A DNA stretch of 63,851 nt, counting the filler, from Octopus bimaculoides (Eukaryota): NCBI RefSeq assembly GCF_001194135.2. It is 7 parts of 6 records of this genome, joined end to end, with 100 filler letters (N's around TTAATTAATTAA, not from the genome) between each part and the next. Parts side by side here need not be neighbours in the genome. Positions count along the whole stretch, not along the records: positions 53,295 to 61,229 come from NC_069005.1; 6 more parts are not named here. One strand, written 5' to 3'. The position numbers and the translations under genes were made by a program. The number at the start of each line of letters is the position of its first letter. Position 1 is the stretch's first letter. The notes below the pieces were generated by a model. That model did no database searches and was not told the origin of the DNA. It saw nothing but the letters and a program-made list of their open reading frames with translations. Positions 1-63,851 of the stretch are shown here, piece by piece.

Positions 1-34
<34 letters not shown>

Positions 35-1393
35 GAGGAGTAAATGTAAGGATAAGCAATTTAAGCAAGGAACTTCTTAAGAAGAACACACTTTCTGATG
101 ACTTTTCACGTGATTCCAGAAGTGGTTTCGTACTTGACAAAAGGACCTGAAGAGCGCCATTTTTGAAACGAATAATGTGATATGCATGGATATGCATCTT
201 CTAAATCTGCGGAAGAAGATGGCAGCATCCACAGTAGCGTCACATCTTCACATTTTCCAGATGGCTTCTTTTGCAGATCAAGATATTGTATTAATTTTTA
301 ATCCTCTACGATACGTCGAATAATTGGCATTCCTACTGAATTTATTTTACATATGGTCAGACGCTGCTCAAAAGTATCATTAAAATATAACAGCCCATTC
401 GCACCTGTAAGCAAAATTGCCTGGAGATAATTATGGTAGGTATGATTTTATTGGCTAAATATGAATGTGTCACAAGGAATATATTCGGAAAAAATATTAT
501 TCTGAAAATATCAGAGTAATGCCCATATATCAATTTGAGTATATTTTTCAGACAGGGAAAGAAGACTGTCACCTACGGAGAAGTACATCGGAAGCTATAA
601 ATGTTCTAATCGAATTATAAATTCGCACTTATACCTAGAATTATTGAACCTGGCTCTGTCATTAATGACTGAGTAGCAATCCCGAAAAACTTAGAGTATT
701 CAGGTCAAGAAAATGACTATACAATATATGTTTGGAAGTAAATTCAGAGGCGAAATTAAAAAAAAAATATGCAAAATCTCTTCCTAATTTCAGGATATAA
801 CACTTCACGGTTTTGTTGTTCTTATTCCTGTAATGGAATAGTGAGTCATCGTTGGAAACTTTCTTCCTATATAAAAATTCAAATAATAAAGAAAAGATAA
901 TATATGCATATTTAAATACATACTTAAATATGTTATTACACACAAACATACAAGCACACACAAATACACACGTGCACCCGACCAAACGAGGACATTCAAA
1001 CGGTGCCATAAGTTCATTACGAAAATATTGCAGATATTATTAGCACTAAGTTACCTCGATATTTCAGAAAGCTTAAATCCCTGATTGATCATGTGTAATA
1101 TTTTATTTACGTTTTCATAAACAATTTCAGTAAGTTAAACAATAAGGTTTTCATAGTATTTGCATGAGATTCAGGGGCGAAATAAATGAAATGTACAACT
1201 ATTTAAGTCACATGGTGTTTAGTACATCTACCAATAAATGTACACTTGTGTATCAATAAGACGTGTTTACATTCTTCGTATGTGGCTCATAAATATTGTA
1301 GTTTATGCAATGTCGTTTCTTTTAAGGAGACAGTTTTGTTCTTTGCTGAAGCCTACTCGTATCATCTATTTTTGGAAATATTATCAAGTCTTG

Positions 1394-1539
<146 letters not shown>

Positions 1540-2569
1540 GTGTTCAGAGTAATAGAATTGCGGAATATTCCGGATCATGTATTCTCTCAAACTCCGACTT
1601 GTTTAAAAATACAAAAGTTAAGAAAAATCAGATCATATAATATATTTTCTGTTTAAAGAACGCTTTAAATTTCCTGAAATATATTTTGCTCATATTTAAA
1701 TACAAACTGCAATGTATGCAAATATGCAATATATATATATTTAGTACTTAAAATATATCGTAGTTATTTTCTTTATATTTCTCGTCTTATGCATGTTCTG
1801 TCGACTGATGTATTTTCTCTAACATATCATTTTCCTTCCTTCACTTGGTTTCTATGTAATGATTTCTATTATTTCAAATAGATTTATTTTGCAGCACATT
1901 TTCGATATATTCCGAAGGCATAGATTTTCTTTATACGTAACACTATGTATTTTTCTTATCATCAATTGTGCATACATATTGCGGCTTCTTCTTACTTGGT
2001 CGTGATATATGACGAAGCTAACATAAACACAATATTCCACATAATGTAGAAAATAATAGATGAACTTAAATTAAAGACAAAAAGGAATCTTTCCAAAACG
2101 TATGAAGTCAACATAAATAAGCATGTGTTCTAGGCGTTCAAATGTGCAAATATTTGTCGTTCATGAAAATCCAGGTATTTTGCGCTGTGGTTATGCAAAA
2201 TAAAATATTAAATTAACAAGCGTTGGTGCCATTGCCCAAATAATGTGAAGTACATGGAGCAGCATGTGATAGTTAAATGATACAGTGTTTGTATCAAATC
2301 CTTCATTGAAATATACTCAATGATATTAGCTGTAAAAAAATTTGTTCTCATTAAGTGTCCTTATAATGTGTTTTACATTTGTAAAGTATTAAATTACAAT
2401 GCAAAATTTTGCCGTCACCTATATAAAGACATGAATTTCACAAGGTCACATTGACCAGGAAATATGTCCCTTTAGTGATGTAGTTGATGCACATGCATAT
2501 GCTAACGTACATATACATACATACGTACGTATGTCTGTCTGCATGTCAGTATAATTGCCTCTCTGTATG

Positions 2570-3700
2570 ATGAGCGGGTAGATAGAGAGAAAGAAGTGTA
2601 GGGATGTGCTGCACATCTCTTGATAAATAAAGATATACTACCTGAAAAAGAAAATGCTGTGACAGTATGGCTTGTTTATAGGAAGACATTTCAATTTATT
2701 TCTCACTCATTGCTGCTGAAGTATCTGCATCTAACTAGAGTGCCTTCTACGTTAGCTGCTGCCATTTAGTGACTCACAAATGCCTGAGAAAAATCCCTTC
2801 ACTTACAAGTGACAGCGTTTATAGATATTTCAAGGGGGATATTCAAAGCAAGTAGTCTTTCTGTAATGCTGTTCGTTTTGGCATTGAAACCATTATCATT
2901 CCAACTGCAAAAATCAAATGCCTACATTCTAAGTTTTGTAGCTGAAAAACCCATAATTTCTTCGTGGATGACCTGAAGATATTTACTAAAATTGTTATAA
3001 CGATGCTAAAATCAATTTTCACCAATAGCAACATTTTCAGCTGACAAAGGAATGGAATTTGGCTAAACAAAATGTTATTATTTGATTGTGAATCAAGACC
3101 ACAAACCCGAATATTCCATCTTCACTAGCCACGAACCCTCACTAGCCACGCACATTCATTAGCCACGCACCTTCACTAGCCACGCACCTTCACTAGCCAC
3201 TCACCTTCACTTCAGAACATGACACTAGATATTAAAAAAAAGAATATCATATTAGACATTGAGAAACGTTCTCTTACTAGACAATATCCCATATTATATT
3301 TGTAATGCGAGTAATAATTCCAGTATTTTGGATATTTGACTGGATAGTAGAGGAAATTTACTCCATGGAATTTGAAACCAGCAAGATTCTAACACGAGCT
3401 GGAAGCTTCCACATATTTAGTGATATCGACGTGTTCTACCAAAAGGGAAATAAAAGAAGTAGAGGCTGGAAATCAGTGCACGGAGCTTTCGAGTGTCCTA
3501 TAGTCTCTCTCAGATAGCACTTATTAAACAACTACAACAAAAGTAAATACATAAACTTAGTGCTGAAAAGCGAAGATTACAAAATCCTACATGTCGGCAG
3601 CGAGCTTTTCGGAAAGCGTTATCTTCTTGATGACAACCTCTAAATCGCCAAACCAGCCACACTAACATACCTCAAAGAAGATGTTGTTGTGAAACGTTAT
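2570..3700 (+). mobile_element. Non-LTR retrotransposon RT remnant (R4/Dong-like)
   Basis: Broken translations: HLLINKDIL...WLVYRKTFQFISHS; GIFKASSLSVMLFVLAL; THNFFVDDLKIF; SDIDVFY...RSRGWKS. These resemble the WLDYRKAFD, QGDSLS, xxDD and DIDRLY...GGRGL motifs. Confidence 0.8.
3121..3210. repeat. ~17-bp minisatellite, 5 copies (TTCACTAGCCACGCACC)
   Basis: Direct reading; interrupts the LINE RT remnant. Confidence 0.9.
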
Positions 3701-3903
3701 CGCTGCATCCTATCAAACTTTGAAATATATGCATTTGTAATCCACGAACGAGACATGTATTAAATGCCTAATAAACAACAGATACCGTGAAGCCCTTGAT
3801 ACTCCAATATAGAACCGAAAATGATGATTATGTCACAGTTCGGTGGAAGACATCGCATATGTGATTAGCAGCAGCTTGAACATATCAACAACGTACTACC
3901 CCA

Positions 3904-3962
<59 letters not shown>

Positions 3963-5219
3963 ACGTCGCGTTGTAGTAGAAATGATGCACTATACTGTTT
4001 AGATTAATGTATGTTACTGAATATATACACAAATATCAAAACTAGGAAACTGGTAGAACGTTCCCCTCAAAATATCTGTCAAGTGTAAACGTAGTAGGGC
4101 CGGTATTGTTGTTCGAGAAAACACGAGACATTATGTACTGTGGCAGAAGTGAGATGCCTTGCTAGTGTGAATATCTCTTTGGAAATCAAAGAGAATGGGG
4201 ATGACTATGGACGATTGCTCCGAAATCTCCAACGTTTATATTCAAATTTATACGAATAAAATTTGAGGCACTAAGTTTTGTGAGTGGCCAATCGACAGTG
4301 TGTATAACATATGGTGTGCAGTAAAAGAAGCAAATCAACTGTATCACTCGTTACAATCTTTAAGTTTAAGAATAAAAGTATGCATGACATTTAGATGTGA
4401 ATTTCTGTTTAAAACTATGTTTTAGAGTTAGGAAATAGCTTTCGAAACTTTTCTATTCTTAAGGAAGTATTTATGTGGAAGGGTTAGAAAATATTTTACG
4501 TCAATCAGATTAATAAAAGAACATCATCTTATATTTCTGCGTTTATGGTCTGAGTTGGCTGGTATAGTGTGTGAATATAATGATAGATTCTGGTATAATT
4601 GCATTACCAAATAAGAAAGTAAAAGCATTCATTTATTTGTAAGAGTCAGTATTTGATTTCTATTTCTACAAATGAATCTACAGAACAGTTTCAAGAACAG
4701 TCATAGAATGTCCCAGAAATTAAGCCCAGCTTGTATATGCAAGTATTCCATGAACCAAATAAATTTTCTGAGATCCCGAAGGAATTAAACTAGCTTTAAG
4801 GAGAAAAGACTTATCGGACCTTTCACAAAACAATAATAAAAACTTATTATATGGCGAATTCAGAACATTACAGGCAGATATTGTGTGATGACGGCTGACA
4901 AATATAACCAATTTTATTTATTGCCAGCGTGATAGGGTTTCGTTATCGTTTAAAATTGTGTTTCTCCTATAATCATATAGCTACACTGTTTAAATTTCAT
5001 TGACAGTTCAGATATAAATCAGTTAGTGTTTCACTATACTGAACAGATTAACAGGATACTCAGACACATATACGTAAAACACAAGTAATAGACACAAACA
5101 TACACAGACATTTATATATGCATATATATATATATACATATATATACAAACATATATATATAGATATCGATAGGTATATTTATGTGTGTGTATATATATA
5201 ATTACACGCACACACACAT

Positions 5220-5256
<37 letters not shown>

Positions 5257-5265
5257 CATATATAC

Positions 5266-5315
<50 letters not shown>

Positions 5316-7852
5316 NNNNNNNNNNNNNNNNNNNNNNNNNNNNNNNNNNNNNNNNNNNNNNNNNNNNNNNNNNNNNNNNNNNNNNNNNNNNNNNNNNNNN
5401 NNNNNNNNNNNNNNNNNNNNNNNNNNNNNNNNNNNNNNNNNNNNNNNNNNNNNNNNNNNNNNNNNNNNNNNNNNNNNNNNNNNNNNNNNNNNNNNNNNNN
5501 NNNNNNNNNNNNNNNNNNNNNNNNNNNNNNNNNNNNNNNNNNNNNNNNNNNNNNNNNNNNNNNNNNNNNNNNNNNNNNNNNNNNNNNNNNNNNNNNNNNN
5601 NNNNNNNNNNNNNNNNNNNNNNNNNNNNNNNNNNNNNNNNNNNNNNNNNNNNNNNNNNNNNNNNNNNNNNNNNNNNNNNNNNNNNNNNNNNNNNNNNNNN
5701 NNNNNNNNNNNNNNNNNNNNNNNNNNNNNNNNNNNNNNNNNNNNNNNNNNNNNNNNNNNNNNNNNNNNNNNNNNNNNNNNNNNNNNNNNNNNNNNNNNNN
5801 NNNNNNNNNNNNNNNNNATATATATATACATATATATTTATATATATATATATATATGTAAATATATATGTATATATATACATACATATATACACAGACA
5901 CACACGCACACACACATATATATCTATACCATCATAATCATCATTATGTGTTTTGTTTCGCCATGGAATGCATTCACTTTATATATAATAACTAACAAAC
6001 ACTCACTGAAACAAATGCCGTATACATTTTATATTTCCCCTCTTGGAAAATTAAATATCTCTTTAGTTTACTGACTGAATGAGATTAGTTAACAATGAAT
6101 ATACCCATGTGAATAACATTCGACATTCCCATTTTATAGTGGCATATAAACAATTTAGGTAAAGAAGCAATAATATATTCGTGAAAAATCAATAATACAC
6201 AAATGTCATAAGATTGCAAGTTTTTATTAAATCCTATTCATTGAATTTCATTTTAATATGGGGAAATTAATATTTCTTTCACGACGAGACAATTACATTT
6301 TCAATCTAGAGAGATAAAATATACTGGAAGCATCTATATAGTTTTCTACATATTTTTCATGCATAGACCGTTTTTTAATATGTCTCAGCGAGATTAGTTT
6401 GCGTCAACCTATTATTCCAGTATATCAATCTATCAGTATATGAGTCTAATTGTGACAAGTATCTGTTTATTTTCCACTGCATGCAAATACCTGCATATTT
6501 ATACTCACATTTGTATTTGTCCACCTACCTCCACTCCCTCTGTTAAATGACTTATAAAATTCTTGCATACATGACATGTACATATATACGTGCGTATGTG
6601 CGTATGAACATATATATATATATATATATATATANNNNNNNNNNNNNNNNNNNNNNNNNNNNNNNNNNNNNNNNNNNNNNNNNNNNNNNNNNNNNNNNNN
6701 NNNNNNNNNNNNNNNNNNNNNNNNNNNNNNNNNNNNNNNNNNNNNNNNNNNNNNNNNNNNNNNNNNNNNNNNNNNNNNNNNNNNNNNNNNNNNNNNNNNN
6801 NNNNNNNNNNNNNNNNNNNNNNNNNNNNNNNNNNTATATATATTCATATATAGATGCATATATAATGTATGTTATATTCACAGGTTAACTGCAGAAATAT
6901 CCAAGTATATATTTAACAGAACTTCGATATCTTTACACCTGAAACAAAAAGATAGCATTGGACACGAGGCATTCAATAGCCAGGTCATGTTGTCTGTGTT
7001 GAATATTTTAACCTTCCAAAGTGATGATAATATTGAAATCGGTTCTAAGTGTCGAGAGGACAAATTACAATACACTGTTTATGAATATCCACTTTGTTCA
7101 AAAGGAATCTATGAAACCATGAACAGATGGAAAGGTCATTCAATATCGACGAACAAAACATAAAGTTTCAGAAAATTTGAATCGCCAATTGAATTTTTGT
7201 GCCTAATGCCCGAAACAAGCAAAAAGTCTGCCTGATAGAGAAGCCGGCGAAAATCTTTTCTGTCTAGTTAGTAGTCGCATTAAACTTCTCATACATGAAA
7301 GATCGAACACAAGGAAATTTTTCATAAGTATATTTTTAGCGGCATCAGAGGCTTAATTTTAGCATTTGTATCTGAATATATAGTTGATTATACGTGAACC
7401 CCAAACATATTTTTTCGGATAGAAGACATGTAAAGCTACTGTTGATGTGATCCATGATGAAACTTTTCTGCTAAAATTGTAACAAATAGGTAATATTCTG
7501 AGGATGCATAGGTGACAAAAATGGTATGAAATCTAATATAGATTTATATTTGCGATCAGAAAACGGTTCTTATGCAAATTGACTTGAAGGGTAATTTATG
7601 GATATACATATGTGTGTACATATATGCATAAAAATATTTATATATCACATTATTATACATCTACCACTGTGGAATTTACCGATCTTTTTCGTACATGAGA
7701 TATTTGGGGCTACGTAAAATTCCATTACATGTGGGTAGGAGAAATAGAAGCTTAAGGCGATAAACTTTTTTGTCAAGGTAAGTAAATCTCAGAATTAATT
7801 CATGGGTTCTAGAGTCAGTGCCACAGTCATTTTTCAAGGGAGAGCATCCGGG

Positions 7853-7854
<2 letters not shown>

Positions 7855-7909
<55 letters not shown>

Positions 7910-7916
7910 CATTATT

Positions 7917-7983
<67 letters not shown>
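7855..7983. repeat. Compound microsatellite (TTA)n(TTG)n(TTA)n
   Basis: Direct reading. Confidence 0.98.
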
Positions 7984-7985
<2 letters not shown>

Positions 7986-7989
7986 GTGG

Positions 7990-8580
7990 GTGTTAATGTT
8001 AAGAAAAAGAAACAAAATGGGTGTGTCAAAAGAAAAAAGACCCATGATGGAAAAGAAGAAATCAGGTGGGGTTAGATATGTTCTAGGGGCCATTTTTTCT
8101 GTGTTAGACCGGAAATAAAAGGGGGAGCTGAGAAGTGAACAGAAACACAGGGAACTGAATAAGAATTATAGTATTGACAGAAAGCGGCGTTTTGCAAAGA
8201 AAGCAAACATGGTAAGATACGACCAAAGAATAAAGGGTTACCATCAAAATAGGCTATCCAGAGAGATTTTACAACAAATATATGCAGAGTGTACAGATGA
8301 AACGTTGATACCAGATAACATTGAAAGTCAGAGGTCTTAGAGTGACATCTTAGGTAAAGAAAAGGCGGACAAGAAGGATGCTGAATGGTTGCAAGAACTG
8401 AAACAAGCAGTAGTCTGTACACAATAAGCAGAACTAGTCATTTCAGTTAGAGGAGTGAAGGAAATCAGGATAAACGTGGGCATCTAGAAGGCCCCGGGAC
8501 GGGATGGATTTCAAGGCTACCGGATCAAAAGATTTGGTGAATGTCATGCAGGAATAGCTTCACAACTTAACAACTTGTTT
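7990..8580 (+). mobile_element. R4/Dong-like LINE fragment (region upstream of RT)
   Basis: KANMVRYDQRIKGYHQNRL...KKDAEWLQELK...KAPGRDGFQGYRIKRF...H. Confidence 0.75.
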
Positions 8581-8643
8581 AAGAATACTACTACTACTGC
8601 TACTACTACGACTACTACTACTACTACTAATAATAATAATAAC

Positions 8644-8683
<40 letters not shown>

Positions 8684-9050
8684 GACAATCCGAACATGTT
8701 CTTCGCTGCTCTGACCTGTCAGTAACTGAAGACACAGAAGCGTTAACCCAGCAGGACAATTGAAAAAAAACTCTCAAAGACAGGAATATCTCCAATTTCC
8801 TGTGAGTATTTTGAATTTCCCTCAAAATAAGTTAAGAGACTTACATATCTACAGTTTTTAAACACACAAACGATCAGCTTTAAATCTTTTAATATCTACA
8901 AATTCTGTGAATATCTATCTTTTCCCTTCTCCCTGACTATTTGAAATGTAAACATCCTCTTTATTCCAAGTGCACTACAGTTTGTCTCTGCTCGGACAGG
9001 CAAAAGATCATCTCCAGTAAATTTTAAAACCTTAATATCAGTATACATAC

Positions 9051-9099
<49 letters not shown>

Positions 9100-10068
9100 C
9101 TTTAGAGCAGGATGAATTGCCTCTTTTCAAGGCCAATGTCAGCGCTCTCGTTGGTCGCTGGAAGTAGTAAACACATTTGACTTCTGCTGACCCAAAGGGT
9201 GCGAAGATTCTTTTGTCTTCTATTGGTGACCTACTCACCATCTGACGAATCTCTTTATAGTCCTGTAGAATTTGATCTATTCACCAAGCTGCTACTCTCC
9301 TCCAACTATTTCCTTCAACAGCCACATGTTTATGATTACATTAAGTACAAGACAAAAGTCGGAAATAAAAACATTTAATAAAAAACTTTTCAATGATAAA
9401 TGGAAAGAGTAGTAATGATAATAACAATAGTAATGTTGGTGATGGTGATCATGATAATAATAAAAATAATAATAATAATATGCAGCAGCTGCTAATACTA
9501 CAACTACTATTATTCTGATAGCACAGGAATCTAAGCTCCAACTACCGCTGCTACAAATGCCTCCAATGCTGTTGCTGCCACCACTGTTGCTACTATACAT
9601 AGATACAACAATAACGGCAGTAATTGACAACAACTAATACAAGAACATCAACAACACAGCGCAGATCCTCTCAGAACCCGTGGTCAAAGAACATAGCCTA
9701 GCTACCGACAAAAAAAACAACATTAGAAAAAAACAGTTCTCGTGGTTACATAAATAGGGACGATGGCAACGATCTTAGTCCTCATACGCTGAGCCTCTTC
9801 ACCGAAGAAGGTTACACGTGAACAATGGACTCCACAGAAAGTCGTTCTGCATGACAGGAAGTGTAGTTAAATATGTTTTAAATTACAACTTGACATCTCT
9901 GAGGAAGGCCAGATCAAATAATGAAATTTTCTATGCGGCTGTCCATGTGAGCAGCGCTGGAAATTGGTGCCATCCCTGTCCTGCCTAGGTCTGTGTAACC
10001 TCTGAGTCTCTTAATATAACAATGACACATAGTAAAAAATAAAAACAATACTATCAGTGATATCAGTG

Positions 10069-10069
<1 letters not shown>

Positions 10070-10121
<52 letters not shown>

Positions 10122-10143
10122 CATCATCATCATCATAATAATA

Positions 10144-10231
<88 letters not shown>
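10070..10231. repeat. Compound (GAT)n(CAT)n(AAT)n
   Basis: Direct reading. Confidence 0.97.
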
Positions 10232-10232
<1 letters not shown>

Positions 10233-10432
10233 GCACCGGGCTGAATAACAACATGGATGTGCTACACCGGGCTCCCTATACAAAAACATATCTAATCCAA
10301 TAACATCGATGGAATTAGCCAAAAGAACCGGTGGAAGATTTGAAGGAAGATAATTTTTTTAAGAATATTTTTTATTCTTAAAAAATGAAATTTCACTGCA
10401 ATACAAAGCACAGAACCTCCTATGCACGATGT

Positions 10433-10532
10433 NNNNNNNNNNNNNNNNNNNNNNNNNNNNNNNNNNNNNNNNNNNNTTAATTAATTAANNNNNNNNNNNN
10501 NNNNNNNNNNNNNNNNNNNNNNNNNNNNNNNN
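10433..10532. other. Assembly gap marker N44-TTAATTAATTAA-N44 (also at 20811, 38038, 44826, 53239, 61274)
   Basis: Identical 100-bp construct seen six times; the 12-mer is palindromic and puts TAA in all six frames. Confidence 0.95.
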
Positions 10533-10786
10533 GGGGATATTCAGCGTGACACAGTGTGTGACAAGACTGACCCTTTGAATTACAGGCACAACAGAAACAG
10601 GAAGTAAGAGTGAGAGAAAGTTGTGGTGGAAGAGTACAGCAGGGTTCGCCACCATCCCCTGCCGGAGCCTCGTGGAGCTTTTAGGTGTTTTCGCTCAATA
10701 AACACTCACAATGCCCGGTCTGGGAATCGAAACCGCGATCCTATGACCGAGAGTCCGCTGCCCTAACCACTGGGACATTGCGCCTC
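10533..10786 (-). mobile_element. SINE family A copy (3' part in gap)
   Basis: Near-identical to the reverse complement of 28170-28420. Confidence 0.85.
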
Positions 10787-11057
10787 TCTAACATAAATAC
10801 CCTCTATCTAAATGAAATAACGGGCTGTCATAGTCGAGTCAAGGTTAATTAAGATCTAAACCCTAACAACATCAGTGTTTGTAGTCCTAGATGTACTATG
10901 CCGCAGATGGGACGGTCGCACAAGAAACACTTCCTACCATAAGCCTACCTGGATCAGGACTGACCGGGGTTAAACAGCAACTACAGTCGCTAATCCTGAC
11001 TACTATACAATACATTAGACAATGTAGTCCTAGATACACAGTGACTGAATATAAGAT

Positions 11058-11589
11058 GGGTGGTGGTGGTGGTGGTGGTGACAGGCGTGATGATAATGGC
11101 GCGGGTGGGGATGTTGAGGGTGTTGATAACGATGATGATGTTGATGATGATGATCAGGTTGATGACGATGGTGATGATGGTGATCATGACGATGATGACG
11201 GTGATGATGGTGGTGGTGGTGGTGGTGGTGGTGGTGGTGAGAAGACGCGATGATAATGGCGTGGGCGGGCATGTCGAGGGTGTCGTTGACGACGATGAAG
11301 CAGATAACGTCAGCCCGGGTCATTCTTAAACCAGCAGTCTTATAACACCAGCAGCAGTAGCAGTAGTAGTAGTTGTAGTTGTCCTTGTTGTTGTTGCTGT
11401 CGTGGTTGCTTATAGCCTCAAGTCAGCCTTCACAGCGTAAGACCTTTGGCGCGTAGAAAATTGTAGCCGCAGGTCAGGGTTTGATCCTGCAGCCTTGCGG
11501 TACGTAGCTACTACTACTACTACTACTACAAACTACTACTGATAGTATTACTACTACTACTGCTGCTGTTACTGCCACTACTACTACTT

Positions 11590-11642
<53 letters not shown>

Positions 11643-11649
11643 GCTACTG

Positions 11650-11684
<35 letters not shown>

Positions 11685-11770
11685 GCTACTGCTACTGCTA
11701 CTACTACTACTACTGACACTATTATTACTGCTAGCACTGCTGCTGCTACTACTACAACTACTACTACTAG
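11058..11770. repeat. Trinucleotide low-complexity cluster (GGT, GAT, GTA, CTA)
   Basis: Direct reading. Confidence 0.92.
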
Positions 11771-11789
11771 TTCTACAGTAGTACTACAG

Positions 11790-12335
11790 TCTGGGCATAA
11801 TGTGCTCTCTCCACAGTCCTGCGTATTCCCAGGACTCCGACAATTACTGGTACTACTACCACCTTTTTCAGCGACCACAACTGCTTAACCTCCCAAGCTA
11901 ACTTGTCATATCTATCAATTTTTCTTTCTTCCTTATCGCATACCTTGTTGTCAGCCGCGCATGCTATATCTATGATCTAGTATCATTTGCTTTCTTTCTC
12001 AATTAAGACTACGTCTGGTTTCCTATTCTCTATCTCATGGACGCACCAAATCATAAAATCCCATAGGATCTTTGCATTATCATTTTCGACAATCTTTGCA
12101 TTATCATTTTCGGACAATCCTTGCTATATTGTCATGATATCTCTTATATTCATTCTGGGCTAGTGGCGTACATTCACCGTTTTGTCCACAGATTTTGCAC
12201 TTATCACTTTCTGATGTGTTGTCTATTCTGTATTAGATGCAATTGGTTCTTAATGCTTGCTCTTGGGCAGCACAGATTAGAGCCTCCGTTTCTGGTTCTA
12301 AATCACTTTTAGCCATCCATAGCCATCTTTTTTCT
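11790..12335 (-). mobile_element. R4/Dong-like LINE 3' fragment (zinc knuckle plus restriction-like endonuclease)
   Basis: ETEALICAAQEQALRTN...DKCKICG...HDNIARIV; KILWDF...RKPDVVLIE...IIDIAC...KEERKIDRYDKL...VVPVIVGVLG. Confidence 0.85.
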
Positions 12336-12373
12336 CTTATTTATTATTTTCTCTTATTTATTATTTTCTATTA

Positions 12374-12444
<71 letters not shown>

Positions 12445-12882
12445 CACCTATCCCGTTAAATTTTGGGTCGAGAAACAGGATTGCCTTTGGATATTTTTAC
12501 ATAAATAAAATTCAGAAATATGGATCGATGCGCTCTACTATAACACGTATTGCTCGACAATGCTCTAGTATGGACTCTTCCTTCGTTAGTCAAATGCCTA
12601 AAACTAACTAGAACAAGAATCAACTATAAATAAACTGGCCGCCATTCCTTATTCGTGTTCAAGTGTGTGAGTCACCACAGAAAATTATGTTCGGTTCTCA
12701 AGGAAAAGAAAAGAAATTTTGTCTGAAGAAAGATTTCCGCTCGAAGCAATTCATACAAAGAGTTTTATGTTTGTTGGGTGCTGCTAGTTTTATAAAAAAA
12801 TTTATTGCATTTTCATTCTCTATTTTAAACTTGTCAGTTCTCATAAAATGGAGGTTTTTATATATAACAGTTTATGCATACA

Positions 12883-12913
<31 letters not shown>

Positions 12914-13694
12914 GTACACACATATTATATACATAAATATGCATATATATATATATATTTATATGTATTTTACTTTTAATGTTGCATACTTCAGTCATTA
13001 GGTATATCTATACGTATATATATAATATTTGTATATGGGTGTGTATGATGTGTATATGAATTCACACTTCACACTTCCTTACTCTTAACAGTTTGTAGGG
13101 TATATACTCATATCAATCATTCATGTCCACCTACCGTCTGAGCGGTTCAAGACTTCCCCTAACATGGCTGCAATCCTATGACTGAAATAAGTAAAGGATA
13201 AATGATAAAATGATATTACACTTATCTTACTTCGTTCCGCGATATGTCCTTAAGAAAGGAGGTACCCTTGCTTTTAACATAGATTTACCATGTCGTCTTT
13301 TCCAGGATACGAATTATATTGAACACCTCTCTCTGACTAGCAACGCTTGTAAAAATTCTCAAAATGCTCTTATTATTAACACTATTTGAACGGCTTTGGT
13401 TTTATTTGTTAAAGTGCAAATGTCTGCAGCGACTGCTTCTTCAGATATATTCAATATATTAATTTTCTTTACACTTCTTATGATTCTCTTAAACATTGTG
13501 TTACTGTAATCAACATTTTTGTTTAAAACTATTTATGGAGTTATCCAGTGTTCCCTCGCTAGCGCTTAGAAAATCTTTTACTGTTATTCCAGAAGGAAAC
13601 ATTTGAATAACGAGTAAAGAAACGTCTGTAAAAATTTAATCGATAAAAGTGTCCACAAACAAACCTGTCTTACCTACCAAAAAATATACAGATT

Positions 13695-15990
<2,296 letters not shown>

Positions 15991-16924
15991 TGATAATAAT
16001 GTTAGCAATTTCGATGGGAGGAGTTTGATCGATGATATTGATCGTACTGCACGGCTGATATTGTTTTTGTTTTTATTATCGAGTTCAGACGAATGGATGG
16101 CAAACTTGGTCTCGATGCGATTTGCGCTCCAGGCGAGGTCAGCTTGAAAAAAGATGATAGAGCTATATTTATTCGTTTATGCCATAATAGCAGTGGACCT
16201 TAAACACTGCAATTTGTAGTTAATGTCCCTTTTGATTACTAATAATTGTTAAGTTGACAACATTAGAAAAAGAAAAACAAACATGGACAGAAAAGTAATC
16301 CCAGAGGGGCGAACGTTCTAGGGAGAGATAACTAGATGTTATGGTCAGTCGGGTTTCTGGTTGGGTTCGTTTAGGATAGGTTGCGGTGGCGATAAGAAGC
16401 AGGACGAACGATAAGTGAATCGCAAGCGCATCGCTGGACCGTGGTTCGAGAGCAACCAACAGTTTCGAGGCTCAAGGGCCACTGTAATACCGATAAAAAC
16501 AGGGTAAAGCAATGAGTCAGCAGAACTGTAAATTAGATGATGGGGTATGGTGGAGTGTGACGTCAAGTTAATGAATCACGTGATTGTTTATTGAACGGTT
16601 TATTGATCTATTAGACATACTCTGCTAATTAAGTGTTAAATAATTCATTGTAATTATCTTTTGATTTTAATTGCTCAAACGATAAAACAACGCCATATGT
16701 ATGTTTATTAATTAGTCGAACATCAAGTAATTGCGTTTCGCTTCATATTTCATAAAGTAATAGCCTGAGACGATTGATGCCAATCACTTGAGATGTCTGA
16801 GAAGAAGACGAAATTAAAAGAAAAAAACGTGCACACAAACGCGCATACGTACATACACATGCACACACACACACACACACACACACGCACGCACGCACGC
16901 ACACACACAGACGCACGCGTACAC

Positions 16925-17290
16925 ATAGCTTTTACTTTTGGTAGGCATTGGTTTCCGGCTTTGCTGAGACACCGCTTTGGAAGGTTTAAGTCGAACGCAT
17001 TCAACCCGGTACTTATTCTATCGATATCTTTTGTCGAACCGCTAGCATCGGGTGGCGTTGAAAAACCAGCAGCGTATGTGTACAATGGAAAGGAGGGAAG
17101 TAGAAAAAGAAAGGGACAACCGCAATTATTGCATCCCAATCACGTGGTTCTGGGTTCAGTCCTACATTCCCGTAACTAAGCGGTTTGAATAAAGGGACCG
17201 ATTGAACAAGTACTAGGCTTACAAAGAATAAGTTCTGGGGTCGATTTGTTCGATTAAAGGTTGTGCTCCAGCATGGCCACAGTCAAATAT
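16925..17290. mobile_element. Two diverged SINE family B fragments in opposite orientation
   Basis: 16925-17070 (minus) and 17145-17290 (plus) match the 3' half of family B. Confidence 0.55.
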
Positions 17291-17645
17291 TAAGCTAACG
17301 AAAGATGTTTTGGCTTGTTGCTCACAGTCCCGAATATTTCCTGAGCTTAGTGCGGGTGTTCAAGTTAAATTTCACNNNNNNNNNNNNNNNNNNNNNNNNN
17401 NNNNNNNNNNNNNNNNNNNNNNNNNNNNNNNNNNNNNNNNNNNNNNNNNNNNNNNNNNNNNNNNNNNNNNNNNNNNNNNNNNNNNNNNNNNNNNNNNNNN
17501 NNNNNNNNNNNNNNNNNNNNNNNNNNNNNNNNNNNNNNNNNNNNNNNNNNNNNNNNNNNNNNNNNNNNNNNNNNNNNNNNNNNNNNNNATATATATATAT
17601 ATATATAGACATATTTAAATTTTTATGGAATAATATATATTGATA

Positions 17646-17680
17646 TAGTCAACCGGTTTCGCTTGTGCTAATCAGGATTA
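17646..17680 (-). ncRNA. Hammerhead-like motif, variant core (CUGAUUA), tandem unit 1
   Basis: UAAUC CUGAUUA GC[ACAA]GC GAAACCGGU U GACUA. G8 is replaced by U; helix III is the palindrome ACCGGU. Confidence 0.45.
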
Positions 17681-17971
17681 AGAATAATGTTACTATTTCA
17701 TGTTATTACAACAGTCCCGAATATTTCCTGAGCTTAGTGCGGGTGTTCAAGTTAAATTTCACTCTCATTTCTATCAACTGTAGGGGCTATTTTGCACCCT
17801 CATTTATTAATTTTACCTTTTTTGGTTTCAGTTGCTATAGCCACCTAAATTATCATGTATTTAATATATCTTAATAATATATTAACATATTATTATAATA
17901 TCTTACTGTATGATATATATATATATATATTTAGACATATTTAAATTTTTACGGAATAATATATATTGATA

Positions 17972-18006
17972 TAGTCAACCGGTTTCGCTTGTGCTAATCA
18001 AGATTA
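17972..18006 (-). ncRNA. Hammerhead-like motif, variant core (UUGAUUA), tandem unit 2
   Basis: Same motif exactly 326 bp from the first copy. Confidence 0.4.
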
Positions 18007-18294
18007 AGAATAATGTTACTATTTCATGCTATCACAAGAAGCTTTCATTCCATGTTAGTAGGCGGAACGATTGTTCCTTCAGCATCAGTATCGCTATTGT
18101 AAATTCCGTCTCTGGAGTGACATGTGTTGTTTCTGTGTTTCATTTGCAAACAATCAGACATTTTATTTTATTTGTTTCTTAAATATTAAACAACAACATC
18201 TGTTGTTATCTTATTTACATTCTGGCAAGGTCTTTCCTCTTCTCCTTCACATCAGACAAGCAATTTTACTATTTTTGTATTACCAGTTGTTGAA

Positions 18295-18296
<2 letters not shown>

Positions 18297-18347
<51 letters not shown>

Positions 18348-18495
18348 CTATTTATCTGTTTATCTCCTTTGTTTCAAGTCCACGCTTTTGATTATATCTG
18401 NNNNNNNNNNCTCTCTCTCTCTCTTTCTCTCTCCCTCTATCTATTTATCTGTTTATCTCCTTTGTTTCTAGTCGACGCTTTTGATTATATCAGTA

Positions 18496-18527
<32 letters not shown>

Positions 18528-18787
18528 TGTTATCCTATCCCTTTCGTTGCCTCTCTCACTCTCTTTTCTTTCCTCTTCTTCTCATTTTCTCCATGTCTCT
18601 CTTTCTTTCTCTCTCTCGTCTCTCTCTTTCATGTCTCCCTTACTTTGTTCTTCCTCTCTCTCTTTGTCTCTTTTCTTTCCCTTTCTGCCTCACCTCTTCC
18701 CCACTCGGTCTCACTTTCTTTTCTTTCCCCTCCTCTCTCTCATTCTCTCCTTGTCTCTCTGTCTCTCTCCTACTCTTACTTTCTCCT

Positions 18788-18828
<41 letters not shown>

Positions 18829-19020
18829 ATTTCTCGCTCTCTTTCTCTGTCCTCCTATCCCTCTGTTTCTCTATCCCTCTGCCTCTCTCTCTCTCTCTAT
18901 TAGTCACTCTCTCTTTTTACTGTCTCTCTGTCTCTGTCGCTCTGTCTCATTCTCTGTCTCTTTCCCACTTTCTCTTTCACTCTTCCCCCTCTCTTTCTCT
19001 CACTTCCTCACACACACACA
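18297..19020. repeat. Long (TC)n/(TCTA)n pyrimidine-rich tract
   Basis: Direct reading. Confidence 0.95.
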
Positions 19021-20069
19021 ATCACATTCTTTCCACATTCTTTAAATGCTGTTTACCAAAATATAACTCTTGTCTTTTTCATTCTAGTCATTTTCACCAT
19101 ATTTTTTTTTTTTTTGAAATTCTATTTTTATCGATAATATTTTTCATTTCATTTAATTTTTTTCACATTATATTTTTATACGTTCTTGAATTCACGCTGA
19201 AAAGTTTTATATAAAAAAATTTTCAACATTATCATGTTATTGTACTTTGTGTTAACATATTTTTGTTTATTNNNNNNNNNNNNNNNNNNNNNNNNNNNNN
19301 NNNNNNNNNNNNNNNNNNNNNNNNNNNNNNNNNNNNNNNNNNNNNNNNNNNNNNNNNNNNNNNNNNNNNNNNNNNNNNNNNNNNNNNNNNNNNNNNNNNN
19401 NNNNNNNNNNNNNNNNNNNNNNNNNNNNNNNNNNNNNNNNNNNNNNNNNNNNNNNNNNNNNNNNNNNNNNNNNNNNNNNNNNNNNNNNNNNNNNNNNNNN
19501 NNNNNNNNNNNNNNNNNNNNNNNNNNNNNNNNNNNNNNNNNNNNNNNNNNNNNNNNNNNNNNNNNNNNNNNNNNNNNNNNNNNNNNNNNNNNNNNNNNNN
19601 NNNNNNNNNNNNNNNNNNNNNNNNNNNNNNNNNNNNNNNNNNNNNNNNNNNNNNNNNNNNNNNNNNNNNNNNNNNNNNNNNNNNNNNNNNNNNNNNNNNN
19701 NNNNNNNNNNNNNNNNNNNNNNNNNNNNNNNNNNNNNNNNNNNNNNNNNNNNNNNNNNNNNNNNNNNNNNNNNNNNNNNNNNNNNNNNNNNNNNNNNNNN
19801 NNNNNNNNNNNNNNNNNNNNNNNNNNNNNNNNNNNNNNNNNNNNNNNNNNNNNNNNNNNNNNNNNNNNNNNNNNNNNNNNNNNNNNNNNNNNNNNNNNNN
19901 NNNNNNNNNNNNNNNNATATATATATATATATATATATAACTAATTTCTCTGAAAGCCTGTTCAATAAAGTAGACCTCTTTCCTGTGCTCTGATTTTCTG
20001 ATATTGATAAATGATCGATATTATTGATAAAAGATCGATATTATTTACACTAAAGTATCTTCGATCTGT

Positions 20070-20312
20070 TGGGGTCATACTAGAAAGAGAAGGAAACAGT
20101 TGAGAGACAAAGAGACAGAGACAAAGAAAGAGAGACAGAGACAAAGAGACAGAGACAAAGAGACAGAGAGACGGACAGAGTGAAAGAGCGAATGAAAGAA
20201 TGAGAGAAGAGAGGGAGGATAAAGTGTAAGACAGATTGAGAATAAAAGATCGAGTGAAAGAAAGAGGGAGAAAGCGTAAATGAGAGAGAGAGGGGGGGAA
20301 TGAAAAGAGAGG

Positions 20313-20355
<43 letters not shown>

Positions 20356-20409
20356 ATTGAGAGAGTGAGAGAGGGATAAACAGTAAGATAGCGAAAGAGA
20401 GAGAGAGAC

Positions 20410-20454
<45 letters not shown>

Positions 20455-20537
20455 CAGAGAGAGACAGAGAGACAGAGAGAGACAGAGAGACAGAGTGAGA
20501 CAGAGAGACAGAGAGAGACAGAGAGACAGAGAGAGAG
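20070..20537. repeat. Long (GA)n/(AGAT)n/(GAGACA)n purine-rich tract
   Basis: Direct reading. Confidence 0.95.
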
Positions 20538-20539
20538 TA

Positions 20540-20748
20540 AAATACTTTCTGGATTTAAGGATTCCACGAAAAGCCTGGGTGGAGGCCCAATTTTCCGACG
20601 CCTTTTGTAGAAAAATTGAAGGACCGCTTAGAAAAACTGAATTGTGTGAATCTAAAAGGGGAATATGTTTTATAAAATCATAATTTAACCGATTGATCCT
20701 CCTGTATTTTCTATTACCCAAAGCCAGCAACTTTTCAGCACCCCTACG
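20540..20748 (+). mobile_element. Mariner 3' end fragment with TIR
   Basis: Translates ...EKLKDRLEKLNCVNLKGEYV, like a mariner C-terminus; ends in aagccagcaacttttcagcacccct, a mariner-type TIR. Confidence 0.6.
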
Positions 20749-21112
20749 TGTGTGTGTGTGTATATANNNNNNNNNNNNNNNNNNNNNNNNNNNNNNNNNN
20801 NNNNNNNNNNTTAATTAATTAANNNNNNNNNNNNNNNNNNNNNNNNNNNNNNNNNNNNNNNNNNNNTAGCGAGAATTTGATTATTCCATCGAAGGAATGG
20901 TTTTCGTGAGATCCTCCTTACGTGTGACATATGTTATGCACCTTCGATCCGGACAGGGTATATAGAAGCGTGTACTTGAACCTTAAGACAAGGTTGAGGT
21001 TAGGAAGTGTGCAACTTCTACCGGAGAAAGGTTTATGGAAACAGATACTTTAACTTTAAGGAAAGGTTGAGTCTAGGAAACAGATGAAGCTGATGCAATA
21101 AACCACAGCTCA

Positions 21113-21408
21113 TGTTGTTGGCACTCCGTCGCTTATGACGTCGAGGGTTCCAGTTGATCCAATCAACGGAACAGCCTGCTCGTGAAATTAACGTGCAAGT
21201 GGCTGAGCACTCCACAGACACGTGTACCCTTAACGTAGTTCTCGGAGATATTCAGCGTGAGACAGTGTGACAAGGCTGACCCTTTGAATTACAGGCACAA
21301 CAGAAACAGGAAGTAAGAGTGAGAGAAAGTTGTGGTGGAAGAGTACAGCAGGGTTCGCCACCATCCCCTGCCGGAGCCTCGTGGAGCTTTAGGTGTTTTC
21401 GCTCAATA
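21113..21408 (-). mobile_element. SINE family A copy, 5'-truncated
   Basis: Body and CAA tail match 28260-28560; tRNA head absent. Confidence 0.85.
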
Positions 21409-21773
21409 ATGTCATTATGAACCACTAACCCATGATGACTCCGAAATCACAGGGTTTCCTAGGGATTATATTTCATGGAGGGAGCTGGTAAAATATCGAA
21501 CAGAAATTTTTTGCTGGACAGAAATCTTAGTTGCCACGCGTATGGTAGCAATGGTTGCCTAATTATTATTATTTTTTTTTATATGTACCAAACAAATAGT
21601 ACTACGTGAGGGTTTTTACAATGACAAAGGTAATCTTCCTTTGTTATCATCGTCGGAGGGGGAAAAGGAGGAGAAGGGGAAGGATGAAATATGGAGGAGA
21701 AGCGTAACGAATATTGTAAATAATTTCCCTTAGATAGGACACAAAACCTGGAATTTTGGAGAGGGCTGAAAAT

Positions 21774-21991
21774 GAGGCGAGCTGACAGAATCCTTAGCGC
21801 GTCGAACAAAATGCTTAGAGGCATTTCTTCCGGCGCTTTACGTACTGAGGTCAAATTCTGCCTCAGTCAACTTTACCTTTCATCTTTTCGAGACCACTAG
21901 AGTTAATAACCAGTCAAATATCGAGATCGATATAATCGACTTGCCCCTCCTCTCAAATTGATGGCCCTGTGTCAAAATTGAAAAGAATTAT
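21774..21991 (+). mobile_element. SINE family C copy (diverged)
   Basis: gcgagctgacagaatccttagc...tcaaattctgcc. Confidence 0.7.
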
Positions 21992-22224
21992 GATACACGG
22001 TTGATTAGGGAAATTGTTCGTCTAACGCTCTAACAATTCTTATGATCGAAAATAAGCACTCCTGCCGGAGTCCAAAACCCACATTGAAAGATTTCGATTT
22101 CACACTATTTACACGAACACAAATATCTGGGCAGCCACATAGAGACTTCAAGGCAACCAGAAGTTACCAGTTAATCTCAAACTCCTGCTAAATCTTCCAT
22201 TGCATGTCATACAGCACGTAGTCA

Positions 22225-22600
22225 TATGTCATTTCGACGTCTACAAAGCAATATTCGTGCGGTTTCTCGAAAACCTGGCTTAAAGTGAATATGTGGTCGG
22301 TTGTGCTGTGTGTAGGTCGGAAGTCGCACTGTACTTCAGCTAGCTTGAGTTCCACGACTTCCCTACATATCCTTTCCAGACATCTACCAAAGACTTTACA
22401 AAGAGGTTATTCTATAATTAGAGTACTTCCTCTTGTCTCACATTTGAAAAATGGGGTTTATCACTCCCGATCGCCATTGCTTTGGTATCGTTGCAGTGGT
22501 CCCAGTCACCTGGTATACACGAGAAAATACCTTCTTTATCTAAGGCTTTTAATATTTCGGGCCGAATTTCATCTTCTCAAGTGGCCTTTCCACATTTTAG
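22225..22600 (-). mobile_element. RTE-type LINE reverse transcriptase remnant
   Basis: DEIRPEILKAL...KYSNYR...CLERICREVVELKLAEVQCDFRPTHSTTDHIFTLSQVFEK..CFVDVEMTYD, with frameshifts. Confidence 0.8.
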
Positions 22601-23134
22601 TGCTATGTTTCTATGAGGTTAGTCTTCGGTTCCCAGGTGCACTTTGTGATTACCAGATGATTTTAATGTGAAAGTTTCCGTTATAATACATACAATGTTG
22701 CACTTATCGAACATCCTGTTTTGAGTCAGAGCATCAAGTCTTTTCTCATCTTAGATATATAAATACATTTATAAATTCCCAGATATTTGTATATTTCTTT
22801 CAAACACACATTCACCACACTCACACACACATACACACACACATGCGCGCGTGAGGGGAGGAAAGCGCGCACGCAGATTTGCGTACTGAAACACATATAT
22901 ACATATACGTATATTCTAATGCAAATGTACACATATATGTGCATATATTCACGCATACATTTCAATATATATATATATATATATATATAGTTACAGAAAG
23001 GAAGTAGGAGAATTTCGATTATCCCCACGTAATGCAAAAAATGTATATATAAAATAAAAGGAAAATGCACACATTTTACATAGTTTTAATATATTTTCCT
23101 TTTATGTATTTTATAAGTGAAAGAGTAATGTGTT

Positions 23135-23276
23135 TGTCGACCGGTTTCGCTTTCGTTAATTGTGACATTGAAGTTATTGTAATTTCGTATTTTCTTGAAA
23201 ATATTTTAGTTCATATAAATTCTTCTCAAGAAAATACGAAATTAGAATAATTTCAATGTCATGATTAGCGAAAGCG
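23135..23276. repeat. Long inverted repeat (~54-bp arms) carrying two divergent hammerhead-like motifs
   Basis: 23148-23201 pairs with 23223-23276 with a few mismatches. Minus arm: UGUC ACAAUUA AC[GAAA]GC GAAACCGGUC GACA. Plus arm: UGUC AUGAUUA GC[GAAA]GC G..., cut by the gap. Confidence 0.75.
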
Positions 23277-23953
23277 NNNNNNNNNNNNNNNNNNNNNNNN
23301 NNNNNNNNNNNNNNNNNNNNNNNNNNNNNNNNNNNNNNNNNNNNNNNNNNNNNNNNNNNNNNNNNNNNNNNNNNNNNNNNNNNNNNNNNNNNNNNNNNNN
23401 NNNNNNNNNNNNNNNNNNNNNNNNNNNNNNNNNNNNNNNNNNNNNNNNNNNNNNNNNNNNNNNNNNNNNNNNNNNNNNNNNNNNNNNNNNNNNNNNNNNN
23501 NNNNNNNNNNNNNNNNNNNNNNNNNNNNNNNNNNNNNNNNNNNNNNNNNNNNNNNNNNNNNNNNNNNNNNNNNNNNNNNNNNNNNNNNNNNNNNNNNNNN
23601 NNNNNNNNNNNNNNNNNNNNNNNNNNNNNNNNNNNNNNNNNNNNNNNNNNNNNNNNNNNNNNNNNNNNNNNNNNNNNNNNNNNNNNNNNNNNNNNNNNNN
23701 NNNNNNNNNNNNNNNNNNNNNNNNNNNNNNNNNNNNNNNNNNNNNNNNNNNNNNNNNNNNNNNNNNNNNNNNNNNNNNNNNNNNNNNNNNNNNNNNNNNN
23801 NNNTAAACAATGAGGTTTTTTCAATGAGGGGGCGGGATAAACTACTTGCATCAGTTTACTATAAAAGCAGGTAATAATTTTACCTTATATTTTTCTTAGT
23901 GCAAGTTTTGAAGAGTGCAGTTCGATCTCAACAGTTACTTTTTCAAAGCTATA

Positions 23954-24808
23954 ATGGAACTGGTAAAGGAGCATGTCTGGCATATTTTGCTTTATGAGTT
24001 CAATAAAAGCAACTATGCAACGGAAAGTGCGAGGAATATTAATGCAGTATATAGGTATTGGACAATAAGCATAAGCCAGCGTCAATGGTAGTTTCAGAAA
24101 TTCCGAGTCGGAAACTACGGCCTAGAAGACAAGCCTCGTCCTGGACGATCTGTAGAGCTCAACGAGGATGTCCTGCAAACCCTGGTAGGACAAAATCTCA
24201 TGGTAACTGTTGAGGAAGTAGCAGAGACGCTTGGATTTGCTCATTCAATTATTCATCAACACCTGCATGCCATCAAAAAAGTCAGCAAATTGGGTCAATG
24301 GTTTCCTCACAAATTTTCCAAGACTAATCTCGCGCAGGGAGTGAATGTGTGCTCTTCTTTGCTGTCATGTTTCAGGAATGAACCTTTTTTGGACCGAACA
24401 GGGATTGGTGATGAGAAATGGGTTCTCTATAAAAATGTCAAGCTTGGGCGGTTTAAGTCAGCGCTAGAAGAAAAACAACCGTTTTTGGTTTCAAGACGAA
24501 AGGTGTTCTTCCATCAGGATAATGCATGGCCACATACAGCGAGGATGACATTCCAAATGTTGGAACAGTTTGAATGGGAAACGATGCTCCACCCACTACA
24601 TTCGCCGGACATTGCCCCATCTGATTACCATTTATTCCGCAGGCTTCAAAATCATTTGGACGAAAAAATATTAATTCTATGGAGGAGATCAGAACTGGAG
24701 GATTAATTTTTGTCACGGATAAGTGAATTTTGCGAGAAGGGCCTTGCAAGACAACCAGTTAGATGGAAGAGCATTATAGAAAATGACGGAGAGTATATTT
24801 TAGATTGA
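23954..24808 (+). mobile_element. Mariner (DD34D) transposase pseudogene with internal deletion
   Basis: MELVKEHVWHILLYEF...GDEKWVLYKNVK//...HQDNAWPH...HSPDIAPSDYHLF...ENDGEYILD*. 34 residues separate the 2nd and 3rd Asp. It has a stop, a frameshift, and lacks the segment after the first Asp. Confidence 0.92.
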
Positions 24809-26175
24809 AAAAGAACTTTGTATATATATTCTTCTTAATATATTCTGTCGAAGAACGTAGGGCCGAAAGGTCAAAGACNNNNNNNNNNNNNNNNNNNNNN
24901 NNNNNNNNNNNNNNNNNNNNNNNNNNNNNNNNNNNNNNNNNNNNNNNNNNNNNNNNNNNNNNNNNNNNNNNNNNNNNNNNNNNNNNNNNNNNNNNNNNNN
25001 NNNNNNNNNNNNNNNNNNNNNNNNNNNNNNNNNNNNNNNNNNNNNNNNNNNNNNNNNNNNNNNNNNNNNNNNNNNNNNNNNNNNNNNNNNNNNNNNNNNN
25101 NNNNNNNNNNNNNNNNNNNNNNNNNNNNNNNNNNNNNNNNNNNNNNNNNNNNNNNNNNNNNNNNNNNNNNNNNNNNNNNNNNNNNNNNNNNNNNNNNNNN
25201 NNNNNNNNNNNNNNNNNNNNNNNNNNNNNNNNNNNNNNNNNNNNNNNNNNNNNNNNNNNNNNNNNNNNNNNNNNNNNNNNNNNNNNNNNNNNNNNNNNNN
25301 NNNNNNNNNNNNNNNNNNNNNNNNNNNNNNNNNNNNNNNNNNNNNNNNNNNNNNNNNNNNNNNNNNNNNNNNNNNNNNNNNNNNNNNNNNNNNNNNNNNN
25401 NNNNNNNNNNNNNNNNNNNNNNNNNNNNNNNNNNNNNNNNNNNNNNNNNNNNNNNNNNNNNNNNNNNNNNNNNNNNNNNNNNNNNNNNNNNNNNNNNNNN
25501 NNNNNNNNNNNNNNNNNNNNNNNNNNNNNNNNNNNNNNNNNNNNNNNNNNNNNNNNNNNNNNNNNNNNNNNNNNNNNNNNNNNNNNNNNNNNNNNNNNNN
25601 NNNNNNNNNNNNNNNNNNNNNNNNNNNNNNNNNNNNNNNNNNNNNNNNNNNNNNNNNNNNNNNNNNNNNNNNNNNNNNNNNNNNNNNNNNNNNNNNNNNN
25701 NNNNNNNNNNNNNNNNNNNNNNNNNNNNNNNNNNNNNNNNNNNNNNNNNNNNNNNNNNNNNNNNNNNNNNNNNNNNNNNNNNNNNNNNNNNNNNNNNNNN
25801 NNTATATATAGATAGATATGCAGTTAGTCTCTGGGCGTTGTCTTTCACACTCGAAGTGTATTATAGTTTATTAATGGTTCTGGATGTTATCAACACAGTG
25901 TATTTAAACACACACACCATGTAAATGGCTCTGTTGCATGAGTGACATGCTTTTAAAGTAGAAACAGCTGTAGACTAACCGAAAGGATTATGTAACTCCT
26001 CTTCTTATATATATATATATATAATAAATCAAAGGACATACTAAGTATGTTTACCTGCTTGAAATAACAGTCAAAACCCGTTATTAAATCGCCCAAAATA
26101 CACTGGTGATTACTACAGAAATCAAACGAAGGCAAAATAGGTTAAGACAATCGACTTACGTACATGTGAATTTCT

Positions 26176-26224
26176 GTGGACTAGTTTCTACATTGACATT
26201 AATATGTCTTAGCTTCATCAGCAC
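26176..26224 (-). ncRNA. Minimal type I hammerhead-like motif with palindromic helix III
   Basis: GUG CUGAUGA AGCUAA-GACAU[AUUA]AUGUC-AAUGUA GAAACUAGUC CAC. Core boxes are intact, helix III is the ACUAGU palindrome with a GUC site, helix I is 3 bp, and the base of helix II is imperfect. Confidence 0.55.
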
Positions 26225-26444
26225 GCATCTCTCTAACCCTGAACTAAGAGTTTTTATCAAACTTCGAAATCACGGTGATACGGGTATGTCTGGCTTCCTC
26301 AGTTTTTGATTATTTTCGTCATTGGCACGGGGTTTTAGGATTTTTATTTGTCCGGTTTTACCAATGTGTTTTTGTCAATAATTGGCTGTAGGTAAAAAAT
26401 ACTTTGTCAAATCACCATGCCGTGGTATTGAACATGAACAATAC

Positions 26445-26492
<48 letters not shown>

Positions 26493-27916
26493 ATGTATAT
26501 TCAACCCACTAAGGGATAGTATCTATCCAATATACTGCTATGTACTTTTATTTGTAAACCCGGTTGTCAATATAACATGGTTTGTCTTAAACACCTGTAC
26601 TTTGTGTGATTTTTTGTCACTTTAGTTACGAATTAAGTTAATGAATTCAACGGGATACANNNNNNNNNNNNNNNNNNNNNNNNNNNNNNNNNNNNNNNNN
26701 NNNNNNNNNNNNNNNNNNNNNNNNNNNNNNNNNNNNNNNNNNNNNNNNNNNNNNNNNNNATATACAATATGCTTATATAACTAAATATACACACACACAT
26801 GTATGTATTTATGTAAGTGCGTATACTTTTTTGTCTATATGCATACATTCACACTCTGTGCTCTATTTCCCCTCTGATACCTCTTTAATGTAATCCATAC
26901 AACATCCTCCTTAACTAGATCTTCGAAAGCCTTAAGGTAAATACGAAACATTTAAAAGACGAAAAGAAAACCCCCTCCAAAAACCTGCAACTGAATTTAT
27001 ACGATTATTTAATCTTAGATCCGGCCGACTGCTTGTCATCACTTTGAAACATTCAAACTGCTAAATCCGCCACAAATCTCCATTTATTGCACTCCCATCC
27101 TTCCCACTGAATCTATTGATAAGCACTAAATACTTTAAAGTAATGCTTATAACGACTTTGTGTTCAACCAAGCTGATGTAAATGAGGAGATATTTTTCAT
27201 GTAATCTGGTAAATAATACCAAGCTATTCAACATATATGAAATGATTTCGCCGCCATTTTAGGGCTGTTTGTTTCTGTCATATTTTTTCCTTTGCTTAGG
27301 ATGCTGTATTTATTGAATCTTATTCAAGTTTTAAATTCATATGTACCGTTTTATTCATGTATAATATGAAATATTATTATGTAATCTGGTAAATAATAAC
27401 AAGATTTTTAACATGTTTCTCGGCATTTTGGGGTTATTTGTTTCCACTCGTTTATTTATTTATCCATTTATTTAGTCTTTCACTTATTTGCACTTAGAAG
27501 ACCTAGCTAGTTAATTATATTCAAGTTTAAGCTCGTTCATACCTTTTTACTCACGTAAGATACAAGATGGTTAATACAAAAATATAAAAACGAAATTAGT
27601 GTAAGTATTAACGGTGGTGTAACATTATACTCAAGAGTAAAGAGATACGTAAGTGCACCCAAAAAACTGAGAAAACAAAAGTACCGAAGGCAGTAGTGCC
27701 GAATTATCTGACTACTAATTTGTACACGTCATTGTCTACAGCTCTGAAGCATTCTAAGCGTAACGAATACATCTAAAGACAATAATTATAATCTTTGTGG
27801 TTACACACGTTATTGTTTGAAAGAGATTATTTATTTTAAATGATTGCAGTTTAAGAGGTGAAAGTTATTTACTGACAGATGTCAGCAGTGAAAAATCTCT
27901 TCAGTATATACTCGTA

Positions 27917-28109
27917 TAATAATCCTTTCTGTTATAGGCACAAGGTTTGAAGTTTTAAGGTAGCAGGATAATCTATTACATGTATATTCGACATCGGCAC
28001 CAGTGTTCAACTGCGACTTATTTTATTGACCTAGAATGAATGACAAGTGAAGTCGACCTTGGTGGAATTCGAATTCAAAAAGTACAGACGGACGAAACGC
28101 CGCTAAGCT
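27917..28109 (-). mobile_element. SINE family C copy (diverged)
   Basis: gtgaagtcgaccttggtggaattcgaattc...ccgctaagc. Confidence 0.65.
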
Positions 28110-28169
28110 GGTGCTTCGTTTACCCTTTGATATAATATAGAATTTAAGATATATATATATAATCAAGGT

Positions 28170-28560
28170 GGAGGCGCAATGGCCCAATGGTTAGGGCAGC
28201 GGTCTCGCGGTCATAGGATCGCGGTTTCGATTCGAAGACCGGTCGCTGTGAGTATTTATTGAGCAAAAATACCTAAAGTTCCACGAGGCTCCGGCAGGGG
28301 ATGGTGGTGAACCCTGCTGTACTCTTCCACCACAACTTTCTCTCACTCTTTCTTCCTGTTTCTGTTGTACCTGTATTTCAAAGGGCTAGCCTTGTCACAC
28401 TGTGTCACGCTGAATATCCCTGAGAACTACGCTAAGGGTACACGTGTCTGTGGAGTGCTTAACCACTTGCACGTTAATTTCACGAGCAGGCTGTTCCGTT
28501 GATCGGATCAACTGGAACCCTCGACGTCGTAAGCGACGGAGTGCCAACAACAACAACAAC
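28170..28560 (+). mobile_element. tRNA-derived SINE family A, full-length copy
   Basis: Head GGAGGCGCAATGGCCCAATGGTTAGGGC...GTTTCGATTC (A/B boxes); (CAA)n tail; homologous to copies near 10.5, 21.1 and 59.7 kb. Confidence 0.85.
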
Positions 28561-42129: not shown

Positions 42130-42373
42130 CAGACACGACAGAGCTGGGACCTACATACACTGGAAGCCATGCCAACACTATGGAATAACAGCAAGCAACC
42201 ATATTCTGGGATACGCCAATACACACAGATAGAGAAATTAAGGCCAATAGGCCAGATATAGTTGTCAGAGATCATAAAGAAAAAAATTGCTTTCTAATAG
42301 ATGTATCAATACCAGCAGATGACAACGTTTCCCTAAAAGAAATGGAGAAACTTTCAAAATACAAAGACTTGGA
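42130..42373 (+). mobile_element. Restriction-like endonuclease fragment of an R4/Dong-like LINE
   Basis: ATIFWDTPIHTDREIKANRPDIVVRDHKEKNCFLIDVSIPADDNVSLKEMEKLSKYKDLE. Confidence 0.85.
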
Positions 42374-43051
42374 AAGTAAAACCGGACGAAATGCCGCTCA
42401 GCACTTTGTCCGGCGTGCTAACGATTCTGTCAGATCGCCGCTTTACAACTGATCGCTATCGATGATTGATATTATCGATACGTTCGATCACATTTGATTG
42501 CTTCTGATTACCGATCAGATTTCCATCGCAGCCAGAACACACAACGCCCAACCCTAACCTATTCTAGGGGTGTGGCACAAAGCAGGATTATTGGTCTAGA
42601 AATGTTTACTGTATTCCTACTTGATGTGATGAGTTAATGCCGTGGTTACCTTCAACTCGTACAACAAAGAATGCTTTTATTCATTTACCATTTGCAGGAT
42701 ATTTGAACCTCGACAGGGATGACTGAGTCTGGTGTGTTAGAACAGAGATCGCAGAGACCATCCATTCCAGACTATTCAGTAAACGCACAGCTACGTAATA
42801 CCTTCAGTACCTCAGTTTCCTTTATAGATCTTTCATATAATATTGTTTGTTCGTTGTAAACTAAAGAGGTATATTTTAATGTCCACTGTCTTCCGCATCA
42901 TTCTTCATTTTGACAAAGTGATGCTCTGGAGTTTTTTTTTATGTCTTTACTCTACCTCATCTACGATAGCTTTGTGTCTTTCTCATGTTCGCCAATCGAG
43001 AGTCGTTCGTGCACTTTAGAGCTTGCAGTTTAATTCGCACAACTTTTGCGT

Positions 43052-43436
43052 CTTTTACTTGTCTGAGTTATTAGACTGAGGCCATGCTGGGGCACCACTA
43101 TGAAGAACCTTTAGTCGAATGAATCGACACCACTACCTATTTTTTAAAAGTCCTGGTACTTGCTCTATCGGTTCTCTTTTGCCGAACCGCTAGCTTACGG
43201 GGACGTAAATACACCAACACTGGTTGTCAAGAAGTGCTGCGAGGAGGCAAACACAGACACGAAGACACACACACACGTGTAAACAGGCTTCTTTCAGTTT
43301 CCGTCTACTAAATCCACTCTGGGCTTTAATCGACTCGATGCTATAGTAGAAGACACTTGGCCAAAGTGTCACGCAGTGGAATTGAACCCGGAACCATGTG
43401 GCTGGGAAGCAATCGTCTTACTACACAGCTACGCCT
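43052..43436 (-). mobile_element. SINE family B copy
   Basis: Homologous to 46812-47218. Confidence 0.8.
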
Positions 43437-44599
43437 GGAAAATATTTTCACGGAGAATGTTTACCGCTGCGCATTGTATTTTCCGACAAAGTTATACTTC
43501 CTACAGAAGGCTCACTTACTAATTAAATGTCTCTTTAATCTAATTGCATTCTTTATTGCTTTTACTTATCGTTAATTCTCTCCTAACTATCTATAATCCG
43601 ATCGTGGTACGCTTTCCATGTTAGAAAAGTAACATTCAACTTCGGTGATAATGTCTTTCTCTCTCTCCAAACTTCTTAAGTCGATTTTACGGATCATACA
43701 ATTTTGGTCTGTCATAAACTAACTGAAACCTTGGAAAAATGTTCTCTGTTTATCCATTAATCTACTGAATATGTAGATTGAATATATGTCAGATAATTGG
43801 AATACTGTAATTAGATTTATGAAGACATTACAACCTCTCGTTATTTCTTCTATCATGCTATAATCCCCTCATAACTGTCACTCAGTTCCACGACCACCAT
43901 AGCGCTACTTTGTAAATGTTAAACAATCGCTTCTATCTCACGGTGTACGAAGATCTAGTCCAGCGGTGCACATTCAATATTTACCTACAGATCCTTTGAT
44001 TTCTATTTTATTCGTGTGGATCCCCTTAAACATTCGACATTTAAAAAGTTTCTCTTTTATTTTAATAATTAAAATATTATTAGGAATTGTATACAAAAAT
44101 CGTTAAAATGTTTTGTGTATTTAAGAATATAACTATTTCATTATTTTTAAGGTTTTTTTATAGAATATCTGTAGAAAAAACCTTAAAAATAATATAACAA
44201 GTACTGCTGGCGCAGTAGGACGTGGTACTGACTTATAAAAACATTTAATATACTTCATAGTATATTGTATTTGCATAACGAAGTACCACGAACCTACATA
44301 CCTTTAACTATTTCATTGCCCATACATTTTAACAGCAAAATCTTATATGGACCTCCAAGGGCCATATGGATCCTTAGGGTTTCATAGGGACCCCGTTTGA
44401 GAACCACTGATCTAGTCGATCCAAAAGCGATTTGTTTTCTAAAAAAGAAAAAAAGAGTCGCCTAAATCTAACCACAAGAGTTTATTCGGTAGGAGTCTCT
44501 GACTCACTTCATTCCTCCACCCAACGCCGCACCTATTCATACAAATATCACTCAACTCATTCAGAAGTTATATTCACACGCGTACACAACAAACGCGAA

Positions 44600-44650
<51 letters not shown>

Positions 44651-44886
44651 ATATATATATATATATATACGCACACACACACATATAATTTCTTTATTTG
44701 TGAATTAAGTCTGCCATTGCTTTCATGTTAAAAAAAAAGTAGGAAAAGATCCTAGTCTTAACAATTTTTCCAGCCGATAACNNNNNNNNNNNNNNNNNNN
44801 NNNNNNNNNNNNNNNNNNNNNNNNNTTAATTAATTAANNNNNNNNNNNNNNNNNNNNNNNNNNNNNNNNNNNNNNNNNNNNATATA

Positions 44887-45862
44887 CAGAGGTTGGACAA
44901 AATAATGGAAACACCATAAAATTTCAAAAAAACTAATTTTAATATGGGGTAGGACTGCCTTTGGCAGTAATTACAGCTTGAATTCTACAAGGTATAGATT
45001 GCATTTCCCTCCGGAAACAGTTCCACAACCATAGGATGAATTTGATCAGATAACATGCTTAAATAGTGTTGACTATTAATTCTGCTATGAAGGGAAACCA
45101 TTGGGCTGGTGGATTTCCAAGATATAGCCCCCCCAAATCATCACAGATCCTCGTTCATGTTTAACAGTTGGAAGAAGGCAGTCTGGGTCCAATGCTTCTT
45201 TTGGTTGCCTCTATACGTATATTCTGCCAGTGGTTGGAAATAAGGTAAAGGATGACTCGTCCAAGAAAACAGCATTCTTTCACTGCTCTGGGGACCAATT
45301 CTGTAGGTTTTTACTCCATGCTAAACACTTTGCAATATTTATTTCTGAAAGTAGTGCTTTTCTGATTGCAACCCTCATGTGAAATCCAGCATTGTGCAGC
45401 TCCCAGCGAACAGCTTTTGTGGAAACTGGGTTCTTGTGGTGGTCATTAAGCTCTGCAGTAATTGTGAGAGCTGTACTTTTGTGATCCTTTCTAACAATTC
45501 GTGTAACAGTCTGACAGTCCCTATCTGAAAGTTTTGGTTTTCTTCAAGAGTTTTGTTTCGACAAGGATGTTTTTCCCTCTTTCTCAAAGGCTGTCATTAC
45601 TTTGGAGACAGTACTTCTTGATACACCAAACATTTCGGCTGTTTTCATTATGCTCGCGCCTGCCATACAATGACCAACAATTTGACCTCTTTGAAAGTCT
45701 GATAGATCTGTCATTTTAATGAATTTTAATTATCTATTCTGATGATATCTGAATAGAACCAGCAATTTTAGCAAAACATATTAAGTAACACTAATAATGT
45801 CGGTTTTATAGATATTTCAAAATTATGATGCTAAGTGTTTCCATTATTTTGTCCAACCCTTG
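44887..45862 (-). mobile_element. Tc1-family element with TIRs, TA target site and partly deleted transposase
   Basis: 28-bp TIRs CAGAGGTTGGACAAAATAATGGAAACAC (26/28 match), flanked by TA. Minus-strand remnant from 45714: MTDLSDFQRGQIVG...FGVSRSTVSKV...VFLDESSF...TVKHERGSVMIWGAIS. The C-terminal catalytic region is missing. Confidence 0.93.
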
Positions 45863-45879
45863 TATATATATATCATCAT

Positions 45880-46140
45880 CATCATCATCAGCATCATCAT
45901 CATCATCGTTTAACGTCCGCTTTCCATGCTAGCATGGGTTGGACGATTTGACTGAGGACTGGTGCAACCAGATGGCTACACCAGGCTCCAATCTAATTTG
46001 GCAGAGTTTCTACAGCTGGATGCCCTTCCTAACGCCAACCACTCAGAGAGTGCTTTTACGTGTCACCCGCACGTATATATATATACACACACATTATCAT
46101 CATTTAACGTTCACCTTCCATGCTGGTATGGGTTAGACAG
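45880..46140 (-). mobile_element. SINE/LINE-tail family E with (ATG)n tail (plus a short second tail)
   Basis: catcatcgtttaacgtccgctttccatgctagcatgggttggac...ggatgcccttcctaacgccaacc. Confidence 0.7.
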
Positions 46141-46811
46141 TTAGACTGTGGTCAAGTGTTGTTCTTATATTGTTTGAAGTGCTATGTATCATCTGAAGAA
46201 AGTGTTTTTTCTTTAGTTATGATGTAATGTACTCATCTATTAAAAGAATCTGTTGGAAACAGGTGTACTGAAGTGACATTTATTCATTGTTTATTTGTAT
46301 GTATGCATATACATATGTAGCAAGGGCCATAAAGGCTAAAGGGAACAGGGCAGAGTTATGTTCCCTCATTCTGTCGTCAGTAGGTGGTGCTTTGATGGCA
46401 CTTCCACTAAGGAGGTATAAAACCTTAGTCGGACATTCATTCTCTTTTTCTCTTTCCCCTTCTGTCACCTGCCCACACAGCTAGAACAGCTAGCTCTCTT
46501 TTACTCCTGGCCATGACAACTACTATGCTATGTAGCTGGAGCAATGCTCGCTCTCTATTCTTTCAGCATGAACCTTTAACCCTCAACGACTACTGGCTTA
46601 ATTATTAGCCACACCACTAACTAAATTCCCTAATGAGGGAACAAACAGTTTGCACTCCTTTTGTATTATTTCACACACACCTTTGTAAAGCATGATGATA
46701 TAAAACTTGTTACACATAACCATCTCTGAACATTGTTTGTTGCATACACATACACGCAGCACAATACTAAACAAATGATCTAGACTAATCCTTAACTCTA
46801 TCCTAAACATA

Positions 46812-47218
46812 TACTCTGTTACTCTGTTACCTGTTTCAGTCATTTGACTGCAGCCATGCTGGAGCACCGTGTTTAGTCGAGAAAATCGACCCCCGGACTT
46901 ATTCTTTGTAAGCCTAGTACTTATTCTATCGGTCTCTTTTTGCCGAACCGCTAAGTTACGGGGACGTAAACACACCAGCATCGGTTGTCAAGCGATGGTG
47001 GGGAGACAAACACAGACACACAAACACACATACACATATATATATACATATATACGACAGGCTTCTTTCAGTTTTCATCTACCAAATCCACTCACAAAGC
47101 TTTGGTCAGCCCAAGGCTATAGTAGAAGACACTTGCCCAAGGTGTCATGCAGTGGGACTGAACCCGGAACCATGTGGTTGGTAAGCAAGCTACTTACCAC
47201 GCAGCCACTCCTGCACCT
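46812..47218 (-). mobile_element. SINE family B, full-length copy (internal CA microsatellite)
   Basis: Head AGGYGCAGGAGTGGCTG..TGGTAAG...GGTTCAGTCCCACTG, CCTTGGGCAAG box, GAGTAA-type tail; many homologues in the window. Confidence 0.85.
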
Positions 47219-47512
47219 ATATATATATATAAATATATATACATACATATACATATATATATATACATATACATACATACATATGCATATAAATATATAT
47301 AGACATCCACACATACATATATATACATGTGTGTGTGTGCACATGCACACATACAAGTTAGGGTGAATGTTCACAAAACCACATTAAGCTATGGACACAG
47401 ACAGTGACATCACTGACTGTTTGCAACTTCCTGACAACTGGTGTCATCATCATTAGTGGTTGCGCTGCCATTGGTGAAGTTTATTGATACTTGTTGTCAA
47501 CAAAACCTTCTG

Positions 47513-47552
<40 letters not shown>

Positions 47553-47906
47553 GCACTTAAATTCCTCTGGAATAAAAATCCCTTTCAAGAAAATAGGTGA
47601 CAGGAGATACATCCAGCTGTAAAAATCCTGTTACAATATTTACTTCCTTGCTAGTATGGAAAACAGACATTAAACAAAACAATTTTATTGATTTGAAACC
47701 ATTGTGTATATAATGATGTTATTTTTTCCTTTTCCATGTATATTTCATTTCCTTCTTTTTATATTAGTGTGCTCATAAAGTAATAAAATATGAATCAACC
47801 AATCACATCAGAGCCATGGTCGAATGGTTGGGAACTGTCTAGAAATAGTATATCACCTCTTCTATCCGACAGAGTGTCATTCATAGTTATTTTGGTAATT
47901 AATCCC

Positions 47907-48968
47907 ATGGAGGATAAGAACTTTATGAAACAACATATTTGCCATTGCTTACTGTATGAGTTTTGAAAGAAAAGTGCTGCTACAGAAGCAATAAAAAGTA
48001 TTTGTAAAGTGTATCTGGATGCAGTGAAAGCTCATACATGTTATCTGTGAGTTAAAAGGTTTAAAGATGGTGATTATGACATATCCAACAAGCTTCCCTC
48101 TGAAAGATGACCCACTCTGAATGACAACCTTTTGAATGAGACTCTTGTATCTGATCCACGTCAAAGCACCAGAGATTTGGCACAAAAATTTAATGTGTTA
48201 TGTTCAGTTATCTACGAACATTTCAAGCAAATTGGGGAAACATGCAAACAGGGAATTTGGGTTTCACATGAGCTTATGTTTGAGAACTGAACACAACCTC
48301 TCACCATCTACAGCAGTCTTTTAACCTAGAATAACAACCTGTCATTTCTGCAGTAGATTGTTACAGGTGATGAAAAATGGGGTTTGCATTACAACAGAAA
48401 ACAAAGAAGACAATAGTTATCATATAATGAGAGGCCAGTGCCAACACCAAAACCAGAACTCCATCCAGAATAATCCTTACTTTGTATTTGGTGGAACATG
48501 AACAGTATCATCCATTACAAGCTAGTGGAACATGGAAGGACCATGAATGCAGATGTCTAATGCCAGCAACTTGATCATATAAATGAAAAATTACATCAAA
48601 AGTGGTCAGCTTTGGTAAACAGAAAAATGTATTACTCTCCAGCATGACAATGCACAACAACACCCTAGAAAAAATAAAATTGTAAGGATGGGAAATTCTT
48701 CCACATCCTCCATACTCACCTGACTTAGTACCTATGGATTTCTATCTGTCCCAATCACTAGAACATTTTATAAAAGGCAAAACATTCAGAAATAGGTTTC
48801 TTTGAACATGTCAAAAAAAGTTACTTTCCTGTTGGGCTACAGTTGTTGAAAATGATGGTAATTACAGTCTTGATTAAAACTATTCAGATAATTGTAGTTT
48901 ACATTCGTTTTTATATCCCAAAATTTTAATAGTTTGTATGAAATAAAAATTAAGATGTTCAACCTAAC
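47907..48968 (+). mobile_element. Second, more decayed mariner element
   Basis: Degenerate translation MEDKNFMKQHICHCLLYEF...VTGDEKW...LCIWW...QHDNA...PHPPYSPDLVPMD...VENDGNYSLD* with many stops; possible TIR end caacctaa near 48968. Confidence 0.88.
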
Positions 48969-49064
48969 ACTGAATTCTCAATTGTCATTATTCCAATGTA
49001 AGGGCTAATATATCTATACATTTTTACTTACATTTTCCACTAAACAAATCTTCCAATGAAACAC

Positions 49065-49330
49065 TATTTAGTTTGTCAATAAATACACTGTCCCCTCTAG
49101 ATACAACTTCTACTGACATATATCTTGTTAAATCTCTTGTTATTCCTTACATTACAAATCATAAATTATTCAAGCTTGAGAAGACACTAAAGACATATTC
49201 CAATGAAATATTTGGTTTCTCTATAAATATACCATCCCCTCTATATACAATTTCTACTGACATCTATCTTGTTAAATATCTTGTTGTTCCTTATACTACA
49301 AATCAAACTATTTCAGCTTGAGAAGACACA
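49065..49330. repeat. 144-bp diverged tandem duplication
   Basis: cccctcta at 49092 and 49236; gcttgagaagacac closes both units. Confidence 0.85.
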
Positions 49331-49344
49331 TCAAGTTAAGTAAA

Positions 49345-49595
49345 ATCATAGTTGTGGTCAGTGTCAGTGACAAGTGAAAGGTATCCACGCTGGTGACACG
49401 TAAAAGGCACTCTTGCTTGTGACATGTAAAAGACACCCAGTACACTCTGTGGAGTAGTTGCCATTAGGAAGGGCATCCGACCATAGAAATCAAGCCAGAA
49501 CAGATTGGAGCCCACTGCATGTCTCCAGCTTACCAGCTCCAGTCAAACCATCTTACCCATGTTAGTATGGAAAACAGACGCTAAATGATGATGAA
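49345..49595 (+). mobile_element. Family E copy
   Basis: cacgtaaaaggcac...ttaggaagggcatcc...cccatgttagtatggaaaacagacgctaaatgatgatg. Confidence 0.7.
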
Positions 49596-50093
49596 AACAG
49601 AATGTAATTTACATTTAATCTTGTATATTTTGAGGTCCTTTTTCACTATATAATATTTCTGAACATAGTTTACTTGAGCATTGGGAAGATGAGCCAGAAG
49701 AAGAGGGCCATGACGTCAATGGTCAAGGGACTGACTGGAAGAAGAAGCGTGAGAAGGGAAGTGCGGTGGGGACAGGACAGGGTTGACCTCTTTTGGCTGG
49801 CCAAGGCATTGCAAACGGACGTGAGGGAATTCGCTCTCAGGTTGATGAGATAGCAGCTGCTTATACTGGGTGAAGGGGCAGGACAGGATCGCCGGAGTGA
49901 CTACTACTAGATGGGTGCAGACGAGAGAGGAAAATAGGTGAACCTCTTTTTATTTCTCATGCATTACATGCTATTTTGGCAATTGTATACAGACATCATT
50001 GTCCACTTGATATATGATGACAGCAAAGATAAAGGCATTTTTTCATAAGGTAACTGCATAATAAAAATAAAAATTGCACTGTTTTATGCTTAA

Positions 50094-50610
50094 CTAGCAG
50101 TATAATCCGACGTTGTCCGGGTGTGACTTATTACGCCATCTATGATAAGTCTTGCTAGGTGAAAATCAACTAAAAAAGAAAGCCTTACAACGAAAAAACC
50201 CTTATGATGTAAATATGTTCATAATTCAAAAGACGATGAAATTAATAGGGAAAGTCTGAAGGCTGTTTTGTGTAACATTATTAAGCGTACGTAAATTTCA
50301 TCCGTCTAATTGGCTATAGAAATGCTTGTGCAAAACAACTTTTTGCGCTGCCCTGATTATACATAGCAGGGTAATCCATTTTCGCAGGAGCTAGGACAGC
50401 AATTTGTTATGACGCAATTGCTGGCAATCTGTTGCTACACAGTTTTGTCAGAATTCTATCAGATTGAGCAGAAGATGTTGATGCACCATTTTGCCTTACG
50501 TTCAAAGTAGCTTCTGGAATGTGGTGAATTGGTGCAGTCTGTTGCTGTCTTTTTAAACCGGTTGCATTCTTTCCCCAGCAAACTCTCTTCTTTGGAGGCA
50601 TAATCTATGT
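50094..50610 (-). mobile_element. Older Helitron-like element (3' end clear, 5' limit uncertain)
   Basis: Plus-strand actagcagtataatccgacgttgtccggg is a diverged copy of the 61099 terminus; a short MPPKKR... ORF lies upstream on the same strand. Confidence 0.5.
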
Positions 50611-50654
50611 ATATATTAAACAGAACAACAAAAGTTATAACAGATAGCAGGGTC

Positions 50655-50848
50655 GGTAATTTTTCAGATCAACACCCGCATGATTACCTAACCCTAATCC
50701 TAACCCAAACCCTAACCCCTGACCCTGACCTTAAAACCGTAGCTGTGACACTAACCCTAATCCTAAACCCTAACCCTCACCCTGACCCTAAAACCCTAAC
50801 CCTAACACCGTAGTGAAAATCATGCAGGTGTTAATCTGAAAAATTACC
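50655..50848. mobile_element. MITE with 31-bp TIRs enclosing degenerate (CCCTAA)n
   Basis: GGTAATTTTTCAGAT(C/T)AACACC(C/T)GCATGATT at both ends (29/31); interior of ACCCTA/CCCTAA/CCCTGA units. Confidence 0.8.
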
Positions 50849-51575
50849 CACATTTCTAATGAAGTTCACTGATTTGCAATGAATATCTTTCTCCTTTCTA
50901 TCATGCCCTAACTTAAACAAAACAATTTATTATTAGTGCTTTATGTGAGTGGGACCATTTAAACTTGTAAAAAAAAAGAGGGAGACAGGAAGAGAGAGAG
51001 GGGGGAGAAAGGAATATAGAACGGGAGTAATGAAGAGAGAGAAAGAGAGGAAGGGAGAACGGAAGACAGTTATAAGATAGCAATGAGTGCGCGTGTTTAT
51101 ATAATAAACACACACGAAGTAAATCTTATATCTATAATATTAATGTGTGTATGTGTTTATGTGTATGTTGTTGTTACAGATCACGTATGTGTGGTTGTGT
51201 GTGTTTTTACATTTCTATGTTATGAAAAATATGTTAGAGGTAGAGGAAAGGTATTAAATGAGAGAGAGAGGAAGAAGAAGTAAGAGTGAAAAGGTAAACC
51301 AAGTTAATCTATGACTTTGTATGTATCACTTTCTCTCTCTCCCTCTCCCCCTCTTTTACTCTTACTCTCTATAAGAATGCCGGTACAGGTAGAAGGGAAG
51401 AAATATAAAAGTTGCTAGAAACAACAGTCAAATCTCCCTTAAATCACACAAAGTAAACGGAATTTTAAAAATCTAATTACTGCACTGGAAAGTTCACATC
51501 GAGAAAATTCCATTGATGTAAAAAATTTTACGAAAAAGTGGAAAATGTGGATTTCTATAGATGCAACACACACAT

Positions 51576-51634
<59 letters not shown>

Positions 51635-52064
51635 AACTCAGCTATACTATAGTTATAGATGTCCTTATTATTAGCCTTTTTAATGAATAATTCATTTGTT
51701 GTTTGCATATAAAATAGATTAAAGATCCATTAAGATTAAAACAAATTTCCATTTATGTATAAAGATTATATACTAATCATTGATTTAAATTGAATATTTA
51801 TTAACTTACAAATTATTACGGCAATTTTTTTTTAATAAGTAAACTTTTCAACTTAATAGTTTGCAGTTTTTACATCATTAATTGTTGTTATCATTTTAAT
51901 GTCCATATCATTTTAATGGTATGGGTCAGATAAAATTTATTGAAAAAGATCTTTTATGGTCAAAAACGTTTTACATGGAAGATTACAAATGAATGACACC
52001 TCTTAGATGACAGTGATGTTTACTTACAATATGCGCAAGACATCAAGACAAGGAGAAGCTCACA

Positions 52065-52240
52065 CACATGCACACACACATGCAACAAACATCTTTCAGT
52101 TTCCTTCTACCAAATCTACTCACAGGGCTTTTGGTCAGATTGGAATCATAGAAGAAAATCTTGCCCCAGGTAGCATGTGGGACTGAACCCAAACAACATA
52201 GTTGTGAAGTGAACTTAACCATACAACCACACCAGCACCT
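52065..52240 (-). mobile_element. Old SINE family B 5' half
   Basis: Diverged ctttcagtttcc..ctaccaaatc...gggactgaaccc. Confidence 0.65.
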
Positions 52241-52693
52241 ATTAATCTTTATAAGTAAAATCAATCCTGTTAGAAAATGTAAAATATTTACATGGACACT
52301 ACACTAACCCTAACTTTGAGAAATCACTTTTTTTTTCAGTTCTCAATAATACCCATTCCCAACAAGTAGGACTTTTTTTCAAATTCAATGATCTTTTTCT
52401 TTTTTTGTATTCATAAGTGTATAAACTGTTAGAATAACTCATACAACCATGCAAGTATTAAACTTTCCTCCACACACACACTCTTTCTATATATGAATTT
52501 ATTTCTGCCTTTCGTTCCTCTGAAGTCAGTAAAGTATCAGTCAAATATTGAGGCTGATTTAATTGACTAATCCCACTCACCTCAAAACTGCTGGGTGTAC
52601 CTGATATAAAAACAATAATTTCTCTCTCTTTTCACCATATATTGGAGACAACCACACAATGGCCATTTCTATCAGCTTTGTTGTTATTGTTGC

Positions 52694-52769
<76 letters not shown>

Positions 52770-52794
52770 TTGCCTTGAGCAAAAATTTGAAATA

Positions 52795-53020
52795 AGGTAG
52801 TGAGCTGGCAGAATCGTTAGCACACCAGCCAAAATGCTTAGGGCATTTCATCTGTTTTCAAGTTCTGAGTTCAAATTCCACTGAGATCAACCTTAGCCTT
52901 TCACCCTTTCAGGGTCAATGAAATAAATACCAGCTATGCACTAGGGTCAATGTAATCAACTTACTCCCTCCCCACAAATTTCAAGCCTTGTGCCTATAGT
53001 AGAAAGAATTATTATTATTA
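52795..53020 (+). mobile_element. SINE family C copy with (ATT)n tail
   Basis: gtgagctggcagaatcgttagcac...agtagaaagaattattattatt. Confidence 0.85.
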
Positions 53021-53369
53021 ATATTGTTCAGTAGTTTTATTTTTATAACGTGCTTTCACTTCACTACCGAACGCAGCTCTGTGTGCCTTGGGTATGTGCT
53101 GTGGTTTGCTGTGATGCTCTTATGGTTACTGTATTGAAAGTGTTTTGCGTAGGATGTGTGCAGTACTTTTTTATTATACCTAAGGCACCTACTANNNNNN
53201 NNNNNNNNNNNNNNNNNNNNNNNNNNNNNNNNNNNNNNTTAATTAATTAANNNNNNNNNNNNNNNNNNNNNNNNNNNNNNNNNNNNNNNNNNNNGGATAT
53301 CAGTCAAACTGTTACTTTCTCTCTGTATGTATATAAACAAAATACAATATATGACAAACTTCTTCGTTA

Positions 53370-53858
53370 CAGGGACACCGCTCTAAATCCACGAAAACCG
53401 GTTTTTAACCGGTTTTGAGAATTACTTGTACTTAAACTCGGTTTTGGGAATTATCGGTTTTGTGCGAGCCCTAGACCCTACTGAAGAAGTCATCCTCTAC
53501 CTCTTCGTTGTTGCTGTTCACCTCCACAGATTACTGCCCGATGGCTTCCTCGATCATGCCCTTCATACTTCTCACCTTGGTGAATTTGGTACTATCATAC
53601 ATATCCAACCAGATGAGGTGAAACCTGGGAGTGGAAGGCAGCAGCCAGTTGGCATTCCTCATCGTCCAGGAGGGTCGCAAATCTTTTGTCGATGCCTGCC
53701 AAAACTGCGTCGACCAAGGGGCTGCAGTAGACCAGTTTTGGATAAACGGACTTCAGGTAACGGAAGATAATTAGTCCGATAATGAATATCAAAGTTAAAT
53801 CGTTAACGAAAATGTTAACTTCGTTAATTAATGATTAGCGGACTCACGCCCAGCCCTG
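53370..53858 (-). mobile_element. hAT transposase remnant with CAGGG-type ends
   Basis: Frameshifted peptide YCSPLVDAVLAGIDKRFATLLDDEECQLAAAFH/PRFHLIWLD...EEVEDDFF, resembling the hAT AxxLHPRFKL region; CAGGG...CCCTG ends. Confidence 0.7.
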
Positions 53859-54477
53859 TATATATATATTACTGTTCAGAAAACAATCTAAAAACTTTAA
53901 ATTTACCCTTATGTCACCGACAGCATCTCTTCATTTAGAGAAGTATTAAAAAACCAAAGTCTGTTGTATTTTATTTCTATAACCAACTCGCAAACCAAGT
54001 TATAATAATTGCCATTATGCAAGAAAAAAAAAACCAAACAAACAAAAAACTTCACACTGAAAAAGTTAATTTGGGCGGAGTTAGGCTTCCGAAGGTGGGC
54101 GATCTTACGAATCATAAGATCACAAATCATAACATAAACAATTAGGCATAACTACAGAGTTGTACCCCATCGACTTTGGAAGGTCATAACTTTCAGAAAA
54201 ATGAATATTTTTGAATGAAATTTTCTATGCATATATTATATATTATGTAGATTCCGAATATACAAAAAATTTCGGTGAAAGTGTTTTGGAATGGGGGTGG
54301 GGGGACAATTTTCGGAAATTCCAACAGAGTCCACTTAAATTCCTCTTAACTTCCAGGAAAATGAATATTTTTTCGTGAAATATACCTTGATGTATGTACA
54401 TTTCGAGCATGTAGGAATTTTGAAGGAAACAACTGCAGGTTATTTTTGAGAAGTGTTCCCCACTCGGTGGTGTTTCG

Positions 54478-54704
54478 GAGCAAGTCGTCCATAATTAGGC
54501 AGAAAAGAGAAGCCGTCATAAGAAAACTTACGTTAAAAATAACATGCACACAATTTTTTTTTTCTCAATAGAAGTAAATTCCAAAGTAAACGTTTCTAGT
54601 AGAGAAGCAGAAGATAACAGGGCTGCGTATTACTTCATTAGAAATCTACGGATGTACATACGCACATAATAGAGAAAAATGAAACAATTATGGACGACTT
54701 GCTC
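54478..54704. mobile_element. Candidate MITE with perfect 19-bp inverted ends
   Basis: GAGCAAGTCGTCCATAATT (54478-54496) and its reverse complement (54686-54704); no TSD seen. Confidence 0.55.
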
Positions 54705-54789
54705 ATATTATCAACCCCGAAAGGATGAAAGGCAAAGTTGACCTCAGTGGAATTTGAACTCAGAATGTAGAGACAGATGAAATGCTTAT

Positions 54790-55020
54790 TTCTTTACTGC
54801 CCACAAGGAGGCTAAACATAGAGGGGACAAACAAGGACAGATAAAGGGATTAAGTCGATTACATCGACCCCAGTGCGTAACTGGTACTTATTTAATCGAC
54901 CCCGAAAGGATGAAAAGGCAAAGTGGACCTCGGCGGAATTTGAACTCAGAACGTAGCGGCAGACGAAATACCGCTAAGCATTTCGCCCGGCGTGCTAACG
55001 TTTCTGCCAGCTCGTTGCCT
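54790..55020 (-). mobile_element. SINE family C copy (partial copy immediately upstream at 54705-54790)
   Basis: Reverse complement of gagctggcagaaacgttagcacgccgggcgaaatgcttagcggtatttcg...gagttcaaattccgccgagg...cctttcgggg. Confidence 0.85.
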
Positions 55021-55439
55021 TAAATCAGGGGCCACAAAACTACGGCCCACGAGATCAGTTCAACTGCGCTTTGTATACTTGTACCCCACTGTCACTTTGA
55101 TGGCATGCATTGCTCTCTCACTCTCTAATGGTAGTAATGTAAAGAAGAACAACAACAATGGCGGTAATAGTAACAATAATATATTGAGAGTTTCTGAGAA
55201 AATCATGTGGTTCAAGCAGCTTTGTTTTGTTTTTCTCTGTAGTGTGCACATGTAGAGAAGGGGGGAGGGACTACATGTGATGAAAGTTATCAAAATGTGT
55301 GTGTATGTGTGNNNNNNNNNNNNNNNNNNNNNNNNNNNNNNNNNNNNNNNNNNNNNNNNNNNNNNNNNNNNNNNNNNNNNNNNNNNNNNNNNNNNNNNNN
55401 NNNNNNNNNNNCACACACACACACACACACGCACTCTCT

Positions 55440-55557
55440 CTACCACTGGACAATGACACCACACACGCCCCCACAAGGACACCACACACCACCAGGAACT
55501 GAACTCACAACGTTACAATCATGAGTCGAATACTCTAACAACTAGGTCCAGCACCAA
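55440..55557 (-). mobile_element. SINE head fragment (family D-like)
   Basis: aggaactgaactcacaac.ttacaatcatgagtc..atactctaacaactag. Confidence 0.5.
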
Positions 55558-55612
55558 GGGTACTGAGTGGACTCGCTTTTCATAGTGGAATAGTTTCTGG
55601 AATTTCATTTTT

Positions 55613-56250
55613 ATTCTTTTACTTGTTTCAGCCATTTGACTGTGGCCATGCTGGAGCACTGCCTTTAGTCAAACAAACTGACCCCCAGGACTTATTCTCT
55701 GTAAACATAGTACTTATTCTATCAGTCACCTTGGCCAAACCGCTAAGTTACGGGGGATGTCAACACATCAGCATCAGTTGTCAAATGATGGTGGGGGCAT
55801 GTGACAAACACAGACACACACATATACATGACTGGCTTCTTTCAGTTTCTCTACTAAATCCACTCACAAGGCTTTGGTTGGCCTGAGGCTATAATAGAAG
55901 ACACTTGTCCAGGGTGCCATGCAGTGGGACTGAACCCAGAGTCATTTGGTTGGCAAGCAAGCTACACCTGCACCTTCCATACAATGCAGCTTTTATAACT
56001 GATTTGTTTCAGTCATTAGACTGCGGCCATGCTGGGGCACAGCTTTGAAGAATTTTAGTTGAATGAAATAACCCCAGTACTTATTTTTCTTAAAGCCTTC
56101 TACTTATTCTATCAGTTTCTTTTACCAAACTGCTAAGTTACGAGGATATGAACACAACACTGGTTGTCAAGCAGTTCTGGGGACCAACACTGGCACAAAA
56201 ACACACACACACACACACACACATATAAATAAATAAATATACAACACACA
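55613..56250 (-). mobile_element. Two adjacent SINE family B copies (one full, one 3' half)
   Basis: 55613-55974 and 56003-56250 both begin ttgtttcagtcatt.gactg.ggccatgctgg. Confidence 0.8.
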
Positions 56251-56253
56251 CAC

Positions 56254-56284
<31 letters not shown>

Positions 56285-56584
56285 NNNNNNNNNNNNNNNN
56301 NNNNNNNNNNNNNNNNNNNNNNNNNNNNNNNNNNNNNNNNNNNNNNNNNNNNNNNNNNNNNNNNNNNNNNNNNNNNNNNNNNNNNNNNNNNNNNNNNNNN
56401 NNNNNNNNNNNNNNNNNNNNNNNNNNNNNNNNNNNNNNNNNATGAACACAACACTGGTTGTCAAGCAGTTCTGGGGACCAACACTGGCACAAAAACACAC
56501 ACACACACACACACACATATAAATAAATAAATATACAACACACACACGTATATATATATATATATAAATATAAATATAAATATA

Positions 56585-56818
56585 AATATATATTGATAGA
56601 AAAGGTAAGACAACAAAAAAAAAAAAGAAAAAAGAAAGAAAGAGACCTCGATATTATGTAAATAGAGGAATTTATCTGTAAATAATATGTGACAATTATT
56701 CGGTAGCCATGATAAAACTCCAAGTTTCGGATGTCAGGGCAGAAACCCATGCCGCCATCTCTTCAGTTACCTGGCCATCGAGAAAATGCATACCAAATAA
56801 TTGTCACATATTATTTAC
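56585..56818 (-). mobile_element. Probable Penelope-like non-autonomous fragment (hammerhead plus inverted terminal duplication)
   Basis: 28-bp inverted repeat, 56678-56705 versus 56791-56818 (one mismatch), brackets the hammerhead. Confidence 0.5.
56704..56777 (-). ncRNA. Type I hammerhead ribozyme motif (complete core)
   Basis: Minus strand reads UGGCCA-GGUAA CUGAAGA GAUGGC-GGCA[UGGGUUUC]UGCC-CU-GACAUC-C GAAA CU[UGG]AG-U U UUAUC-A-UGGCUA. Helix I is 11 bp with one bulge, helix III is 3 bp, the cleavage triplet is GUU, and the predicted cut is between 56716 and 56715. Confidence 0.75.
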
Positions 56819-56847
56819 TGATATATATATATATATATAAATATATA

Positions 56848-56996
56848 TAGGTTTCTTTCAGTTTCCGTCTATCAACTCCACTTACAAGGTCTTGGTTGGA
56901 TCAAGGCTACAGCAGAAGACACTTGCCCAAGATGCCACACAGTGGGACTGATCCCAGAACCATGTGGCTTGGAAGAGAGTTTCTTACCATAGAGCA
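56848..56996 (-). mobile_element. SINE family B 5' half
   Basis: ggtttctttcagtttccgtct...gaagacacttgcccaag...gtgggactga. Confidence 0.75.
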
Positions 56997-58268
56997 ACAC
57001 ATGTAGTACACACATTCTATTGTCACAGGCCAATAGAAAGAGGTTGTGAGAAACTAATTTGCATGTTATTAGCATGTTACATCAACAGCTTGTGAGGCAA
57101 AAATTTAATCTGTGCAGTTGGGGTTAAAATTGTAGAGTATGAGTTAAAGGAGATTTCACTGCTATTTCAGGCAGGCTGAGTAGCCATGTGGAGGAGGCCA
57201 CAATGGTCATTTCTGCATGTTTGTTTGAGTGTGTGTATATATGTTAAGCTGCCAAAGTGTACATTTGTCTGCTTATGCTTGTGTGTGTGTGTGTTATTTC
57301 TTTACTACCCACAAGGGGCTACACACAGNNNNNNNNNNNNNNNNNNNNNNNNNNNNNNNNNNNNNNNNNNNNNNNNNNNNNNNNNNNNNNNNNNNNNNNN
57401 NNNNNNNNNNNNNNNNNNNNNNNNNNNNNNNNNNNNNNNNNNNNNNNNNNNNNNNNNNNNNNNNNNNNNNNNNNNNNNNNNNNNNNNNNNNNNNNNNNNN
57501 NNNNNNNNNNNNNNNNNNNNNNNNNNNNNNNNNNNNNNNNNNNNNNNNNNNNNNNNNNNNNNNNNNNNNNNNNNNNNNNNNNNNNNNNNNNNNNNNNNNN
57601 NNNNNNNNNNNNNNNNNNNNNNNNNNNNNNNNNNNNNNNNNNNNNNNNNNNNNNNNNNNNNNNNNNNNNNNNNNNNNNNNNNNNNNNNNNNNNNNNNNNN
57701 NNNNNNNNNNNNNNNNNNNNNNNNNNNNNNNNNNNNNNNNNNNNNNNNNNNNNNNNNNNNNNNNNNNNNNNNNNNNNNNNNNNNNNNNNNNNNNNNNNNN
57801 NNNNNNNNNNNNNNNNNNNNNNNNNNNNNNNNNNNNNNNNNNNNNNNNNNNNNNNNNNNNNNNNNNNNNNNNNNNNNNNNNNNNNNNNNNNNNNNNNNNN
57901 NNNNNNNNNNNNNNNNNNNNNNNNNNNNNNNNNNNNNNNNNNNNNNNNNNNNNNNNNNNNNNNNNNNNNNNNNNNNNNNNNNNNNNNNNNNNNNNNNNNN
58001 NNNNNNNNNNNNNNNNNNNNNNNNNNNNNNNNNNNNNNNNNNNNNNNNNNNNNNNNNNNNNNNNNNNNNNNNNNNNNNNNNNNNNNNNNNNNNNNNNNNN
58101 NNNNNNNNNNNNNNNNNNNNNNNNNNAGAGAGAGAGAGAGAGAGAGAGAAATATTAAAATATCATGTCAAATAAGTCAGCACTGAATCAGCAGTGCAAAA
58201 TCAGTGGTGGTGCCAGATTAGCAGGGTCAAAAGGTCTCATACCCATCTGTTCATGTGATCCCAAGCGG

Positions 58269-58485
58269 TCATGAGTTCATGTTGAACTCTCGATTCAGCA
58301 GTTCTAGGTCAAATTTATCACAGGCATCGTGTAAATCCATTCGGTTCATTATAGTTAGTGTCATGCGTAGGGTCCCCCAGATGTTCATGGACATCACCTG
58401 TCTGGAGGTGTTCATAGAGGCAGGCATCAAATCCTCCGACTTACGTTGCATGTTCAGCGCCACCAAGAAGTGTTCAATGGCTGAT
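58269..58485 (-). CDS. PEX5: PEX5 terminal coding exon including TGA stop
   Basis: Acceptor gttttgcag|A. Phase fits the previous exon (CA+A = Gln). Translates SAIEHFLVALNMQRKSEDLMPASMNTSRQVMSMNIWGTLRMTLTIMNRMDLHDACDKFDLELLNREFNMNS*, similar to the human PEX5 C-terminus EAVEHFLEALNMQRK...MSENIWSTLRLAL. Confidence 0.95.
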
Positions 58486-58742
58486 CTGCAAAACAAAAAA
58501 AGGTGGAGTTGGGGGTAAAGTCACTAAATTAGGGCATTTCTCCAAAAATTAAATTAACCCTTTAGCAACCAGATTAATCTATCAAATGTATTTATCCATA
58601 AGTGAAAAATCTAAATAGTGTAAAGCCATCTGTGGAACATAAGTGATGTATTTGCCAAGTGTGAACGAAATTGGATGAAAAATATTGTTATGTGAGATCA
58701 ACGTAATGGTCAGTCACATATATACACACACATCTTCTATCT

Positions 58743-58795
<53 letters not shown>

Positions 58796-58896
58796 TGTAT
58801 GTATAAATATATTCACACAAAAATACATACATACATAANNNNNNNNNNACACACATGTATGTATAAATATATTCACACAAAAATACATACATACAT

Positions 58897-59212
58897 AAAG
58901 ACCCCCTTTGGTTGTGAATGTCCCCTCCAAGACACAAGTACGGGCAAGGTTGTTTTTTATGAAAGACTAGCAGTCACCCATGCATACCAATCTCCCCTCT
59001 ACATGGCACTGATGCTATCCAAGGGTAAGGTAAAGGCCAATACAGCTTGGAACCAGTGACATCATAACTCATTTCTACAGCTGAGTGAACTGGAGCAATG
59101 TGAAGTAAAGTATTTTGCTCAAGAACACAGCACACAGCCTAGTCTGGGAATTGAACTTGCTATCTCATGATTCTGAGCCCAATGCTCTAACCACTGACCC
59201 ATGTGCCTCCAC
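58897..59212 (-). mobile_element. SINE family D copy in PEX5 last intron
   Basis: Reverse complement aligns to 38372-38708. Confidence 0.85.
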
Positions 59213-59288
59213 CTCATATACATATATACACACACACACGTATTATATATATGTGTGTATACATATATAAGCATGTGTGTGTGTTAGT

Positions 59289-59501
59289 GAAGGCCAATGG
59301 CTCAGTGGTTAGAGTGTTGAACTTACGATTGTGAGGTTGTGAGTTTGATTCCCGGACCGGGCTGCGTGTTGTGCTCTTGAGCAAGACACTTTATTTCATG
59401 TTGCTTCAGTTCACTCAGCTTTAGAAATGAGTTGCGACGTCACAGGTGCCAAGCTGTATCCGCCTTTGCCTTTTCCCTTGGATAACATCGGTGGCACGGA
59501 G
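59289..59501 (+). mobile_element. SINE family D copy in PEX5 last intron (cut by gap)
   Basis: Aligns to 38372-38585. Confidence 0.85.
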
Positions 59502-59659
59502 NNNNNNNNNNNNNNNNNNNNNNNNNNNNNNNNNNNNNNNNNNNNNNNNNNNNNNNNNNNNNNNNNNNNNNNNNNNNNNNNNNNNNNNNNNNNNNNNNNN
59601 NNNNNNNNNNNNNNNNNNNNNNNNNNNNNNNNNNNNNNNNNNNNNNNNNNNNNNNNNNN

Positions 59660-59889
59660 GTGACAAGGCTGACCCTTTGAATTACAGGCACAACAGAAAC
59701 AGGAAGTAAGAGTGAGAGAAAGTTGTGGTGGAAGAGTACAGCAGGGTTCGCCACCATCCCCTGCCGGAGCCTCGTGGAGCTTTTAGGTGTTTTCGCTCAA
59801 TAAACACTCACAACACCCGGTTTGGGAATCGAAACCGCGATCCTATGACCAAGAGTCCACTGACCTAACCACTGGGCCATTGTGCCTCC
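59660..59889 (-). mobile_element. SINE family A copy in PEX5 last intron
   Basis: Matches 10560-10786. Confidence 0.85.
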
Positions 59890-60081
59890 ACATGTACATA
59901 TATACAGAGAAGTAAACAACTAAAAAATAAAATATAATATAAAAGAAACAAGACTGTTTCATCATGTGTCTTAGTTTCTGAAATACCAAAAAGAAAAAAG
60001 AAAAAAGAAAAGTGAAAGAGATACAAGACAAAGTAGAGTAGACAGAAGAACAGATATGTTGAATACACAAAATATACTTAC

Positions 60082-60239
60082 TGGTGCACACCGAGATTGA
60101 TGCAGGCTATACCCAGGTTGTAACGGGAGCGGATGAAGCCAGGGGATAGCTGAAGTGCATGATGGTAAGCTTCTACAGCCTGTTCGCTCTTGTTGCTGTT
60201 TGCAAGAGATGCTCCGAGTTTATTCCACAGCTGGGCATC
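60082..60239 (-). CDS. PEX5: PEX5 penultimate coding exon (TPR repeats of the PTS1 receptor)
   Basis: Acceptor ttcttttctag|GAT and donor CA|gtaagt; 158 nt. Translates [52 protein letters not shown], matching the PEX5 motif LWNKLGATLAN...[16 protein letters not shown]. Not in the ORF track. Confidence 0.95.
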
Positions 60240-60272
60240 CTAGAAAAGAAGGAAAATTTTCCATGGCTTTAA

Positions 60273-60775
60273 CCCTTTTGATACCAACTCGCCCAAACCT
60301 GTCCCTGGTTCTATGATATAAACCAGGGGTTTTCAAACTTTTTGACTTGCGGACCCCTTTATATTTCAGGCTTTACCTTAGGGACCCCCTTATAAATGCT
60401 TATGAAATTTATACATAAATATTTGCTTAAAATAATGTATATTTTTACATTTATTTATTTAACAAATAGGTTTATTTTCAATTAAAAGATTTCGATTAAA
60501 AAACATATATAAAATCAAATTGCCCATAAAAAGTATTTGCTGTCTACGGACCCCCTGTCTTGTCCTTGCGGACCCCCTGTGGTCCGGGGACCACAGTTTG
60601 AAAACCCCTGGTTTTAAAGTAATCTAAGTCAAAATCTTCCACCCAAATTTCAGGTTAATTTATGTTTCTGATAACAGTTCAATAATGGCAGTTATTTGAG
60701 TAAATTTTTCAATTAGTTTTACAATTAATTGAAACAAAGTTGGTCTATTTCAACAGAAATATGGTAATGAAAGGG
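60273..60775. mobile_element. piggyBac-type MITE in PEX5 intron
   Basis: TTAA on both sides (60269-60272 and 60776-60779); ends CCCTTTTGATACCA / CCCTTTCATTACCA (11/14). Confidence 0.75.
60324..60610. mobile_element. hAT (Charlie-like) MITE nested in the piggyBac-type MITE
   Basis: Perfect 16-bp TIR CAGGGGTTTTCAAACT; subterminal GGACCCCC repeats; no recognisable TSD. Confidence 0.85.
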
Positions 60776-60875
60776 TTAAAAAACAATTATCACCATAATC
60801 ATCATCACCACCACAACCATCATCACTATCATTATCACCATCACCATCATTATCAGACACACACATACATATATA

Positions 60876-61041
60876 TACGACGGGTTTCTTTCAGTTTCCG
60901 TCTACCAAATCCATTCACAAGGCTTTGGGTCGGCCCGAGGCTATAGTAAAAGACACTTGCCCAAGGTGTCACACAGTGGGACTGAACCCAGAATCAAGTG
61001 GCTCTTAACCAAGCTACTTACCACACAGCCACTACTACGCC

Positions 61042-61042
<1 letters not shown>
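60876..61042 (-). mobile_element. SINE family B 5' half in PEX5 intron
   Basis: Same motif series as other family B copies. Confidence 0.8.
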
Positions 61043-61073
<31 letters not shown>

Positions 61074-61098
61074 CATACATACATAATTATATTATGTA

Positions 61099-61229
61099 CT
61101 AGCAGAAATACCCGGCGTTGCCCGGGTTAAAGAGAATAATGAAATCTAAAAACGCCGTCTAGACTACGCAACCCTCAACTGTTAGTAGCTACGATACCAT
61201 ATTTCTACATTAATACCTCTCCAATCCAT
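61099..61229 (-). mobile_element. Helitron 3' end
   Basis: Minus strand CCCGG-GCAACG-CCGGG hairpin, 8 nt, then CTAG|T; runs into a gap. Confidence 0.7.
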
Positions 61230-62310
61230 NNNNNNNNNNNNNNNNNNNNNNNNNNNNNNNNNNNNNNNNNNNNTTAATTAATTAANNNNNNNNNNNNNNN
61301 NNNNNNNNNNNNNNNNNNNNNNNNNNNNNATATATATATATATATATACATTTATATCCACCCGGAGACAAACCAATATTATTGCAATTTCCTTGTGAAA
61401 CATGCCTGTATACACAACTAGCACAAGTACATCTTTATATTCCCTAATCATTAGTTAAAACATAATGTATATCTATAGTTTGCCCACTCCAGTGGGAAAG
61501 CTTTAGAAATTTTGAATGGTATTTTTCATAAGAATTATCTAAAATTATTTTTCTGTATCTTTATACGCAGAATTATGTATTTAGCTATATTTAATGTAGC
61601 TATATCAACAGTTAACATTTTTACAGGATATATAAGGAATATCTTTTATAGGATTTTTTTTTGTAAATTTCATATTTTTTACACTTTGCTATGTGCTTAT
61701 ATCCTGAATCTAATAAATCCCATTTTGTCTAAGCCTCAAATAGAACTATAATTGGATTGAAGATCGAGAATGGAAAATAAGTAATCTCTCAGATAAATTA
61801 GAATAAATTTTTTATACATTACTTAAATCTACGCGGCCTTCCCTTTGCTTAAATGCCACTCCCATCTCCTTCAAAATACCAGCCATGGGGCGCTATTCAG
61901 TACCAGTATTGCTAGAAATAATAGTCCAAACAACTCATAGCCACAATAAGCACCATCTTATTGTTTGACAAGGGAGGTAACTCCCTAAACACCTAACATA
62001 GGCAGATCACCAGTGTTTTCGCAGTTAGGTCTATTGCGTGTCAGTGGCTCTTACCGACGTTTTGGGTTAAAAACAACTTCCCTTGTCAGCTTATAAGCTC
62101 ACGGTAGATATCATACACTGACTTCATAAATGGTAAAGGTGTAAATTATGAAAAATGAGGGTAGATTGTTATCAATTTTTCAACCGAAAATCAAAAATAT
62201 ATACGTCACTCTGAGGACGCTATTGATCACCAGTATGTCTAGAAATAAGAATAAAAAGTAACTCATGTATATACATACATACATGCATACATACATACAT
62301 ACATACATAC

Positions 62311-62765
<455 letters not shown>

Positions 62766-62780
62766 AATATAAACTTTTTC

Positions 62781-62853
62781 TACCTCTAGCGGGACATGAA
62801 CCCGTAATACCCGGCTTAGGAAGCCGGCGCCTTATCCACTGGGCTATATGTAT
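62781..62853 (-). pseudogene. tRNA-Arg(CCT) pseudogene
   Basis: TA GCCC AGTGGATA AGGC G CCGGC TT CCT AA GCCGG GTATT ACGGG TTCATGT CCCGC TAGAGGT A. D and anticodon arms are intact, the T-loop is mutated, and the 5' acceptor strand is replaced by AT-repeat sequence. Confidence 0.75.
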
Positions 62854-63639
62854 ATATATTTGTAAACGAAAAAGAATAATAGAAATGACAGTGGTAAATC
62901 GAATGTGTGGATTTGGCGAAAGGGAAAATATAATTCGAATAAGACAAAGAAACAATTAATTTAGCCCATCTTAAATGACCATTTACAAGTGTTTTGGTAC
63001 CACCCTGTTGTTTGCGACACTGCACGCAAATGTTCCATGTGAAAAATTACAAAATATTTGTAGTTTTAGAAAAAGAGTGGCGCTTGATCAAACTTGCATC
63101 ACAAACTGTGATCTTACATCGTGTGTCTGTCATGCGTAGGATATCATTGAAATTTTGATAGAAACCAAATCACTGTGACGTTACTCAAAACTGCAATAAG
63201 CTTGTAAATATATGTCTATGGGAAATTGTTGATGGATCCTGAGTAACGATGTAACCGGGTGTATTAGCCATAAGGCATTTTGCAGATCAATACATCTTTC
63301 TAAGAAGAGGGCCATGTGATGTGAGGAAGTGTGATGCGACTAATATCGTTTATTTTAGCTTCTGATTATTGTATTTTCTTGAAGCGCTTCAATAGTCTTT
63401 GTGAACAGATACTAATTATAATTTCCATTTAGGGTAATTATACAAATTAGTAGACTCGAAAAAGAGCATATTTTCTCGGTCTGTGTAAATAAGTATGGAT
63501 AACATGTTTATCTACTTTCATTAAACATACAGACAACGAAATACACACATACAGGACATGCATATACGTACACAGACCATCGAATATGTGTGTATGCGTA
63601 TGTATATATAAATATCTGTCTCTCTCTCTTCCTATGTGC

Positions 63640-63675
<36 letters not shown>

Positions 63676-63851
63676 AAAATAAAATGTAGATAATGCAGAC
63701 ATGACGTGAGTGATGTGAGAAAAAGTAAACAATCTCATAGAAATACATACTATATTTATAGATTTCCAGCATCATGATATGTAGAATATGAAAACAAGAA
63801 TTTTTGCCTAAATCTACTTTGGACGGAAACGGTATTTAACAAAAAAAAAAA

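What the first reader, a model, noticed from the sequence alone, without database searches (positions are those of the whole stretch)
56704..56777. Complete hammerhead ribozyme on the PEX5 strand, about 1.5 kb past the stop codon
Seen: all core boxes (CUGAAGA, GAAA, GUU) with an 11-bp helix I, a long helix II and a 3-bp helix III, on the same strand as PEX5. Established: hammerheads occur in Penelope-like elements, and a 3' UTR hammerhead lowers expression of rodent Clec2 mRNAs. Inference: if the PEX5 3' UTR or readthrough reaches here, self-cleavage could set a 3' end or destabilise the transcript. Caveats: about 800 N lie between, a variant ATTAAA signal sits upstream (57104-57109, minus), and helix II has an extra C next to the core.
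Basis: partly seen in the sequence, partly recalled or inferred. Interest (0 to 1): 0.75.

Follow-up and report, generated by a model that had tools for sequence, protein, structure and literature searches.

The report
Transposon-borne hammerhead motif downstream of PEX5
A real but imperfect hammerhead self-cleaving RNA motif lies 1.5 kb past the PEX5 stop codon, inside a small mobile-element insertion, so it is most likely an ordinary transposon relic, not a PEX5 control device.

Summary
The motif is at the stated coordinates on the minus strand (56777-56704). It has CUGAAGA, GAAA and GUU in type I order, an 11-bp helix I, a 31-nt helix II and a 3-bp helix III. It shares a strand with two confirmed PEX5 exons. 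Chance does not explain it: a relaxed descriptor found only this site in the piece, and found nothing with helix I of 4 bp or more in 40 Mb of random sequence.

This element interrupts the (TA)n tract of a SINE.

The motif is imperfect:
- An extra C separates helix II from G12.
- Helix III alone is unstable (+1.4 kcal/mol).
- No partner copy lies nearby.
- No Rfam hammerhead model matches, even at E up to 10.
- A model built from four validated animal hammerheads gives 5 bits.

Best reading: a solo, decaying type I hammerhead left by a Penelope-like or retrozyme-type insertion. A MITE-type DNA element is the main rival.

Whether PEX5 transcripts reach it cannot be tested here. No other copy or orthologous locus was reachable. 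This is a new member of a known kind, of low interest.

The parts
56676..56820 (-). Whole inverted-repeat-bounded element (145 bp) that carries the hammerhead motif
   Evidence: It folds as a long hairpin on both strands (z = -7.1 and -6.8). Its terminal repeat occurs only here in the piece. Repeat pair I2. It interrupts a SINE.
56791..56820 (-). 5' arm of the terminal inverted repeat, CAGTAAATAATATGTGACAATTATTTGGTA
   Evidence: 28 of 30 positions are complementary to the 3' arm.
56778..56790 (-). 13-nt spacer UGCAUUUUCUCGA, present only on the 5' side, between the repeat arm and helix I
56767..56777 (-). Helix I, 5' strand (UGGCCAGGUAA)
   Evidence: 11 bp with 56704-56715; A 56710 is bulged after the fifth pair from the core.
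56760..56766 (-). Core box C3-A9, CUGAAGA
   Evidence: My covariance model aligns it to the CUGAUGA of validated hammerheads.
56729..56759 (-). Helix II (31 nt): GAUG/CAUC 4 bp, an internal loop, about 6 more bp, and a UUCU loop. The extra unpaired C is 56729, next to G12.
   Evidence: The hammerhead-compatible fold is -14.6 to -15.0 kcal/mol.
56725..56728 (-). Core box G12 A13 A14 A15.1 (GAAA)
56717..56725 (-). Helix III: A-U, C-G, U-A closed by the UGG triloop
   Evidence: It is worth +1.4 kcal/mol on its own. The competing hairpin AAACU/AGUUU would sequester A13, A14 and U17.
56716..56716 (-). U17. The predicted self-cleavage site is 3' of this base (GUU triplet).
   Evidence: Inference from hammerhead numbering; not tested.
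56704..56715 (-). Helix I, 3' strand (UUAUCAUGGCUA)
56676..56705 (-). 3' arm of the terminal inverted repeat, TACCGAATAATTGTCACATATTATTTACAG
56821..56849 (.). (TA)n tract of the host SINE, directly abutting the element. This is the insertion target.
56600..56675 (-). About 75 nt of non-SINE sequence, including a T-rich run, between the element and the resumed SINE microsatellite. It may be a tail of the same insertion or a separate one.
   Evidence: Origin unresolved.
56850..57010 (-). Head of the SINE that was interrupted. Two other copies lie at about 55850-55957 and 60902-61009. The SINE tail resumes at about 56442-56560.
   Evidence: (family D5)
58269..58485 (-). Last PEX5 exon, with stop TGA at 58271-58269
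60081..60230 (-). Penultimate PEX5 exon (TPR repeat). Boundaries are approximate.
57104..57109 (-). ATTAAA, the only canonical or near-canonical poly(A) hexamer visible between the stop codon and the motif

Best explanation
The motif is a genuine descendant of a type I hammerhead ribozyme that arrived as cargo of a small mobile element. The most likely source is a heavily 5'-truncated Penelope-like-element or retrozyme-type copy. In that case its last 30 nt were also laid down in inverted orientation at the 5' side, as happens in PLE integration, and the insertion went into the (TA)n tract of a SINE in the 3' flank of PEX5.

It is a solo copy and appears to be decaying. One extra C sits at the helix II/G12 junction, the two repeat arms differ at 2 of 30 positions, and helix III is marginal. 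If the region is transcribed, the RNA could in principle cleave after U17 (56716). Expected activity as a monomer is low. The 11-bp helix I plus the 30-bp repeat stem would also hold the two products together.

It probably has no dedicated role in PEX5 expression.

Shown: the motif, its non-randomness, the inverted repeats, insertion into the SINE microsatellite, solo status within the piece, and the PEX5 strand and distance. Inferred: the PLE/retrozyme origin, low activity, and lack of function.
For: The motif is present and unique in the piece and is not expected by chance.

The element is bounded by 30-bp inverted repeats and forms a hairpin with z about -7.

Aligning three SINE copies shows that the element interrupts the SINE's internal (TA)n/(TG)n region.

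Literature:
- Animal type I hammerheads reside in PLE pseudo-LTRs and in non-LTR retrozymes. Most occur as single motifs from truncated PLEs, have a longer helix II, and carry an unpaired nucleotide beside stem II (PMC4209133).
- PLE hammerheads lie near the 3' end. Insertions are 5'-truncated, often with an adjacent inverted 5'-truncated copy that creates inverted repeats, sometimes with a 30-40-bp tail, and (TA)n is a listed preferred target (PMC8557442).
- Solo retrozyme monomers exist.

Helix I has 5 bp before a bulge and helix II has 4 bp before an internal loop. This matches the roughly 6/4-bp geometry of canonical animal type I hammerheads.

Signs of weakness or decay:
- The extra C at 56729.
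- Helix III at +1.4 kcal/mol.
- The hammerhead-compatible fold at -15 against an MFE of -21.2 kcal/mol.
- No second motif for dimer cleavage.
- No Rfam match.
- 5.1 bits with a model of four validated animal hammerheads.
Against: - No PLE reverse transcriptase or GIY-YIG remnant, or any other TE protein domain, was found in the ORFs scanned from the piece.
- No second copy of the element could be found anywhere, so family membership, the consensus and covariation are all untested.
- The unpaired nucleotide lies on the 3' side of stem II, whereas PLE hammerheads have it between A9 and G10.1.
- Loop 3 is not palindromic.
- About 75 nt of unexplained sequence follows the 3' repeat arm, so the repeat is not clearly the terminus of the insertion.
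- Inverted repeats starting CAG with possible TA flanks fit a cut-and-paste MITE equally well.
- Secondary-structure energies are a poor guide: validated animal hammerheads are also not the MFE fold.
Confidence: 0.6

Rival explanations
1. The 145-bp unit is a miniature inverted-repeat DNA transposon, of Tc1/mariner or hAT type, that happens to carry a hammerhead in its interior. Helix I would then be the inner continuation of the transposon's inverted repeat.
For: The 30-bp terminal inverted repeats begin CAG/CTG. If the ends are taken one base further out, the unit is flanked by TA on both sides. The inverted symmetry continues into helix I after a 13-nt one-sided insertion. cmscan's only weak hits to the unit include MITE-derived plant miRNA hairpin models, MIR812 and MIR6217. 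No retroelement protein domain is nearby.
Against: The TA flanks carry no information inside a (TA)n tract. From my knowledge and the papers read, hammerheads in animals are tied to PLEs and retrozymes, not to DNA transposons. A MITE origin leaves the hammerhead itself unexplained. No second copy is available to show TIR conservation.
Confidence: 0.2
2. The hammerhead is functional in cis for PEX5. The 3' UTR or read-through transcripts include it, and self-cleavage sets an alternative 3' end or destabilises the mRNA, as in rodent Clec2 genes.
For: It is on the same strand as PEX5, 1.5 kb past the stop. Only one weak poly(A) hexamer is visible upstream of it. The core is complete. Co-transcriptional folding could allow cleavage before the 3' repeat arm is made (inference).
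Against: It lies in a TE insertion within a SINE. It has an extra C at the core junction, an unstable helix III and no dimer partner. It fails the Rfam models. After cleavage, the long helix I plus repeat stem, about 41 bp, would keep the products paired and favour religation (inference). There is no conservation or transcript evidence. 798 N hide possible poly(A) sites.
Confidence: 0.06
3. Chance resemblance: a palindromic AT-rich repeat whose loop happens to contain CUGANGA and GAAA.
For: No covariance model recognises it. The 74-nt fold has z = -0.8. Helix I comes for free from the palindrome.
Against: Even without helix I, the core plus helices II and III occurs at 9.5e-7 per nt in random sequence. 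Here it also fits exactly between the two strands of the stem. There were no hits with helix I of 4 bp or more in 40 Mb. G10.1-C11.1 and the 5/4-bp spacing to unpaired bases also match natural hammerheads.
Confidence: 0.02

Closest known systems
Minimal or variant type I hammerheads in the pseudo-LTRs of Penelope-like elements (Cervera & de la Pena 2014, PMC4209133; Craig et al. 2021, PMC8557442)
   Same: Type I topology and a G10.1-C11.1 pair. Helix II is longer than usual, and one unpaired nucleotide sits beside stem II. These motifs are mostly found as single copies from truncated elements. Their insertions go into (TA)n with inverted partial copies, and monomer activity is low.
   Different: Here the unpaired base is between C11.1 and G12, not between A9 and G10.1. 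Helix III is a real 3-bp stem with a non-palindromic triloop. Helix I is long (11 bp). No PLE ORF or second pLTR is in the piece.
Canonical type I hammerheads of metazoan non-LTR retrozymes (coral, mussel, axolotl; Cervera & de la Pena 2020, PMC7229834)
   Same: The same core and order of helices. Helix I has about 5-6 bp and helix II has 4 bp before unpaired nucleotides. Helix III is short. The host sequence is AT-rich and highly self-paired.
   Different: Retrozymes are tandem repeats of 150-450 bp with a hammerhead in each unit; this is a single 145-bp unit with inverted, not direct, repeats. Helix II is 31 nt here against 13-14 nt. Loop 3 is not palindromic. A model built from four validated retrozyme hammerheads scores it at only 5.1 bits.
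Discontinuous hammerhead in the 3' UTR of rodent Clec2 genes (Martick et al. 2008; from my own knowledge, cited in PMC4209133)
   Same: A hammerhead on the sense strand, downstream of a stop codon.
   Different: The Clec2 ribozyme is split by a long insertion, is conserved among orthologues, and was shown to cleave and lower expression. Here the motif is contiguous and TE-borne, and it has no evidence of conservation, transcription or cleavage.
Stowaway/Tc1-mariner-type MITEs
   Same: A short AT-rich unit with roughly 30-bp terminal inverted repeats starting CAG. It has possible TA flanks and forms a hairpin when transcribed.
   Different: To my knowledge MITEs are not known to carry hammerheads. 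The target duplication is uninformative inside (TA)n, and the copy number is unknown.

Membership tests
Hammerhead ribozyme (any type) | Conserved core: C3 U4 G5 A6 N7 G8 A9, G12 A13 A14, A15.1-U16.1, H17 | tested here: met
   CUGAAGA at 56766-56760, GAAA at 56728-56725, U16.1 at 56717, U17 at 56716.
Hammerhead ribozyme (any type) | Three helices radiating from the core, here in type I order with helix I open | tested here: met
   Helix I has 11 bp, helix II has 4 + 6 bp, helix III has 3 bp. Helix III alone is +1.4 kcal/mol.
Hammerhead ribozyme (any type) | C11.1 directly followed by G12, with no insertion at the helix II/core junction | tested here: not met
   An extra C at 56729 is either unpaired beside G12 or forces a bulge at 11.2. 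The bulged option costs 3.4 kcal/mol more.
Hammerhead ribozyme (any type) | Match to a curated covariance model (Rfam Hammerhead_1, _3, _II, HH9, HH10) at the gathering score | tested here: not met
   No hammerhead family is listed even at E up to 10, on 7.9 kb or on 221 nt.
Hammerhead ribozyme (any type) | Mg2+-dependent self-cleavage at H17 | not testable with these tools
   Needs in vitro transcription of about 56690-56800.
Metazoan non-LTR retrozyme | Tandem direct repeats of 150-450 bp, each with a type I hammerhead (at least 2 motifs) | tested here: not met
   There is a single motif in the piece and no tandem repeat of the unit. It would count only as a solo monomer.
Metazoan non-LTR retrozyme | Canonical helix I (about 6 bp) and helix II (4 bp) with interacting loops | tested here: inconclusive
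   There are 5 bp before bulged A 56710, and 4 bp before an internal loop. Tertiary contacts cannot be assessed from one sequence.
Metazoan non-LTR retrozyme | Short helix III capped by a palindromic loop, which gives dimer competence | tested here: not met
   CUUGGAG is not palindromic. The four validated examples have CAGUACUG, CGCGCG, CACGUG and CAUG.
Penelope-like element pLTR hammerhead | Lies in a pseudo-LTR next to an RT/GIY-YIG ORF | tested here: not met
   Eleven of the longer ORFs free of N-gap residues gave no protein-domain hit. However, most PLE hammerheads are solo motifs from truncated copies.
Penelope-like element pLTR hammerhead | Unpaired nucleotide between A9 and G10.1 | tested here: not met
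   A9 is followed directly by G10.1. The unpaired C is on the opposite strand of the stem.
Penelope-like element pLTR hammerhead | Enlarged helix II with a G10.1-C11.1 closing pair | tested here: met
   About 10 bp in two segments, with a G-C closing pair.
Penelope-like element pLTR hammerhead | Insertion signature: 5' truncation, an adjacent inverted partial copy, and a microsatellite (TA)n target | tested here: inconclusive
   The 30-nt inverted copy of the 3' end and the (TA)n target are present, but the same features fit a MITE. An extra 75 nt follows the 3' arm.
Tc1/mariner-type MITE | Terminal inverted repeats plus a TA target-site duplication | tested here: inconclusive
   The TIRs match at 28 of 30 positions. 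TA flanks are possible only if the ends are shifted by one base, and they lie in a TA-rich context.
Tc1/mariner-type MITE | Many dispersed copies with conserved ends | not testable with these tools
   No eukaryotic genome collection is on hand. The metagenome scan with the TIR 20-mer gave 5 unrelated hits.
3'-UTR regulatory hammerhead (Clec2-like) | Contained in the mature transcript and conserved at the orthologous locus | not testable with these tools
   There are no transcript data. The closest protein relatives are 59-86% identical exon fragments on unrelated short contigs.

The most novel reading that the evidence does not exclude
The unit is a cut-and-paste (MITE-like) element whose cargo is a hammerhead clamped by a roughly 41-bp stem. 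That would be a vehicle for hammerheads not described so far. Sitting in a long PEX5 3' UTR, it could act as a cleavage/ligation-balanced or dsRNA-forming switch on the mRNA.
Probability: 0.08. Interest if true: 0.6.

Novelty: new member of a known kind. Interest (0 to 1): 0.2.

Why it matters
Hammerhead motifs occur in thousands of copies in many invertebrate genomes, as passengers of Penelope-like elements and retrozymes. One more solo, imperfect copy near a gene changes little. It would matter only in two cases. The first is that the copy is transcribed within PEX5 mRNA and cleaves, which would be a rare case of TE-derived ribozyme control of a peroxisome import receptor. The second is that the inverted-repeat carrier proves to be a DNA-transposon-type vehicle for ribozymes. 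It also gives a practical lesson: Rfam hammerhead models miss variants with a long helix II and a junction bulge, whereas a descriptor search finds them.

Tried and rejected
1. Rfam cmscan at E up to 10 on the whole piece and on 221 nt gave no hammerhead family. It gave only low-complexity miRNA-like hits and MITE-type hairpin models.

2. A covariance model built from four experimentally validated animal type I hammerheads (sequences from PMC7229834) scored the candidate at 5.1 bits, E = 6 in the piece, ranked 7th among noise. The core aligned correctly but helices I and II did not. The model is small and sequence-biased, so I treat this as inconclusive.

3. Search for further copies:
- The TIR 25-mer with up to 3 mismatches finds only the two arms in the window.
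- The TIR 20-mer in JGI metagenomes gave 5 AT-rich chance hits without the element.
- A hammerhead-specific gapped pattern gave 0 hits in viral contigs and 4 chance hits in bacterial coding DNA, none with helices I or III.

4. The orthologous-locus test failed. The last PEX5 exon alone has no relative in the protein collection. The two-exon query gave only 59-86% identical exon fragments. The closest sits on a 972-bp contig with unrelated intron sequence.

5. Thermodynamic argument. The hammerhead-compatible fold is 6 kcal/mol above the MFE. I gave this little weight because the validated coral, mussel and axolotl hammerheads are also not predicted as the MFE.

6. A hAT-like look of the ORF at 53595-53792 has no Pfam support.

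7. ARAGORN does not call the SINE heads as tRNAs.

Full report
**Observation**

On the minus strand the sequence reads:
- 5'-UGGCCAGGUAA (56777-56767)
- CUGAAGA (56766-56760)
- GAUGGCGGCAUGGGUUUCUGCCCUGACAUCC (56759-56729)
- GAAA (56728-56725)
- CUUGGAGU (56724-56717)
- U (56716)
- UUAUCAUGGCUA-3' (56715-56704)

This is the type I hammerhead order. Helix I has 11 bp with A56710 bulged after the fifth pair. The C3-A9 box is followed by helix II, in which GAUG/CAUC closes a longer imperfect stem. Then come G12-A14, helix III (A-U, C-G, U-A with a UGG loop), and the GUU triplet, with cleavage predicted after U56716. One C (56729) is extra between the helix II closing pairs and G12.

**Chance**

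I wrote a deliberately relaxed type I descriptor. It requires:
- CUGANGA.
- A helix II region of up to about 45 nt with at least 3 closing pairs and an optional extra 3' nucleotide.
- GAAA.
- A helix III of at least 3 bp with a 3-12-nt loop.
- UH.
- A helix I with one bulge allowed.

It returns this site and nothing else on either strand of the piece. The site is also the only CUGANGA...GAAA pair within 60 nt in the piece. In 40 Mb of first-order Markov sequence with the piece's composition, the descriptor gave 3 hits with helix I of 3 bp or more, and none with 4 bp or more. Without any helix I requirement the rate is 9.5e-7 per nt.

Helix I could be said to come free from the surrounding palindrome. 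Even so, the rest of the motif would have to fall exactly between the two strands of the stem. The motif is therefore not a chance pattern.

**What the models say**

Rfam 15 lists no hammerhead family at E up to 10, either on the 7.9-kb piece or on a 221-nt window with lax filters.

I built a covariance model from four experimentally validated animal type I hammerheads: one coral, one mussel and two axolotl, with sequences from the supplement of PMC7229834. It aligns the core boxes correctly but scores only 5.1 bits, E about 6 in the piece. The 31-nt helix II, against 13-14 nt in the validated examples, the junction C and a different helix I sequence explain this. So the site is a hammerhead by descriptor and core, but an outlier relative to curated type I consensus models.

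The motif is the centre of a 145-bp unit, 56676-56820. Its first 30 nt (CAGTAAATAATATGTGACAATTATTTGGTA) and last 30 nt are inverted repeats matching at 28 of 30 positions. This repeat sequence occurs only as those two arms. The unit folds into a long hairpin on either strand, with z = -7.1 and -6.8. The 74-nt hammerhead alone is unremarkable, z = -0.8.

The unit abuts a (TA)n tract (56821-56849) that belongs to a SINE whose head lies at about 56850-57010. Aligning the three SINE copies in the piece shows two things:
- The unit, plus about 75 nt of further non-SINE sequence (56600-56675, T-rich), interrupts the SINE's internal (TA)n/(TG)n region.
- The SINE resumes at about 56560-56442.

The hammerhead thus arrived by insertion of a mobile sequence into a microsatellite. 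There is no second hammerhead, no tandem repeat of the unit, and no TE protein domain in the ORFs scanned from the piece.

**Relation to PEX5**

Two PEX5 exons lie on the same strand:
- 58485-58269 matches PDB PEX5 chains at 1e-8 and ends in TGA at 58271-58269.

The motif begins 1,492 nt downstream of the stop, of which 798 nt are N. The only AATAAA/ATTAAA hexamer visible in between is ATTAAA at 57109-57104. Nothing available here shows where PEX5 transcripts end.

**Mechanism: most likely reading**

Animal type I hammerheads are known as cargo of Penelope-like elements and of non-LTR retrozymes.
- In PLEs they lie in the pseudo-LTRs, near the 3' end.
- Most genomic motifs are solo, from truncated PLEs.
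- They often have an enlarged helix II and an unpaired base beside stem II.
- Single motifs cleave poorly and are thought to act as dimers (PMC4209133; PMC7229834).
- PLE insertions are 5'-truncated and often accompanied by an inverted 5'-truncated copy that creates flanking inverted repeats. They sometimes carry a 30-40-bp tail, and (TA)n is a preferred target (PMC8557442).

A 5'-truncated copy of about 115 nt, retaining the hammerhead and the 3' end, together with a 30-nt inverted copy of that 3' end, inserted in (TA)n, reproduces what is seen. I therefore favour a PLE/retrozyme-derived solo relic, at confidence 0.6.

Several features argue for low activity:
- The junction C at 56729.
- The 2 of 30 mismatches between the repeat arms.
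- The +1.4 kcal/mol helix III and the competing AAACU/AGUUU hairpin.
- The absence of a partner copy.

If the RNA did cleave, the 11-bp helix I plus the 30-bp repeat stem would keep the two products paired. This last point is inference.

**Rivals**

- MITE, 0.2. Repeats starting CAG, possible TA flanks, and inverted symmetry that continues into helix I fit a cut-and-paste MITE. The TA flanks carry no information inside (TA)n, and a MITE origin does not explain why a hammerhead is inside.
- Functional 3'-UTR ribozyme for PEX5, 0.06. This is possible only if transcripts reach the site. The TE context and the defects argue against it.
- Pure chance, 0.02.

**Limits**

No eukaryotic genome collection was on hand. 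Scans with the repeat arm and with a hammerhead-specific pattern returned only chance hits: metagenomes, viral contigs, prokaryotic genomes. The protein collection holds no close relative of this PEX5. Copy number, consensus, covariation and the orthologous site could therefore not be examined.

From memory only, the SINE resembles the abundant tRNA-derived SINEs of octopus genomes. I could not verify the organism.

**Verdict**

This is a real but off-consensus type I hammerhead motif carried by a small transposon insertion. It is a new member of a known kind, with no evidence of a role in PEX5 expression. Interest is 0.2.

Noticed in passing
56148-56284 vs 56442-56578; 58789-58838 vs 58849-58898: Sequence on the two sides of N gaps is duplicated: 137 nt at 99% identity across the 157-N gap, and 50 nt at 100% across the 10-N gap. 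These look like assembly or gap-closure artefacts, not biology (families D6 and D2).
   Followed up: no
59027-59212 and 59287-59472: Two SINE-like repeats in inverted orientation lie in the last PEX5 intron, with 186-nt arms that are 78% complementary and 74 nt apart. They produce the top but spurious Rfam hit, MIR7723 at 50.7 bits against a gathering score of 200.
   Followed up: partly
55850-55957, 56868-56975, 60902-61009: Three copies of one SINE family lie in 8 kb, 68-77% identical over 108 nt. Each is followed by a GAAACTGAAAGAA box and a (TA)n/(TG)n microsatellite. ARAGORN calls none of them a tRNA.
   Followed up: partly
56600-56675: About 75 nt of non-SINE sequence, with a T-rich run that is A-rich on the plus strand, lies between the hammerhead element and the resumed SINE microsatellite. 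It could be a tail of the same insertion or an independent one.
   Followed up: partly
60786-60855: An imperfect tandem array of roughly 9-15-nt units rich in ATC/ACC, reading as a His-rich ORF on the plus strand. It is probably a microsatellite and not coding; Pfam finds nothing.
   Followed up: partly
53595-53792 (minus): A 65-aa ORF whose ...LAAAFHSQ... stretch reminded me of hAT transposase C-termini. Pfam gives no hit at E up to 1, so this is unsupported.
   Followed up: yes
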